A DNA stretch of 64,000 nucleotides. It comes from Halomonas sp. (lineage in GTDB: Bacteria > Pseudomonadota > Gammaproteobacteria > Pseudomonadales > Halomonadaceae). A model generated the notes under the pieces. It did no database searches, was not told where the DNA came from, and was given only the letters and a program-made list of their open reading frames with translations. Below are positions 1 through 64,000 of this stretch, piece by piece. Numbering within the stretch: position 1 is the stretch's first letter; each line of letters opens with the position of its first letter. The DNA lies in assembly GCF_003553625.1 (NCBI RefSeq), contig NZ_PWEV01000097.1; one strand, given 5' to 3'. The position numbers and the translations under genes were made by a program.

Positions 1-22
1 GCCGCTCACGTTTCTGGATGGC

Positions 23-304
23 TCAGAAGCTGATCTGATCTTCCAGATTGGCCACGGTGCCGTCTCCGATGCCGCTGACCCGCGTCAGGTCCTCGGGGCT
101 CTCGAAGTGGCCATTGGCCTCGCGATCCTCGATGATGGCAGCTGCCTTGGCCGGACCGATGCCCGGCAGTTCGGTAAGTAGTTCTGCATCGGCGGTATTG
201 ACGTTGATCGGCGCTACCTCCTGTGCCACGGCACCGAGCGGTGCCAGTCCAAGCAGCAGGGCGAGCAGCGCGCCGGCGAGTGCGTTACGTGTCGCTCCCT
301 TCAT
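23..304 (-). CDS. comEA: ComEA family helix-hairpin-helix DNA-binding protein
   Basis: Signal peptide, then INVNTA..ELLTELPGIGPAKAAAII...L.RVSGIG HhH motifs. Confidence 0.9.
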   Translation of the reverse strand: MKGATRNALAGALLALLLGLAPLGAVAQEVAPINVNTADAELLTELPGIGPAKAAAIIEDREANGHFESPEDLTRVSGIGDGTVANLEDQISF

Positions 305-557
305 GGTCGTGTCCTCTCTTGTTGCTTTCGTCGTGGAAGAGTGTCCTGCGGGACACTCTTCAAGCTAGCGGGTGTCGGTTAGCCTCAGTGTGGGTTGAAG
401 CCGCTAGCGCACATAGGTGAGGGCATACAGGCCAACGTGGCAAATCGCTTATTCCGCTGGCGTCATGGGTGACGAGTGCGCGGGCGATCTCGTACACGAG
501 CCGACGGCTCGGGCTGATACAATATGCCCCATGAGTCCCTTGTCTGGAGCCCGGCCC

Positions 558-1259
558 GTGTCTACCGATTCACCTCTGATCATCGCCCTTGACTATGCCT
601 CCCTGGATGCCGCCCTGTGCATGGCCGATAGCCTGGATCCCGCGCACTGCCGTCTCAAGGTGGGCAAGGAGCTGTTTGCCCGCAGCGGTCCGGACGTGGT
701 GGATGCCCTGCATGGTCGCGGCTTCGAGGTGTTCCTCGATCTCAAGTTCCACGACATTCCCAACACCGTGGCCGGCGCCGTGCAGGCGGCGGCGGAACAG
801 GGCGTATGGATGGTTAATGTTCACGCCGGTGGCGGGCGCCGCATGATGGAGGCGGCGAAGGAGCGGCTGCAGCACCATGGCCTTTCCACTCATCTGATTG
901 CGGTGACGGTGCTGACCAGCATGGAGGCGGAGGATCTGGCGGAGGTGGGCGTCAGCGTCACACCGGCGCAGCAGGTGGAGCGCCTGGCCCTCCTGGCCAG
1001 ACAGAGCGGCATGGATGGAGTGGTTTGCTCGGCCCATGAATCGGCGCGGCTGCGCGCGCTTTGCGGCGAGGGGTTTCTCAAGGTGACCCCGGGGATCCGG
1101 CCGAGCTTCGCGCAGGCCGATGACCAGCGGCGGGTGATGACCCCGCGTGATGCCATGGCCGCGGGCAGTACCCACCTGGTGGTGGGTCGACCGGTGACCC
1201 GGGCCAAGGAGCCCATGGCGGCCCTGGCGGCCATCGAGGCAGAACTGGCGGGGTCCTGA
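558..1259 (+). CDS. pyrF: Orotidine 5'-phosphate decarboxylase
   Basis: [28 protein letters not shown] and DDQRR motifs; start placed at GTG 558 after GGAG (ATG 531 is an alternative). Confidence 0.95.
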
Positions 1260-1264
1260 TCGGG

Positions 1265-2446
1265 CTATTCCCCCTCGATGCCGGTGATCGGCTTGGTGGT
1301 GCCCCAGCTTCGACAGCGGGGACACTGCCAGTGAAGCTGCTCGCCGGCGAAACCGCAGCGACGACAACGGTGTCTCGGCAGGGCCTTCAGCAGGGTTCGG
1401 GTGTGCTGCTGCAGCAGATCCAGGCGTTCGAGTGAGTCGCCCGGCTCATCCTGCCGATAGAGGTCGATCAGATAGTCCAGCGCTCCCAGGCTCGACTCGC
1501 GGGCAAGCTGCTTCCTGACCAGGGCAATGGCGGCCGACGGGCCTTCACGCTGTCGCAGGGTGTCGGCCAGCAGGATGATCACGCTGGTGAAGGGGGTATG
1601 CTCCAGCAGCTGGTGCAGATGACCGATCAGTCCCTCATCATCGTCGAGCAGGCGGTAAGCATCGCTCAGCGGCTCTAGGAGGGTGGGGGTAAAGGCGGCG
1701 TCCTGCTCGGGAATACGCTGGAGCAGGCGAATCTCCTGGCGGTAGTGGCCGGTGTCGTGCTCCAGAGCGGCCAGCAGCAGGTTGGCGCGCACGCAGCGCG
1801 GGTCGATATGAAGTGCCTGGCGCAGGTGCTTGCGGGCAAGCCCGGGGCTGGCCTCGAAGCGCTCCTGCTCGGCCAGCTGGCAGAGCCAGTGGGCCGCGGC
1901 GCGGCGGATCTCGTCGCTCTGACGAATCAGCTGAGGCTGGGCCACCTCCAGCGCTGCCTGCCACTCGCCCTCGCGCTCCAGCAGGTCAATCAGCAGGCGC
2001 TTGGCGGCAAGACGTCTTTCATCGTCCGAGCTGTCGCGCACCAGGGCGAGAAGCAACCGTTCGGCGCGGTCGAGCAGCCCCAGGGCCAGGAAGTCCCGAG
2101 CCAGTTCCAACTGCACCCGCTCGCCTTGAGCGGCGGAGAGCGTGGGTCGGGCCAGCAGGTTCTGATGGATCTTCACTGCTCGATCCGCTTCGCCTCGCCC
2201 GCGGAACAGATTGCCCAGGGTGATGTGGATCTCGATGGTGTCGCTGTTGACCTCCAGGGCCGCGACAAAGGTCTCGATGGCCCGGTCCTGCTGGTCGTTG
2301 AGCAGATAGTTGAGGCCCACGAAATAATCCCGCGCCAGGCCGGGTGTTGGCACGGGATCGGAAGGCTTGTCGCGTTCGCGGCGGCCGAACCACCAGCCGA
2401 TGGTGACCGCTGCCAACAGCAGGGTCAGCAGCAGGGCGTCGGGCAT
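1265..2446 (-). CDS. lapB: LPS assembly protein B (TPR + rubredoxin-like)
   Basis: N-terminal TM, YFVGLNYLL, TPR repeats, C-terminal CxxCGF...WQCPxC; follows lapA. Confidence 0.93.
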   Translation of the reverse strand: MPDALLLTLLLAAVTIGWWFGRRERDKPSDPVPTPGLARDYFVGLNYLLNDQQDRAIETFVAALEVNSDTIEIHITLGNLFRGRGEADRAVKIHQNLLARPTLSAAQGERVQLELARDFLALGLLDRAERLLLALVRDSSDDERRLAAKRLLIDLLEREGEWQAALEVAQPQLIRQSDEIRRAAAHWLCQLAEQERFEASPGLARKHLRQALHIDPRCVRANLLLAALEHDTGHYRQEIRLLQRIPEQDAAFTPTLLEPLSDAYRLLDDDEGLIGHLHQLLEHTPFTSVIILLADTLRQREGPSAAIALVRKQLARESSLGALDYLIDLYRQDEPGDSLERLDLLQQHTRTLLKALPRHRCRRCGFAGEQLHWQCPRCRSWGTTKPITGIEGE

Positions 2447-2447
2447 C

Positions 2448-2753
2448 CTATGGGAGTTCCTTCAGCTCCTGAACGCGCAGTCGGTCGAGTTCCTTGCGCT
2501 GCTGCTGGTTATGGCGCTGGGCGCGGGTCAGCGTGGTGCGCAGGCGCAGGTAGACGCCGCTCATGGCCAGCATGCCGAGCAGTACGCCCACCGTCAGGGA
2601 GACCAGCAACCAGACGGATAGCGAGGCTGCAGGCAGCTCGATCCAGATCAGGTTGAGCGGAAGGGCCTGCTGGTTGTTGACGGCGAAGAGAATGCCGACC
2701 AGCAGGACGATCAACAGGATGATGGCCAGGATCAGGCCTTTGAGCCAACGCAT
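2448..2753 (-). CDS. lapA: LPS assembly protein A (LapA/DUF1049)
   Basis: 2-TM protein with FAVNNQQ motif and coiled tail, between ihfB and lapB; start MRWLKG. Confidence 0.85.
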   Translation of the reverse strand: MRWLKGLILAIILLIVLLVGILFAVNNQQALPLNLIWIELPAASLSVWLLVSLTVGVLLGMLAMSGVYLRLRTTLTRAQRHNQQQRKELDRLRVQELKELP

Positions 2754-2813
2754 GCGCTTGTGTCCCCTGTAAATGGAAGTGCCGCTAATCAAAGAGTGAG
2801 TGGCCGAAGCCTG

Positions 2814-3110
2814 TCAATAGCCGAGAGCGCGGCTGGCGTCCACCTGCTCGCGCAGTTCCTTGCCGGGCTTGAAGTGTGGCACGAACTTGCCTTCCAGCGC
2901 GACAGGTTCGCCGGTCTTCGGGTTGCGTCCGACCCGCGGCTCACGATAGTGCAGCGAGAAGCTGCCGAAGCCGCGGATTTCGACGCGCCCTCCCTCGGAA
3001 AGGGTGTCGGTGATGTCATCGAGGATCAGTCGAACGGCAGCCTCGACTTCCTTGATCGACAGCTCCGGCTGCCGTGCGGCTATCTGCTCGATCAACTCGG
3101 ACTTGGTCAT
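2814..3110 (-). CDS. ihfB: Integration host factor beta subunit
   Basis: MTKSELIE...[25 protein letters not shown]...FKPGKELR (C-terminal part of ORF 2814..3797). Confidence 0.97.
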
Positions 3111-3299
3111 CGACGTTCTCCCTATGCGGTGGGCGCAGGAACCGGCCCCCTGACGCTGTTGTTTTCCAGAGCATACTCGGCAAATTCTGATAAAACAACG
3201 CACTACGACCTTTGGAAGATAGCCATGCAGGCGGCTGTCGTTGACGGGGGGCTCGGGTATACTGTCACCCTGCACTCCATCGGACAGGCGAGGTCGACG

Positions 3300-3593
3300 T
3301 TGAACGAGCAATCCCCCCAGGATGTGGCACTGCGCAAGCGGCTCCACTGGCACTCTCGGCGCGGCATGTGGGAGCTGGACCTGCTGTTGGTCCCCTTTCT
3401 CGAGCAGTGCTACGACAACCTCGATGCAGCCGATCGGGCGGTGTTTCGTGATCTGATCGATGAGGAAGATCAGGACCTGTTCATGTGGCTCATGCGCCGC
3501 GAGTGGCCCGAGGACCCGGATCGGCGCCGCATCGTGCAGTTGATCATCGATCATGCCGAAAGCGCCGACAGCATTGGGCATCGTCCCGTCTAG
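3300..3593 (+). CDS. sdhE: FAD assembly factor SdhE (YgfY)
   Basis: [18 protein letters not shown] (RGxxE motif) and EDQDLFMW; TTG start inferred. Confidence 0.88.
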
Positions 3594-3951
3594 GCTCTCT
3601 CTCCTGCTGCATGCCACGCTGGCCGCCGCGGTGGCCGGTGCGGCATTCTTCCATGCTCCGGCGTGGCTGGGTGCTGCCGTCTCGGCGGCACTGCTGGGCG
3701 TCCTGTTGCATTGCACCCGGCAACGCGCACGGGGTGAGCTGCGCGCAGTGTCGCTGGCCGGTGGCGGCATTTGCTGGGAGTGGCGAGACGCCGCCACGCT
3801 CCCCTGGCGAAGGGTATCCCTTCACTGCGACTATCTCGGCCCCTGGTTGATTGGCCTTCGCCTCGACGGACATCGACTATGGATCTGGCCGGACAGCAGC
3901 GACGCCACCTCGCTATGGCGCCTGCGGCGTCTGCTGGTACAAGGTCGGTAG
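3553..3951 (+). CDS. YgfX/CptA-like inner membrane protein
   Basis: 2 TM plus WPDS....WRLRRLL tail; overlaps sdhE as in the conserved sdhE-ygfX pair. Confidence 0.72.
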
Positions 3952-3963
3952 GTGGGGTTCTCG

Positions 3964-5541
3964 TCAGTCGAGAGCCGAGAGGTGAATCCGCGAGGGCCGC
4001 GGGAGTCCCGGCCCATGATCGGGGCAGTCCGGGTTGTAGTGCAGGCCACGGGACTCACGCCGGCCGAGGGCGCTGGCCACGGTGAGTCTGGCTAGGCGCA
4101 GTGCCTGCCAGAGGCCCGCCAGCGCCGCACTGGTGGCGCTGACGTCCACCATCGGGGCAAGTTCGCGCTGAAGGGCGTCCAGTTCCTCCGCGGCCTCGGC
4201 CAAGCCAGCGTCGCGTCGCACGATGGCCACCCGGGTGCTCATGACTTGGCGCATCCGCTGACGAATCTCGTCCAGCGCCCGCGGATCCGCTTCCTGGCTC
4301 CCGGCCCCGAAGGGACGCAGCGTGGCCGATTCGGTCACCTCGCCCCGCCGGGCCAGTGCCGCGGCACAGCTGCGCGCGAATACCAGGCACTCCAGCAGCG
4401 AGTTGCTGGCCATGCGGTTGGCGCCGTGCAGGCCGGTGCAGGCGACTTCGCCGATGGCGTAGAGGTTCGCCACCGTGGTCGCCCCGGTCAGGTCGGTGGA
4501 CAGGCCTCCGCAGCTGTAATGGGCGGCGGGCACCACCGGGATCGGTTCCCGGGTGATATCCAGGCCGCGGCCGGCGCAGTACGCCTGGATGGTGGGGAAG
4601 TGGTGGTGGATGGTGGCCTCGCCTAGGTGGCGGATATCGAGCAGCACATGGTCGCTGCCGGTGCGCTGCATCTCGGCGTCGATGGCACGGGCGACGACAT
4701 CTCGCGGGGCCAGCTCGGCGCGAGGGTCCAGCGCCGGCATGAAGCGCTCGCCCCGGACGTTGAGCAGTCGACCGCCCTCTCCGCGCACCGCCTCGCTGAT
4801 CAGGAAGGGGGTGCCCTGCGGGTCAAAGAGGCAGGGGGGGGGGAACTGCTGGAACTCCAGGTTCATCAGCTCAGCCCCCAGTTCGGCCCCCATCAGCATG
4901 CCTTCCCCGCAGGCCGGGTGTGGGCTGGTGGTATGCCGATAAAGCCCGCTGGCGCCTCCGGTGGCAAGCGCGGTGTCGCTGGCCAGTAGCTCGTGCAGCT
5001 TGCCCTGGCTGTCCAGGCAGCGGGCACCGCGGCAGTGGCCGGCAGTGTCATCGATCAGGCCAATGGCGGTAAGGTCGTCCAGTATCCGGATGGCGGGGTG
5101 CGCGGCCACGTGAGCCTGAAGGGTTTCCATCACGGCGAGGCCCGTGGCATCGGCAGCGTGGATGATGCGCCGGGCGCCGTGGCCGCCCTCGCGGGTCAGG
5201 TGGTAGGGGTAGCCGGCATCGGGGCTGGGATCCGGGGTGAAGGGAACCCCCAGGGAGAGCAACCATTCGATGGCGGCCGGTCCGTTTTCCACGGTGAAGC
5301 GCACCGCTGCCTCGTCACACAGGCCGTCTCCGGCGACCCGGGTGTCGGCGACGTGGGCGTCAAAGTCATCGCCGGGAGAGAGTACCGCGGCGATGCCGCC
5401 CTGAGCCCAACGGCTGGCGCCCAGATCGTCACTGGCCGGCCGAAGCAGGGTAACCCGGCGTCGGTCGGCGATCTCCAGGGCCAGCACCAGGCCGGCAACG
5501 CCGCCGCCGATGATCAGCACATCATGGTTGCCTTGGGTCAT
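3964..5541 (-). CDS. nadB: L-aspartate oxidase (QFHPT motif reads QFPPP here)
   Basis: GGGVAG, WAQGGIAA, REGGH, LISEAVRGEG, LAPRDVVARAI, PAAHY, GLHGANRMASNSLLEC, ESRGLHY. Confidence 0.93.
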   Translation of the reverse strand: MTQGNHDVLIIGGGVAGLVLALEIADRRRVTLLRPASDDLGASRWAQGGIAAVLSPGDDFDAHVADTRVAGDGLCDEAAVRFTVENGPAAIEWLLSLGVPFTPDPSPDAGYPYHLTREGGHGARRIIHAADATGLAVMETLQAHVAAHPAIRILDDLTAIGLIDDTAGHCRGARCLDSQGKLHELLASDTALATGGASGLYRHTTSPHPACGEGMLMGAELGAELMNLEFQQFPPPCLFDPQGTPFLISEAVRGEGGRLLNVRGERFMPALDPRAELAPRDVVARAIDAEMQRTGSDHVLLDIRHLGEATIHHHFPTIQAYCAGRGLDITREPIPVVPAAHYSCGGLSTDLTGATTVANLYAIGEVACTGLHGANRMASNSLLECLVFARSCAAALARRGEVTESATLRPFGAGSQEADPRALDEIRQRMRQVMSTRVAIVRRDAGLAEAAEELDALQRELAPMVDVSATSAALAGLWQALRLARLTVASALGRRESRGLHYNPDCPDHGPGLPRPSRIHLSALD

Positions 5542-6667
5542 CTCGCTTTCCTTTGTCGATCTTGGCGATGTCGCGTCGCGCCCACTTGCGCCCCGAGGCG
5601 CGGTGCAGGCGGCGGCTGGGCAGGCGGGTCAGGCCACCCAGGCGGTCAACCAGGTCGCTGGTCAGTCGCGCCAGCTCACGGTTGAGCCATAGATAGCCGC
5701 TGGGGCTGAACAGTATGCGTCCCTCGTCGCTGCGGGCACTGGAGGCCAGTTCGGCATGGCGCTGGAGGTCGAACTGGTTGACCGTGATCGCGATGGGCTG
5801 GCCGGTGCGGACCTGGAAGGCGAGGGAGCCGAGATCACGGGCCAGCCGGTGCTGCTCGGCGCGCAGGCCCTCCATGGCTTCGATGCGGCCATGGCCCTCC
5901 CGTGTGGTCCAGTGAGTCTCCAGCAGCAGCTCGATGGTGGAGAGCATTCGGCGCTGCAGGGAGATGATGTCATCAAGCTCGTCACGGTTCAGCCGTTTCT
6001 CGCGATGGATGGCATCGACCAGGCCACGCTGCTTGATCAGCGCGGAGCTGGTGGCCTTCAGGAGGGCGCGGGTGTCGACGTCCAGGGCGGCCGCGGCGGT
6101 GGTGTGAGCGTGGAAGAGGCGCGCCATGCGATCGAGGTTTTCGGCCAGCATGAAGCGCATCATGTCGGTGGCCTTCTGGGGCAGCACCAGGACGGTCACG
6201 CTGATGCCGACCAGGGTGCCCAGCAGCACGTCGAAGGCGCGCCAGAGGCCAATGTCCAGGTCATGGCTGCCGTCGCCGATGACCAGCAGCAGGCTGATGG
6301 CGAACATCAGGCCGCTGTAGCCGTGGCGGTTGCTGAAGGTGAGCCAGGTGGCAACGCCGATGGCGACGAGGCCGCCGGCGGGGATCAACAGATGCAGGGC
6401 GGGAGGAAAGAGGATCAGCAAGAGGCCGGTGGCGGCGCCGAGCACGGTGCCAAGGAGGCGCTGGCGACCCTTGTCGAGCACCCCGCCGATATGCGGCAGG
6501 TTGCCCATTACCATGACGGTGCTGACGAGCGCCCAGCTGGAATGGGGAATCTCGAACACGCGAATGATGCCGAAGGTGATCAGCAGGGCGAACACCACGC
6601 GCAGCACATGCAGGCGACGTCGGTAATGATAGGTGAAGTAGGGGTCGCGCAGGGGCGGCAGGTTCAT
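5522..6667 (-). CDS. FUSC family (YeeA-like) inner membrane protein
   Basis: HSSWALVS...GGVLDKGRQRLLGTVLG, WR.FDV.LG multi-TM N-terminal half followed by helical domain. Confidence 0.8.
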   Translation of the reverse strand: MNLPPLRDPYFTYHYRRRLHVLRVVFALLITFGIIRVFEIPHSSWALVSTVMVMGNLPHIGGVLDKGRQRLLGTVLGAATGLLLILFPPALHLLIPAGGLVAIGVATWLTFSNRHGYSGLMFAISLLLVIGDGSHDLDIGLWRAFDVLLGTLVGISVTVLVLPQKATDMMRFMLAENLDRMARLFHAHTTAAAALDVDTRALLKATSSALIKQRGLVDAIHREKRLNRDELDDIISLQRRMLSTIELLLETHWTTREGHGRIEAMEGLRAEQHRLARDLGSLAFQVRTGQPIAITVNQFDLQRHAELASSARSDEGRILFSPSGYLWLNRELARLTSDLVDRLGGLTRLPSRRLHRASGRKWARRDIAKIDKGKRDDPRQP

Positions 6668-6726
6668 GAGGCAGGGCCTCGCAGTTATGCCACTTTGGTG
6701 TCGGTCCAGGCGAAGGACGGGAAAAC

Positions 6727-6813
6727 TGGTGCCCGGAGCCGGGCTCGAACCGGCACGGTGTCTCCACCGAGGGATTTTAAGTCCCTTGCGTCTACCAATT
6801 TCGCCATCCGGGC
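6727..6813 (-). tRNA. tRNA-Leu(TAA)
   Basis: Reverse complement GCCCGGATGGCGAAATTGGTAGACGC...GACTTAAAATC...long variable arm...GGTTCGAG...CACCA. Confidence 0.96.
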
Positions 6814-6858
6814 GGCACGGTGTCGAGCAGAAACAGGTCGTGCGGTATCAGGGAAGAG

Positions 6859-6932
6859 TGGAGGCTGGAGTCGGAATCGAACCGGCGTACACGGAGTTGC
6901 AGTCCGCTGCATAACCACTCTGCCATCCAGCC
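6859..6932 (-). tRNA. tRNA-Cys(GCA)
   Basis: Reverse complement GGCTGGATGGCAGAGTGG...GGACTGCAACTCC...GGTTCGATTCC...CTCCA. Confidence 0.96.
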
Positions 6933-6967
6933 TCATCGAGTCGTGTTGCATCTCCTCGGAGAGAAGA

Positions 6968-7042
6968 TGGAGCGGGAAACGAGATTCGAACTCGCGACCC
7001 CAACCTTGGCAAGGTTGTGCTCTACCACTGAGCTATTCCCGC
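6968..7042 (-). tRNA. tRNA-Gly(GCC)
   Basis: Reverse complement GCGGGAATAGCTCAGTGGTAGAGC...CCTTGCCAAGG...GTTCGAATC...CTCCA; pgsA-Gly-Cys-Leu order as in E. coli. Confidence 0.97.
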
Positions 7043-7057
7043 CTGACTCGAGAGCGA

Positions 7058-7085
7058 ATTATACGGATAAGCCGGTGACTGTCAA
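7058..7085 (-). promoter_or_regulatory. Sigma70 promoter of the Gly-Cys-Leu tRNA operon
   Basis: Perfect TTGACA-16 bp-TATAAT on the minus strand just upstream of tRNA-Gly. Confidence 0.9.
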
Positions 7086-7127
7086 ACGCATTTTCAGCCA
7101 AGCTGATGACAAGCGCCGAGCGCTGCC

Positions 7128-7676
7128 TCACATGGAGTCGCTGAGATGAGGCCAGGCGGCGCGCAGGTAGAGAATCATCGACCACAGCGTCAGCGCGGCG
7201 GCCGCATAGAGGGTGATCACGGCCAGCAGTGCGATGGGAGTGCCGGGGGTAAAGGCCAGCAGCATGAAGATGGCGACCATCTGGAGGGTGGTCTTGACCT
7301 TGCCGATCCATGAGACCGCCACCTGGCCGCGCTTGCCCATCTCTGCCATCCACTCGCGCAGCGCCGAAATGACGATCTCGCGCCCGATGATGACCAGCGC
7401 CGGCAGTGTCAGCCACACCGCCTCGTAGCGCTCGATCATCAGCGCGAGGGCCACGACAACCATCAGCTTGTCTGCCACCGGGTCGAGGAAGGCGCCGAAG
7501 GGAGTGGCCTGGTTCCAGCGCCGCGCCAGGTAGCCGTCGAGCCAGTCGGTGATCGAGGCCACGGCGAACAGGCCGGCGGCCACCGGCATGCTCCAGGTGA
7601 AGGGCAGGTAAAAGAGCACCACCAGCAGAGGGATGAAGCCGATGCGGGCCAGGGTGAGAAGATTCGGGATGTTCAT
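7128..7676 (-). CDS. pgsA: CDP-diacylglycerol--glycerol-3-phosphate 3-phosphatidyltransferase
   Basis: [21 protein letters not shown]...[14 protein letters not shown]-alcohol phosphotransferase motif. Confidence 0.96.
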
Positions 7677-7744
7677 TGCGTGTCGCTGTCCTTGGCGGTG
7701 GGGTGGTGCCGAACGCCCGCCCATTCTATCCCCCTTGGCGGCCT

Positions 7745-9559
7745 TCATCCATGCAGGGCGCGATGAATTGCCTCGGCCAGGGTGGCGCTGATGCCTGGTG
7801 CCCGCGAGAGCTCCTCGCGGCTGGCCTGCTTGACCCCCTGGAGACCGCCGAAGAAACGCAGCAGCTCTCGCCTGCGCTTGGGCCCTACGCCGGGGATGCC
7901 CTCGAGCGTCGAGGTGCGGCGTGTCTTGTCGCGGCGGTTGCGGTGACCGGTGATGGCGAAGCGATGGGCTTCGTCGCGCACGTGCTGGATCAGGTGCAGG
8001 GCGGGGGAGGCGGGGTCGAGATCCAGTGCGCGGTCGACGGTTTCGAGAAACAGGGTCTCCAGGCCCGCCTTGCGCGTGGTGCCCTTGGCGACCCCCACCA
8101 GTGCCACATCGCTGACCCCGAGCTCGACAAACACCTCGCGGGCGAGGTTGAGCTGCCCCTTGCCGCCATCCACCAGCAGCACATCGGGGCGTTCCCCTTC
8201 ACCGTCGGCCAGGCGTCGAAAGCGTCGAGTCAGGGCCTGGCGCATGGCTGCATAGTCGTCGCCGGCGGCTACCCCTTCGATGTTGAAGCGGCGGTAGTCG
8301 GACTTGCGCGGCCCATTCTCATCGAACACCACGCAGGAGGCCACCGTCGCCTCCCCGTGGCTGTGGCTGATGTCGAAACATTCCAGGCGCCTGGGCGTGT
8401 CGGCCAGGCCGAGGGTTTCGCGCAGCGCCGAAAAGCGGCGCGTGAGCTGGACCTGGCTGGCCAGCTGGCCGGCCAGCTGCTGCTCGGCGTTGGTGACGGC
8501 CAGGGACTGCCACTGGGCGCGGTGTCCCCGAACCCGGTCGGTGATGCGCACGCGCTTGCCGGCGCGTTCGCTGAGCGCGGCGGCGATCAGCTCCCGATCC
8601 GCCAGGGCGTGACTGGTGATCAACTCCCGCGGAATCTCCCGGGTCTGTCCCAGATAGTACTGACTGACGAACTCCGCGAGCAACGCGTCGGCGGGCAGAT
8701 CGAGCCCGTTGGCGGGCGCATGGTGGCGGGCGCCCAGCAGCCGGCCGTGGCGGACGCTGAGCACCGAGATACAGAGCGTTCCGGGGCGGGTGGCCAGGGC
8801 GAAGATGTCGGCATCGCCGTCGCCGGTATCGACGAACTGACGCTGCTGTAGCTGGCGCAGCTGCTGAATCTGGTCGCGCAGCCGAGCGGCTTCCTCGAAG
8901 TCGAGTTCACGGCTGGCCGCCTCCATGGCCAACGTCAGCTCATGGGTGACCTGGTTGCTCTTGCCCTCCAGGCACTGCACGGCATGCTCCAGGTCGCGGC
9001 GGTAGTCCGCCTCGCTGATGTGGCCCACGCAGGGGGCGCTGCAGCGGTCGATCTGATACTGCAGGCAGGGCCGGGTGCGGTGAGCGAAGACGCTGTCCTC
9101 GCAGTTGCGGATACGAAAGATCTTCTGCATCAGCGACAGGCTCTCGCGCACTGCCAGGCTGCTGGGATAGGGGCCAAGATAGCGGCCATCGTCACGACGC
9201 GCCCGAGCCCGCTTGTACTCGAGGGCCGGGAAGGAGTGGCGGTCGGTGACGAAGACGAAAGGGTAGGACTTGTCGTCGCGCAGCAGGATGTTATACGGCG
9301 GGCGCAGCTCCTTGATCAGGGTCTGTTCCAGCAGCAGTGCCTCGGTCTCGCTGTTGGTCACCGTGACCTGGATGTCGGCGATGCGCGCCACCAGCGCCTG
9401 GGTCTTGGTGTTCAGTGCGCCGCGGAAATAGCTGGCCAGGCGCGCCTTGAGGCGCCTGGCCTTGCCCACATAGAGGGTGTCGCCCTGGGCATCCAGCATG
9501 CGGTAGACGCCCGGTGACTCGCTGGCGCTGCCGAGGAATTGACGGTAATCGAAGCTCAT
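7745..9559 (-). CDS. uvrC: Excinuclease ABC subunit C
   Basis: GIY-YIG N-terminus (PGVYRM..YVGKA), [23 protein letters not shown]-terminal HhH. Confidence 0.97.
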
Positions 9560-9629
9560 GGGAGAGATGCAGTCGCGGACGAAGGCCCCATCCTAGCAGA
9601 TCACGCCGGATGGCAGGCCGGGCGGGCGC

Positions 9630-10277
9630 TCACTCAAGGCTGGCGAAGCCTTCCACCAGGCCGTGTCGAAGGCCGAGGTGGGTCAGTTCCACATCGGTCT
9701 GAACGCCCAGCTTGTCGAAGATACGGTAGCGGTAGGTGTTCACCGTCTTGGGGCTGAGGAAGAGCCGGTCGGAGATGTCGGCCACCTTCTGGCAGTTGAC
9801 GATCATCATCGCCACCTGCATTTCGCGCTGAGAGAGCTGGTCGAAGGGGTTCTCCGACGCATCGATGCGCGACAGCACCAGCCGCTGGGCGACCTCCGGG
9901 CTGACATAGCGCTGGCCATGGAAGACGCCGCGGATGGCCGAGACCATCTCGTCATGCTGGCAGTCCTTGCTGAGAAAGCCGAAGGCGCCGGCGTCGAGCA
10001 GCCGCTGGGCGAAGGCCTCCTCGAGCCAGGCGGTCAGCACCAGTACGCGGGTGTCCGGCTGGGTGCGGTGGATCTTGCGGGTGGCTTCCAGGCCGCCGAT
10101 CCCGGGCATGCGGATATCCATCAGCACCACGTCGGGCGAAAGGCGGCGGGTTTCGGCGATGGCGGTCTCACCGTCGGAGGCCTCACCAACCACGCTGATA
10201 CCCTCTTCGGCGTTCAGCAGGTGGGCGATGCTGGTCCTCACCAGGTGATGGTCGTCGGCAATCAATACCCGGATCAA
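9630..10277 (-). CDS. uvrY: UvrY/GacA family response regulator
   Basis: REC (ADDH, DIRMPGIGG) plus LuxR HTH LSPKTVNTYRYRIFDKL; upstream of uvrC; TTG start inferred. Confidence 0.93.
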   Translation of the reverse strand: MIRVLIADDHHLVRTSIAHLLNAEEGISVVGEASDGETAIAETRRLSPDVVLMDIRMPGIGGLEATRKIHRTQPDTRVLVLTAWLEEAFAQRLLDAGAFGFLSKDCQHDEMVSAIRGVFHGQRYVSPEVAQRLVLSRIDASENPFDQLSQREMQVAMMIVNCQKVADISDRLFLSPKTVNTYRYRIFDKLGVQTDVELTHLGLRHGLVEGFASLE

Positions 10278-10400
10278 GGCAGCGACTCCTGAGCGTCTTG
10301 GCTGATAGGAAAAGGCAGCGGGACATGAGCGCTCCCATGTGGAAGAGTGGCACAACTTCGGTGAAGGTGGAAAGTATCCTTGGGTTTTGCATTCGAGGGG

Positions 10401-10429
10401 TTGACGCTATTCGCTTGGCTACGTAGTAT
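10401..10429 (+). promoter_or_regulatory. Sigma70 promoter for tRNA-Ala
   Basis: TTGACG-17 bp-TAGTAT about 30 bp upstream of the tRNA. Confidence 0.75.
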
Positions 10430-10459
10430 TTGCCTCGTTCTCGCGAGGCGAGACGTCGT

Positions 10460-10535
10460 GGGGCCTTAGCTCAGCTGGGAGAGCGCAACACTGGCAGTGT
10501 TGAGGTCAGCGGTTCGATCCCGCTAGGCTCCACCA
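10460..10535 (+). tRNA. tRNA-Ala(GGC)
   Basis: GGGGCCTTAGCTCAGCTGGGAGAGCG CAACA-CTGGCAG-TGTTG...GGTTCGATCC...CACCA. Confidence 0.96.
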
Positions 10536-10552
10536 AAAAAATTAGACGAATC

Positions 10553-10585
10553 AGCCGCTTGGCGCTCTGCGCCAGGCGGCTTTTT
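10553..10585 (+). terminator. Intrinsic terminator after tRNA-Ala
   Basis: AGCCGCTTGGCGC-TCT-GCGCCAGGCGGCT followed by a T run. Confidence 0.8.
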
Positions 10586-10610
10586 CGTTTGCGCGAAAAA
10601 CGCCCTGCGT

Positions 10611-10642
10611 AAAAGCCCCGCCGCGGCGATGCCGGGCGGGGC
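10611..10642 (-). terminator. Intrinsic terminator on the minus strand downstream of the 104-aa ORF
   Basis: GCCCCGCC...GGCGGGGC stem preceded on + by AAAA (U-tract on the minus strand). Confidence 0.7.
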
Positions 10643-10670
10643 CGTGGTCTCTGACCGCGTCAGGGTCTCG

Positions 10671-10722
10671 CTGGATAGTCCTTACGGCAAGTCCTTACGG
10701 AAAGTCCCGGTGGACAGTCCTG
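10671..10722. repeat. 4 x 13-bp imperfect tandem repeat with GG(A/C)NAGTCC core
   Basis: CTGGATAGTCCTT / ACGGCAAGTCCTT / ACGGAAAGTCCCG / GTGGACAGTCCTG. Confidence 0.85.
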
Positions 10723-10744
10723 CTTGCTGCAGGGCAGGGCGCTA

Positions 10745-11059
10745 TCAGGCGCAGTCGGCGGCGCCTTCACCGAACATGTCGAACAGTAGATCGCGACCGA
10801 GCGGGGTGAGCACCAGTCGGTTCTGTTCGTTCCAGGAGGCTGCCTCGCTGCTGATCAGGACCTTTTCACAGGTTTGCCATTCGCTGGAGACGCTCGAGAG
10901 GTTTGCCACGTCATGGCGGTCGAGTCCGCGATGGGGGATGGAGATGGTTTCCAGGACGTAGCCATGGTGGTAAAGCAGGGCCGCCATGTTGGAGAGGCAC
11001 TGTCGCAGGCTGCGCTGCATGCCGGCGAGAGGGGAAGCGTCGTTTATCGTGTGCCGCAT
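10745..11059 (-). CDS. Hypothetical protein (possible winged-helix-like C-terminus)
   Basis: 104-aa ORF with good RBS (GGAGTGAAAGGAT-ATG); ends ...RLVLTPLGRDLL. Confidence 0.7.
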   Translation of the reverse strand: MRHTINDASPLAGMQRSLRQCLSNMAALLYHHGYVLETISIPHRGLDRHDVANLSSVSSEWQTCEKVLISSEAASWNEQNRLVLTPLGRDLLFDMFGEGAADCA

Positions 11060-11181
11060 ATCCTTTCACTCCAGAAGTGTGCTGCGGCGCAGTATACTAC
11101 CAAAGTCTGTGTTATACAAAGGTCTTACATGAAATGCCGGGCAGGGTCCCTGGGGTGGAGCGCCACAGGGACCCGCCGCAA

Positions 11182-12102
11182 TCAGCCCTCGACTCGTCCG
11201 AGCAGCAGGAATTCGATGAGTGCCTTCTGGGCGTGCAGGCGGTTGCCCGCCTCCTGCCAGACCACGGCCCGCGGGTCGTCGAGCAGGGTCTCGCTGATCT
11301 CCTCGCCACGATGCGCGGGCAGGCAGTGCAGGAAGAGGGCGTCTGCCCGGGCACGGTCGAGCAGAGCCTCGGTCACCTGGAACCCGGTGAAGTCGGCCTC
11401 GCGGCTGGCCTGTTCCTCCTCCTGGCCCATGGAGGCCCACACGTCGGTGGTAATCAGGTCGGCGTCAGCTACCGCCTCGGCGGGATCGCGCAGGATGACT
11501 ACCCGGTCGCCGGCGGCCTCGAGAATATCCTGGCGCGGCTCATACCCCGCTGGGCAGCAGATGCGCAGCTGGAAGTCGAACTGGCGGGCGGCGTTGATCC
11601 ACGAGTGGCACATGTTGTTGCCGTCGCCGATCCACACCGCAGTGCGCCCGACAACGCTGCCGCGAAGTTCGGTCCAGGTCATCACGTCGGCGAGCAGCTG
11701 GCAGGGGTGGTAGTCGTCGGTCAGCGCGTTGATGACCGGCACCGAACTGGCAGCGGCGTACTCCTCCAGCCCGGGATGAGAGAAGGTGCGGATCATCACC
11801 GCGTCGACCATCTCCGAGAGCACACGGGCGGTGTCGCCGATGGGTTCCCCACGGCCGAGCTGTGTATCCCGGGGCGACAGGAACAGTGCATGGCCCCCGA
11901 AGTGCGCCATGGCGGTCTCGAAGGAGACCCGCGTGCGTGTCGAGGACTTCTCGAAGATCATCGCCAGGGTACGATTGCGCAAGGGAGTATAGAGCGGGCC
12001 CTGGACCTTCAGCGCGTTCTTGATGGTAATGGCGCGCTGGACGAGATAGCGCAGCTCGTCCTGGCTCAGGTCCAGCAGGGTCAGGAAGTGGCGGGTGGCC
12101 AT
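11182..12102 (-). CDS. argF: Ornithine carbamoyltransferase
   Basis: [32 protein letters not shown] motifs. Confidence 0.97.
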
Positions 12103-12253
12103 TGGGCGTGCTCCACGAGAAAAAACGTCCATCCTAGCCAGGCGCCGGGGGATGCGCAACGCGCGCGGGATCAGTAGAATGGTCGGTCAAGACCTAGCGC
12201 CGAGCTCGGGTATTGGCCCGCACCGGCATTCGCGACATGAACAGGGAGACGCC

Positions 12254-12598
12254 ATGAGCACCACCCTCGAGAACATCCAGCGCCAGATCGGCGAGAACCC
12301 CATCCTGATCTACATGAAGGGCACGCCCCAGCTGCCTCAGTGTGGCTTCTCCGCCCAGACCGTCCAGGCGCTGATGGCCTGCGGTGAGAAGTTTGCCTTC
12401 GTCAATATCCTGGACAATCCGGACATTCGCGCCGAACTGCCCAAGGTGGCCAACTGGCCGACCTTCCCCCAGCTTTGGGTAGATGGCGAGCTGGTCGGCG
12501 GCTGCGATATCGTGGTCGAGATGCACCAGAACGGCGAGCTCGAGAAGCTGATCAAGGAGGCCGCCGCCAAGCACCAGGATGATCAGCCCGAGGCCTGA
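12254..12598 (+). CDS. grxD: Monothiol glutaredoxin Grx4
   Basis: YMKGTP..PQCGFS, WPTFPQL, GGCDI. Confidence 0.96.
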   Translation: MSTTLENIQRQIGENPILIYMKGTPQLPQCGFSAQTVQALMACGEKFAFVNILDNPDIRAELPKVANWPTFPQLWVDGELVGGCDIVVEMHQNGELEKLIKEAAAKHQDDQPEA

Positions 12599-12656
12599 TC
12601 GAGCCCGGCTCATCGCTGTCCACCACCGGTTGCCAGCGGTCCTGCAAGCGGCAAAG

Positions 12657-12691
12657 GAAACGCCCATCCGGTCGAATCGGATGGGCGTTTC
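12657..12691. terminator. Hairpin (probable bidirectional terminator) between convergent grxD and rnt
   Basis: GAAACGCCCATCCG-7 nt-CGGATGGGCGTTTC. Confidence 0.7.
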
Positions 12692-12728
12692 TGCCTTTCA
12701 GCGTGGCGACTGCAGGGGGCATCCTGGC

Positions 12729-13397
12729 CTAGGGCTGCTCGTCCATCCCCTGCTCGCGCTGGGCCTGGGACCAGCCGCCCAGGTCCTTGTAGCGGTTGAC
12801 CATGGCACAAAAGAGCTCGGCGGTGCGTTCGGTATCGTAGCGTGCCGAGTGGGCTTCACCGTTGTCGAAGGGAATGCCGGCGGCGCTGCAGGCCCTGGCC
12901 AGCACCGTCTGGCCGTACATCAGGCCAGCCAGTGAGGCGGTGTCGAAGCTGGAGAAGGGGTGAAAGGGGTTGCGTTTGATGCCGCAACGATTGACGGCGG
13001 CGTTCAGGAAACCGTGGTCGAAGGCGGCGTTGTGACCGACCAGCACGGCGCGGGTGCAGCCGTGGGCCTTGATCGCCTTGCGCACCGGCCGGAAGATCTC
13101 GCTCATCGCCTGGGCTTCGGAGAGCGCGACCTGCTGGCGAAGCGGGTCGTCGAGCCTGATGCCGGTGAAGTCCAGCGCCGATTGCTCCACCACGGCTCCC
13201 TCGAAGGGCCTCACGTGGAAGGCATAGGTGGAGTCGGGTACCAGGTTGCCCTGGGCATCCATGGTCAGGGTCACCGCGGCAATCTCCAGGATCGCATTGC
13301 GTTCGGCGTTGAAGCCGCCGGTCTCCACGTCTACCACGACCGGCAGGAAGCTGCGGAATCGCTGTGCCAGCAGGTCGCGGGCGATCGCCTCGCTCAT
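12729..13397 (-). CDS. rnt: Ribonuclease T
   Basis: [39 protein letters not shown]. Confidence 0.96.
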
Positions 13398-13577
13398 TCA
13401 CCCTCTCCTTGCGTCTTGCAGTCTCGGTCTTCCCCGTTCTGATGGCCCCGGGGCGAATCCGCGCAAGTCTAGCAGGTTGACCTTCGGGCGTCCCGGGGCC
13501 GGTATTCGCCGTGCCCGTGGCGCGCTATACTGCATCTCCTGATGCCAACCCCCCTAGCTTTCATCGAGGAGCCCCGA

Positions 13578-14798
13578 ATGTCCGATGTCAAGAAGGTCGT
13601 GCTCGCCTACTCCGGTGGCCTGGACACCTCCGTTATCGTCAAGTGGTTGCAGGAGACCTACAACTGCGAGGTGGTGACCTTCACCGCCGACATCGGCCAG
13701 GGCGAGGAAGTCGAACCGGCACGTACCAAGGCCCAGGCCCTGGGCGTCAAGGAAATCTACATCGAGGATCTGCGCGAGGAGTTCGTGCGCGACTACGTCT
13801 ACCCGATGTTCCGCGCCAACACCGTTTACGAGGGCGAGTATCTGCTCGGCACCTCCATCGCGCGTCCGCTGATCGCCAGGCGCCTGATCGAGATCGCCAA
13901 CCAGACCGGCGCCGACGCCATTTCCCATGGGGCGACCGGCAAGGGTAATGATCAGGTTCGCTTCGAGCTGGGCGCTTACGCGTTGAAGCCGGGCGTCAAG
14001 GTGATCGCCCCGTGGCGCGAATGGGATCTGACCTCTCGTGAGAAGCTGATGGCCTACTGCGACGAGCACAGCATCCCGGTGGACTTCTCCTCCAAGAAGA
14101 AGAAGTCGCCCTACTCCATGGACGCCAACCTGCTGCATATCTCCTACGAGGGCGGCATCCTCGAGGATCCCTGGGCCGAGGCCGAGGAGGACATGTGGCG
14201 CTGGAGCGTCTCCCCGGAGACCGCCCCGGACCAGCCCACCTACGTCGAGCTGACCTATGCGAAGGGCGATATCGTCGCCATCGACGGCACGCCGATGCGG
14301 CCTCACGAGGTGCTCGAGACCCTCAACAAGCTGGGCGGCGACAACGGCATCGGGCGCCTCGACATCGTCGAGAACCGCTACGTGGGCATGAAGTCCCGCG
14401 GCTGCTACGAGACGCCCGGCGGCACCATCATGCTGCGCGCCCACCGCGCCATCGAGTCCCTCACCCTGGACCGCGAAGAGGCCCATCTCAAGGACGAGCT
14501 GATGCCCAAGTACGCCGAGGTGATCTACAACGGTTACTGGTGGAGCCCGGAGCGCCGCATGCTGCAGGCCGCCATCGACGAGACCCAGCACAATGTCTCG
14601 GGCGTGGTGCGCATGAAGCTCTACAAGGGCAATGCCATCGTGGTGGGCCGCAAGTCGGAGCAGTCGCTGTTCGACGAGTCCATCGCCACCTTCGAGGATG
14701 ACGCCGGCGCCTACGACCAGAAGGATGCCGAGGGCTTCATCAAGCTCAACGCCCTGCGCCTGCGCATCGCCGCCGGCAAGGGGCGCAAGCAGGACTGA
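13578..14798 (+). CDS. argG: Argininosuccinate synthase
   Basis: [42 protein letters not shown]. Confidence 0.97.
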
Positions 14799-14820
14799 GT
14801 CCTGCCTGTGCAACCTGCAC

Positions 14821-14853
14821 GCGACGCCGGCTGATGCCGGCGTCGCCGTTTTA
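14821..14853 (+). terminator. Intrinsic terminator after argG
   Basis: GCGACGCCGGC-TGAT-GCCGGCGTCGC then CGTTTT. Confidence 0.7.
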
Positions 14854-14912
14854 ATCAGGGCTAATCAAGAGCGGCTGAAGAGAGGCTTCGTCGAAGACAA
14901 GGAGTCGACACA

Positions 14913-15227
14913 ATGTTCAAGAAACTGCTTTCCGGCCTGCTGGGTGGCGGCGACAGGCGTTCCGACGCTTCGGCGCCGGCCAATGCGCCCGCCGCCGAGC
15001 CGGTGGAGTACAAGGGCTATCGGATCATCTCCGAGCCCGCCGACCAGAACGGCCAGTATCGGGTGAGTGGCTGGATCCGCCGGGACGGGACCGACGGCGA
15101 ACGGCAGGAGCACCGCTTCGAGCGCTCCGACATGGTGTCCGGCCGCGAGGCCTGCGACCAGCTGATGGTGAGCAAGGCCCAGCGCTTCATCGACGAGGTG
15201 GGCGAGGAGATGTTCCGACCCCGCTAG
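14913..15227 (+). CDS. HlyU-family small protein
   Basis: MFKKLL..., PVEYKGYRI..P...GQYRVSGWI...H.FERSD...KAQRFIDE.GE.MF pattern. Confidence 0.75.
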   Translation: MFKKLLSGLLGGGDRRSDASAPANAPAAEPVEYKGYRIISEPADQNGQYRVSGWIRRDGTDGERQEHRFERSDMVSGREACDQLMVSKAQRFIDEVGEEMFRPR

Positions 15228-15458
15228 GTTCGGGTGCTTCGCCAGCTCGTGCAGTTCTCGGTGGAAGCCCAACGCTTGATGAGGGGGTTGGGCCTTCCCG
15301 AGATGGCTCGTTTCGACGAATGGTGGCCGGGACTCCCGGCCGGCCTGGGGCAAGACAAGCATGCCGCCGGGCGGCTGCGGCGCCATGCCCCTTTCGCCCA
15401 AGTGTTTCCGGCCGGGTCCGCCGCTACACTGGGTCGGTTACCGTTGCCCGGAGCTGCC

Positions 15459-16586
15459 ATGCGCCTGCTTCACCGAGCCTCCCCGTGGCGTTCCCTGTTC
15501 GCCGATAGCGAGTTTCCTGATCCCTCGCGGCTGCCGCCACTGCTTGCCCCGCTGCGCGACGCCCTGACCGAACTGGGGCCGGCGCCGACCCTTTCCGACG
15601 CCCACGCCTGGCAGCCTCGCCTGGTGGCGGCATTGATGCGCCTTGACCTTCCCGCCTGGCGCATCAGCCAGCTGATCAGCGATCACAACGACTGGCTCTA
15701 TCACCGTGCTATCCAGCTTGCCCAGAGCGAGATGGAGGGACAGGGCTGGGGCCCGCCTCCCGTCGCCTTCTGCGTGTTGATCATGGGGTCGGGGGCCCGC
15801 CAGGAGAGCCTGCTGGCGCCGGACCAGGACAACGGCATGATCATCGCCGACTACCCGGACAGCCGGCACACCGAGATCGACGGCTACTTTCAGTCGCTGG
15901 GCGAACGCTTCACCGACCGGCTGGACCGGGCCGGCATCCCCCTGTGCAGCGGCCATGTGATGGCGCGCTGGCCGATGTGGCGCAAGCGGATATCCGAGTG
16001 GGGAGAACAGCTGGCCATCTGGACCGCCGAGCGACGAACCAAGCGCGTTCAGCAGGCCAATATCCTGCTCGACTTCCGTCCGGTCTACGGTGAAGTGGCC
16101 CTGGCAGAGGCCCTGGCCGACCGGGTGGCCAGGCTGCTGCCCAAGGCGGGGTTGTTCCTGGATGAGATGGGGGTGCTGCTCGATGAGCTGCCGGTGGCCC
16201 TGGACCGCTTCGGTCGTCTGTCGGGCTCACTCGAGGGAGTGCCCCACGAGCACGCCATCAACCTCAAGCGGCAGGGGCTGCTGCCCTTGGTGGCCGCCGC
16301 TCGGCTGCTCTCCCTGCGCCATGGTGTGCGTGTGATCGACACCCGGGAGCGGTTGGCGGCCCTGGTCGTCAAGGAGGTACTGCCCGAGGCGCGCTGCCGA
16401 GCCTTGACCGCCGCCCTGGAGAGGCTGCAGGGGCTGCTGCTGGAGGAGCAGTGCCGTGTCCTCGGCACGGGGCATGGCGCCGACAGCTGGGTAGACGTGT
16501 CGCGGCTGGGCGAAGACCAGCGCATGCTGCTGCGCCTGGATCTTCAGCAGATCCGTCGCTTCAGGCGGCGGGCGAAGCGGGGTTAG
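15459..16586 (+). CDS. DUF294 / DUF294_C GlnD-like putative nucleotidyltransferase
   Basis: GSGARQES...DQDNG NTase motif, GIPLC.G.VMA, DFRPVYG, INLK..GL.PLV..AR..L, T.ERL; no cNMP/CBS domains seen. Confidence 0.85.
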   Translation: MRLLHRASPWRSLFADSEFPDPSRLPPLLAPLRDALTELGPAPTLSDAHAWQPRLVAALMRLDLPAWRISQLISDHNDWLYHRAIQLAQSEMEGQGWGPPPVAFCVLIMGSGARQESLLAPDQDNGMIIADYPDSRHTEIDGYFQSLGERFTDRLDRAGIPLCSGHVMARWPMWRKRISEWGEQLAIWTAERRTKRVQQANILLDFRPVYGEVALAEALADRVARLLPKAGLFLDEMGVLLDELPVALDRFGRLSGSLEGVPHEHAINLKRQGLLPLVAAARLLSLRHGVRVIDTRERLAALVVKEVLPEARCRALTAALERLQGLLLEEQCRVLGTGHGADSWVDVSRLGEDQRMLLRLDLQQIRRFRRRAKRG

Positions 16587-19333
16587 GATTCCGGCGCCTC
16601 CGGCAACTCCATGGTCAGGCAGGCGCCGCCGAGGGCGGGGGCATCCTCCACCCAGAGTCGCCCGCCCAGGTGAGCGACAATGCCGCGGCTGATGGGCAGC
16701 CCCAGGCCGCTGCCCCGGGGACGCCCGCGAATCTTCTCGGGGGTCTCGCCGGGGCGCTGGATCTGGTGGAACTTCTCGAACACGCGCTCGCGCTCTTCTT
16801 CGACGATCCCCGGGCCGTTGTCCTCCACCGCCAGACGGTAGTGGTTCTTGTAGCGTCCCAGTCGCAGCAGCACCTTCGGGCTGGTCTCGTCGGCGAACTT
16901 GCCGGCGTTGTCGAGCAGGTTGATGATCACCTGCTCCAGGCGATCCGGGTCGCCCACCACCGGCGCCTGCTCGACCTCGATCTGCACCTCCAGTGCCACG
17001 CCGCGATTCTCCTGCATGTGATGGACGGCATCGACGCTGTGGCGGGTCAGCTCCACCAGGTCCAGGTGCTGGGGGTTGAGCGTGAGCCGACCGCTCTCCA
17101 GGCGGGCCAGGTCGAGGATCTCCTCGATCAGCCGTGAGAGGCGCTGGCTCTCCTTGACCACCACGTTGAGAAAATGCACCCGCTTCTCGTCGGGCAGGTC
17201 GTCGCTGTCGCGCAGGATCTCGGCGAAGGCGCGGATCGAGGTGAGCGGGGTTCTCAGCTCGTGGCTGACCATGGCCACGAACTCATCCTTGAGGCGGTCG
17301 AGCTCCCGCAGCCGTTCGTTGGCGGCGCGAAGCTCTTCGCTGGCGCGGGCCAATTCCTCGGACTTCTGCTCCAGGCGACGGTTGACCTCCAGGGTCTCCG
17401 AGGTGGTGTCGAGGATACTGAGGATCGACTCGAGGTCCAGCGCCTCGCCGCGCACCACGGAGTTGATCAGCACGCGCGCCGAAGCGTTGCCCAGCGCCCC
17501 GGAGAGCGCCTGCTCGGCCCGGGCGATCATCTCCGGCGGGGCGGGCTGGTCGTTGCCGTATCCGTTGCCCACCTGGCTGTCGCCCTGCCCGGCGAAGACG
17601 CGGGCGGTAGCCCCCGTGCCCAGATAGCGGTCGAGGAGGTTGCGCAGCTCGCCACGGGTGGTCTGGCCGTGCCAGAGCGAGGTCTCCATCAGGCCGGGGT
17701 GCATGGCCTCGGTGAACAGCGCCGCCTGGGTCTGCTCCAGCGGGCTCTGGCGGGTAAACAGCGAAATCCCCACCAGCAGGCCGACGTTGGCGGTCAGGCT
17801 CCACAGCAGCGAGTGAGAGTAGATGTCCCAGTCTTCCAGGCCGAACAGGGCGTAGGGCCTCAGCCACTCCAGGCCGAAGGGGCCCAGCGTCAGGAAGGTG
17901 TCATCCACCCAGCCGGACTGGGCGAAGCCCGGGATGAGCAGGGTCCAGGCCCAGATCAGGGTGCCGGCGATGAGGCCCAGGGCAGCGCCGCGACGGGTGG
18001 CGCCTCGCCAGTACATGCCGATCAGCATGGCCGGAGCAAACTGGCTGGCGGCGGCAAAGGAGACCAGGCCGATGGTCACCAGGCTGTAGGAGTCGCCGAT
18101 CAGGGCATGGTAGAGGTAACCCAGCAGCAGTATCAGCACGATGGCCACGCGGCGAATGCCCAGCAGCCATCCGGCCAGCTCCCCGCGGCTGCCCAGATGC
18201 AGGCGCCGTGAGCGCAGCAGCAGCGGCATGATCAGCTGGTTGCTGACCATGGTGGAGAGCGCGATGGTCTCGACGATCACCATGCTGGTGGCCGCCGAGA
18301 GCCCGCCGATGAACACCAGCAGCGGCAGCGCCTCGAGTCCGGCCGACAGCGGCAGGGTCAGCACATAGCTGTCCGGGTCGCCGGCTGAGAGCAGCATGCC
18401 GGCCATGGCGATGGGAATCACGAACAGGTTGATGGCCAGCAGGTAGAGCGGAAAGAGCCAGCTGGCCCGTTTCAGGTGACGCTCATCGACGTTCTCCACC
18501 ACCAGCACCTGGAACTGGCGGGGGAGGGTGATGAAGGCCAGGAAGGCCAGCACCAGCATGCCGATCCAGCCGCTGGCGCCGCCCGGCACGGCATCCAGGC
18601 CCAGGGACCCCACCAGTTCGGGGCTGGCTGCCACCTGGGCGAACAGATCCCCGGGTCCGTGGAACATCACGAACACCACGAAGATCCCCACCGAGATAAA
18701 GGCCACCAGCTTGATCATCGACTCGAAGGCGATGGCCGCCACCATGCCCTCGTGGCGCTCGCTGGCATCCAGGTGGCGGGTGCCGAAGAGGATGATGAAT
18801 ACCGCCAGCACCAGCGCCACCCAGAACGACTTGTCGACCCAGAAGGCCTCATCGGCGAGGCTCAGCTCCGGGGCATGGGGGTAGTTGACCAGCACCGCAT
18901 GGCTCACGGTGATCGCCTTGAGCTGCAGGGTGATGTAGGGGGTGATGCCGATCAGCGCGATCAGCGCCACCAGGGCGCCCAGGCTCGAGCTCTTGCCGTA
19001 GCGGGCGCTGATGAAGTCGGCGATCGAGGTGATGCGCTGGACGCTGGCGATACGCACCATCTTGCGAATGAGGAAGGGCGACAGCAGCATGGCCAGCGTC
19101 GGACCGAGGTAGATCAGCAGGAAGCTGGGACCGTGCTCTGCGGCGCGACCCACGCTGCCGTAGAAGGTCCAGGCGGTGCAGTAGACGGCGATGGAGAGCG
19201 CATAGACGGTCGGCGAGCCGATCAGCGAGCGCCCCTGTTCGGCGCGGCGGTCACCCCAGGCCGCGATCACGAAGAGCAGCGCCAGGTAGCCGAAGGCGAC
19301 GCTCAGGACGACCGCATCGGTTCTCAACGCCAC
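16583..19333 (-). CDS. SLC5/SSS transporter-fused sensor histidine kinase (CbrA/CrbS-like, with STAC-like segment)
   Basis: YALSIAVYCTAWTFYGSVG SSS start, many TMs, AEQALSGALGNASARVLI, H-box VSHELRTPLTSI, NLLDNAGKF, DNGPGI, GSGLGL. Confidence 0.9.
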   Translation of the reverse strand: MALRTDAVVLSVAFGYLALLFVIAAWGDRRAEQGRSLIGSPTVYALSIAVYCTAWTFYGSVGRAAEHGPSFLLIYLGPTLAMLLSPFLIRKMVRIASVQRITSIADFISARYGKSSSLGALVALIALIGITPYITLQLKAITVSHAVLVNYPHAPELSLADEAFWVDKSFWVALVLAVFIILFGTRHLDASERHEGMVAAIAFESMIKLVAFISVGIFVVFVMFHGPGDLFAQVAASPELVGSLGLDAVPGGASGWIGMLVLAFLAFITLPRQFQVLVVENVDERHLKRASWLFPLYLLAINLFVIPIAMAGMLLSAGDPDSYVLTLPLSAGLEALPLLVFIGGLSAATSMVIVETIALSTMVSNQLIMPLLLRSRRLHLGSRGELAGWLLGIRRVAIVLILLLGYLYHALIGDSYSLVTIGLVSFAAASQFAPAMLIGMYWRGATRRGAALGLIAGTLIWAWTLLIPGFAQSGWVDDTFLTLGPFGLEWLRPYALFGLEDWDIYSHSLLWSLTANVGLLVGISLFTRQSPLEQTQAALFTEAMHPGLMETSLWHGQTTRGELRNLLDRYLGTGATARVFAGQGDSQVGNGYGNDQPAPPEMIARAEQALSGALGNASARVLINSVVRGEALDLESILSILDTTSETLEVNRRLEQKSEELARASEELRAANERLRELDRLKDEFVAMVSHELRTPLTSIRAFAEILRDSDDLPDEKRVHFLNVVVKESQRLSRLIEEILDLARLESGRLTLNPQHLDLVELTRHSVDAVHHMQENRGVALEVQIEVEQAPVVGDPDRLEQVIINLLDNAGKFADETSPKVLLRLGRYKNHYRLAVEDNGPGIVEEERERVFEKFHQIQRPGETPEKIRGRPRGSGLGLPISRGIVAHLGGRLWVEDAPALGGACLTMELPEAPES

Positions 19334-19346
19334 GCCTCCGTCATGC

Positions 19347-19541
19347 TCACTCCCCCGGCCGCTGCTCGAGCAGCCAGGCGGCCAGGGCGATCACCGTTCC
19401 CCATGCCACGAACAGATAGAGCGGCAGCCATGAGAGACCGTCGGCCGGGCGGTCGAACACCTGCACCAGCGGCGGTGTGAACAGCAGGGTGGCCAGCAGC
19501 ACCAGAGCCACCAGCCTCTCGCCGAGACGCGGGATCTTCAT
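19347..19541 (-). CDS. Small 2-TM protein, probable SSS partner subunit
   Basis: MKIPRLGERLVALVLLATLLFTPP...LPLYLFVAWGTVIALAAWLLE, directly upstream of the SLC5-kinase. Confidence 0.75.
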   Translation of the reverse strand: MKIPRLGERLVALVLLATLLFTPPLVQVFDRPADGLSWLPLYLFVAWGTVIALAAWLLEQRPGE

Positions 19542-19572
19542 GCCGGCACCCGCCGGTTCCAGGGGGAAAGGC

Positions 19573-21633
19573 TCATGAGGCGAAGGCGTCCTCCTTGTCC
19601 AGGGCGCTGGTCTGCAGGGCCAGCGCTTGCTCCAGGGTATCGATGCCGCGAGCCTCCAGGCGCGGCAGCAGCGCCAGCCACAGCTCGGCGGTGACCCGGG
19701 CGTCGCCCAGGGCGGTATGCCGGGTGCCCGGTGGGAAGCTGAGGCCGTAGCGCTCGGCCAGGCTGTCCAGGTCGTGGCCGTCCAGGCTGGCATCCAGGGC
19801 CCGCGAGATCAGCAGAGTGTCGAGCACCGGCATGTCCAGGGTGATCCCGGCCCCGGGCGGCTGCAGGGCCAGCAGGTCGAAGGCAGCGTTGTGGGCGAGA
19901 ATCACCGCGTCGCCGACGTAATCGCGAAAGCGCGGCAGCACCACCGGCAGCGGTGGGGCGCCCTCGACGTCGGCGTCGGTAATGCCATGAATCGCGGTGC
20001 TGGCCGGGGGAATCGGCTTGCCGGGATCGACGCGTACGTCGAACACCTCGCTGGCCAACAGCCGGGTGTTGACCACGCGACAGGCACCAATGCTGATCAC
20101 GGTGTCGCCGCGGCGCAGTTCCAGGCCGGTGGTTTCGGTATCGAAGGAGACCACCTCCAGGGCGCGCAGCGGGCGGGCCGCCAGTTCGGCGTCGGGGTGG
20201 GGCAGCTCGGCGATGCCGAAATCATGAAATTCGGGGCGTGGCGGGGTGGCCGGCCTCGGGGCGCCTACCCGTTCGGTGGCGGGTAGCGGGAGTCGTAGCC
20301 GGGCGTGGACACCGTCGCTATCGGCCAGGCTCCAGGCGTCGCTGGCGTGCTGGCGCAAGACGTCGGCCACCCGCGGCGAGAGCGGCAGGTCGTCCAGGCG
20401 CAGCTGCTGCCACTCGTTGAGCTGGCGCTCGCCGAGCGGCGCTCCGCGCCAGATCAGGTCGAGGTAGACGCGCTTGTTGCCCAGGCAGACCTCCCCTTCG
20501 AGCTCCTGCGGGTCTCGATGCTCCTGCAGCTGCTCGATGAGCGAGCCGAGCAGCACCAGCAGCGGCATGGCGTCGCCCTTGAACCAGGCGGGCATGCCGA
20601 CCGGCACTACCGTGACCTGTCCGGCACGTCGCTCGTTGAGGGCCTCCCACAGGTCGTTGGACCACAGCGGCACCAGTCGCTCCCCCTCGTGCTGCATCTG
20701 CTCCACCAGGGCGGCAAGCTGCTCGATATCCTCGCCCAGAGATTGGCTCTCCTCATCGATCACTTTTTCCAGGCGCTGGCGCATCTCACCCGCGGCGCCA
20801 CCCAGGGAGGTCAGGGCGTCGGCCGCGCTGGTCAGGCTGGCGCTGTGACGGCGCAGGCGCGGCAGGCTATCGAGCAGATCGGCGCGGGCGCCCATCTCGC
20901 TTGTCCAGGCGGCGGTGGTGTCGCTCAGGGTCAGCAGGGTCTCGCCGTGGCTGCCCGGTACCCGGCGCATCACGGCGCGCAGCCAGCGCTCGTCGCAGGG
21001 CACCAGCACCTCCCGCGGCGCGCCGTCCCGGGGCAGCTGGCCCAGGGCGTCCTGCAGGCTGACGGCGGGCAGCAGGCTTTCGAGACGCTTGCCGAGCCCC
21101 AGTCCATGATGGTCTTCGAAGAGACGTTCGGCCGCCTGGTTGAAGAGCAGCACCCGGCGGTGCTGATCGCAGAGCAGCAGGGGAGTGTCGAGGACCTGGA
21201 GCAGGGTCTCGAGCTCCTGACGGATGCGGGCAGCGCTGCGCGCGCCCTCGGCGTGAGCGGTGGCCAGACGGCCGCGGTCCGTTCGCCAGGCATCCCGCAC
21301 CTTGACCAGATCAGGCCCCAGGGCGCGCAGCCAGCCTTCGGGGGGGTAATCCTCCCTGGCATCCGGATTGGCCACCAGGCGGGCGAGTTGCACCTGCAGG
21401 TGACGCAGGGGGGTGAACAGCTGGCGCTCCAGCAGCAGGCCCACCAGGAAGATGGTGCCGCCTCCGGAGAAGCAGCCCAGCCACAGCACCAGACGAGCCA
21501 GACCCGTGGGCTGGAAGAGGGTGTCGAGCCACAGGGCGAAGGTGGCACCGCCGAAGATGCTGACGCCACTGAGCAGCAGCCAGAGGCCGATCAGCCGCTG
21601 GCGGCGGGGCAGTCCTGAGAGACGTCGAGCCAT
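19573..21633 (-). CDS. Membrane-anchored PAS / degenerate kinase-like / DEDDh (DnaQ-like) exonuclease fusion
   Basis: 2 TM, coiled coil, PAS (LLLCD...VLLFNQAAERLF), C-terminal FDTETTG, AHNAAFD, LDTL, HTALGDA. Confidence 0.85.
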   Translation of the reverse strand: MARRLSGLPRRQRLIGLWLLLSGVSIFGGATFALWLDTLFQPTGLARLVLWLGCFSGGGTIFLVGLLLERQLFTPLRHLQVQLARLVANPDAREDYPPEGWLRALGPDLVKVRDAWRTDRGRLATAHAEGARSAARIRQELETLLQVLDTPLLLCDQHRRVLLFNQAAERLFEDHHGLGLGKRLESLLPAVSLQDALGQLPRDGAPREVLVPCDERWLRAVMRRVPGSHGETLLTLSDTTAAWTSEMGARADLLDSLPRLRRHSASLTSAADALTSLGGAAGEMRQRLEKVIDEESQSLGEDIEQLAALVEQMQHEGERLVPLWSNDLWEALNERRAGQVTVVPVGMPAWFKGDAMPLLVLLGSLIEQLQEHRDPQELEGEVCLGNKRVYLDLIWRGAPLGERQLNEWQQLRLDDLPLSPRVADVLRQHASDAWSLADSDGVHARLRLPLPATERVGAPRPATPPRPEFHDFGIAELPHPDAELAARPLRALEVVSFDTETTGLELRRGDTVISIGACRVVNTRLLASEVFDVRVDPGKPIPPASTAIHGITDADVEGAPPLPVVLPRFRDYVGDAVILAHNAAFDLLALQPPGAGITLDMPVLDTLLISRALDASLDGHDLDSLAERYGLSFPPGTRHTALGDARVTAELWLALLPRLEARGIDTLEQALALQTSALDKEDAFAS

Positions 21634-22016
21634 CAGGAGACCTCGGCGAGCAGGGCCTTGACCTTGTCGACCAGCGCCTGGGTGGAAAAGGGTTTGGTGA
21701 TGTAATCGTCGGCACCCAGCGCCAGCCCCTTCTCGCGCTCCACTTCACGGCCGTGCGCGGTGAGCATGATGATCGGGAGGCGGGCATGGTCGGGGTCAGC
21801 GCGAAGGCGTTCCAGCACATCGAAGCCGCTGATGCCTGGCAGGCTGATGTCGAGCAGCATCAGGTCCGGAGTGCCCTCGGCGACGCGTGCGAGGGCGCTT
21901 TCGCCATCCTCGGCGGTGACCACGTCGAAGCCGGCCTGCTGCATCAGGAACTCCAGCGACAGGACGATATTGGGCTCATCGTCGACCACCAGAACCTTGG
22001 CCATGGCGTTCTCCAT
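21633..22016 (-). CDS. Single-domain response regulator (receiver only)
   Basis: [27 protein letters not shown]; stop overlaps the start of the next gene (TGATG). Confidence 0.92.
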
Positions 22017-22158
22017 TTCTCGTTGTCGTCATTGTTGTCTTAGAGACACTTTCGACATCATTCTAGTGCCCGGTCGGTGCACAGCAAAGGCGACCTTGGC
22101 AGGACATCGGTGGCAATCGGCGTTAGGGTGCGGTAACGATTCGACGCGAGGAAACACC

Positions 22159-22842
22159 ATGATCGAGGTCCATCACCTGGAGAACTCCCGCTCCCAGCGA
22201 GTGGTCTGGCTGCTGGAGGAGCTGGGCGTAGCGTACGAGCTGGTCACCCATCGGCGCGATCCGGCGACCCTGCTGGCGCCGGATTCGCTGCGCGCCGTGC
22301 ATCCGCTGGGCAAGGCGCCGGTGATTCGCGACAGGGCCCGTAATGACCGGGTGATCGCCGAGTCGGGCGCCATCATCGACTATCTGATCCTTCATCACGA
22401 TGCCGAAGGGCGGCTGGCGCCGCCAAGAGGCAGCGACGCCTGGGAGCGCTATAGTTTCTGGCTGCACCACGCCGAAGGCTCCGGGATGCCGCCGCTGGTC
22501 ATGGGCCTGGTGTTTTCGCGGCTCGGCCAGCCGCCGGTGCCCGCCCTGGCTCGCCCGCTGGGGCGGCTGTTTGCCCGCGGGGTGGAGCAGCAGTACCTGG
22601 GGCCAGAAATTCGGCGGCTGCGAGATTTCTGGGAGAGCGAACTGGCCGCTGGGCCATGGTTTGCCGGCGAGGCGTTCAGCGCGGCGGACATCCAGATGAG
22701 CTTCGCGGTGCTGGCCATGGCCGGGCGAGGCGGACTTGCCGGCTACCCGCGCCTGGAGAAATTCCTCGCCGCCTGCCGCGAGCGTGCGGCCTACGTGCGC
22801 ACGGTGTCTCTCATCGGCGAGTTTCGACTGGCAGGCGACTGA
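22159..22842 (+). CDS. Glutathione S-transferase
   Basis: MIEVHHLENSRSQRVVWLLEEL, HPLGKAPV, AESGAI, FSAADIQMSF. Confidence 0.93.
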   Translation: MIEVHHLENSRSQRVVWLLEELGVAYELVTHRRDPATLLAPDSLRAVHPLGKAPVIRDRARNDRVIAESGAIIDYLILHHDAEGRLAPPRGSDAWERYSFWLHHAEGSGMPPLVMGLVFSRLGQPPVPALARPLGRLFARGVEQQYLGPEIRRLRDFWESELAAGPWFAGEAFSAADIQMSFAVLAMAGRGGLAGYPRLEKFLAACRERAAYVRTVSLIGEFRLAGD

Positions 22843-22845
22843 GCC

Positions 22846-23130
22846 TCAGCCCTTCGGCTCGTCCTGGCCGGCGGCCCGGGAGGCAGGGCCGAAGGGACCG
22901 AGCCACAGCCACACCTGCAGGATCACCAGCAGCGGCAGCAGCCATATCGGCGCACCGGTGGTGGCCACCAGCAGCCGGTAGATCACGAAGCCGATGATGC
23001 CGGCTATCAGGCCGACCACCGGGAAGAGCAAGGGGCGTCGATAGCCGGGCCGGCGTGAGAGGCGGTAGAGGGTGCCGATGAGGGCGCCGAAAGCGCCGGT
23101 CATGGCCAGAGGGATCAGCAGATCCTGCAT
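22846..23130 (-). CDS. Small membrane protein, hypothetical
   Basis: 94 aa with three hydrophobic segments. Confidence 0.65.
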   Translation of the reverse strand: MQDLLIPLAMTGAFGALIGTLYRLSRRPGYRRPLLFPVVGLIAGIIGFVIYRLLVATTGAPIWLLPLLVILQVWLWLGPFGPASRAAGQDEPKG

Positions 23131-23370
23131 GGTGGTCTCGCTTGGCAGGGTGGTCGTTTAGGCGTTATCCGGCGCCTGGATGCTGCCGCGGTCAGAACAG
23201 CGCTGGGGTTGTATTACCATCTTCACCTTCGGATCACCAATGCCGCCTTCGGTGGGTTGCCAAGGGCGGTCCGGACTGGTAGCGACATGGGCAGGCCGCA
23301 CTCCCGGCTGCCCTGTGGAAGCGCGGCCATGTCGGTCAGGCGAAGGTCACCGGTTCTGGAGGGATCACGG

Positions 23371-23398
23371 AAAAGGGCAGGCCAAGTGGCCTGCCCCT
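23371..23398 (-). terminator. Terminator downstream of acyl-CoA synthetase
   Basis: Minus strand GGGCAGGCCAC-TT-GGCCTGCCC followed by TTTT. Confidence 0.75.
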
Positions 23399-23421
23399 GA
23401 TCTCGCCTGCGAAATGCCGGG

Positions 23422-25113
23422 CTAGGTCAACCCCAGCTCGTGGGTAGCTTCTTCGCGCATCTTGAACTTCTGGATCTTGCCGGTGACGGTCATCGGGAAC
23501 TCGTCGACGAACTTCACATAGCGCGGAACCTTGTAGTGGGCGATCTTGCCCTTGCAGAACGCCTTGAGCTCGTCGGCGGTCAGCGCCTGCCCGTCGGCGA
23601 GCTTCACCCAGGCCATCACTTCCTCGCCATACCGCTCATCGGGAACCCCGATCACCTGAACATCGGAAATCGCCGCGTGGGTATAGAGGAAGTCCTCGAT
23701 CTCGCGCGGGTAGATGTTCTCGCCGCCGCGGATGATCATGTCCTTGATGCGACCGACGATCGCCACGTAGCCCTCTTCGTCCATGGTGGCCAGGTCGCCG
23801 GTGTGCATCCACCCGGCACTGTCGATGGCCTTCGCGGTGGCCTCCTCGTTGTTCCAGTAGCCCAGCATCACGCTGTAGCCGCGGGTGCACAGCTCGCCGG
23901 TCTCGCCGCGGGCGACCGCGGCGCCGGTCTCCGGGCTCACCAGCTTCACCTCGAGGTGGGGGTGGACGGTGCCCACGGTGGTGACGCGCTTCTCCAGGGG
24001 GGCGTCGGTCTGGGTCTGGAAGCTCACCGGGCTCGTCTCGGTCATGCCGTAGCAGATGGTGACGTCCTTCATGTTCATGCGCTCGATCACCTTGCGCATC
24101 ACCTCGATGGGGCAGATGGAGCCCGCCATGATGCCGGTGCGCAGGGAGGAGAGATCGAAGCGCTCGAACTCCGGGTGCTCCAGTTCGGCGATGAACATGG
24201 TCGGCACGCCGTAAAGGGTGGTGGCCTTCTCCTCGGAGACCGCCCGCAGGGTCGCTTCCGGGTCGAAGCCGTCGCCCGGGTAGATCATGGTGGCGCCATG
24301 GGTCACGCAGCCCAGGTTGCCCATCACCATGCCGAAGCAGTGGTAGAGCGGCACCGGTATCACCATGCGATCCTTTTCGGTCAGCGCCATGGTGCGGGCC
24401 ACGAAGAAACCGTTATTGAGGATGTTGTGGTGGGACAGGGTTGCCCCCTTGGGGGCGCCGGTGGTGCCTGAGGTGTACTGGATGTTGATCGGGTCATCGA
24501 ACTGCAGCGTCGCCTGCACCTCGGCCAGGTGCTCGGCGGAGACTTCTTCCGCGTGGGCCAGCATCGATGGCCAGGTGAACATGCCGGTCAGCGCACGATC
24601 GGCGTCCAGGCAGATCACCCGCTTGAGGTCGGGCAGCTTGGCGCTCTTGAAGGTGCCGGGACCGCCCTCGCGCAGTTCCGGTGCCAGCTCGGCCAGGGTC
24701 GCCACGTAGTCCGAGCCCTTGAACTTGCCCTGCAGGACCAGCGTGGAGGCGGCGGATTGCTTCAACGCGTATTCCAGCTCGTGGGTGCGGTAGCTGGGAT
24801 TGATATTGACCAGGATGGCGCCGATCTTTGCCGTGGCGAACTGGGTGATGGTCCATTCGGCGCAGTTGGGCGACCAGATGCCCACGCGGTCATTCTTCTT
24901 CACGCCCAGGGCGAGCAGGGCACGGGCGGCCTCATCGACGGCGCCCTGGAGTTCGCGCCAGGTGTAGCGCAGGCCCTGATGGAGGCTGAGCAGGGCATCG
25001 CGATCCGGAAAGCGAGCCACCGTCTCATCGAAGCAGTCGCCGATGGTCTGGCCCTTGAGGGGGGTGTCACTGATGCCGCTGACGTAGCTGATCGGAGTAT
25101 GTTGGCGTGTCAT
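23422..25113 (-). CDS. AMP-binding acyl-CoA synthetase (ACSF2-like)
   Basis: [51 protein letters not shown]. Confidence 0.93.
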
Positions 25114-25185
25114 CGTCTAACGTCTCTTTGTTGTTGCTGGGTGTGCAGTGGTGCAACACGGTCATGACCCTGGTCGCGGGCGGCC

Positions 25186-25635
25186 TCAGTGCTTCGGGGG
25201 CTCCACGCCCAGACCCGACAGAACCTCCCGGGCGCGACTCTCCACATCGTCGAGCTCCTTGTGCATCAGCCGGATGTCCTCCAGCTGCCGTTCCAGGTTC
25301 GCGCGCTTGTCGGCCAGGATCTCCAGAAGACGCTGCAGCTGGCGGGCGTTGCCGTCGGGCATGGCGTCATACATCATCACCACCTCGCGAATCTCGGCCA
25401 GCGAAAAGCCGAGGCGCTTGCCTCTCAGGGTCAGCTTGAGGCGCACCCGGTCCTTCTCACAGTAGATGCGTGTCTGACCGCGTCGCTCGGGGGCCAGCAG
25501 CCCCTCCTGCTCGTAGAAGCGGATGGTGCGTGGGGTCACCTCGAATATCTTGGCCAGTTCCCCGATGCTGAAGGTGCGTCGTTGGCGGGGCAGGCCGCCG
25601 GTCTGTCCCGCGTCGCTCGCTGTGCGCTGTGTCAT
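25186..25635 (-). CDS. liuR: MerR-family regulator of branched-chain amino acid catabolism (LiuR-like)
   Basis: SIGELA..FEVTPRTIRFYE..GLL.PERRGQTRIY...DRVRLKL.LRGKRLGFSL.EI; context and operator agree. Confidence 0.82.
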   Translation of the reverse strand: MTQRTASDAGQTGGLPRQRRTFSIGELAKIFEVTPRTIRFYEQEGLLAPERRGQTRIYCEKDRVRLKLTLRGKRLGFSLAEIREVVMMYDAMPDGNARQLQRLLEILADKRANLERQLEDIRLMHKELDDVESRAREVLSGLGVEPPKH

Positions 25636-25704
25636 GAGCGTCTTCCTTTATTAGATGGCGGGGCGGGGCGCAGGCCGCCCGCCTGATGGCAACACTAGCC
25701 GAGG

Positions 25705-25720
25705 TTTACGTTAACGTAAA
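25705..25720. promoter_or_regulatory. LiuR-type operator palindrome
   Basis: Perfect 16-bp palindrome TTTACGTTAACGTAAA between divergent liuR and acyl-CoA dehydrogenase. Confidence 0.85.
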
Positions 25721-25885
25721 GTGCTTGTTCGACCATGGAGTGATGTGGGATAAACCTAGCAAGTGCTAGGTTGGTGTCATGGCCGTGCGCCGAACCCGCA
25801 TGGAGCGCATGCGCACGCACCAACCACAGAATCCAGTCAACCTGCCAACAACAACGCAACCGATATGCGTGACGAGGATACCACC

Positions 25886-27052
25886 ATGGACTTCTCCCTG
25901 AGCGACGACCAGAAGGCGCTGGTACAGGCCGCCGCCGACTTTTCGAAGGCCGAGCTGGCCGACCACGCTGCCGAGTGGGACGCCAACTCCCACTTCCCCC
26001 TCGATGTCATCCGCCGTGCGGGTGAGACAGGCTTTCTGGGCATCTATACCCCGGAGGAGCACGGCGGCCTGGGGCTCTCGCGGCTCGATGCCTCGCTGAT
26101 TTTCGAGCAGCTGGCCCAGGGCTGCGTGGCGACCACCGCCTATCTCACCATCCACAACATGGTGACCTGGATGATTGCCAGCTGGGGCGATGACGCCCTG
26201 CGCGAGACCTGGGTGCCTGCCATGGTGGCCGGCGAGGCGCTGGGCTCCTACTGCCTCACCGAGCCCGGTTCCGGCTCCGACGCTGCCAACCTGCGCACCA
26301 GGGCCGTGCGTGACGGCGATGACTATGTGATCAGCGGCTCGAAGATGTTCATCTCCGGCGCTGGCGCCACCGAGGTACTGGTGGTGATGGCGCGCACCGG
26401 CGAGCCCGATAGCGGCGCAGGTGGGGTCTCGGCCATCGTGATACCGGCCGACGCCGCCGGCGTCGAGTACGGCAAGAACGAAGACAAGATGGGCTGGAAG
26501 AGCCAGCCGACACGACTGGTCAGCTTCGACTCCGTGCGCGTGCCGGTCGGCAATCGACTGGGCGCAGAGGGCGAGGGATTCAGGTTCGCCATGAAGGGCC
26601 TCGACGGAGGCCGCCTCAATATCGCCAGCTGCTCCCTGGGGGCCGCTCAGCATGCCCTGACCCTGTCTCGGGACTACATGGCCGAGCGCAAGCAGTTCGG
26701 TCGTGAGCTCAACCAGTTCCAGGCGCTGCAGTTCAAGATCGCCGACATGGCCACCGAGCTCACCGCCGCCAGATTGATGGTGCGTCAGGCCGCCTGGCGT
26801 CTGGACCACAATGACCCCGAAGCGCCCGCTTACTGCGCCATGGCCAAGCGCTTCGCCACCGATGTAGGGTTCAATGTCTGCAACGAGGCCCTGCAGCTGC
26901 ACGGCGGCTATGGATATATTCGCGAATACCCCCTTGAGCGGCTGGTTCGCGATACCCGGGTTCACCAGATCCTCGAGGGTACCAACGAGATCATGCGATT
27001 GATTATTGCCCGCCGGCTGATGGCAGATGGCGTGATCGAGTCCATGCAATAA
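25886..27052 (+). CDS. Acyl-CoA dehydrogenase (isobutyryl-CoA dehydrogenase-like)
   Basis: YCLTEPGSGSDA, KMGW, GGRLNIA, ALQLHGGYGY, RVHQILEGTNEIMR. Confidence 0.92.
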   Translation: MDFSLSDDQKALVQAAADFSKAELADHAAEWDANSHFPLDVIRRAGETGFLGIYTPEEHGGLGLSRLDASLIFEQLAQGCVATTAYLTIHNMVTWMIASWGDDALRETWVPAMVAGEALGSYCLTEPGSGSDAANLRTRAVRDGDDYVISGSKMFISGAGATEVLVVMARTGEPDSGAGGVSAIVIPADAAGVEYGKNEDKMGWKSQPTRLVSFDSVRVPVGNRLGAEGEGFRFAMKGLDGGRLNIASCSLGAAQHALTLSRDYMAERKQFGRELNQFQALQFKIADMATELTAARLMVRQAAWRLDHNDPEAPAYCAMAKRFATDVGFNVCNEALQLHGGYGYIREYPLERLVRDTRVHQILEGTNEIMRLIIARRLMADGVIESMQ

Positions 27053-27065
27053 GGAGTCACCTTTG

Positions 27066-28220
27066 ATGTCGGATCTTTCCGTACGCTTCGACGAGTTGCC
27101 CACCCGTGACGGTGGGCGAATCGGCGTGGCTACCCTCAACGCCCCCAAGTCTCTCAACGCCCTCTCTCTGGAGATGGTCCACCAACTGGACGCCAAGCTC
27201 GATGCCTGGGCGGTGGATCGCAGCATCGTGGCCGTCTGGCTCGAGGGCAGCGGCGACAAGGCCTTCTGCGCCGGCGGCGACGTGGTGGCCCTCTACCGCT
27301 CGCTCACCGAGGAGGGCGATAACCGCGGCTCGGGTCGCGACAGCCTGCTGGCCGAGACCTACTTCACCGCCGAATACCGCCTCGACCACCGCATTCATAC
27401 CTACCCCAAGCCGCTGCTGGTATGGGGCGACGGCATCGTGATGGGTGGCGGCCTCGGCCTGATGGCCGGCGGTTTCCAGCGCATCGTCACCGAGACTACC
27501 CGGATCGCCATGCCGGAGATCACCATCGGTCTCTACCCGGACATCGGCGCCAGCTGGTTCCTCAATCGCATGCCGCCGGGGGTGGGCGTCTACCTGGGCC
27601 TGACCGGCGCCCAGCTCAATGCCCGCGATGCACTGGATCTTGGCATGGCGGACCGCTTCATTCCCCGCGAACGGCGCGGCCTGGTGCTCTCGTCGCTGAC
27701 CGAGGCTGACTACGGCGACCGCAGCGGCCCCGCCCTGCGCGGGGCCGTACAGCAGGCGCTGGACCTTCACGAGGCGCGCGAGGGCGCTCCCGCCGGCCAG
27801 GTATGGCCGAATCTCGACCATCTCCAGGCCCTGGTGGGTGCGGTGGATGCTCCCACCGCGGTAAGGCGTATCCTGGCGGATACCCGCGATGACAAGTGGC
27901 TGGTCGCCAACCGCGCGCGTCTGGCCGACGGCTGCCCGCTCAGCGCCCAGCTGGTCTGGCGAATGCTGGCCCGCCACGCTCATACCAGCCTGGCGGATGC
28001 CTTCCGCGACGAACTGGTGCTGTCGGTGCAGTGCTGTCGGCAGGGCGACTTCGTCGAGGGGGTGCGGGCGCTGCTGATCGAGAAGGACAAGAACCCGCGC
28101 TGGAGCCACCCCGATGTGGAGAGCGTACCGGAAGAGACGATCCAGGCGCTGTTTACCTCGCCCTGGGAGAGTGAATCTCATCCGCTGCGCGACCTGGGGC
28201 TTGGTCGCCGGGTCGGATAA
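27066..28220 (+). CDS. 3-hydroxyisobutyryl-CoA hydrolase-like crotonase
   Basis: KAFCAGGDV, GIVMGGGLGL, AMPEITIGLYPDIG, DFVEGVRALLI.KD. Confidence 0.88.
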   Translation: MSDLSVRFDELPTRDGGRIGVATLNAPKSLNALSLEMVHQLDAKLDAWAVDRSIVAVWLEGSGDKAFCAGGDVVALYRSLTEEGDNRGSGRDSLLAETYFTAEYRLDHRIHTYPKPLLVWGDGIVMGGGLGLMAGGFQRIVTETTRIAMPEITIGLYPDIGASWFLNRMPPGVGVYLGLTGAQLNARDALDLGMADRFIPRERRGLVLSSLTEADYGDRSGPALRGAVQQALDLHEAREGAPAGQVWPNLDHLQALVGAVDAPTAVRRILADTRDDKWLVANRARLADGCPLSAQLVWRMLARHAHTSLADAFRDELVLSVQCCRQGDFVEGVRALLIEKDKNPRWSHPDVESVPEETIQALFTSPWESESHPLRDLGLGRRVG

Positions 28221-28259
28221 GCACTCTTCGGAAACATAAATAATCACAAGGAGCCAATC

Positions 28260-29156
28260 ATGAATATCGCTTTTATCGGCCTCGGCAACATGGGGGCACC
28301 CATGGCCAGCAACCTGATCAAGGCCGGCCACAGCGTTACCGTATTCGACCTGGTGGAGAGTGCCATCCAGTCCCTCGAGAGCGACGGGGCAACGCGCGGC
28401 GAGAGCGCCGAGGCGGCGGCCCGCGGTGCCGAGGTCATCATCTCCATGCTCCCCGCCGGTGCCCACGTCAAGGGACTCTATCTGGGTCGCAACGGCGAGC
28501 CGGGCCTGCTCGATGCGCTCGATGGCAAGCCGCTGCTGATCGATGCGTCCACCATCTCCCCCGAAGATGCCCGCACCGTGGCCGCCGCCGCCGCCGAGCG
28601 TGGCATCAGCTACCTGGATGCCCCGGTCTCCGGGGGTGTCGGCGGCGCCAAGGCCGGCATCCTGACCTTTATCGTCGGCGGCGATTCGGCCGGCTTCGAC
28701 AAGGCCAAGCCGGTGCTCGAGGCCATGGGCAAGAACATCTTCCACGCCGGTGACAACGGCGCGGGGCAGGTGGCCAAGATCTGCAACAACATGCTGCTGG
28801 GCATCCTGATGAGCGGCACCGCCGAGGCCCTGGCGCTGGGCGTCAAGAATGGCATGGACCCGGCCGTGCTCTCCGAGATCATGAAGCAGAGCAGCGGCGG
28901 CAACTGGGCGCTCAACGTCTATAACCCCTGGCCCGGCGTCATGGAGGGCGCTGCCGCCTCGCGTGACTATCAGGGGGGCTTCCTCACCGACCTGATGGCC
29001 AAGGATCTGGGCCTGGCCTGGGAGCTGGCACTGGGATCAAAGTCCACCGTCCCCATGGGCTCACAGGCGCGTAACCTCTTCGCCCTGCACAGCGCCCAGG
29101 GCAACGGTGCGCTGGACTTCTCCAGCATCCAGACGCTCTATCGCGCCGGCGAATAA
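28260..29156 (+). CDS. mmsB: 3-hydroxyisobutyrate dehydrogenase
   Basis: FIGLGNMGAPMA, DAPVSGG, KICNNMLL, YNPWPG, DFSSI. Confidence 0.94.
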   Translation: MNIAFIGLGNMGAPMASNLIKAGHSVTVFDLVESAIQSLESDGATRGESAEAAARGAEVIISMLPAGAHVKGLYLGRNGEPGLLDALDGKPLLIDASTISPEDARTVAAAAAERGISYLDAPVSGGVGGAKAGILTFIVGGDSAGFDKAKPVLEAMGKNIFHAGDNGAGQVAKICNNMLLGILMSGTAEALALGVKNGMDPAVLSEIMKQSSGGNWALNVYNPWPGVMEGAAASRDYQGGFLTDLMAKDLGLAWELALGSKSTVPMGSQARNLFALHSAQGNGALDFSSIQTLYRAGE

Positions 29157-29309
29157 CCGCCAAGGCCCGTTACGCCGGGGAGCCCTGTAGGGGCTCCCGT
29201 GGTTGCCCGCACAAGGCATCCTCCCGCCCGGCTCGACCCTGGCACCCCTCGCTCGCTGCTGCCGATGTGGCACAATGGCCGCCCAGCATGGCAATGAAGG
29301 ATTCGCCCA

Positions 29310-29771
29310 ATGGCCTATGTTCTCGTGATGGGCGGCCTGGCGCTGTCGGTGAGCTTCACCCTGGGCTGGGTGCTGTGGCGCGCCGTGCGCTGGGCCTGGG
29401 GCCTGGTGGCCGGGCCTCCGACGCCACGGAGGGCGGCAACACCCAGGCCTCGCGCTCGCAAGGCGCCGCGCCAGGCGGCCCCCAAGCCCGCCGCAAGACC
29501 TGCTGCAAAACCTCCCGCCAAGCCGATCCCGCGGGAGCCCTGGGCCCTGACCTGCTGGCTGGCTCGCCGGCACTCCGCCATGCCCCTGGCAAGCCTCGCA
29601 CTCCTGCTCTACGGACTCACCCGCCTGGTGGAGTTCGGCATGACCCAGCGTCCGCTGTCACCTCCCGCCGGCTACCACAGCCTGGTGAATGCCCTTGGCT
29701 GGGCCGCCGCCGCGCTGCTTGCCTTGGCAATCCTTAACCTCATGGCGCGCTGGCGTTGCCGGGAGCGCTGA
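29310..29771 (+). CDS. Hypothetical membrane protein
   Basis: 3 TM segments with a Pro/Arg/Ala-rich linker; GC-rich coding style. Confidence 0.6.
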   Translation: MAYVLVMGGLALSVSFTLGWVLWRAVRWAWGLVAGPPTPRRAATPRPRARKAPRQAAPKPAARPAAKPPAKPIPREPWALTCWLARRHSAMPLASLALLLYGLTRLVEFGMTQRPLSPPAGYHSLVNALGWAAAALLALAILNLMARWRCRER

Positions 29772-30205
29772 GCACCCTTTGCGATGCAACATCCTCGAGT
29801 TCCTCGCCTGTTTTCTCCTCTCTCGTACGCCCCTTCCTGCATTGTCCTGCTTACGATATTTCCCGCTGATTCTTGCGTGTTTTTTTGTCTCGCCATTCCC
29901 GACATCGGTTTTTTTGATTCTTAGGGGGTTAGTTATCTAATGCCTTTCGTCGAGGAAATAATTATTTATTGTAATGCTGGGTAATGATTGATCCCTCTCC
30001 TCGAAACACTGTTAATTAATGTTTTATGTCATCCCTGTCGCCTGTTTTAAATCAGAATGTATAATTTCTGTAAACCTGTAAGATTATGTGAGCGGAGTCA
30101 TAAGCCACTATATCCTGCCCTTCGGGAGGGTAAAGCGGCCTATGGACCCAGCCCACAATGTGCTGGATATGCTCCTGGGGTCTCGGAAATTTACCATTAT
30201 TCCGG

Positions 30206-30217
30206 GGCGGTAGCGTG
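30206..30217 (+). promoter_or_regulatory. ops (RfaH/JUMPStart) element
   Basis: GGCGGTAGCGTG matches the ops consensus GGCGGTAGnnTG, 30 bp upstream of wza. Confidence 0.85.
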
Positions 30218-30246
30218 TCCAACGCGAATGTTAAGGGGATAATCAC

Positions 30247-31413
30247 ATGCTCCCGGTGATAATGAATTCTGTTGAAGACCATTCTTCGGAAAGGCCTCCA
30301 AGAGGAAGTTCATATAGAGCGGCAGGTGTAGTGATAACAATGCTGTTGCTCGGCGGCTGCGCCTTCGCTCCTGGAGGCCATATCGACCATAGGAACGTGG
30401 GCGATTCCTTGGACTCCCGTGTGGAAGTGGTGCCCATCACGCCGGAACTGGTCAATGCGCCTGTGGCAGAAGTCGTCACATCTCGTGAGATGTCAGAGCA
30501 ACTTCGTTATGAAATCGAAAATTATGAATACCGGATCGGCCCCGGGGATGTGCTCAGCGTCATCGTATACGACCACCCGGAACTGACAATCCCGGCCGGG
30601 AGCGAGCGGGCGGCGACCGAGACCGGTAACCGGGTGCGCCCCGACGGCACCATGTTCTACCCCTACGTGGGGCGGGTACGGGTGGCCGGCATGACGCTTG
30701 ATGAGGTGCGCAGCCTGCTGACCCGCCGCCTCTCCGAGGTGATTGCCGCACCCCAGGTAGAGGTCGGCATGGCCGCCTTCCGTTCCCAGAAGGCCTACGT
30801 CAGCGGAGCGGTGGAGAACCCCGGCACTCTGCCAATCACCATTGTGCCCATGACGGTGCTGGACGCCATCAGCGAAGCGGGAGGCGCTCGCCTCAACGCC
30901 GATTGGCACAGCGTTACTCTCAACCGCAATGGCCGCGAGGAGAGCCTATCCCTCTATGCCATTCTCCGTCAGGGAGACCTCAGCCAGAACCGGCTGTTGC
31001 GCGACGGCGACGTGCTGCACGTGCCCACCTCGGAGAACCAGAACGTGGTGGTGTTGGGGCAGGTGCTGCGCCCCGGTGCCATTGCGCTTGGCAATGAGCG
31101 GGTCAGCCTGACCACTGCCCTGGCCCGTGCAGGGGGCGTCAATGAGAGTCGCGCTCAGGCCTCGGGCATCTTCGTAGTGCGCGCCATGCCGGCAGACTCG
31201 ACCGCCGACAAGGTTGCCACCGTCTACCAACTCGATATCCGCGACGCCACCCGACTGGTACTGGGCACCCGCTTCTCTCTGGAACCTCAGGATGTGGTCT
31301 ATGTCACGTCCGCACCGTTGGCTCGCTGGAACAACGTGATCTCGCTGCTGCTGCCATCGGTAAGTTTGCCGGGTGATGTCGCAAGATCTGTCGATAACGT
31401 CGGGGATCTATAA
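30247..31413 (+). CDS. wza: Polysaccharide export outer-membrane lipoprotein
   Basis: Lipobox LLGGC, YRIGPGDVL..VYDHPELT, DGTMFYPYVG, RWN.VIS.LLP; exact start uncertain. Confidence 0.93.
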   Translation: MLPVIMNSVEDHSSERPPRGSSYRAAGVVITMLLLGGCAFAPGGHIDHRNVGDSLDSRVEVVPITPELVNAPVAEVVTSREMSEQLRYEIENYEYRIGPGDVLSVIVYDHPELTIPAGSERAATETGNRVRPDGTMFYPYVGRVRVAGMTLDEVRSLLTRRLSEVIAAPQVEVGMAAFRSQKAYVSGAVENPGTLPITIVPMTVLDAISEAGGARLNADWHSVTLNRNGREESLSLYAILRQGDLSQNRLLRDGDVLHVPTSENQNVVVLGQVLRPGAIALGNERVSLTTALARAGGVNESRAQASGIFVVRAMPADSTADKVATVYQLDIRDATRLVLGTRFSLEPQDVVYVTSAPLARWNNVISLLLPSVSLPGDVARSVDNVGDL

Positions 31414-31422
31414 CAAGAGATC

Positions 31423-33690
31423 ATGGCCATGACATCTTTTCCAGGTCACCAAGGGTTGTCCAATGAGCCTTCGCGCGACACCCCGGATATCAATCTCATA
31501 AAGTTGGTTTCTATCCTGCTGGACAACAAATGGAAGATCATTTTCGCAGGGCTCCTGTTCCTGCTGGGTGGTTACTTCTATGCCAGCTCGCAGTCGAGAA
31601 TCTATCAGGCAGATACTCTGATTCAGATCGAAGGGCGCAGCAATACGCTGGGGCTTCTCGAGACTCTGGCGGTGGGTGATCAGGGTGGAAATCCCACGAC
31701 TGCGGAGTTGGAGATTCTTCAGTCTCGCATGGTGATAGGAGAAACCGTGGATCGCCTCGACCTGGCCATCCAGATCGCGCCCCGGCGAATGCCGATGGTC
31801 GGCGATTTCCTGGTCAATCACGGCTTCACCCGTGAGCAGGTCGATCGGCTGACCCCCGGTTTCCTGGGTGACTGGCTGGGCAGAATAGGCGGTTGGGAAC
31901 AGAACGAGAGCAGCCCCTTTGTGTGGGCCGGTGAATCCCTTCGGGTGTCGCGCTTCGATGTGCCAACTCAGGCCGAAGGGAGAACCCATGTGTTGAGGGT
32001 GGCAGACAATGGCCACTACGTGCTGACACGGGATGAGGTTCCCGTTCTGAGCGGAAGAGTGGGCGAGACGGTTCACGACGAGACATCAGGCTATCGTCTT
32101 TTCGTCAGCCAGCTTGAGGCCCATCCCGGAGCTGAGTTCGAGATGCGCCGCGTGTCGCACCTCGATGCCATCGCCCAGCTGCAACGTAGCCTGACGATTG
32201 AGGCCCGCGGCAAGGATTCCGGAGTCTATCAAGTGATGCTCAGCGGCCATGACCGCGAGCAGATCGTCCGGGTGCTCGACACCATCACCGGGGTGTTTCT
32301 CTCCCAGAACGTCCAGCGGCAGTCCGAGGAGGCCGAGAAGCAGCTGGCTTTTCTCGAGGAGCAGATCCCGCAGGTCAATGTGGAACTGACGGACGCCGAA
32401 AGTGCCCTGAACGACTATCGCGCGGAGCGGGACTCGGTCGACCTGACCTTCGAGACTCAGAATCTGCTGCGTAGCCTGGTCGCCGTGGACAACCAGCTCT
32501 CCGAGCTTGCGCTGGCTGAGGCGGAGCTGGCCGAGCGCTTCCGTCCCACCCACCCGAACTATCAGGCCTTGCTGCGCAAACGCTCTCAGTTGCAGGCCGA
32601 GAAGGTGCAGCTCGAGGCCAGCGTCAACAACCTGCCGGAGACCCAGCAGGAGGTGCTTCGCCTGACCCGTGACACCCAGGTGAACCAGGAGATCTACGTT
32701 CAGCTACTCAACAAGCGTCAGGAGATGCGGCTGGTCAAGGCCGGTACCGTCGGCAGCGTGAGGATACTCGATACTGCCGTTTTGCAGCGTGGCAGCATCG
32801 CACCGCGGGTCGGCCTGCTGACGATTGGCAGCGCTCTGCTGGGGACCCTGCTGGCCATCGTGGGGGTGATGCTCAGGCAGGCCTTTAACCGTGCCGTCGA
32901 GACTCCCGACCAGTTGGAGGCGATCGGACTGCCGGTCTATGCGATTGTACCCGTGTCATCCGGGCAGGGCAGGCTGTCGCACTTCCTCAAGCGTCGACGC
33001 AAGGAGGGCGTCAATGTCTTCCGCGGACTATTGGCTATCACCGACCCCGAGGAGCCGACGGTCGAGGCCCTGCGTGGGCTGCGAACCAGCCTCTACTTCG
33101 CCATGCTGGAGTCCAGCGACAATCGGCTGATGATCACCGGGGCGAGTCCCGAAGCCGGCAAGAGCTTTATCGCTGCCAATCTGGCCGTGGTCTGTGCTCA
33201 GGCCGGACAGCGAGTGCTGCTGATCGACGCCGACATGCGCAAGGGGCATCTGCACCACGCCTTTCAACAAGCCGCCAAGGGGGGGCTATCGGAACTGCTC
33301 TCCAATCGCCTCGGCATCGACGAGGCCATTCGTCCCAGCGGACTCGAAAATCTCGATTTCCTCTCCCGCGGCACGGTGCCCCCCAACCCCTCCGAGTTGC
33401 TCATGCAGAAACCTTTTCATGAGCTGCTCGCCTGGGCCGCACCGCACTACGACCTGGTGATACTGGATACTCCGCCGGTGATGGCCGTGACCGATGCAGC
33501 AATAGTCGGCAAGCATGCCGGCTCCTGCCTGATGGTTGCCCGCTATGGCCTCAACCCTCCCAAGGAGCTCGAGATCACCAAGCGCCGTCTCGAGCATGCT
33601 GGAGTTCGGGTGAAGGGCGCGGTGCTCAATGCCGTGGACTATTCCACGAACAGGCAGTACGGCTACTACAACGTCTATGCATACCGCTAG
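31423..33690 (+). CDS. wzc: BY-kinase polysaccharide co-polymerase
   Basis: Two TM with periplasmic coiled coil, Walker A GASPEAGKS, LIDADMRKG, DTPPV, C-terminal Tyr cluster. Confidence 0.94.
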   Translation: MAMTSFPGHQGLSNEPSRDTPDINLIKLVSILLDNKWKIIFAGLLFLLGGYFYASSQSRIYQADTLIQIEGRSNTLGLLETLAVGDQGGNPTTAELEILQSRMVIGETVDRLDLAIQIAPRRMPMVGDFLVNHGFTREQVDRLTPGFLGDWLGRIGGWEQNESSPFVWAGESLRVSRFDVPTQAEGRTHVLRVADNGHYVLTRDEVPVLSGRVGETVHDETSGYRLFVSQLEAHPGAEFEMRRVSHLDAIAQLQRSLTIEARGKDSGVYQVMLSGHDREQIVRVLDTITGVFLSQNVQRQSEEAEKQLAFLEEQIPQVNVELTDAESALNDYRAERDSVDLTFETQNLLRSLVAVDNQLSELALAEAELAERFRPTHPNYQALLRKRSQLQAEKVQLEASVNNLPETQQEVLRLTRDTQVNQEIYVQLLNKRQEMRLVKAGTVGSVRILDTAVLQRGSIAPRVGLLTIGSALLGTLLAIVGVMLRQAFNRAVETPDQLEAIGLPVYAIVPVSSGQGRLSHFLKRRRKEGVNVFRGLLAITDPEEPTVEALRGLRTSLYFAMLESSDNRLMITGASPEAGKSFIAANLAVVCAQAGQRVLLIDADMRKGHLHHAFQQAAKGGLSELLSNRLGIDEAIRPSGLENLDFLSRGTVPPNPSELLMQKPFHELLAWAAPHYDLVILDTPPVMAVTDAAIVGKHAGSCLMVARYGLNPPKELEITKRRLEHAGVRVKGAVLNAVDYSTNRQYGYYNVYAYR

Positions 33691-33745
33691 CCTCCGTTGC
33701 CTTTCCGGGAATCGGAGTGCAGGCCAGTTCGGGAGTAAAGGGCAC

Positions 33746-34882
33746 ATGCTCGCGTATCTCTGGGCGCTTGGCGTCTTTATGTCCCAGTTCTATATCTTGC
33801 CGAGCGGCCTGCCTCAGCCGGCACACCTGCTGTTTGCCCTCAACTTCCTGCTGTTGGGCTACTTCTATTCGCTGACGATTCCCCTCAGCAGCCATGATGA
33901 AAGGCTGACGGCGCTCTTTCTGCTGGCCTTCTGTGCCTATGTGGCAATCTCCAACCTGGCCTGGGTGCTGGTGGAGCAGAATACCACCTTCATCAAGGCC
34001 ACCATTTACTGGGTCTATGGGTGTTTGCTGTTTCTGTTCCTGCTGTCGTCACTCGGTGATGATCGAGTCAGAAGAGCAGTGGTAGCCTCCTGTGCCCTGA
34101 GCATCGTGCTGCTGTTCCTCTTCTGGACCACCGGGATGGGTCGTTACGAAGTGGGGAGCCGCTACCAGGGGTTCTTCAACGACCCCAATCAGATGGCGTT
34201 CTACGTGATCTGCGTATTCTCGACTTTCTTCTATCTCTTCAGAGGGAAGGGCAGTGGCCACCTGCTGTTCGCCATCGCTTTCATCAGCGTGATGCTGGTA
34301 TTCGTCACCCAGTCCAGGTCTGCCCTGCTCGGTATCTTCTTCTCTCTGCTGGCGGCCTATCTTCGCTTCATCGACAACATGGCGGTCGGGTCCGGCGGAA
34401 GAGATCGGATACTCGCCTACATCATCGGGATCATGGCCGTACCCCTTTTTCTCTACCTGCTGTTAAGCATGGAGACCGCCGATGTGGCCGTCTCGCGCTT
34501 CTCCGGGACGGATTACGGCAGTCAGGCAGAGATCAGGGGCTACACCAGACTGCAGGAGTTCCCGTCCTATCTCTTTCTGGGGTCGGGCCAAGGGCTGGAT
34601 GGGCGTTTCGGCGGCCGGCATGAGATTCACTCGACCTGGGTGGCGGTGCTCTTCTACTACGGCATCGCGGGCTTTGTGATCTTCATGGCGTTCATTGCCA
34701 GGATCTTCCTGCGACTGGACCTGGCCGGAAAGATCGCCTTCCTCGGCCCGGTGTTCTACGGCCTGTCGACCTACGGAGCCAGGACACCCATCTTCTGGGT
34801 CTTCCTGGCGGCCGCCGCCCTGGCCGCCCGGGAAACCCGGCCGGCGCCCTCAATAACACCTGTCAGGGAACTCTCACCATGA
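33746..34882 (+). CDS. Wzy/O-antigen ligase-like polymerase
   Basis: About 10 TM, RYQGFFNDPNQMA, TQSRSALLG, HEIHSTW...YYGIAG. Confidence 0.78.
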   Translation: MLAYLWALGVFMSQFYILPSGLPQPAHLLFALNFLLLGYFYSLTIPLSSHDERLTALFLLAFCAYVAISNLAWVLVEQNTTFIKATIYWVYGCLLFLFLLSSLGDDRVRRAVVASCALSIVLLFLFWTTGMGRYEVGSRYQGFFNDPNQMAFYVICVFSTFFYLFRGKGSGHLLFAIAFISVMLVFVTQSRSALLGIFFSLLAAYLRFIDNMAVGSGGRDRILAYIIGIMAVPLFLYLLLSMETADVAVSRFSGTDYGSQAEIRGYTRLQEFPSYLFLGSGQGLDGRFGGRHEIHSTWVAVLFYYGIAGFVIFMAFIARIFLRLDLAGKIAFLGPVFYGLSTYGARTPIFWVFLAAAALAARETRPAPSITPVRELSP

Positions 34883-36036
34883 AGATCATGTTCATCGGCA
34901 CCGGCGTCTCCTCCGTCCTGGGCTTCAGGCGAACCCTGATGGAGAAGCTGCTGGCCGACGGCCACCGGATATATGCCCTGGTCGAGGGCTACTCGGATGA
35001 GGAGGAACGGCAGGTGAGGGCGATCGGGGTTGTGCCGATGAGCTATGCCCGTGACGGCGCCGGGAGGATCCGCCGCAGCCCCTTGTCGTCCTTCATGAGG
35101 ATGGTATCGGCGATCCGGGAGGTTCAGCCGGACACGGTATTCAGCTACTTTGCCAAGCCGGTAGTGATCGGGACCTGGGCCGCTGCCATTGCAGGCGTCC
35201 GCCATCGGATCGGCATGCTGGAAGGGCTGGGCTACTACTTTTCCGAATGCCCCGGCAGGCGCTCCCTCAAGCGACGTGTCATCAAATGGGCACAGCTTGG
35301 CCTGTTCCACCTCTCGGTGCCGCTGCTTGAAACACTTGTCCTGCTCAACCCCGATGACAGGAAGGACCTGATCGACCGCTACCGGATACGGGCTCGTGAT
35401 GCCTTTGTGCTGGGCGGGATCGGCCTGCGCCTGGAAGAGTTTCCCTGCTCCCCGCCGCCGACGGAGCCGGTTGTCTTCATCTTTGTGGGGCGTCTGCTGC
35501 TCGAGAAGGGAGTCAACAACTACCTGGATGCGGCCGAGATCGTGGCCAGCGAGCATCCCCAGGTACGGTTCGTGGTCCTGGGCCGCTTCGATTCCGGTAG
35601 GACGGACGGGGTGGATCCCGAGCGCTTCAAGGACCTCGCGCGCAGGGGCATCATCGAGTATCCGGGCAAGGTGGGCAACGTCCATGAGTGGCTTACCAAC
35701 GCGAGTGTCTTCGTGCTGCCCTCCTGGTATCGCGAAGGGGTGCCGCGCAGCACCCAGGAGGCGATGTCGGTCGGACGTGCCGTTATTACCACCGATGCGC
35801 CCGGATGTCGGGAGACCGTGGTCCAAGGCGAGAACGGCCTGTTGGTCCCCCCGGAAGACACGCCCGCCCTAGTCGCTGCCATGACGCATTTCATCGAACA
35901 CCCCGAGGCGATCATCGCCATGGGCGCGCGGTCGCGGGAACTGGCCGAGGCGCACTTCGACGCCGATCGTGTCGATGCCCTGCTGATCCATCACGTCATC
36001 GGTCTCCCGGATTCCCAGTTGAGCTGCGCGTCATGA
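34879..36036 (+). CDS. GT4 glycosyltransferase (PglA/CapM-like)
   Basis: FVGRLLLEKG, VLPSWYREGVPRSTQEAM, TTDAPGCRETV. Confidence 0.92.
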   Translation: MKIMFIGTGVSSVLGFRRTLMEKLLADGHRIYALVEGYSDEEERQVRAIGVVPMSYARDGAGRIRRSPLSSFMRMVSAIREVQPDTVFSYFAKPVVIGTWAAAIAGVRHRIGMLEGLGYYFSECPGRRSLKRRVIKWAQLGLFHLSVPLLETLVLLNPDDRKDLIDRYRIRARDAFVLGGIGLRLEEFPCSPPPTEPVVFIFVGRLLLEKGVNNYLDAAEIVASEHPQVRFVVLGRFDSGRTDGVDPERFKDLARRGIIEYPGKVGNVHEWLTNASVFVLPSWYREGVPRSTQEAMSVGRAVITTDAPGCRETVVQGENGLLVPPEDTPALVAAMTHFIEHPEAIIAMGARSRELAEAHFDADRVDALLIHHVIGLPDSQLSCAS

Positions 36037-36148
36037 CCCCCTGACGGGCATCGACAGCACGTGTGATGCCGATGGGATCGCGGCCGGCGCACGATGTCTG
36101 GCCCCCTTTACCCACTCGACGCGTCCCGACAAGCAAGGAGAAGGTGAC

Positions 36149-38134
36149 ATGACCTGGCTAGACGCCCTGATGACGATGCCTCGTCATCGCAAGCGCCGCA
36201 TGCTTCAGCTTATCGATGGCTTGACCATCGTGGTAAGTCTCAACCTGGCGGTCATGCTGCACCGCGATAGCGTCCTGGCTCTTGCGGACATGTGGCATTG
36301 GAGCCTGACAGGCCTGGTCACACTCTCGACCCTGCTGTGCTTTCGCTGGCTGGGGGTCTACCGGCTGGTTCTGCGCTACATGAACCAAAGCGCCGTGCTC
36401 AGCCTGGGGGCAGGGGCACTGGTCTCGTCGCTGTTGGTGATGTTGCTCGACAAGGTGATGGGAGACATGTTCTCGGCTGCGGTGGCGGTGATCCATGGAT
36501 TGGCGCTTCTGGTAGGCATCGGTGGGGTGCGCTATGTGCTGCGAGAGCTATACCTGATCAGTCAGCGTCGACAGCGGCGTCCGGTGGTGATTTATGGCGC
36601 CGGTGCCGCCGGCTGCGAACTGGTGTCAGCCCTGCGTCACGGGGGCGAGTATGAGCCCGTGGCCTTCATCGATGATTGGCGCGGACTCGAGGGCAACCTG
36701 GTCGATGGCCTGCGGGTGCATCAGCCTTCCAAACTTGAGGCCCTGATAGACGAGCATCGTGCCGCCATGGTCCTGTTGGCCATACCCAGTGCGACTCGAA
36801 GCCGTCGGCGCGAGATCCTGCAGCGTCTATCGACGCTCTCCATCCCGGTGCAGACGATCCCCGGCAGTGCAGATGTGATTGCCGGCCACGCCAGTATCAA
36901 CGATGTTCGAGACGTGGCGGTGGAAGACCTGCTGGGTCGAGATCCCGTGCCCCAGTTCCCCGATCTGATGGATGCCAACATCCGAGGCAAGTCGGTAATG
37001 GTCACCGGTGCCGGCGGGTCGATCGGCAGCGAGCTGTGTCGGCAGATCATCGACCATCAGCCGGCTCGGCTGCTGCTTGTCGACAACTGCGAGTTTGCGC
37101 TCTTTTCCATCGAGCAGGAGCTGCAGGCCCACCCCGGAGTCGGCAAGTCGGGCGTCGAGGTCAAGCCGCTGCTTGCCTCCATTCAGCGGCGCGATGCTCT
37201 GGCCTCGATCTTCGACGGCTTCGAGGTCCATACCCTCTACCACGCGGCCGCCTACAAGCATGTGCCGATGGTGGAGTACAACCTGGTCGAGGGGATTCGC
37301 AACAACGTCTTCGGTACGTTGAATCTGGCACGGACCGCCATGAGCGCCGGGGTGGAGACCTTCGTGATGGTCTCCACCGACAAGGCGGTCCGCCCGACGA
37401 ACGCGATGGGCGCCTCCAAGCGCCTCACCGAGCTGATCTGCCAGGCCTTCGCCCATGGTGGATGCAGCACCCGCTTTTGCATGGTGCGTTTCGGCAACGT
37501 GCTGGGCTCCAGCGGTTCGGTGGTGCCGCGGTTCCGTGAGCAGATCGAACGCGGTGGGCCGGTGAAGGTTACCCATCCCGAAATAACCCGATATTTCATG
37601 ACCATACCCGAGGCGGCTCAACTCGTGATCCAGGCAGGCGCCATGGCACGGGGAGGCGAGGTGTACGTCCTCGACATGGGGGATCCGGTCCTCATTCAGG
37701 ATCTTGCTGTCAACATGATCCGCCTCTCCGGCCTGGAGGTGAAGGACAGCGAACACCCCGATGGCGATATCGAGATCGTCCATACAGGCCTGAGACCCGG
37801 CGAGAAGCTTTTCGAAGAGCTGTTGATCGGCGAGGCGGTTTCGGGGACACGCCATGATCGGATCATGACATCGCGCGAGCCGTTCTGGGAGTGGCCCCGG
37901 CTCGACGCCTATCTCCAGAAGCTGGAGCGGGCGTTGGGGGCCTCGGATCACATGGAAGTGCGGCGCCTCCTTCAAGCGGCGCCGTTGGCTTACCGTCCCG
38001 ACGACAGCATGGTTGATCTGGTCTGGCAGGCCCGTAATGACCGCCTGCTGGCCGGGTCTGTTCCAGCCGAGATAGAGCTAAGAGCAAGAAATTTCTCTGG
38101 ACCGGTCGGTCTCCATTCAACGAAGCCAGTATGA
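36149..38134 (+). CDS. UDP-GlcNAc 4,6-dehydratase (PglF/WbpM/CapD family)
   Basis: N-terminal TMs, TGAGGSIGSELCRQ, HAAAYKHVP, STDKAVRP, RFGNVLGSSGSV, GLRPGEKL. Confidence 0.93.
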   Translation: MTWLDALMTMPRHRKRRMLQLIDGLTIVVSLNLAVMLHRDSVLALADMWHWSLTGLVTLSTLLCFRWLGVYRLVLRYMNQSAVLSLGAGALVSSLLVMLLDKVMGDMFSAAVAVIHGLALLVGIGGVRYVLRELYLISQRRQRRPVVIYGAGAAGCELVSALRHGGEYEPVAFIDDWRGLEGNLVDGLRVHQPSKLEALIDEHRAAMVLLAIPSATRSRRREILQRLSTLSIPVQTIPGSADVIAGHASINDVRDVAVEDLLGRDPVPQFPDLMDANIRGKSVMVTGAGGSIGSELCRQIIDHQPARLLLVDNCEFALFSIEQELQAHPGVGKSGVEVKPLLASIQRRDALASIFDGFEVHTLYHAAAYKHVPMVEYNLVEGIRNNVFGTLNLARTAMSAGVETFVMVSTDKAVRPTNAMGASKRLTELICQAFAHGGCSTRFCMVRFGNVLGSSGSVVPRFREQIERGGPVKVTHPEITRYFMTIPEAAQLVIQAGAMARGGEVYVLDMGDPVLIQDLAVNMIRLSGLEVKDSEHPDGDIEIVHTGLRPGEKLFEELLIGEAVSGTRHDRIMTSREPFWEWPRLDAYLQKLERALGASDHMEVRRLLQAAPLAYRPDDSMVDLVWQARNDRLLAGSVPAEIELRARNFSGPVGLHSTKPV

Positions 38135-38156
38135 GCGAGACAGAGAAGGTGATGCC

Positions 38157-39959
38157 ATGTTGAAGGACCTGCGTGAATTCTATTCCCTGCTGACTCGAGA
38201 GCAGCGCCAACGGCTTCTCCGCCTGCAGGGGCTAATCATCATCATGTCGTTCGCCGAAATTGCGAGCGTCGTCTCGATCGGGCCCTTCATGGCCGTGGTG
38301 GGAGACATTCAGCGTCTCCACGGTGACGGGCTCATGGCCCGGATCTTCCAGGCCACCGGCCTGCAAAGTCCGGAGGCGTTTCTGACCCTGCTGGGCGCCA
38401 TGGTGCTGATGGTCCTGTTTATCTCGGCGATGTTCTCCATGTACACGACCTGGCGGCTGTCGCTCTACAGCGCCAGCGTCGGTGCAGAACTGTCGAGTCG
38501 CCTATACCGTTACTACCTGCACCAGCCCTGGCTATACCACTCCGGGAATAGTACCAGCCGCTTGATCAGCAATGCCTCTCAGGAGGTACAGCGGACCACA
38601 AACAAGATCATCTCTCCGAGCCTGAGGCTCAATGCCAAGCTGGTGATGGTGAGCACCATGACCGTGGCGCTCTTCATCTATCATCCGGGCGTGGCCATGG
38701 TAGGGCTGGTCATCTTCGCTGCGGCCTATCTGCTCCTCTACAAGACGGTACGGCGGTTTCTGGTGGCCAATGGCCGGCGCGTCTCGCGCGCCCAGGTCAA
38801 GCGCTTCAAGCTGATGACGGAAGGCTTTGGCGGGATCAAGGACCTGCTGCTGCTGCATCGACAGGGAACCTTCATCTCACGCTTTGAGAAGGCCAGCAAC
38901 AATGTCGCCCGTGGGCAGGGTGTCACCCAGGGGCTGAGTGAGGCGCCTCGCTATGCCATTGAGCTGGTGGCCTTTGCCTCGATCGTCCTGCTGGTGCTCT
39001 ACCTGCTCAACCGCTATGAAGGGAATCTGGGAGCAATCCTGCCGGCGCTGTCGATCTATGCCCTGGCCGGATTCAAGATGCTTCCGGCCTTCCAGAAAAT
39101 CTACTCCGCCATCTCCATGATCCGAGGAAACCTATCGGCCTACTACACGATACGCGAGGATCTGATGGCGAGTCGCGAGAGTCAGACCGATGGTGCGTAT
39201 GAAACGGAAGGCGAGATAGTTCCACTGGAACTCGAGCAGGGTATCGTGCTTCAGGACGTGAAATTCGCCTATCCGGGAAAGAAGGACCGGGCGCTGAACG
39301 GACTGACATTGACCATCCCCGCCAACCGCATGGTGGGCCTGGTCGGGGCGTCGGGAAGCGGCAAGAGCACCACCGTGGATCTGCTTCTCGGTCTTATCCA
39401 GCCGGACGAGGGCAGCGTGCTGATCGATGGGGTCCCTTTGACGACCGAAAATGTTCGCCGTTGGCAGGCGAGCCTGGGGTTGGTGCCCCAGCAGATCTTT
39501 CTGTCCGATGGCAGCATCCTCAATAACGTGGCATTCGGCGTTCCACCGGAAGAGATTGATGAAGCCAAGGCTCTCCAGGCGCTTACGATGGCGCAGCTGG
39601 ATGAGATGATCGAGAAGCTACCCGAGGGCGTCAACACCTGGGTCGGTGAACGCGGAGTGCAACTCTCGGGTGGCCAGCGCCAGAGGATCGGAATAGCTCG
39701 GGCCTTGTATCAGGAGGCACGGGTCCTGGTGTTGGATGAGGCGACCAGTGCACTGGATGGAATCACTGAACGCAAGGTGATGGATGATATTCAGCGGCTG
39801 GCCGGCAACATGACCATCGTGCTGATTGCCCATCGCCTGACCACTGTCAAGGACTGCGACATGATCTATATCCTCGAGTCAGGACAGGTGGCCGACAGCG
39901 GTACCTACGATGAGCTCGCGGAACATAATGCCACATTCAAAATGATGGCCAACCTGTGA
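38157..39959 (+). CDS. ABC exporter, PglK/MsbA-like lipid-linked glycan flippase
   Basis: TMD plus NBD: GASGSGKST, LSGGQRQRIGIARALY, LDEATSALD; located in a glycan locus. Confidence 0.88.
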   Translation: MLKDLREFYSLLTREQRQRLLRLQGLIIIMSFAEIASVVSIGPFMAVVGDIQRLHGDGLMARIFQATGLQSPEAFLTLLGAMVLMVLFISAMFSMYTTWRLSLYSASVGAELSSRLYRYYLHQPWLYHSGNSTSRLISNASQEVQRTTNKIISPSLRLNAKLVMVSTMTVALFIYHPGVAMVGLVIFAAAYLLLYKTVRRFLVANGRRVSRAQVKRFKLMTEGFGGIKDLLLLHRQGTFISRFEKASNNVARGQGVTQGLSEAPRYAIELVAFASIVLLVLYLLNRYEGNLGAILPALSIYALAGFKMLPAFQKIYSAISMIRGNLSAYYTIREDLMASRESQTDGAYETEGEIVPLELEQGIVLQDVKFAYPGKKDRALNGLTLTIPANRMVGLVGASGSGKSTTVDLLLGLIQPDEGSVLIDGVPLTTENVRRWQASLGLVPQQIFLSDGSILNNVAFGVPPEEIDEAKALQALTMAQLDEMIEKLPEGVNTWVGERGVQLSGGQRQRIGIARALYQEARVLVLDEATSALDGITERKVMDDIQRLAGNMTIVLIAHRLTTVKDCDMIYILESGQVADSGTYDELAEHNATFKMMANL

Positions 39960-40014
39960 TGTCCTGTCCGGGCCAGACAGCAGGCAAGGTCCCACATATG
40001 AGGTCACTGTTCTC

Positions 40015-40977
40015 ATGAGTGAATTCGAAGTGAATCCGGTATCCCCGAGTCCTTTCTTTACCGTGATCATTCCGGTTCACAACAAGGCCAACTACCTCGA
40101 GCAGTCACTCGCCTGTGTCTATGCACAGACGTTCAAAGACTTCGAGATCATTGCGGTCGATGACTGCTCCAGTGATGGCTCTCTGGATATTTTGAAGCGC
40201 CATGAAAGCGCAGGGAAGCTCAGGCTTTACCAGAGAGGTACCCCGGGCCCGGGAGGGTATGCCGCACGTAACTTCGGTGTCACCAAGGCGCATGCCAGCT
40301 GGGTGGTGTTTTTCGATGCCGATGACATCATGCACACAGACCATCTGAGCAACTTTCACGATATGATGAAGCGCTACCCAGGGCTGCGTTTTTATTGCGC
40401 CAACTATGAAAGAAGGGTTGTCGGAAGGGTCTCTCGAAAGGTCATGGAGATATCGACGGGTAAGTACAGCAGGCTTGAAGGGCTGTCGATGTACTCTCGC
40501 GATGACTTCTTTCACATGAACTCGGCCTGTACGCAGGTGTCGCTTTTTGAGGAGCTCGGGGGATTCCCGGCAGGACTCTACCGAAGGGGAGGCGATGTCT
40601 ACTTCTGGGTAAAGCTGCTGACCAGAGTGGAAGAGTTCGCCTACAGCGATGAATTGACATCCGTATGGTGTGTCGATAATAGCTCGGTCACCAAGAATCC
40701 TTCCAACCTTGCCCTGCATCCCATGGCCGATTTCATGGCAAGAGAGCGGCCCTCCCTCGATAGGAAGTGTGAAAGGCAACTGTGTAAGATCGTTAATAGG
40801 AAGGTGATATCTTGGGCAGCTGAGAAGAAAGCCCAGGGTAAGCGATACGATCGGGATCTTTCCCACATCAGTCTAAGAGGAATGTGGTATAGGGATGCAA
40901 TGAGAATTCTATTACTGTTTTTCCCACTAAGGTTATATAATTTTTTTGTGGAGGTAAAAAGAGGTCTTGTTAATTAA
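40015..40977 (+). CDS. GT2 glycosyltransferase
   Basis: FTVIIP.HNK, VDDCSSDGS, ARN.G, FFDADD. Confidence 0.9.
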   Translation: MSEFEVNPVSPSPFFTVIIPVHNKANYLEQSLACVYAQTFKDFEIIAVDDCSSDGSLDILKRHESAGKLRLYQRGTPGPGGYAARNFGVTKAHASWVVFFDADDIMHTDHLSNFHDMMKRYPGLRFYCANYERRVVGRVSRKVMEISTGKYSRLEGLSMYSRDDFFHMNSACTQVSLFEELGGFPAGLYRRGGDVYFWVKLLTRVEEFAYSDELTSVWCVDNSSVTKNPSNLALHPMADFMARERPSLDRKCERQLCKIVNRKVISWAAEKKAQGKRYDRDLSHISLRGMWYRDAMRILLLFFPLRLYNFFVEVKRGLVN

Positions 40978-41062
40978 AGTGGATAAATGAAGATTGGCAT
41001 GTAGTTAAGTAACTATTCAAAATTAATTGTGTGACTATTTTTATAGCCAATGAGCAGCCGGT

Positions 41063-41245
41063 CTAACTCATCGGCAGCGAAGTATTCTTCACCTCTCGCC
41101 ACATGATCTCAATCGGGTGCAGTTCCGACGAGTAAGCCGCTAGGTAGATCAGGTACACACGATGCGATAACACTCTATTATCTTTCGCCTGAGGCCTTGG
41201 GGCGATGCATGCTGGCATTGTCGAGCACCACCAAGCGCAAGACCG
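41063..41245 (-). mobile_element. IS630-family transposase remnant (frameshifted)
   Basis: Minus strand LVVLDNASMHR in one frame, then YLAAYSSELHPIEIMW in another (cf. DNA.xH and LP.YSPELNPIE..W of DDE_3). Confidence 0.75.
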
Positions 41246-41336
41246 GCGTGCGATCACTGCTCCCCTCGATTTCTCCGGAAGTCAAGTTGATTTAAATGTA
41301 GGTTTTCAAATTTCCATATGAGCCGAGAGAAAGTTT

Positions 41337-41981
41337 ATGAAATATCATAAAAAAATCTATAATGCGCTCAGGAAAAAAATATTAGTCTTAATAAAGAAAA
41401 GACATGCCTCTCGTGTGTTAAATAAATATGGTGAGATGGCTCCACGGGAAGGAGAAGTCATTTGGATTGATCCATGTAGCGTTTCAGGGCATATGTCTCC
41501 TACTGTCTGGAATGCTCTGAAAAAAAAGACGGGATTCAACGGTGGTACCATAGTCGGTGGCAAATGGGACATCACGGACGTGGAATACTTGGATTTTACA
41601 AGTGAGGATCCTTTTGTTAGCTGCTACGATCATTGGATTAATGGAAAATGTTGGCAACAAACATCTCTATTTGTTGAAAATCCACCTAGATTGATACGCG
41701 GTGAAACTCGCAGTCGAAGACTGACGCTAGATGAGCTTAAGACAAGATATGAAAAGCTAGATAAAATATATCACTCCATAGAATCAAAAGGTGAGATGAG
41801 CACCGAAAAAAAAGATCTAGTAAAAATTAGCATTGCACGTGATGGAACCCTGATATGGGGTCCTGATGGTCGACATCGATTGTGCATCGCTATTTGCATC
41901 GGAATTGTCAAAATTCCTGCGCTTACAGGATTCGTACATGCTGAGGCCGTCGATGTTTTTCAGACTCTTCGCAACACTTAG
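41337..41981 (+). CDS. Hypothetical protein with ParB/Srx-like DGxHR motif
   Basis: LDKIYHSIE..G...I.IARDG..IWGPDGRHRLCIA..IGI.KIP; AT-rich. Confidence 0.65.
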   Translation: MKYHKKIYNALRKKILVLIKKRHASRVLNKYGEMAPREGEVIWIDPCSVSGHMSPTVWNALKKKTGFNGGTIVGGKWDITDVEYLDFTSEDPFVSCYDHWINGKCWQQTSLFVENPPRLIRGETRSRRLTLDELKTRYEKLDKIYHSIESKGEMSTEKKDLVKISIARDGTLIWGPDGRHRLCIAICIGIVKIPALTGFVHAEAVDVFQTLRNT

Positions 41982-42148
41982 AAGTGCCTTAACAATATGG
42001 TAAATGGGGGCTGAAGGTAAGGGATAACAAGATTTAAATAATTTACCTGTGATGGTGGCAAGGAGAACGGTAAGTTTGCCTTTTAAATTATTTGCGAGGC
42101 GGGGAGTATTTATTTAAGTTTCACTATATTGAACAGGTTATAAATTAT

Positions 42149-42937
42149 ATGGCCGTTATTACGTCGAGATTCAAGCCGGTAGCGAATCGCATCATGGCTC
42201 GATTTGGTTATCAGGTTTCCCGCATACAGCAACCTTTTGTAGAGAGAAAAGATTGCCGAATTGCTGGAAGAATTGTCGAAATGGTTGGTGCTAGTGGAGT
42301 TGGAAAAAGTACAACTCTTCGAAGTGCAAAACCTCATCTTGGTGCTGCCTGGAATTTCGAATACCCACACCCGAGCAATGAAATTGATAGTGTAAATGAA
42401 AATGAAAGGCTTTATAGAGATTTGCTTTCTGACCGTTCAAAAGAAATTATTTTAGACAGGGATATGCGTAACGTTAAGCCACTATTTAGTCACTGTTACG
42501 ATGTAATGATGGGAGAGATGACATTATTAAAATCCGGTTATAAAGAGTCCGGATACATGTTCGATGAAGGTTTTTTCCATCTTTTTGGAGCCTTCATGCT
42601 TCGACGTACACAAAAGGGAATTTTGTGTAAAGACGAAGCTATTAGCTTGTTAGCAAACAGGAGTATAATTGTCTTCGATGCTGACAGTGCAACCATTTTA
42701 CAGCGGTTACGTCAGCGCAAAGAAAGTATGCCAGGAGCCGTTAATGATTTGCTTAGCAGCTACACTATTTCTGAGATAGAGAAAAGAGTGAAGATGCACT
42801 ATGCTAGCAATAAAGACTTTCTTGATTTTTGCTATGCTGCCGGATGTCGTATATTCAGAATAGATGCGAACGCCGATCTAGATGGGCGCGTTGAACAGCT
42901 TTTAAGTATAGAATCCCTAATCGTGGACGAGGAATAA
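42149..42937 (+). CDS. P-loop NTPase / NMP-kinase-like protein
   Basis: IVEMVGASGVGKST Walker A, MFDEG, ILQRLRQR lid-like motif; start inferred at MAVITS. Confidence 0.7.
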   Translation: MAVITSRFKPVANRIMARFGYQVSRIQQPFVERKDCRIAGRIVEMVGASGVGKSTTLRSAKPHLGAAWNFEYPHPSNEIDSVNENERLYRDLLSDRSKEIILDRDMRNVKPLFSHCYDVMMGEMTLLKSGYKESGYMFDEGFFHLFGAFMLRRTQKGILCKDEAISLLANRSIIVFDADSATILQRLRQRKESMPGAVNDLLSSYTISEIEKRVKMHYASNKDFLDFCYAAGCRIFRIDANADLDGRVEQLLSIESLIVDEE

Positions 42938-43263
42938 AGTTAAATTATTTATCATTACTTTGTGCTCATAAGTACAACAACTAGATTTGTAGCGCGCGGT
43001 AAAGTAAGGGCCCGCAGCAGCAAGTAAAGCGATCTGCCGTTAGTCATTACGGCTTCCGATAATTTCGCCGAATATAATAAAAGTGCCCATGTTCTGCCCT
43101 ATGAATTCTGTTCAGAGAGCTTTATAAATCGTTGCCATCGCTTGCTATTGCGGATGGCTATAAGTTCCCCTGTCATTAAGCGGTATGCAAGTCAATCATA
43201 GTATAAAGTAAAGACAAAAAAACGGCAGTCATGCTAATATCCAATATTTAGGAAAGAAAGTAT

Positions 43264-43914
43264 ATGCGACGCATAGTGCAGGCTTTTCTGGCAAAAATAT
43301 ATAGAGTGCTGAAAGCTTTGTGGCGCTCTCTAGAGAGAGCAGATGTGCCCAAGTTCAATTCCTGCGGTGTGGGATTTTCATTTGACTTGCCGCTCAAAGT
43401 CCTAAACCCACAATGCATTTCAGTAGGCGATCATGTAAAGCTTGGCCCTTCCTGTCAACTTGCTGCAATTAAAGAGTACCCAGGTCCATGGCTTCGGTCA
43501 GCAGGTTTAGATATTGATCTTCAACGATTTGATCCTGTGATTTATATTGGAAACCGCGTAACCGCTACTAACGGACTACACATTTTTGCCCAAAGCAGTG
43601 TAGTGATTGGGGATGGCGTAAGCTTTGGTCCTAATGTATACATTAACGATGCATCTCATGGTCGAAAATCAATAAAAATACCGTTTGTTAGCCAACCACT
43701 ACAGGATGTGGAGGGAGTGAGTATAGGGAACGGTTGTTGGATTTCAGCTAATGTAGTTATACTACCTGGCGTTAATATTGGGGAGCAGTCAATTATCGGA
43801 GCCAACAGTGTTGTTAGTGAAAACTGTCCTCCCTTTTGTATTGCAGTAGGAGTGCCCGCTAGAGTAGTTAAGCAATGGAATTTTGAGACTCAGAGCTGGG
43901 AGAAAGTCGAGTAA
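43264..43914 (+). CDS. Left-handed beta-helix (hexapeptide) acyltransferase
   Basis: IGNGCWISANVVILPGVNIGEQSIIGANSVV...GVPARV. Confidence 0.88.
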   Translation: MRRIVQAFLAKIYRVLKALWRSLERADVPKFNSCGVGFSFDLPLKVLNPQCISVGDHVKLGPSCQLAAIKEYPGPWLRSAGLDIDLQRFDPVIYIGNRVTATNGLHIFAQSSVVIGDGVSFGPNVYINDASHGRKSIKIPFVSQPLQDVEGVSIGNGCWISANVVILPGVNIGEQSIIGANSVVSENCPPFCIAVGVPARVVKQWNFETQSWEKVE

Positions 43915-44110
43915 TCTTGGTTAAATATATATAGTAATCGTGATTTGCAACGATCTCTTTTATATCCCAGTCAAATCTTCATGGATTGATTTTTAGTAAG
44001 TTAAGAAATTTTTCTGGTCATTGCCTAAAGTTAAGTTCTGAATTATTAAGGCTCGGCGGTAAATGCATGTTTTTTGCTAATTGAGAATGGTCTTAATATA
44101 GGTTATTTTT

Positions 44111-46147
44111 ATGAAACTTAATAAAATTAATTTACTTATATCAAAGTCGACAATGACAGAAGAGTTTTTTGCGCCAACAAGTCGCGTTATTTCATTCGAC
44201 GTGTTCGATACCGTAGTTACGCGATTGGTAGGAGCTCCTTCCTCTGTTTTTCTGTTACTTGGAAGGCGTCTCAGCCTCAGCGGGAAGATTCAATGTTCAC
44301 CTGCTGCATTTTATGAGCATCGTATTGAGGCAGAAAGACGATCAAAGCGCATTGCCTATCCGTACGACGTCACTCTGGAGACTATCTATCATGAGCTGAG
44401 CGCTGCTTTAGGGATGTCGGAAAAAGATGCCGAGGTACTGGCTGACTTTGAGCGTCATCTTGAGACTGAATTGATTTGTGCGATTCCTGAAATGCATAAT
44501 CATGTAGAGTATGCGCGTACACGTTGCGGTCGTATTGTGTTTCTGTCAGACATGTATCTTAGTTCACCGTTTATCCAGTCGCGTTTGGCTGATATTGGGT
44601 TGTTTCGAAAAGGAGATACTTGCTATGTATCATGCGAGACGGAGAGCTCCAAGCGAAACGGTGATTCTTTCCGGAATATGGCAAATCGCGAGGCGGTTTC
44701 GCTTGGAGAGATTTTACATGTGGGTGATAACTATAGCGCGGATATATTAGCAGCTCGCAACTCAGGGGTTAATACCAAACATTATCAACATGCACACCTG
44801 AATAGGTACGAGAAGATTCTGGAGACATACTCCGTCACTACCGATGGCCTGACGTCGGTGATGGCAGGCGCATCTCGCATGACCCGACTTTCTGTCGATG
44901 CACCAACGCCGATACAGGCCGCATTACGAGACTTGTCAGCTGGCGTGATTGCACCGGTGCTCTCCGGGTATGTTTTGTGGCTTCTGAGACGCGCGAAGAG
45001 CCTGGGACTGACCAGGTTGTATTTTGTTTCCCGTGATGGACAGATTCTTCTCGATATCGCACGGCGTATGTCCCAGAAAATTGCGGGACTAGACATAGAA
45101 TTTAGTTACTTCTACGGTAGCCGTCAGGCGCTACGTATTGCAAATCTACGCGAAATTGATGATGAAGCACTGGCATGGATTCTGCGAAGAACGGGAGAGC
45201 GTTCGGTCAGGAGCTATCTGGCAAGAGTGGCTCTCACTCCGGAGGATATACGTGCATCGCTACTGGAGGCTGGACTTTTAGAGCGCGACTGGAGTAAACC
45301 TCTTTCCGAAAAATCCCATAAGGCGCTGAGCGAGGTGCTTGTGCGGGGGCATCCGGCCGAGTTGATTCTCCGGCGGGCCGCTGATGCCAAAGAACTATTG
45401 ATCAGATACGCGCAGCAAGAGGGCATGCTGGATGCTGGCGAGTGGGGGATTGTGGATACATGCGGCCGGGGGCAGATGCTCAGCGCACTGGCTGATTTGG
45501 TAGTAGAGGAAGGGGCGGTCCCACCGACAACATTCTATTTTCAACTAATGCAGGGTGGTGAGCAGTCAGGTAAAAACTGTCAACGCGAGGCTTATTTTTG
45601 TGATGAAAGCCGTCAGCGGGGATACATCAAAATTATTCCGGATCTGACGAATGTAATTGAAATAGCATGCAGTGGAGATCACGGTCTGGTTCAGGGATAC
45701 TCAGAAAAAGAAAACCGGGTATTACCGGTCTTGAGTGCCGATCAGAATACTGCCGCAATTGAAGCTGGGCTGGGGCTGCTGAGAGAATCATGCGCTACCT
45801 TCGTCGACAACCTCTTTCTAGACCCGGACGCCGTTCACATTTGGGCGGACTCACGTGCCGCAAGTGCAGATCTGATAAAAAAGCTCTGGTTTACACCAGA
45901 ACGATGGGAGGCAAGGGCTTGGGGGGCAATGCCGGTGGAGACAGATCACGCTGGACTCTCTGTGAGGCCTCTTGCTCGCCCATTTACAGCAAGCGATATG
46001 GTCATGACATTGCTCCGTTTTCGTCTTCCACCTGGTGGACGTTTATGGCCTCAGGGCAGCTTAGCTGCTAGTTCGGAGCACTATACATACATCATGCGAA
46101 TCGGAATCAGGCTGGGTCGTCGTCTGAAGGCCTTGTCTAAGCGATGA
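44111..46147 (+). CDS. HAD phosphatase plus putative glycan phosphoribosyltransferase (ribofuranosyltransferase-like)
   Basis: SFDVFDT, LSDMY, SSK, HVGDN..AD HAD motifs; then LYFVSRDG, GSRQA, IVDTCGRG; start may be 44153. Confidence 0.72.
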   Translation: MKLNKINLLISKSTMTEEFFAPTSRVISFDVFDTVVTRLVGAPSSVFLLLGRRLSLSGKIQCSPAAFYEHRIEAERRSKRIAYPYDVTLETIYHELSAALGMSEKDAEVLADFERHLETELICAIPEMHNHVEYARTRCGRIVFLSDMYLSSPFIQSRLADIGLFRKGDTCYVSCETESSKRNGDSFRNMANREAVSLGEILHVGDNYSADILAARNSGVNTKHYQHAHLNRYEKILETYSVTTDGLTSVMAGASRMTRLSVDAPTPIQAALRDLSAGVIAPVLSGYVLWLLRRAKSLGLTRLYFVSRDGQILLDIARRMSQKIAGLDIEFSYFYGSRQALRIANLREIDDEALAWILRRTGERSVRSYLARVALTPEDIRASLLEAGLLERDWSKPLSEKSHKALSEVLVRGHPAELILRRAADAKELLIRYAQQEGMLDAGEWGIVDTCGRGQMLSALADLVVEEGAVPPTTFYFQLMQGGEQSGKNCQREAYFCDESRQRGYIKIIPDLTNVIEIACSGDHGLVQGYSEKENRVLPVLSADQNTAAIEAGLGLLRESCATFVDNLFLDPDAVHIWADSRAASADLIKKLWFTPERWEARAWGAMPVETDHAGLSVRPLARPFTASDMVMTLLRFRLPPGGRLWPQGSLAASSEHYTYIMRIGIRLGRRLKALSKR

Positions 46148-46308
46148 AATAACTCTCGGTAAGCGGTCGCGACTCTCCAGTTGCTGGTTTTTAATAATAA
46201 GCCCGTACGCATACTGGTCGCCATCTGAATGTTTCTGTAAGTCTGTTATTTTTGTGAAAATTTTAAAAGCTGGTGTTGGCCACTTGCAATCACATGAGAA
46301 GAGATAAA

Positions 46309-47538
46309 ATGCGTATATGTGTGATGTCTACGATATTTCCGATTATCTCTGAAACCTTTGTGATGGAGCACGTAACCAGTCTTTTGAATAATGAATTTGA
46401 TGTTCATGTCCTCGCGGATCGAGAAGTAGATGCCGCCTGGGAAAGCTTGGGCACCTACCAGGCAGAACTAAAGCCGCTGGTATGGCACTACCAGAGGCCT
46501 GTGAATAAAATATCACGGATCCGTGGTGTATTACGTCACGCTTTGTACCACATTTTTAATGGAAGTTACGAATACTTTAATAGCTGGAACATACTGCGGT
46601 TCGGTAAATATTCCGCAAGCCTTAATCTTCCTTATGTCTATAATGCTGCTTTATTGCTCGGCTCTGTTGATATACTGCATTGCCACTTCGGGCCCAATGG
46701 CATAGTTGGTGCCCATCTCAAAAAGCTCGGGATTATAAAAAAACTGATAGTAACATTTCATGGATATGATGTTTCCCTTTTATTGAAGGATGGGAGGCAT
46801 AATAACGATTATAGGCCTGTGTTCGAAGAGGCAGACTTGATTCTTCCCGTCAGTGAATTCTGGTATCAAAAATTACTCGAGATTGGTGCTCCTTCGAGTC
46901 GTATGTATGTTCATCGTATGGGTATCGATATTGATCAATTCTCTTACCAGGAAAGAATCGCAAAAGACGGTGAAATCAGATTAATTACCACTGCACGTTT
47001 TGTCGAAAAGAAAGGTCTTGCGTACGCCATAAAAGCAGTTGCTCATGTTAAAAATATGCGTCCGGATATCAATATTAAGTACGATATAATTGGTGACGGA
47101 TGCTTATGGAACGAGATTCAAGAGCTAATAGCTTCGCTTGGCGTCACGGAGTACATCAACCTTCACGGCTCTCTGCCGCACAATAGAGTTAAAGTTCTAT
47201 TGGCTGAGGCAGATGTCTTTATTTTACCAAGCGTTAAGGCTACAGACGGTGACCAAGAAGGCATTCCTGTCTCGTTGATGGAAGCCATGGCTTGCGGAAT
47301 GCCTGTTTTGTCTACCTGGCATAGTGGCATTCCAGAGTTGGTCGAGCATGATGTATCAGGGTTTCTGGTTCCCGAACGAGATTTTATTGATCTGGCCGAA
47401 AAGATTATCTGTCTTTATGATCACCCTGAAAAATGGTCTGAATTTGGCACGGCGGGTCGTGCTAAGGTTGAAAAAGAATATAACAAAGAAATCCAGAGCG
47501 CCCTGCTTATCGATAGATACAAACAGCTCTCTCACTAA
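46309..47538 (+). CDS. GT4 glycosyltransferase (WcaL-like)
   Basis: FP.ISETFV, HCHFGPNG, TFHGYD, ARFVEKKG, DQEGIPVSLMEAMA, HSGIPEL. Confidence 0.9.
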   Translation: MRICVMSTIFPIISETFVMEHVTSLLNNEFDVHVLADREVDAAWESLGTYQAELKPLVWHYQRPVNKISRIRGVLRHALYHIFNGSYEYFNSWNILRFGKYSASLNLPYVYNAALLLGSVDILHCHFGPNGIVGAHLKKLGIIKKLIVTFHGYDVSLLLKDGRHNNDYRPVFEEADLILPVSEFWYQKLLEIGAPSSRMYVHRMGIDIDQFSYQERIAKDGEIRLITTARFVEKKGLAYAIKAVAHVKNMRPDINIKYDIIGDGCLWNEIQELIASLGVTEYINLHGSLPHNRVKVLLAEADVFILPSVKATDGDQEGIPVSLMEAMACGMPVLSTWHSGIPELVEHDVSGFLVPERDFIDLAEKIICLYDHPEKWSEFGTAGRAKVEKEYNKEIQSALLIDRYKQLSH

Positions 47539-47549
47539 ATTAAAAAATT

Positions 47550-47675
47550 AAGGTCGAGCACCCGTTTCATGTCATCAAGATCCTCGTCGCGTACCGACGG
47601 GTGCGCCCCATGGGGCTGGTCATGAACCAGGCTCATATTCAGTCTGATCAGGATTGACAACCTGGTGCTGACAAC
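47550..47675 (+). mobile_element. IS5-family transposase C-terminal remnant
   Basis: KVEHPFHVIKILVAYRRVRPMGLVMNQAHI, then after a frameshift DNLVL (cf. KVEHPFRVIK.QFGY.KVRYRGL.KN.AQL...NL). Confidence 0.75.
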
Positions 47676-47863
47676 ACCATGCGAGAGGCAAGTTGATGGG
47701 CCAGTGTGCCCTGAGGCTGCCATGGTAGGCGGATAAGATGGCTGCCAAGGAAGTATGCCGTCTGTGATGTTTAGACATTAACCGCTGAGGTGTAGGGGTG
47801 GCTGTGCTGAGTGCCAAAGAGGCTCGTTATTGAATTTATCAGCATCTCATTGAAGGGTGGACT

Positions 47864-48325
47864 ATGAAAAGAACAGTTATAACTTATGGAACCTTTGACA
47901 TGTTCCATGTCGGACATTTGAATCTTCTTCGGCGTGCTTCAAATCTAGGCGACCGATTGGTCGTTGCAGTTTCAACGGACGAGTTCAATGCCGGCAAGGG
48001 AAAACGAACTCTTATTCCTTTCGAACAGCGCGCAGAGATCGTACGTAATATCCGTTATGTCGATGAAGTGATTCCCGAAGCCTCTTGGGAGCAGAAGCTT
48101 GACGATGTAAAGCGCTATGGGGTGAGTTTATTTGCAATGGGGGAGGATTGGATAGGGAAGTTCGATTTTCTTTCTCCCTATTGCGAGGTTGTATATCTGC
48201 CTCGAACCGAGGGTGTCTCAACGACCGAACTTAAACGCTCTTTGAATCAATTCTGCAGTGTTTCTCGTGAGGATATCCTTCGCGCTTTTGATGTCATAGA
48301 GCAGCTTCGAAATGACTTTAGTTAA
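47864..48325 (+). CDS. tagD: Glycerol-3-phosphate cytidylyltransferase (TagD-like)
   Basis: TYGTFDMFHVGHLNLL, STDEFN, YLPRTEGVSTT. Confidence 0.88.
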   Translation: MKRTVITYGTFDMFHVGHLNLLRRASNLGDRLVVAVSTDEFNAGKGKRTLIPFEQRAEIVRNIRYVDEVIPEASWEQKLDDVKRYGVSLFAMGEDWIGKFDFLSPYCEVVYLPRTEGVSTTELKRSLNQFCSVSREDILRAFDVIEQLRNDFS

Positions 48326-48579
48326 ATTCTGGTAAGTGAAACAAGCATCTTTTCTATACAGCCTGGAATGCCTCGCTTTGGTTTTTCGTTCGTGAATGCA
48401 CCATCTCGCCTTCCCGAGGCGTTCGATGTCTTCAAGGGGCGCCAGCCCCACGTGTTTTCGATTCTGCTAAGCGCCTGCGGCTAGTCCCCGAGTGACACCG
48501 GTCAGAGGGGATGACGGTTCAGCCGATGCCCACGAGGGCTGTTTAATTTAGTTTTTCTGTACGTCAAGGGAGTTACCCC

Positions 48580-49596
48580 ATGTCGATTCTTGTGACAGGT
48601 GGGGCCGGTTACATTGGCTCACATATGGTGCTCGCTCTGCTTGAGCATCACCATGAGGTAGGGGTGCTGGACAATCTGAGCAATGGTTCAGCCGCCTCGC
48701 TCGAACGGGTCGCGACGTTGACCGGCAGGGACGTTGCCTTCATCGAAGGCGATGTGCGCGATCATGAGCTGCTGGATCGGCTTTTCCGCGAGCATGCGAT
48801 CGACGACGTGCTGCATTTTGCCGGCCTCAAGGCGGTTGGAGAGAGCGTCGAGCACCCCCTGCGTTACTTCGATAACAACGTGTCGGGAACCGTGACCCTA
48901 TGTCGAGCTATGGAGTCCGCCGGCGTTCGTCGTCTGGTCTTCAGCTCTTCGGCAACGGTCTACGGAGAGACCGACACCGTCCCCTATGACGAAGCGCTGC
49001 CTACCGGGGAGCCGACCAACCCCTATGGTCGTTCCAAGCTGATGGTAGAGGAGGTGCTTAGGGACCTGGCGAGGGCCGACACGCGATGGTCCATTGCGTT
49101 GCTGCGCTACTTCAATCCCGTGGGGGCGCACCCCAGTGGGCGCATCGGCGAGGACCCGCACGGCATTCCCAATAACCTCGTGCCTTACATCACCCAGGTC
49201 GCCGTCGGACGCCGGGAGGCGCTATCGGTGTTCGGCAACGACTATCCGACCCCCGATGGCACCGGCGTGAGGGATTACATCCATGTAATGGACCTGGTAG
49301 AGGGGCACCTGGCGGCCATGCAGGCCATCGGCAGGCGTCCGGGCGTTTCGGTCTGGAACCTCGGGTGTGGGCGGGGATACTCGGTTCTCGACATGATTCA
49401 GGCCTTCGAGAAGGCTGCCGGGCGCAAGATTCCCTACCGGATCGCGCCACGTCGAGCCGGGGATCTGGCGCAATACTGGGCCGATGCCGCCAAGGCCGAG
49501 CGAGAGCTGGACTGGAAGGCGACTCGTGGCCTCGAGGTGATGATGGCGGATGCCTGGCGATGGCAGGTCAACAATCCCGGGGGCTATGCCTCTTGA
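48580..49596 (+). CDS. galE: UDP-glucose 4-epimerase
   Basis: GGAGYIGSH, HFAGLKAVGES, YGRSK, LRYFNPVGAH, GVRDYIHV. Confidence 0.96.
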   Translation: MSILVTGGAGYIGSHMVLALLEHHHEVGVLDNLSNGSAASLERVATLTGRDVAFIEGDVRDHELLDRLFREHAIDDVLHFAGLKAVGESVEHPLRYFDNNVSGTVTLCRAMESAGVRRLVFSSSATVYGETDTVPYDEALPTGEPTNPYGRSKLMVEEVLRDLARADTRWSIALLRYFNPVGAHPSGRIGEDPHGIPNNLVPYITQVAVGRREALSVFGNDYPTPDGTGVRDYIHVMDLVEGHLAAMQAIGRRPGVSVWNLGCGRGYSVLDMIQAFEKAAGRKIPYRIAPRRAGDLAQYWADAAKAERELDWKATRGLEVMMADAWRWQVNNPGGYAS

Positions 49597-49678
49597 TCCG
49601 GTCGTGCCCTCTGTCCCCGCACGCAGCCCCCCGGCATGGCTCGGTGGGGCCGAGTCCTCATACCGAGAGTCGAACACC

Positions 49679-50899
49679 ATGAATTACCTCGTGCGTCTGT
49701 TGCAGCAACTCGCCTGGCTGCCGCTCTGTCTGTTCGGTTGGATGAGCTCTCGCGATGACACGCTATGGGTGTTCGGTGCCTGGCACGGCCGCCAGTATTC
49801 GGACAATGCCCGGCATCTCTATCGGCATGTGCGCGATCATGAGCCAGAGCTGCGTGCGGTGTGGCTGAGCCATGACCCCGAGGTGGTGAGGCAGGTCCGC
49901 GAGGAGGGGGGAGAGGCCGCGATGGCCTATTCGCTGGCGGGTATCCGGTTCTCCCTTCGGGCACGCCTCTTCCTCGTGACCCATACCGCGGAGGACGTCA
50001 ACGCGCATGCTTCCGTCGGGGGCACCCTGGTGAACCTGACGCACGGTACGCCATTGAAGCGGTTCGGAAAGGATGCCAGGTCCAGCAGGCTTGGCGGCTT
50101 CACGCCGCTGTTCGATCGCTATCTGCGCCACTTCCTGCCGGCCAAGCGGGGGCCTGATCGCGTCCTGGTGGCGTCGGGAGTCGGGCGCCAGCGGATGATG
50201 ACGGCCTATGGCCTTCCTGCCGAGCGCGTCGCGGTGCTGGGCTATCCCCGCTGGGCCGCGTTCCACATCGATGCCGCTTCGTTGCTGCGTCGCGAGGGCA
50301 TCGAGCCCCGTCATTACAAGGGTGTCGTGCTCTACGCCCCAACCCTGAGGAAGCAGGGCAGGGGTGGTCTGGATGTGGCCCAGGGCAAGCGGCTCGAGGA
50401 GCTGTTGCCCTGGCTCGAGCAGCAGCAGTTGATCCTGCTGGTACGTGGTCACGTCGCGTTGAAGATGTCTGGGGTGAAGGCCCTGGCCGAGCGCACGTCG
50501 CGGATCGTGGAAGCCTCGGCAGACCGCTTCCCGGACGTCAACGAGCTGATGCCTGAGATCGATGTGCTGATCACCGACTACTCCAGTCTGATGTTCGACT
50601 ACGCCTGCTTCAAGCGCCCGATCATCCTGATGGCGCCCGACCTGGAGGAGTATCTCCACCGGGATGTCGGGGTCTATGGCGACTATGTCGAAGACGCCCC
50701 TGGGCCGGTGATTCGTAATTGGTCACAGGTGCCCGCGGCCTGGCAGGAGATTGCCGAAGGATTGCACGACGAACGGCGCACTCGTTTCACGGCTCGTCAT
50801 GCCGCCATGAACGACGGCCGCGAGTGCGAGAGGGTCACCTGCTATCTGCGCTACCGCTACCAACAGAGAGTGATCGGCCATGCCTCGGATCATCCCTGA
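49679..50899 (+). CDS. CDP-glycerol glycerophosphotransferase (TagB/TagF family)
   Basis: YSDNARHLY, THGTPLKRFG, GYPR, LYAPT, LITDYSS.MFDY. Confidence 0.88.
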   Translation: MNYLVRLLQQLAWLPLCLFGWMSSRDDTLWVFGAWHGRQYSDNARHLYRHVRDHEPELRAVWLSHDPEVVRQVREEGGEAAMAYSLAGIRFSLRARLFLVTHTAEDVNAHASVGGTLVNLTHGTPLKRFGKDARSSRLGGFTPLFDRYLRHFLPAKRGPDRVLVASGVGRQRMMTAYGLPAERVAVLGYPRWAAFHIDAASLLRREGIEPRHYKGVVLYAPTLRKQGRGGLDVAQGKRLEELLPWLEQQQLILLVRGHVALKMSGVKALAERTSRIVEASADRFPDVNELMPEIDVLITDYSSLMFDYACFKRPIILMAPDLEEYLHRDVGVYGDYVEDAPGPVIRNWSQVPAAWQEIAEGLHDERRTRFTARHAAMNDGRECERVTCYLRYRYQQRVIGHASDHP

Positions 50900-51078
50900 G
50901 CCCATTTGCCAGGCAGTCCGCAGCATCGCCGCCTTCTCCCGTTAGCCGGGCGCTGCCTGGTGCCCTGCTCCGTCCGTTACTTCTCCTCTCCCGATCCGCG
51001 GGCTCGCGTGCCGGTGCGGGTTGTCGTGAATCATCCGCGGCGGGATATCCCCGTCCGTGATTACCCGAAGGGGGTGTC

Positions 51079-52281
51079 ATGCAAAAAGAAGTCACTGTGC
51101 TGTTGACCCAGGGGTGGTGCCGAAGCAGCTATTCGGCTCTCCGAGGTCTGGCACAAAACGATGTCAGGGTGGTGGTCTCCGACACCTCGAGGATCGGCAT
51201 GTGTCAGGCCTCACGCCTGGCGCATGGTCGTGGGCGCTATGTATCGCCCTATGCAGACCCCGCCGGGTTCGTCGCGGATGTGGCCGGTCTCTGCGAGCGA
51301 CACGACATCGGGCTGATCCTGCCGGGCCACGAGGAGGGCGAGCTGCTGGTGCAGGCGCGTGAGGCGGGAAGGTTTCCCACGAACGTGGCGCTGCCCATGG
51401 TGGATGCGGCCACCCTGGCGCTGGTCAACGACAAGGACCGCATGAGCCGGCTGGCGCGAGAGCAAGGGGTGCCGGTGGCCGCCATCGTCGATTACGCGAC
51501 CCCGGCGGAGGCCGGCCGGGCGTCTGATGTTTCCCGCGAGTATGTGGCGCGAGCGCGTCGCGGCAACAGCTCCAAGGGGGTGCGATTTTCCCGAGGCGGC
51601 GATGCGCTGGCGAAGACACTGGACGGGATGATTGAAGACTTCGAACTGGATCCCGCTTCCCCCCCCATCGTCCAGGAGCGTGTGGCTGGCGATGGCTGGG
51701 GTGTCTCCTGCCTCTACTGGCATGGCCAGCGCATCGCTTCGTTCACCCACCGGCGGCTTCAGGAGAAGGTCGCCACCGGGGGTACCAGCACTCTGCGGGT
51801 GAGTGACGCTCATGCGGGCATGGAGGCGGATGCCCATCGCCTGCTGGACGCCTTGGAGTGGCACGGACTGGCGATGCTCGAGTTCAAGCATGACCCTGCG
51901 ACGGGGCGTCATGTCTTTATCGAGGTCAACCCGCGGCTTTGGGGCTCCATCGACCTCTCGCTCAGCGCCGGGGTGAACTTCCCCTGGCTGCTCTACCTGG
52001 CCCACACCCGCGGACCGGCGGTCGCTCAGGCCCACTTCCAACCCGCTCGCCAGGGGGTCGTCGCACGCTGGCTGCTGGGCGATATGATCCGACGCCTGGA
52101 CCTCGCTCGGCGCGGGCAGTTCCGGACGGCCCTCACCTTTGCCGATGGCGTGCATGCCGACAGCTTCGATGACGCCAAGTGGGATGATCCTCTGGTGCTG
52201 TTCGGCGAGGGCTTCTATTACCTGGCCAAGGGACTCCGGACCCACAGCATGAACCCGCTGGAAGCGGGAATGGTGCGCTGA
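51079..52281 (+). CDS. ATP-grasp carboxylate-amine ligase-like protein
   Basis: NDKD, SSKGV, IVQE...G, GGTS, WHGLAMLEFK, FIEVNPRLWGS. Confidence 0.85.
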   Translation: MQKEVTVLLTQGWCRSSYSALRGLAQNDVRVVVSDTSRIGMCQASRLAHGRGRYVSPYADPAGFVADVAGLCERHDIGLILPGHEEGELLVQAREAGRFPTNVALPMVDAATLALVNDKDRMSRLAREQGVPVAAIVDYATPAEAGRASDVSREYVARARRGNSSKGVRFSRGGDALAKTLDGMIEDFELDPASPPIVQERVAGDGWGVSCLYWHGQRIASFTHRRLQEKVATGGTSTLRVSDAHAGMEADAHRLLDALEWHGLAMLEFKHDPATGRHVFIEVNPRLWGSIDLSLSAGVNFPWLLYLAHTRGPAVAQAHFQPARQGVVARWLLGDMIRRLDLARRGQFRTALTFADGVHADSFDDAKWDDPLVLFGEGFYYLAKGLRTHSMNPLEAGMVR

Positions 52282-52282
52282 C

Positions 52283-52942
52283 ATGGCCCTGATTCACTAC
52301 CACCTCCAGGACCTCCTGTCCCCCTGGCAGGGCATCGGACCGAGTCCCTCCCAGCGCCTGGTAAAGCGGCTCTTCGATCTCGGGCTGGCGCTGACCCTGC
52401 TGGCACTGCTGCTGCCGGTGATCCTGATGACGGCCTGGGCCGCACGTCTGGATACCGGGGCCTCCGGCTTCTTCCTGCAGGAGCGTATCGGGCGCAGAGG
52501 CCGCCCCTTCCGGGTCATCAAGATTCGTACCATGCGCCCGGTAGAAGGGACCACCGTCACCACCCTGGGGGATCCTCGTATCACTCGGCTCGGCGGCTGG
52601 TTGCGCCGTTCGAAGCTAGATGAGCTGCCGCAGCTGTTCAACGTCCTGGCCGGCCATATGAGCTTTGTGGGCCCGCGGCCCGACGTGCCGGGTTTCGCCG
52701 ATGCCCTGGACGATGAGGAACGGGTGATTCTCTCCGTGCGTCCGGGTATCACCGGCCCGGCGACCCTTAAGTACCGCGACGAGGAGACCCTGCTGGCCGG
52801 GGCAGAAGACCCCGAGCGATTCAACCGCGAGGTGATCTTCCCCGACAAGGTCCGGCTCAACCGAGACTATGTACTGCACTGGTCCTTTACTCGGGACCTG
52901 GTTTACCTGTGGCGTACGGCGTTTCCCCGCCCGCGTGTCTGA
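52283..52942 (+). CDS. Monotopic phosphoglycosyl transferase (PglC-like initiating sugar transferase)
   Basis: KRLFDL, F.QERIG..G.PF..IK.RTM, LR..KLDELPQL.NVL.G.MS.VGPRP. Confidence 0.92.
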   Translation: MALIHYHLQDLLSPWQGIGPSPSQRLVKRLFDLGLALTLLALLLPVILMTAWAARLDTGASGFFLQERIGRRGRPFRVIKIRTMRPVEGTTVTTLGDPRITRLGGWLRRSKLDELPQLFNVLAGHMSFVGPRPDVPGFADALDDEERVILSVRPGITGPATLKYRDEETLLAGAEDPERFNREVIFPDKVRLNRDYVLHWSFTRDLVYLWRTAFPRPRV

Positions 52943-52999
52943 GTGGGAAAACGCCGAGGCGATTATTGTTGCAGGCGCCGATGGCGCCGGGAGGAATCG

Positions 53000-54280
53000 A
53001 TGCAAGGCTGGCCACGTCATGAATCCGACGAGCTGGAGGCGGTGAGCCGCGTCCTGCGTTCGGGGCGAGTGAACTACTGGAACGGCGAGGAGGGGCGCAC
53101 CTTCGAGCGAGAGTTTGCCGAATTCCACGGGGTGCCCCACGCGATTGCTGTGGCCAACGGCACCCTGGCACTGGAACTGGCGCTGCGAGCCCTCGAAGTG
53201 GGGCCTGGCGATGAGGTGGTGGTGACTCCGCGCAGCTTCATGGCGTCGGTCTCCTGCGTGGTGGCCTGCGGGGCGCGACCGGTGTTTGCCGACGTCGACC
53301 CGGACACCGGCAACCTCACCGCCGAGAGCGTGGCGGCGGTGATGACGCCGCGCACCCGCGCGGTGATCGCCGTGCACCTGGCGGGCTGGCCCTGCGACCT
53401 CGATGCGCTGCGAGCGCTGTGCGATCGCCATGGGCTCTACTTCATCGAGGATTGCGCCCAGGCCCACGGTGCCCTCTGGCGCGGTAAGCGGGTCGGCAGC
53501 TTCGGCGATGCGGCGGCCTTCTCCTTCTGTACCGACAAGATCATCTCCACCGGTGGCGAAGGCGGCATGCTGTTGCTGAAGGACGATTCGGCCTGGGAGC
53601 GCGCCTGGAGCTACAAGGACCACGGAAAGTCCCGGCGGGCGGTGCACGCCGAGCATCCGCCGGGCTTTAGATGGTTGCACGGCAGCTTCGGCAGCAACTG
53701 GCGGCTTACCGAAATGCAGGCGGCTATCGGGCGCTGTCAGCTGCGCAAGCTCGAGGGCTGGCTGATGAAGCGCCGGGAAAATGCCGGGCGGCTGGCGGAT
53801 GGATTGAAGGGGGTCTCGGGTCTGCGTCTCCCGGTGTCTTCGCCAGAGGCCACTCCTGCCTGGTACCGTTTCTACGCTTTCGTGGACAACGAGGCGTTGG
53901 CCTCGGGCTGGGACCGCGATGCCATCGTCGCCGAGATCAACGCCCGGGGCGGGCACTGTCTGCATGGCGGCTGCAGCGAGATCTACCGGGAGCATGCGTT
54001 CGATGGCACCGACCTGCGTCCTGGCGACCCACTTCCTGTCGCGAAGCGGCTGGGCGAGACCAGCCTGATGTTCCTGGTGGACCATACCCTGCTCTCCGAG
54101 CAGATGTGTCGCCTGGCCGAGCGGGTCACGGAGGTCATGGCAATGGCCGTCGCGGAGCACCAGGTAACGCCTGGCGAACGTCAGGCCGTGTCGCAGGTCA
54201 TACCCTCGGACAGACTTGAGGAGGGTGACCGTGCTCACAAGCATTCAGCGTTTCTTCCAGCAGGTGCTGGCCGATCCTGA
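53000..54280 (+). CDS. DegT/DnrJ/EryC1/StrS PLP aminotransferase (PglE-like)
   Basis: ANGTLAL, EDCAQAHGA, FSFCTDKIISTGGEGGM, GSNWRLTEMQAA; start after GAGGA RBS. Confidence 0.92.
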   Translation: MQGWPRHESDELEAVSRVLRSGRVNYWNGEEGRTFEREFAEFHGVPHAIAVANGTLALELALRALEVGPGDEVVVTPRSFMASVSCVVACGARPVFADVDPDTGNLTAESVAAVMTPRTRAVIAVHLAGWPCDLDALRALCDRHGLYFIEDCAQAHGALWRGKRVGSFGDAAAFSFCTDKIISTGGEGGMLLLKDDSAWERAWSYKDHGKSRRAVHAEHPPGFRWLHGSFGSNWRLTEMQAAIGRCQLRKLEGWLMKRRENAGRLADGLKGVSGLRLPVSSPEATPAWYRFYAFVDNEALASGWDRDAIVAEINARGGHCLHGGCSEIYREHAFDGTDLRPGDPLPVAKRLGETSLMFLVDHTLLSEQMCRLAERVTEVMAMAVAEHQVTPGERQAVSQVIPSDRLEEGDRAHKHSAFLPAGAGRS

Positions 54281-54686
54281 GGTGCAGGAAGACGAGGTGC
54301 ATACCCTGGAGCTTGCCGCGGCCGCGCTGCTCTGCGAGGTGATGCGCGCCGACTACCGGGTTGACCCCGCCCAGCTCGAGGCTCTGCGCGAACTGCTCAT
54401 GAGCCATCTCCACCTGGAGGACGAGGCCGTGGACTCCCTGATGGCATTGGCCCGTGAGGAGGTGGAGAATTCCGTGGATCACTACCAGTTCGTCAGCCTG
54501 ATCAAGCAGCACTACGATTACGGGCGGCGCGTCGAGCTGGTGAGGATGATGTGGGTGGTGGCCCTCGCGGACGGGGAACATCACCACCTCGAGGAGCATC
54601 GCATCCGTCAGCTCGCCGATCTGCTGCACGTGGGTCACGGCGACTTCATCCGCACCAAGCTGGAGGCCAAGGAGGCTAGCGCTTGA
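54231..54686 (+). CDS. TerB-family protein
   Basis: LAAAALL.EVMRAD, MWVVA.ADG.....EEH.IR.LADLL.V.H.DFI..K. Confidence 0.85.
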   Translation: MLTSIQRFFQQVLADPEVQEDEVHTLELAAAALLCEVMRADYRVDPAQLEALRELLMSHLHLEDEAVDSLMALAREEVENSVDHYQFVSLIKQHYDYGRRVELVRMMWVVALADGEHHHLEEHRIRQLADLLHVGHGDFIRTKLEAKEASA

Positions 54687-54865
54687 AAGCTTCGTCTTCC
54701 GGTCGGGTGTATGACGGGAAAATATTCTATTGTGAGTTCATCTAGCGAAGAATAAATCTTAATTTGTATCGCCATGCCGATGTTATGGTCAGGCCTGCTA
54801 GACTTTACGCCATCAATGCCCTGCCGAGAGGTGGGGCTTTTCGTTGGCGGATCGGGGAGACTTCC

Positions 54866-56107
54866 ATGTCCCGCAACATCATCGTTCTCGGCGCCGGGAT
54901 TGTCGGCGTTTCGGTTGCCTGGCACCTGGCCCGTCGTGGTCACGACGTCACCCTGATGGATCGTCGCGAGCCGGGTCGGGAGACCTCCTTCGGCAACGCC
55001 GGCATCATCCAACGCGAGGCGGTGCGTCCCTACCCCTTCCCCCGCGACCTCGGCACCCTGCTGCGCGTCCTTCCCAACCGCCAGGTGGACATTCGCTATC
55101 GTCCGACCGGCATGGTCAGCGCGGCGGGGCCGCTGCTGCAGTACTGGATCAACTCGGGCGGGGCGCGCTACGAGCGCATCGTGGACGAGTGGGCCTCGCT
55201 GATCATGCGCTGCCAGGACACCCACTCGACCATGATCGAGGCCTCGGGGGCCGAATCGCTGGTGAGCAAGGGGGGCTGGTTGGAGCTCTACCGGACGCGC
55301 AAGGCCATGGAGGAGCGCCTGCAGGAAGCCCGCGAGAATCACGTGCGTTTCGGGGTTGAGTACGAGGAGCTCGACGCCGAGGCGCTGCAGGCCAAGGAGC
55401 CGCATCTGGCTGGGGGGCTGGTGGGCGCCATCCACTGGACCCAGCCCTGGATGGTGGCAGACCCGGGCGCCCTGGTGCAGGCCTATGCGAAGAGCTTCGA
55501 GGAGCTGGGCGGCCGCCTGATGCAGGCCAGCGTCGAGGAGGTCAGCCAGGTGGGGACCGGGTGGCGCGTGATGACCAGTGAGGGGGCTTTGGAGGCGGAT
55601 CAGGTGGTGGTGGCCATGGGTCCCTGGACCGGCGAGCTGCTGTCGCGTCTGGGCCTGGATGTGCCGCTGTTCGTGAAGCGTGGCTATCACATGCACTATT
55701 CGGCGGAGGAGGGTGCGACGCTCAATCACTGGGTGATGGATGCCGAGAGGGGCTTCCTGCTCGAGCCGATGCGAGCGGGTATTCGCCTGACCACCGGGGC
55801 AGAGCTGGCCGACCTGGACTCGCCTCCGCAGTACAAGCAGCTGGCGGCCGCCGAGAAGGCGGCGCGCAAGCTCTTCCCCCTGGGCAAGCGGCGCGACGCC
55901 CAGCCCTGGAAGGGTGCCCGCCCCTGCATGCCGGACATGAAACCGGTGATCGGTCCTGCCCCCGGCAAGCAGGGGCTGTGGCTGGCCTTCGGTCACGGCC
56001 ACCAGGGCTTCACGCTGGGGCCCGCCACCGGCGAGCTGCTGGCACAGATGATCGATGGGGAGACTCCGGCGGTCGACATGACCCCGTTCCGTTTCGATCG
56101 CTTCTGA
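54866..56107 (+). CDS. FAD-dependent oxidoreductase (DadA-like D-amino acid dehydrogenase family)
   Basis: GAGIVG, ETSFGNAG, KRGYH, G.RP..PD..PVIG, AFGHGHQGFTLGP. Confidence 0.9.
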   Translation: MSRNIIVLGAGIVGVSVAWHLARRGHDVTLMDRREPGRETSFGNAGIIQREAVRPYPFPRDLGTLLRVLPNRQVDIRYRPTGMVSAAGPLLQYWINSGGARYERIVDEWASLIMRCQDTHSTMIEASGAESLVSKGGWLELYRTRKAMEERLQEARENHVRFGVEYEELDAEALQAKEPHLAGGLVGAIHWTQPWMVADPGALVQAYAKSFEELGGRLMQASVEEVSQVGTGWRVMTSEGALEADQVVVAMGPWTGELLSRLGLDVPLFVKRGYHMHYSAEEGATLNHWVMDAERGFLLEPMRAGIRLTTGAELADLDSPPQYKQLAAAEKAARKLFPLGKRRDAQPWKGARPCMPDMKPVIGPAPGKQGLWLAFGHGHQGFTLGPATGELLAQMIDGETPAVDMTPFRFDRF

Positions 56108-56130
56108 CCCTGCTGCCTGACCGAGAGACA

Positions 56131-56173
56131 CAACGCCAACGGGCGCCTGGACACCAGGCGCCCGTTGGCGTTG
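56131..56173. repeat. Perfect 20-bp-arm inverted repeat between convergent genes
   Basis: CAACGCCAACGGGCGCCTGG-ACA-CCAGGCGCCCGTTGGCGTTG. Confidence 0.85.
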
Positions 56174-56196
56174 GGAACCCCCGTTTCCGGGGCTCG

Positions 56197-56652
56197 CTAC
56201 GAGGCCGCTCCGCCGTTGTTGCCGTTGTTGCGGCCGTCGCTGCGGTGGCGTCGTATCAGATGCATGGCCAGCTTGATCACCACCGTAAACACGAAGACCA
56301 GCCAGCCGGCGGTGGCGAAGACATTGAACAGCAGCATCTTCTGCTGACCGTTGAGCGGTGCCAGAAGGTTCTCGATGATGATGCCGAACAGGAAGGCCAG
56401 CATCATCGGCAGTGCCAGGATATGCATCCACATCTCGGTACGTCGCTTGCGCACGTGGTAGCGGCGCAGCAGAACGCGGATGGGACGATGCACGAAGCTC
56501 ACCAGGATCAGGGTCCCCAGCATCAGCAGGGCGGCCAGGGTGGGTTCGATGCTGCCAATCTGCGCCGTGAGGCTGACCGACCAGAAGACCACCAGCCAAG
56601 ACAGCCCCGAGAGGACGGTGACCAGGTCGGCATAGTGGCGCACCTTAGGCAT
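56197..56652 (-). CDS. Hypothetical 4-TM membrane protein
   Basis: MPKVRHYADL... hydrophobic C-terminal part of the 803-aa ORF, preceded by AGGAG. Confidence 0.7.
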   Translation of the reverse strand: MPKVRHYADLVTVLSGLSWLVVFWSVSLTAQIGSIEPTLAALLMLGTLILVSFVHRPIRVLLRRYHVRKRRTEMWMHILALPMMLAFLFGIIIENLLAPLNGQQKMLLFNVFATAGWLVFVFTVVIKLAMHLIRRHRSDGRNNGNNGGAAS

Positions 56653-56693
56653 ATTCTCTTCTCTCCTTGGATCTGCGGGCATGATACGGGAAT

Positions 56694-57584
56694 TCAGCGC
56701 CGGGTGAAGAGTCGTCGTACCCAGTACCAGCGATTGATCAGCAGCGCGGAGAAGATCAGCGCGCAGCCCGCCAGCTGCAGCGGCGTCATGGTTTCGCGGT
56801 ACCAGGCGGCGGCCAGGAGTGCGGTCCAGACCGCCTCGAGCATCAGGATCACCGCGGCATGGCTGGGGGTGGTGAGGCCCTGGGCGTGCACCTGCAGGAA
56901 GAAGCGCAGCGTGCTGGCGAGCAGCACGCTGGCCGCCAGCCAGCCGAGGGTCACACCGCCGATGCGCTCCGGCCACGGCTCGATCAGCACCGATGCCAGG
57001 CCGAGAATCAGTCCCACCACGGTGAGCTGGATGACCGTCAGCGGCAGGGCCGGCAGTCGATGAACGACCCGGGAGTTGACGTTGATCAGGATCGAGAAGA
57101 GAACCGCCGAGGCGGTGATCAGGGCCTGGCTGGGCTCGATGCGCAGGCCGGCGTTCAGCGACAGCAGGGCGACGCCGACCAGCGCCACGGGCAGGGCGAT
57201 CCAGGTGGTGCGCGGCGGACGGTCGCCGAACAGCAGCCTGGCCATCACCGGGACCAGCAGGATGCCCAGGCTGTTGATGAAGGCGCTCTCGCCCAGGTGA
57301 CGGGAGTGGTAGAGGCCGAGGATCCAGAAGGCCAGGGCGGCGCTGAACAGCGCGCCGACGCCGGCGCCGGCCATGACATCGCCACGGGAGAGCCGACGCA
57401 GGGAGGGCAGGGCAAAGGCCCCCAGCAGCATCCCGGCGAGGAGAAAGCGCGTGCCGATGAACAGCAGCGGCGGCATGCCGTCCAGCGCCTCCTTGGAGAA
57501 GATCCAGCCTGCCGCGGCCAGCAGCGTGACCAGCAGCAGAATCAGATCGGCGCGCAGCGGGGCACGGGTAATGACGTTGGGCAT
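56694..57584 (-). CDS. DMT/EamA family transporter
   Basis: 10 TM, two EamA repeats (FSKEAL..MPP..F...RF, A.VI..LE.VW). Confidence 0.9.
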   Translation of the reverse strand: MPNVITRAPLRADLILLLVTLLAAAGWIFSKEALDGMPPLLFIGTRFLLAGMLLGAFALPSLRRLSRGDVMAGAGVGALFSAALAFWILGLYHSRHLGESAFINSLGILLVPVMARLLFGDRPPRTTWIALPVALVGVALLSLNAGLRIEPSQALITASAVLFSILINVNSRVVHRLPALPLTVIQLTVVGLILGLASVLIEPWPERIGGVTLGWLAASVLLASTLRFFLQVHAQGLTTPSHAAVILMLEAVWTALLAAAWYRETMTPLQLAGCALIFSALLINRWYWVRRLFTRR

Positions 57585-57723
57585 GGGCACCTGACGGAGC
57601 TGGCGAGAGAGGCGGGGATGTTAGCAGACAAAGCAATCCGGCGTACGGGGTTCGGCAGCCACTCGCGGCGGCTTTCGGTATACTGATGCGCCCATACACC
57701 GATCCTCCGAGACAGGACCCGCC

Positions 57724-58761
57724 GTGACCACACTGACCCTGACCCGCCCCGATGACTGGCACCTGCACCTGCGCGACGACGAGGCCCTGGCCGCGGTGGT
57801 GGGCGCGTCTGCCGCCCAGATGGGCCGGGCCATCATCATGCCCAACCTCCAGCCACCGGTGACGACCACCGAGCAGGCGCTGGCCTATCGCCAGCGGATC
57901 CTGGCGGCGCTGCCGGAAGGCAGTCGGTTCGAACCGCTGATGACGCTCTATCTCACCGACAAGACCCCGGCCGAGGAGATCGAGCGTGCCCACGCCAGCG
58001 GCCTGGTGCACGCGGTGAAGCTCTACCCGGCCGGTGCCACCACCAACTCGGCCTCCGGCGTCACCGACCTGGCCCACTGCGATGCCGCCATTGCCGCCCT
58101 GGCGAGGCTGGGCATGCCGCTGCTGGTGCACGGCGAGGTGACCGATGCCGAGATCGACATCTTCGATCGCGAGGGGGCGTTCATCGAACGGGTGATGAAA
58201 CCGCTGCTGGAGCGTCATCCCTCCCTCCGGGTGGTGTTCGAGCACATCACCACCGCCGATGCCGTCGAGTTCGTGAAGGCGGCGCCGGCCAACGTGGCGG
58301 CAACCATCACCGCCCATCACCTGCTCTACAATCGCAACCATATGCTGGTGGGCGGCATCCGCCCCCACTACTACTGCCTGCCGATCCTCAAGCGCGAGCG
58401 CCATCGTCAGGCGCTGCTGGCGGCAGCGACCTCCGGAAGCCCCAGGTTCTTCCTCGGCACGGACAGCGCTCCTCACGCCCAGGGCGACAAGGAGAGCGCC
58501 TGCGGCTGTGCCGGTGCCTATACCGCCCCCGCGGCCATCGAGCTCTACGCCACCGCCTTCGAGGAGGTCGGCGGCCTGGAGCGCCTCGAGGGTTTCGCCA
58601 GCCACCACGGTCCCGACTTCTACGGCCTGCCGCGCAACGCCGACACCGTCACCCTGGTGCGCGAACCCTGGCAGCTGCCCGAGTCGCTGCCCTATGTGAG
58701 CGGCCAGCGTATCGTGCCCCTGTGCGCCGGTGAGACGCTGACGTGGAGACTCCAGGCCTAG
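57724..58761 (+). CDS. pyrC: Dihydroorotase (type II)
   Basis: [41 protein letters not shown]. Confidence 0.97.
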
Positions 58762-58770
58762 GGTCGAGCG

Positions 58771-59724
58771 CTAATCGCCGCCGTTCACCTGCCTGTCCAG
58801 GAAGGCGAGCCCGGCATCGATGGCTCCGCCGCGGGTCAGGAAGCTGAGGAAGTGACCGCGGCCGTGCTGGAGATAGAGCTCGTTCTCCACTCCGCGGGCC
58901 TCGAGCTCGGCCCGAAAGTCGGTGGCGTGGTCGAGGGGGACCAGGCGGTCCCAGGTGCCGTGGAACAGGAAGAAGGGGGGAGCGCCGGGCCGGACCTGGC
59001 GGGCCGGTGAAGCGAGCGCATACTGTTTGGGGACTTCGGCGCGGGTGCCACCCAGGAAATCGACCACCAGCCTGCCGTCGGGAAACTTGAACAGGTCGCT
59101 GGGAATGCCTCCCGCCACCACGGCGGCGAGCCGGGCGTGGTCGCCACCGTGGGGAGCGGCCAGCGGTCCTTCCGCGCCGGTCAGGGCCAGCAGGCTGACC
59201 AGATGGGCACCCGACGAGAAGCCCACGCCCACGATGCGATCGGTGTCCACGCGCCACGCTTCGGCATTGGCGTGGATCCAGGCCATGGCCTGCTGGAGGT
59301 CGTGAAGCTGCGCGGGGAAACGGTGCTCCGGGGCGAAGCGGTGTTCGATATTGACGGTGACATAGCCGCGTGAGGCCAGCTGCTCGGCGATGCCGGCCAT
59401 GTCCTCCGGACCGCGATTCTGCCAGCCGCCGCCGTGGACCAGCAGGGCGGCGGGTCGCAGCGCGTCACTCCCTGACCGCGGCAGCAGCACGTCGGCGTGA
59501 AGAGAGCTGGGCCAGTCGGGCGGGGTGTAGGTCAGCTCGGATAGCGCGTCGAAGGCCAGCGCCGCAGCCGCAGGGGCGGCCTGCGACGTCGGGACGGAGC
59601 GTTCGCCGAGGTGGGTGGCGCCGCAGCCGGTCAGCAGCATGCCCCCCAGCAGCAGGAACGCTCCCCAGCGGCGCGGATGCCGGCGGGCCAACGGGCGCTG
59701 CTCAGGCCTTTTCGGCCAGCGCAT
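58771..59724 (-). CDS. Alpha/beta hydrolase lipoprotein (HSL/family IV esterase-like)
   Basis: Lipobox LTGC, HGGGW, GFSSG nucleophile elbow, HGTWD, C-terminal GH. Confidence 0.85.
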   Translation of the reverse strand: MRWPKRPEQRPLARRHPRRWGAFLLLGGMLLTGCGATHLGERSVPTSQAAPAAAALAFDALSELTYTPPDWPSSLHADVLLPRSGSDALRPAALLVHGGGWQNRGPEDMAGIAEQLASRGYVTVNIEHRFAPEHRFPAQLHDLQQAMAWIHANAEAWRVDTDRIVGVGFSSGAHLVSLLALTGAEGPLAAPHGGDHARLAAVVAGGIPSDLFKFPDGRLVVDFLGGTRAEVPKQYALASPARQVRPGAPPFFLFHGTWDRLVPLDHATDFRAELEARGVENELYLQHGRGHFLSFLTRGGAIDAGLAFLDRQVNGGD

Positions 59725-60448
59725 CGCGGGGCTCCTCCGTTGGCAGGTTGGCCAGGCGCTTCACCATCGCCTCCACCATGCGCGAGGAGTGAGTCGCGGC
59801 CTGCTCCAGGAACGCCTCGAAGGAGAGGTGATTGTCGCCGCCGCCGGCGATGTCGGAGAGGGCGCGGATCACCACGAAGGGGCAGTCGTAGAGCAGACAG
59901 GTCTGGGCGATGGCCGCGGCCTCCATCTCGGCGGCGAGCATGGTGGGCAGGCGCCGGCGGGTCTGCTCCACCAGATTGGGGCAGGCCATGAAGACGTCGC
60001 CGGTGGCGATCAGCCCCTCCACGACGTTGACCTCGCCCAGCGACTCCACGCACTCGCGGGCGATGGCCACCAGGCGAGGGTCGGGCAGGTAGGCGGCCGG
60101 CATCTGCGGCACCTGGCCGTGCTCGTAGCCGAACACCACGGCGTCCACGTCGTGATGCCTCACCTCGCTCGAGATCACCACGTCGCCGATCTGGAGGCCC
60201 TTCCCGAAGCCCCCGGCGGAGCCGGTATTGATCACCGCATCGGGTTGGTAGATATCCAGCAGCAGGGTGGTGCCCACCGCGGCATTCACCTTGCCGATGC
60301 CTGACTGCAGGATCACCACCTCGACGCCGTGCAGCAGGCCGCTGTGGAACGTGGAGCCCACATGGGTGCGGGTCTGGCGCCCCTCCAGCAGCGAAGCGAG
60401 GTGCTCCACCTCCTGGGCCATGGCGCCGATGATGCCGATGCGTTTCAT
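59702..60448 (-). CDS. mtnN: 5'-methylthioadenosine/S-adenosylhomocysteine nucleosidase
   Basis: [39 protein letters not shown]. Confidence 0.96.
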
Positions 60449-60912
60449 GCGAATACCTGAGTCCATTCGTTGCGCCTGGCCAGGAAGCCCTGGGCGATCT
60501 CCTTGGCGCCTTCCAGGCTATGGCTGGCCGCCCAGCCACACTGCATCTCGTTGCAGGCCGGTACCTCCGTCGCCACCAGGATGTCCTCGAGAGTCTTCTC
60601 GAGCAGCGTCAGAACGCCGTCAAGATCATCATGGTTGATCATGGCCACATAGAAACCGGTCTGGCAGCCCATGGGGCTGATGTCGACCACCTTGTCGGAG
60701 TGGTTGCGGGACAGCTCGGCCATCAGGTGCTCCAGGGAGTGCAGCGCCGGCATCTCCATGTGTGCCTGATTGGGCTGGCAGATACGCATGTCGTACTTGT
60801 GGATGGTGTCGCCATTCTCGCCGGTCTTGATGTCGGCGAGGCGAACGTAGGGTGCCTTCACCTTGGTGTGATCGAGGTTGAAGCTCTCGACATTCATCGT
60901 CTTGTCGCTCAT
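60445..60912 (-). CDS. luxS: S-ribosylhomocysteine lyase
   Basis: [33 protein letters not shown]. Confidence 0.96.
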
Positions 60913-60968
60913 GGCGGCGTCCTTGTGTCGCGTGTTGAGGGTCTGACCCCGGAACGTGAAAGGTGGTT

Positions 60969-61832
60969 TCACGCCTGGCCGGCATCGTGCATGTCGGCGG
61001 CCTGCAGGGTGTTCTCGAGCAGGGTGGCCACGGTCATCGGGCCGACGCCACCGGGGACAGGGGTGATCCAGCTGGCGCGTTCGGCGGCGGTGGTGAAGTC
61101 CACATCACCCACCAGCCGGCCGTCCTCCAGGCGGTTGATGCCCACGTCGATGACGATGGCGCCCTCCCTGACCCACTCGCCCTTGACCAGCCCCGGCTTG
61201 CCGACGGCCACCACCAGCAGTTCGGCGCGGCGCACGTGCTCCTCGAGATTGCGGGTGAAGCGGTGGCAGACAGTGGTGGTGCAGCCGGCCAGCATCAGCT
61301 CCAGCGCCATGGGACGGCCGACGATGTTGGAGGCGCCGACCACGGTGGCGTCCAGACCGCGCACCTTGAGGTCGGACTGCTCGAGGAGCGACATGATCCC
61401 CTTGGGGGTACAGGGACGCAGCATGGGCTGTCGCTGGGCCAGGCGGCCGAGGTTGTAGGGGTGAAAGCCGTCCACGTCCTTGTCGGGACGAATGCGCTCG
61501 AGGATCGGCCGGGCATCGAGATGGGCGGGCAGGGGCAGCTGAACGAGAATGCCGTCCACCGCCGGGTCGTCGTTGAGCCTGTCCACCAGGGCTTCGAGCT
61601 GCTGCTGGGTGGTCTCGGCGGGCAGCGCATGACGGAAGGATTCGATGCCGGCCTCCACGCAGGCGCTATGCTTCTTGCGCACATAGACCGCCGAGGCAGG
61701 ATCCTCGCCAACCAACACCACGGCGAGCCCCGGCGCACGGGCCCCGGCGTCGCGACGTGCCTTGACCTGGCGTGCGACCTGCTGGCGGACTCGGGCGGCT
61801 ATGGACTTGCCATCGATCAGTTGGGCGGACAT
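60969..61832 (-). CDS. folD: Methylenetetrahydrofolate dehydrogenase/cyclohydrolase
   Basis: [39 protein letters not shown]. Confidence 0.97.
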
Positions 61833-61960
61833 CGCGCTTCCTCTGGTGGATGTATGGGCAGGGCAGGTGCGAGGCCTGCCCGTGAACGAAGAAGGCGTGA
61901 TTTTCGCATGCCGCGCCGGCGAAACAAAGCGCGGTACCGCAACGACGGTGGTCCAGGTGC

Positions 61961-61988
61961 TTGACCGCAGGAGAAAGTCACGTAGAAT
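61961..61988 (+). promoter_or_regulatory. Sigma70 promoter for the tRNA cluster
   Basis: TTGACC-16 bp-TAGAAT upstream of tRNA-Pro. Confidence 0.7.
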
Positions 61989-62040
61989 ACGCATCGCTCG
62001 ACAATGCCCCTGCGGCGGCGTCAGGCGAGTTGGATCGCAA

Positions 62041-62117
62041 CGGAGTGTAGCGCAGCCTGGTAGCGCGCCTGCTTTGGGAGCAGGATGTCGGGGGTTCGAA
62101 TCCCTCCACTCCGACCA
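62041..62117 (+). tRNA. tRNA-Pro(TGG)
   Basis: CGGAGTGTAGCGCAGCCTGG...CCTGC-TTTGGGA-GCAGG...GGTTCGAATCC...GACCA. Confidence 0.96.
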
Positions 62118-62185
62118 CAACCTATTGAATAATTTATATAAATAGGATCTCGTGGGTTGCGAAAAAGCTGCCTGAAGAGTAGAAT

Positions 62186-62262
62186 GCGCCCATAGCTCAA
62201 TCGGATAGAGCAACGGCCTTCTAAGCCGTAGGTTGCAGGTTCGAGTCCTGCTGGGCGCGCCA
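62186..62262 (+). tRNA. tRNA-Arg(TCT)
   Basis: GCGCCCATAGCTCAATCGGATAGAGC ACGGC-CTTCTAA-GCCGT...GGTTCGAGTCC...GCCA. Confidence 0.96.
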
Positions 62263-62306
62263 TCTGCGGCGCGGTGGCAGATTCAGGTTTGAGCAGCGGT
62301 CGATAT

Positions 62307-62382
62307 GGTGGGTGTAGCTCAGTGGTAGAGCCCCGGATTGTGACTCCGGTGGTCGTGGGTTCGAACCCCATCATCCACCCCA
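62307..62382 (+). tRNA. tRNA-His(GTG) copy 1
   Basis: G-1, CCGGA-TTGTGAC-TCCGG anticodon arm, ends CCCA. Confidence 0.95.
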
Positions 62383-62405
62383 CTTCGACAGGCCCTCAAT
62401 GCAGC

Positions 62406-62481
62406 GGTGGATGTAGCTCAGTGGTAGAGCCCCGGATTGTGACTCCGGTGGTCGTGGGTTCGATCCCCATCATCCACCCCA
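62406..62481 (+). tRNA. tRNA-His(GTG) copy 2
   Basis: Near-identical tandem copy with two substitutions. Confidence 0.95.
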
Positions 62482-62770
62482 ATATTTGATGATCTCCCAT
62501 CGTTCTCGACGCATTATCATTGTTTACTACCTGTCCTGACGCGGGCTCCACGAGCCGGCGATTTTTGCGTTTCCGGTCGTCTCTGCTCGTTTGTGATCGA
62601 TGCCGGCTGCGCTTGATGTCGGCCGGGCTGGCCAAACTGCTCTTGTAAAAGCTCCCGAAGTCCCCATCAATGTGGCATGGCGCTTGCCAGTGCCGGGCGG
62701 GATTCATAAAATCCCACCCTTGGTCTTTTTACTCTTCAATACAACGCCCCCAGTCGGTAGAGGACATTTC

Positions 62771-64000
62771 ATGCAAGTTTCCGTCGATACGACCTCCCAG
62801 ATCGAACGCCGCATCACCCTCCAGGTGCCGGCCGCCGAGATCGACGAGGCCGTCAATGCCCGTCTCAAGGATGCCGCCAAGAATGTTCGCATCGACGGCT
62901 TCCGCAAGGGCAAGGTGCCGATGTCGGTGATCCGTCAGCGCTACGGCCACGACGTGCGCAACGAGGTGGTGGGCGAAGTGATGCGCGAGCGCTACGTGCG
63001 CGCCATCTCGGAGAACGAACTCAACCCGGCGGGCTTCCCCCAGATCGAGCCCACCGTCAACGAGGCGGGCAAGGATCTCGAGTTTGTCGCGACACTGGAA
63101 GTCTATCCGGAGTTTGACCTGGCCCCCATCGAGGGTGTCGAGGTGGAGCGCCCGGTGGTCGAGGTGGTCGAGTCCGACGTCGATGAGATGATCGAGACCC
63201 TGCGCAAGCAGAATGCCGGCTGGGAAGAGGTCGATCGTGCCGCCGAGGATGGCGACCAGGTGACCCTCGACTTCCAGGGCTTCCTGGGCGATGAACCCTT
63301 CGAGGGCGGCAGCGCCGAAGGCCACTCTCTGGTACTGGGCTCCGGCAGTTTCATCCCGGGCTTCGAGGAGCAGCTGGTGGGCGCCGTGGCCGGCGAGGAG
63401 AAGGAGATCAAGGTCACCTTCCCTGAGGATTACCAGGCCGAGCATCTGGCCGGTCAGGAGGCGACCTTCAAGGTCAAGCTCCATACCGTGCAGGGCCAGG
63501 CCATGCCCGAAGTGGATGCCGAATTCGTGAAGAAGTTTGGCGTCGAGGATGGTGATCTCGACAGGTTCCGCGCCGAGGTCAAGAAGAACATGACCCGCGA
63601 AGCCGAGCAGGCCGTCGACAACCGGGTCAAGCAGCAGGTGCTGGCCGCGCTGCAGAAGGTCAACGAGATTCCGGTGCCGCAGTCGCTGGTTCAGCAGGAG
63701 ACCGACGGCCTCAAACGCCAGGCGGCCCAGCAGTTCGGCCTGGGCGAGGACTTCGATGTCTCCCAGCTGCCCGACGAGCTGTTCGCCGAACAGGCCAAGG
63801 GCCGCGTCCAGGTCGGCCTGCTGCTGGCCGAGGTGATCAAGTCCGGTGAGCTCGATGCCACCGACGACGAGATTCGTGCCAAGGTCGAAGAGCTCGCCGA
63901 GCAGTACCAGGAGCCGTCCCAGGTGGTCGAATACTACATGGGCAACGATCAGATGAAGACCCAGGTCAAGTCTGCCATCCTCGAAGAGAAGGCCGTCGAC
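62771..64000 (+). CDS. tig: Trigger factor (runs off the window end)
   Basis: MQVSVDTTSQIERRITL...DGFRKGKVP ribosome-binding motif; FKBP domain (DF.G...EPFEGG, FIPGFEEQL). Confidence 0.96.
   Translation, partial: MQVSVDTTSQIERRITLQVPAAEIDEAVNARLKDAAKNVRIDGFRKGKVPMSVIRQRYGHDVRNEVVGEVMRERYVRAISENELNPAGFPQIEPTVNEAGKDLEFVATLEVYPEFDLAPIEGVEVERPVVEVVESDVDEMIETLRKQNAGWEEVDRAAEDGDQVTLDFQGFLGDEPFEGGSAEGHSLVLGSGSFIPGFEEQLVGAVAGEEKEIKVTFPEDYQAEHLAGQEATFKVKLHTVQGQAMPEVDAEFVKKFGVEDGDLDRFRAEVKKNMTREAEQAVDNRVKQQVLAALQKVNEIPVPQSLVQQETDGLKRQAAQQFGLGEDFDVSQLPDELFAEQAKGRVQVGLLLAEVIKSGELDATDDEIRAKVEELAEQYQEPSQVVEYYMGNDQMKTQVKSAILEEKAVD

Follow-up and report, generated by a model that had tools for sequence, protein, structure and literature searches.

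We analysed a 64,000-nucleotide window from Halomonas sp. (contig NZ_PWEV01000097.1 of assembly GCF_003553625.1), in which a first-pass annotation had described a five-gene cluster and proposed that it forms a signalling system. All five genes were found in the sequence at the coordinates it gave, and its domain calls were correct according to Pfam and structure comparison. The stop codon of the receiver gene and the start codon of the sensor-exonuclease gene have one base in common (TGATG), and the stop codons of the nucleotidyltransferase (NTase) and kinase genes overlap tail to tail by 4 bp (16583-16586), both as annotated. The cluster had been described as having no DNA-binding output, and the Pfam search agrees, with no DNA-binding domain encoded in any of the five genes. 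It is flanked on one side by a HlyU-like 104-aa ORF and argG, and on the other by GST and acyl-CoA synthetase genes.

Table 1 Genes of the Halomonas cluster (positions within the 64,000-nucleotide window)
Gene product	Position	Strand	Basis of assignment
DUF294 nucleotidyltransferase	15459..16586	+	Pfam DUF294 1e-37, DUF294_C 1.5e-27
SLC5/STAC-type sensor histidine kinase, 916 aa	16583..19333	-	Pfam HisKA, HATPase_c, weak SSF
CbrX-like two-helix membrane hairpin, 64 aa	19347..19541	-	Position and topology
Membrane-anchored sensor-exonuclease, 686 aa	19573..21633	-	Pfam PAS_4 and RNase_T
Receiver-only response regulator, 127 aa	21633..22016	-	Pfam Response_reg 6.6e-32

The sensor-exonuclease begins with a transmembrane hairpin (about residues 10-66) and long helices, continues with PAS (148-238), DHp-like (240-315) and CA-like (321-452) regions, and ends with a DEDDh exonuclease domain (486-686), preceded by a linker in which an RPEFxDF motif is conserved. 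The AF2 model (pLDDT 85) has the fold of PAS-histidine kinases together with that of Pol III epsilon: Foldseek matched it to WalK, VicK, YF1, ThkA and DivL, and to Pol III epsilon at a TM of 0.81-0.85. Exonuclease residues D498, E500, D586, H639 and D644 are all invariant in the homologue alignment. The position of the H-box histidine is occupied by E, D or Q in most of 45 homologues and by Pro in the Halomonas protein, and the earlier description of this protein as a pseudokinase therefore holds. Judged from these alignments, the exonuclease is shown to retain its catalytic residues and the sensor to have lost its phospho-acceptor histidine. Conservation within the sensor region, the linker motif excepted, is 0.59 for the H-box-like helix and 0.33-0.51 elsewhere. 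The family comprises 768 clusters at 50% identity (E<1e-30).

The receiver protein contains no Pfam domain besides Response_reg. Among 21 homologues D13, D56, T86 and K108 do not vary, D12 and Y105 hardly vary, and the mean column identity of 59% is unusually high. In 61 of 76 loci its gene directly precedes the sensor-exonuclease gene, both being encoded on one strand.

The kinase has a symporter-like domain with 13 TM helices, followed by a STAC-like linker, HisKA and HATPase_c, and its translation contains a SHELRTPL H-box plus DNGPGI and GSGLGL boxes. The Pfam SSF match is weak (3e-5), and residues 10-537 match the solved SLC5-STAC structure of CbrA (10ED) at 6e-78. The kinase gene starts at a GTG codon with a Shine-Dalgarno site, GGAGG, 8 nt ahead of it, and the gene for the hairpin ends 13 nt upstream of this start. 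Despite its small size, such a hairpin was detected by tblastn upstream of the kinase in 20 of the 80 loci that carry the module. CbrX, a known partner of SLC5 kinases, has been seen by cryo-EM bound to the SLC5 domain of CbrA (PMC13022988); by its position and topology, the 64-aa peptide is a putative accessory of the same kind.

Translation from the ATG at 15459 gives an NTase of 375 aa, and a start at the GTG at 15234 would lengthen it to 450 aa. It contains only DUF294 and the helical DUF294_C, the cNMP and CBS sensor domains being absent. Residues G110, S111, R114, E116, D122, Q123, D124, N125 and D205 are invariant among 34 homologues. Of 34 module-linked NTases placed in a quick tree, 23 group in a single supported clade. 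The only significant PDB matches to the AF2 model (pLDDT 92.7) were GlnE AT, GlnE AR and DrrA (bound to Rab8a), at a TM of about 0.6 and 14-16% identity, a likeness between model and structures that does not fix the substrate class. The GlnE-like label given in the first-pass annotation stands at the level of fold. GlnE and DrrA are protein AMP-transferases. As far as sequence can tell, the catalytic residues of the kinase, receiver, NTase and exonuclease are all shown to be intact.

The arrangement recurs in 80 loci of many phyla, and is therefore far beyond chance. Co-occurrence was scored in 43 loci from several phyla in which the sensor-exonuclease homologue had at least 8 kb of flanking sequence to either side. 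The receiver is present in 37 of these, the SLC5 kinase in 32 and the DUF294 gene in 37, and all three accompany the sensor-exonuclease in 29, as would be expected from the earlier proposal that the NTase belongs with the operon in other genomes. Gene order within the module is variable. The same quartet was found in 14 of 271 sampled gammaproteobacterial genera. DUF294 is absent beside the module in some close relatives (four loci), and no SLC5 kinase lies nearby in Rhodobacterales-type loci. In line with the expected proximity to actP and acs, SSF symporters lie in the neighborhood of the module at 19 loci and Acs at 11. The acyl-CoA synthetase/LiuR cluster, which had been put forward as a possible target area, is unsupported because this neighborhood reflects Halomonas synteny and is not conserved with the module.

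The genome separately encodes a CrbS-like kinase, found with acs and a regulator of the LuxR type, and a CbrA/CbrB-like pair whose regulator is of the sigma-54 type. These two other SLC5 kinases each adjoin their own DNA-binding regulator, whereas the module kinase adjoins a bare receiver, and we argue that the module is a dedicated third SLC5-kinase system. Elsewhere in the genome, a canonical cNMP-CBS-DUF294 gene and a gene for a 241-aa RNase_T-type exonuclease overlap by 4 bp. Of 29 other long DUF294 genes, 15 have a stand-alone exonuclease no more than 1.5 kb away. Both observations, and the NTase clade noted above, speak for a coupling of NTase and exonuclease. In Pseudomonas the canonical pair (PP_0354/PP_0353) has been published as a target of the SLC5 kinase system MxtR/ErdR and left unexplained, and its authors have speculated on nucleotidylation of proteins (PMC5715377; bioRxiv 10.64898/2026.09.07.749794). 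PP_0353/PP_0354 and PA3232-PA3235 are induced along with actP under MxtR/ErdR. Published mutants of the pair show reduced growth on propionate or pyruvate, and their phenotypes are only mild.

The module is real and widely conserved. We propose tentatively, with somewhat less than even confidence, that it is a non-transcriptional two-component module in which the NTase and exonuclease are opposed on one substrate. The SLC5/STAC kinase and the CbrX-like hairpin would sense a small carboxylate of the acetate, pyruvate or propionate type through the symporter-like domain, leading to autophosphorylation and transfer of the phosphate to the adjacent single-domain receiver. The phosphorylated receiver would dock on the membrane-anchored pseudokinase, at the H-box-like DHp helix that it has kept, as DivK~P docks on the His-less kinase DivL, and docking would toggle the fused DnaQ-type exonuclease domain. 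The GlnE/DrrA-like NTase would add an NMP or short NMP chain to the common substrate, and the exonuclease would cleave the phosphodiester to give 5'-NMP. The likeliest substrate would be a membrane carboxylate uptake or activation protein, e.g., an SSF/ActP-type symporter, Acs, or the kinase complex itself.

Context gives good support to signalling that runs from the kinase through the receiver to the pseudokinase-exonuclease, and the kinase and bare receiver appear to control the membrane-bound exonuclease and the NTase, not a transcription factor. Beyond this, we infer the phosphotransfer partner, the docking of the receiver and the direction in which regulation runs; the nuclease could be governed chiefly by the PAS domain, which would count against receiver gating. 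The opposition of NTase as writer and exonuclease as eraser, and the protein nature and identity of their target, are likewise put forward conditionally. A protein target would fit GlnE AT, GlnE AR and DrrA being the only significant solved relatives of the NTase model, and the SSF and Acs neighbors and MxtR/ErdR-coinduced pairs suggest the link to carboxylates. By our own reasoning, the bond broken to release 5'-AMP from Tyr/Ser/Thr-O-AMP is of the type that is broken when the 3'-terminal nucleotide is removed from a chain. We know of no DEDDh enzyme that removes NMP from proteins; known de-AMPylases have other folds (the GlnE AR domain, SidD and Fic), and an exonuclease would not be needed for reversal because GlnE AR shows that the NTase fold alone can write and erase.

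Precedent makes DEDDh enzymes 3'-5' exonucleases of nucleic acids, the nearest solved exonuclease folds here are Pol III epsilon, Exo X and DinG/PolC with all five catalytic residues invariant, and pol-beta-type NTases include the poly(A) and CCA-adding enzymes of textbooks. The NTase might add untemplated nucleotides to RNA 3' ends (mRNA, sRNA or tRNA-like) for the exonuclease to trim, with kinase and receiver setting the balance in post-transcriptional control of carboxylate genes; the opposition of CCA-adding enzyme and RNase T at tRNA ends would be its known counterpart. Henriquez et al. speculate that PP_0353 degrades central-metabolism mRNAs (PMC9927547). We consider this unlikely. The NTase model is unlike RNA-acting NTases (fold-match probability 0.1 for TUTase, 1.0 for GlnE and DrrA), DUF294_C has been grouped with the helical domains of GlnD, GlnE and DrrA (PMC3710099), Pfam detects no RNA-binding domain in any module protein, and a membrane-anchored nuclease would be odd for trimming RNA tails.

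More doubtful still is an ordinary transcriptional system with passengers. Its kinase would act mainly through a DNA-binding regulator encoded at a distance, with the lone receiver as a phosphate sink or connector, and the exonuclease and NTase would be products under shared control, as PP_0353/PP_0354 are under MxtR/ErdR, and not direct outputs. The Pseudomonas pair is indeed a transcriptional target and not a signalling partner of an SLC5 kinase, single-domain receivers can be phosphate sinks (textbook knowledge), and a minority of related loci (four) have a second regulator-like receiver gene nearby. However, the protein joins the exonuclease to a DHp/CA scaffold that has no His and is known to serve only in kinase-type signalling contacts, and both the conserved joining of receiver and sensor-exonuclease genes and the contrast with the other two SLC5 kinases of the genome argue against passengers. 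Synthesis by the NTase of a linear or cyclic (oligo)nucleotide messenger that the exonuclease degrades, at a level tuned by kinase and receiver, is very improbable: cGAS/DncV/OAS-type synthases have the same pol-beta core, oligoribonuclease (Orn), which degrades pGpG, is a DEDDh enzyme, and canonical DUF294 proteins carry nucleotide-sensing cNMP-binding and CBS domains, but CD-NTase, OAS and cyclase are all missing from the significant fold matches, the module neighborhoods hold no conserved receptor or effector candidate, and the helical DUF294_C is of the GlnE/DrrA substrate-binding kind.

The cluster had been called undescribed. Our literature search found no paper on the fused, receiver-linked module, and to that extent the term is apt; the canonical pair and CbrX are already published, as cited above.

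Among known systems, RNase T and the CCA-adding enzyme offer a DEDDh exonuclease and a pol-beta-type NTase opposed on one phosphodiester end in tRNA 3' turnover, but their substrate is tRNA, their genes are neither together nor kinase-linked, the enzymes are not membrane-bound, and the fold of the Halomonas NTase is unlike CCA or poly(A) enzymes. DivL-DivK of Caulobacter shares the His-less DHp/CA scaffold and single-domain receiver, and the DivL structure (4q20) was one of those matched by fold; DivL carries a Tyr where the His would be, lacks an enzymatic output domain and modulates CckA, whereas the Halomonas scaffold bears a DEDDh exonuclease in a putative carboxylate-sensing setting. We draw this likeness as a mechanistic analogy and claim no membership.

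The closest solved structures to the NTase (3k7d, 1v4a, 6yx5) belong to GlnE, acting on glutamine synthetase, and to DrrA/SidM with SidD, acting on Rab1. Their G-S...D-x-D catalytic motif is likewise found in the Halomonas NTase, and the proposed module would resemble their reversible protein nucleotidylation. In these systems the mark is removed by a domain of the NTase fold (GlnE AR) or by a PPM phosphatase (SidD), not by a DEDDh exonuclease, and the identity of the Halomonas NTase to its solved relatives is as low as given above.

With CbrX-CbrA/CbrB of Pseudomonas the module shares the SLC5-STAC domain and, immediately ahead of the kinase gene, a gene for a small membrane peptide of two helices. 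CbrA senses histidine and signals to the sigma-54 activator CbrB, whereas the Halomonas partner is receiver-only and the context suggests carboxylates. CrbS/CrbR (MxtR/ErdR), the Vibrio/Pseudomonas acetate switch with targets PP_0354/PP_0353 (Pflu5625; PA3233/PA3232 beside actP), likewise ties an SLC5/STAC kinase to small-carboxylate use, and residues 8-686 of the module kinase, covering the SLC5-STAC region, are 42% identical to the CrbS-like kinase of the same genome. Both systems combine a DUF294 NTase with an RNase_T/DnaQ-type exonuclease and are associated with acs and symporter genes. The module differs in that its kinase lacks PAS domains and a C-terminal receiver, its partner is a bare receiver and not a LuxR-type CrbR, its exonuclease is not a separate protein but is joined to a membrane-anchored pseudokinase, its NTase is without cNMP and CBS domains, and its enzymes are linked to the kinase by gene clustering rather than by transcriptional control.

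All five genes that the first-pass annotation had assigned to a candidate signalling system lie where it placed them, and the overlaps between them are seen in the sequence. The module is an SLC5/STAC-type two-component system together with a known, unexplained combination of a DUF294 nucleotidyltransferase (NTase) and an exonuclease. The receiver and sensor-exonuclease genes meet at TGATG, with one base common to the stop codon of the former and the start codon of the latter. The GTG start of the kinase is 13 nt past the small gene, with GGAGG in front of it, and the NTase and kinase stop codons overlap tail to tail. The window derives from a metagenome-assembled Halomonas genome of 3.1 Mb (335 contigs, 89% complete), and soda-lake and salt-lake metagenomes hold DNA near-identical to it.

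Features of the module, its surroundings in the window, and related systems on other contigs of the same genome (nucleotide positions refer to the window; domain boundaries are from the structural model)
Feature	Position	Strand	Length	Remarks
uvrC	7745-9559	-		outside the module
uvrY/gacA-type LuxR-family response regulator	9630-10355	-		adjoins uvrC; outside the module
RNase_T-family DEDDh gene	12729-13397	-	222 aa	between argF and argG
HlyU-family (PF10115) ORF	14913-15227	+	104 aa	230 bp upstream of NTase start; synteny within Halomonas only
NTase, DUF294 + DUF294_C	15459-16586	+	375 aa	
SLC5 kinase	16583-19333	-	916 aa	
Two-helix membrane protein	19347-19541	-	64 aa	
Sensor-exonuclease, PAS/RNase_T	19573-21633	-	686 aa	
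TM hairpin of sensor-exonuclease	residues about 10-66			almost no periplasmic loop
Long helices	up to residue 147			
PAS domain	residues 148-238			
Two-helix DHp-like hairpin	residues 240-315			
Alpha/beta CA-like domain	residues 321-452			
Disordered linker	residues about 453-485			
R-P-E-F-x-D-F motif	20218-20240	-	residues 466-472	linker between CA-like domain and exonuclease
DnaQ fold	residues 486-686			
Receiver-only protein	21633-22016	-	127 aa	
Inverted repeat TGTCT-CTA-AGACA	22036-22048	-		20-32 nt upstream of receiver ATG
CrbS-like hybrid SLC5 kinase	contig G000:C315 (locus L125)		1314 aa	beside divergent LuxR-type regulator and acs
CbrA-like kinase	contig G000:C132 (locus L126)			beside sigma-54 regulator
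Canonical cNMP-CBS-DUF294 gene	contig G000:C143 (L127:3-2533)		at least 602 aa (contig end)	4-bp overlap with 241-aa RNase_T-type exonuclease gene

An AlphaFold2 model of the sensor-exonuclease, built on 45 diverse homologues (mean pLDDT 85), resolves the protein into the domains listed in the table. Foldseek matched its front part to the PAS-histidine kinases WalK, VicK, YF1, ThkA and DivL, with alignments of 350-458 columns for the first four, and its back part to Pol III epsilon and the S. thermophilus DnaQ domain (target-normalised TM 0.81-0.85, rmsd 2.5-2.9 Å). All 45 sequences share the DEDDh catalytic residues of Exo I, II and III(h), namely D498, E500, D586, H639 and D644. At the position of the H-box histidine (query residue 258) 23 of the 45 sequences carry Glu, 7 Asp, 4 Gln and 3 Arg, and the window protein has Pro; the H-box is still recognisable, with LRxPxANLRAAAE retained downstream of the lost histidine. 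The HATPase_c profile finds no match in the protein even at E<=10, and the consensus of the CA-like domain lacks the N-box Asn and the GxGxG box, although by eye an Asp may be kept at the G1 position. The earlier call of a pseudokinase-nuclease is therefore correct: a PAS-kinase fold without its phospho-acceptor histidine, and without an HATPase_c match, is fused to an exonuclease with an invariant active site.

Apart from the linker motif, no stretch of the sensor region is better conserved than the H-box-like helix, as would be expected of a surface kept for receiver docking. The linker motif itself, R-P-E-F-x-D-F, is nearly invariant (majority-residue fraction 0.90) within an otherwise low-confidence linker and is absent from the stand-alone exonuclease paralogue of the window genome; it may serve in docking or autoinhibition.

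The receiver has no output domain, Response_reg spanning residues 8-120 of its 127. D13, D56, T86 and K108 do not vary among homologues, and D12 and Y105 hardly do. In the kinase, residues 10-537 match the CbrA SLC5-STAC structure 10ED (6e-78), the Pfam SSF match being weak (3e-5), and residues 8-686 share 42% identity with the CrbS-like kinase of the same genome. The alignment to the latter continues through residues 545-655, a putative STAC four-helix linker, and the 10ED match ends at 537. HisKA (5e-22) and HATPase_c (2e-23) are both recognised, and the translation contains the SHELRTPL, NLLDNA, DNGPGI and GSGLGL boxes with the phospho-acceptor histidine intact. The 64-aa gene is like CbrX in position and topology; CbrX is a hairpin of 58 aa whose gene precedes cbrA, and a cryo-EM structure shows it bound to the SLC5 domain at TM3 and TM8 (PMC13022988).

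The NTase matches DUF294 (1e-37) and DUF294_C (1.5e-27), and its catalytic signature, G110-S111...D122-Q-D124-N plus D205, is invariant in 34 homologues. Its model (pLDDT 92.7, pTM 0.90) was matched by Foldseek with probability 1.0 to 3k7d and 1v4a, both GlnE domains, and to 6yx5, Rab8a-bound DrrA (TMq 0.59-0.60). GlnE domains and DrrA are the sole significant relatives of solved structure; aminoglycoside NTases score marginally, and matches to RNA uridylyltransferases are not significant. These matches agree with the classing of DUF294_C with the helical domains of GlnD, GlnE and DrrA (PMC3710099). A PDB search with the single NTase sequence gave no match, and the PDB profile search was dominated by CBS-domain matches contributed by longer homologues. 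Whereas DUF294 proteins of the PP_0354 or Pflu5625 type have N-terminal cNMP-binding and tandem CBS domains, the window NTase is a short form that lacks both, whether read as 375 or 450 aa, and such forms, 355-381 aa long, are found repeatedly next to sensor-exonucleases. At six Azonexaceae/Rhodocyclaceae loci (L058, L062, L076, L079, L100, L102) tandem DUF294 genes lie 3' of the sensor-exonuclease, the short form (about 355-400 aa) first and a long cNMP/CBS form (about 650 aa) second. A quick NTase tree placed 23 of 34 module-linked NTases in one supported clade and the window NTase within a clade of eight module-linked rows; four rows (OWNC143, L129, L137, L149), which have very long branches and odd composition and are probably antisense ORFs from extraction, were disregarded.

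The sensor-exonuclease family forms 768 clusters (50% identity) at E<1e-30 with nearly all members about 700 aa long. When 300 gammaproteobacterial genomes were sampled with only the sensor part as query, homologues were found in 14 of 271 genera, and their flanks contained the receiver, sensor-exonuclease and SLC5 kinase together, often with the small gene. A one-genome-per-species scan yielded 80 loci spanning Gamma-, Alpha- and Betaproteobacteria, Magnetococcales, Nitrospirota, Chloroflexota, Desulfobacterota, Acidobacteriota and one actinobacterial MAG. Hosts include the acetate-storing wastewater organisms Accumulibacter, Competibacter and Dechloromonas. At 43 loci at least 8 kb flanks the sensor-exonuclease on each side; of these, 37 have the receiver, 32 the SLC5 kinase and 37 a DUF294 gene, counts that describe linkage and are not independent trials since the genomes are related. 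The co-occurrence of DUF294 and the SLC5 kinase with the sensor-exonuclease, which had been expected from the window sequence, is thus borne out. We reject chance adjacency, because all three partners are found at 29 of these 43 loci and, at 61 of 76 loci, the receiver gene immediately precedes that of the sensor-exonuclease and shares its strand. Gene order varies around this receiver/sensor-exonuclease core: kinase-receiver-sensor-NTase; receiver-sensor-small-kinase with the NTase convergent, as in the window; and NTase-kinase-receiver-sensor. Such variation points to selection that keeps the genes linked, and not to frozen synteny. Other genes that recur nearby encode SSF-type symporters (19 loci), acetyl-CoA synthetase (11 loci) and a small membrane protein resembling YjcH/DUF4212.

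Some loci show a reduced set. In Rhodobacterales (L057, L063, L068, L074, L085 and L113, including Rhodobacter capsulatus DSM 1710) the NTase, receiver and sensor-exonuclease occur together, and no SLC5 kinase is present in the fetched flanks, which extend up to 10 kb and are shortened by contig ends in L063, L068 and L113; the receivers of this variant are more diverged (42-50% identity). The fetched flanks of a Halomonas sp. MAG (L039) and Halomonas casei (L042) yielded no DUF294 gene, so in some Halomonas the NTase has been lost from, or has moved off, the module. In both, an HlyU-like gene directly follows the kinase.

The genes around the module in the window, argG, the HlyU-like ORF, GST, acyl-CoA synthetase and 3-hydroxyisobutyrate dehydrogenase, are not conserved with it. 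We rejected acyl-CoA synthetase, GST, argG and the HlyU-like gene as members of the system, as they accompany it in close Halomonas relatives only, or nowhere. The interpretation in the first-pass annotation is partly supported: the pseudokinase-exonuclease anatomy and the linkage stand, but its suggestion of the nearby acyl-CoA synthetase cluster as a possible target area finds no support. The second DEDDh gene of the window is probably rnt and is unrelated to the module, and a uvrY/gacA-type regulator beside uvrC is the usual arrangement. A promoter and terminator scan gave no signal above shuffled expectation, and visual comparison of the regions preceding the receiver and NTase genes with the example sites of PMC5715377 gave no convincing CrbR (ACTU) operator. 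The perfect inverted repeat upstream of the receiver gene lies in an AT-richer operon leader and is unlike published CrbR (ACTU) sites. In Logan contigs, two RNA-labelled libraries from alkaline-lake-type samples contain near-identical fragments, all short, from the NTase, the kinase and the junction of receiver and sensor, which we take as at most a hint of transcription, given patchy coverage and possible DNA carry-over.

From the observed anatomy, intact catalytic sites, lost histidine and gene linkage, we infer each biochemical step of a mechanism in which the kinase would pass phosphate to the receiver, which would dock on the pseudokinase and thereby set the activity of the exonuclease. 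The exonuclease would work against the GlnE/DrrA-like NTase, both acting on one nucleotidylated substrate. This would probably be a protein close to the membrane that takes part in carboxylate uptake or activation. Removal of NMP from protein by a DEDDh enzyme is chemically reasonable, because release of 5'-AMP from Tyr/Ser/Thr-O-AMP breaks the same kind of bond as removal of a 3'-terminal nucleotide, and to our knowledge there is no precedent for a DEDDh enzyme that hydrolyses Tyr/Ser/Thr-O-AMP. The main rival explanation, in which the pair would tail and trim an RNA 3' end in the manner of the CCA-adding enzyme and RNase T, draws on the precedents of the exonuclease family, but the GlnE/DrrA-like fold of the NTase speaks against it. 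A nucleotide messenger made and degraded by the pair, or NTase and exonuclease as co-regulated passengers, are less likely. The complete proposal, a DnaQ-fold exonuclease serving as protein de-nucleotidylase (or trimmer of protein-bound oligo-NMP) against a GlnE/DrrA-like DUF294 writer, its activity set directly by a transporter-like kinase whose phosphorelay runs by way of a bare receiver docking on a dead histidine kinase, is in our judgment unlikely to be right in full. If it were true, carboxylate transport or activation would be controlled, across many bacterial phyla, by a reversible protein modification that is new, and SLC5/STAC kinases would have their first described output other than transcription.

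SLC5/STAC kinases such as CbrA and CrbS/MxtR are central regulators of carbon use. The window genome contains four separate systems of the SLC5 kinase and/or NTase/exonuclease kind, three of them with SLC5 kinases. On G000:C143, the contig with the canonical cNMP-CBS-DUF294 gene, a convergent gene for a GGDEF-EAL protein lies past the 241-aa exonuclease gene. DUF294 was found in 122 of 401 sampled Pseudomonadota genomes, and 15 of the best 29 loci have a stand-alone exonuclease no more than 1.5 kb away, so NTase/exonuclease pairing is a general rule, of which the window shows a kinase-wired variant. In Pseudomonas, the canonical pair PP_0354/PP_0353 (Pflu5625; PA3233/PA3232 beside actP) ranks with the genes that depend most strongly on MxtR/ErdR (CrbS/CrbR), its mutants have no more than moderate defects on propionate and pyruvate, and the authors speculate that it acts in protein nucleotidylation or mRNA degradation (PMC5715377; PMC9927547; bioRxiv 10.64898/2026.09.07.749794; PMC9765439). 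Owing to these mild phenotypes, the target pair has resisted explanation. The module puts a version of it directly behind a kinase and receiver, a concrete and testable wiring that makes purified-protein assays of the pair's chemistry possible. An explanation of the module would allow thousands of genes to be annotated and could uncover a new class of enzyme output for two-component systems.

The literature searched contains no paper on a sensor-fused exonuclease or on a receiver linked to one, and both the pseudokinase-exonuclease fusion and the receiver link in place of a transcription factor are undescribed there. Both other SLC5 kinases of the window genome adjoin DNA-binding regulators, and the window supplies a third SLC5 kinase, with a bare receiver as its sole adjacent partner, and a second NTase/exonuclease pair. 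Whereas the CrbS, CbrA and RpuS kinases have the DNA-binding partners CrbR (LuxR-type), CbrB (sigma-54 type) and RpuR, the window cluster has in that place a receiver-only protein.
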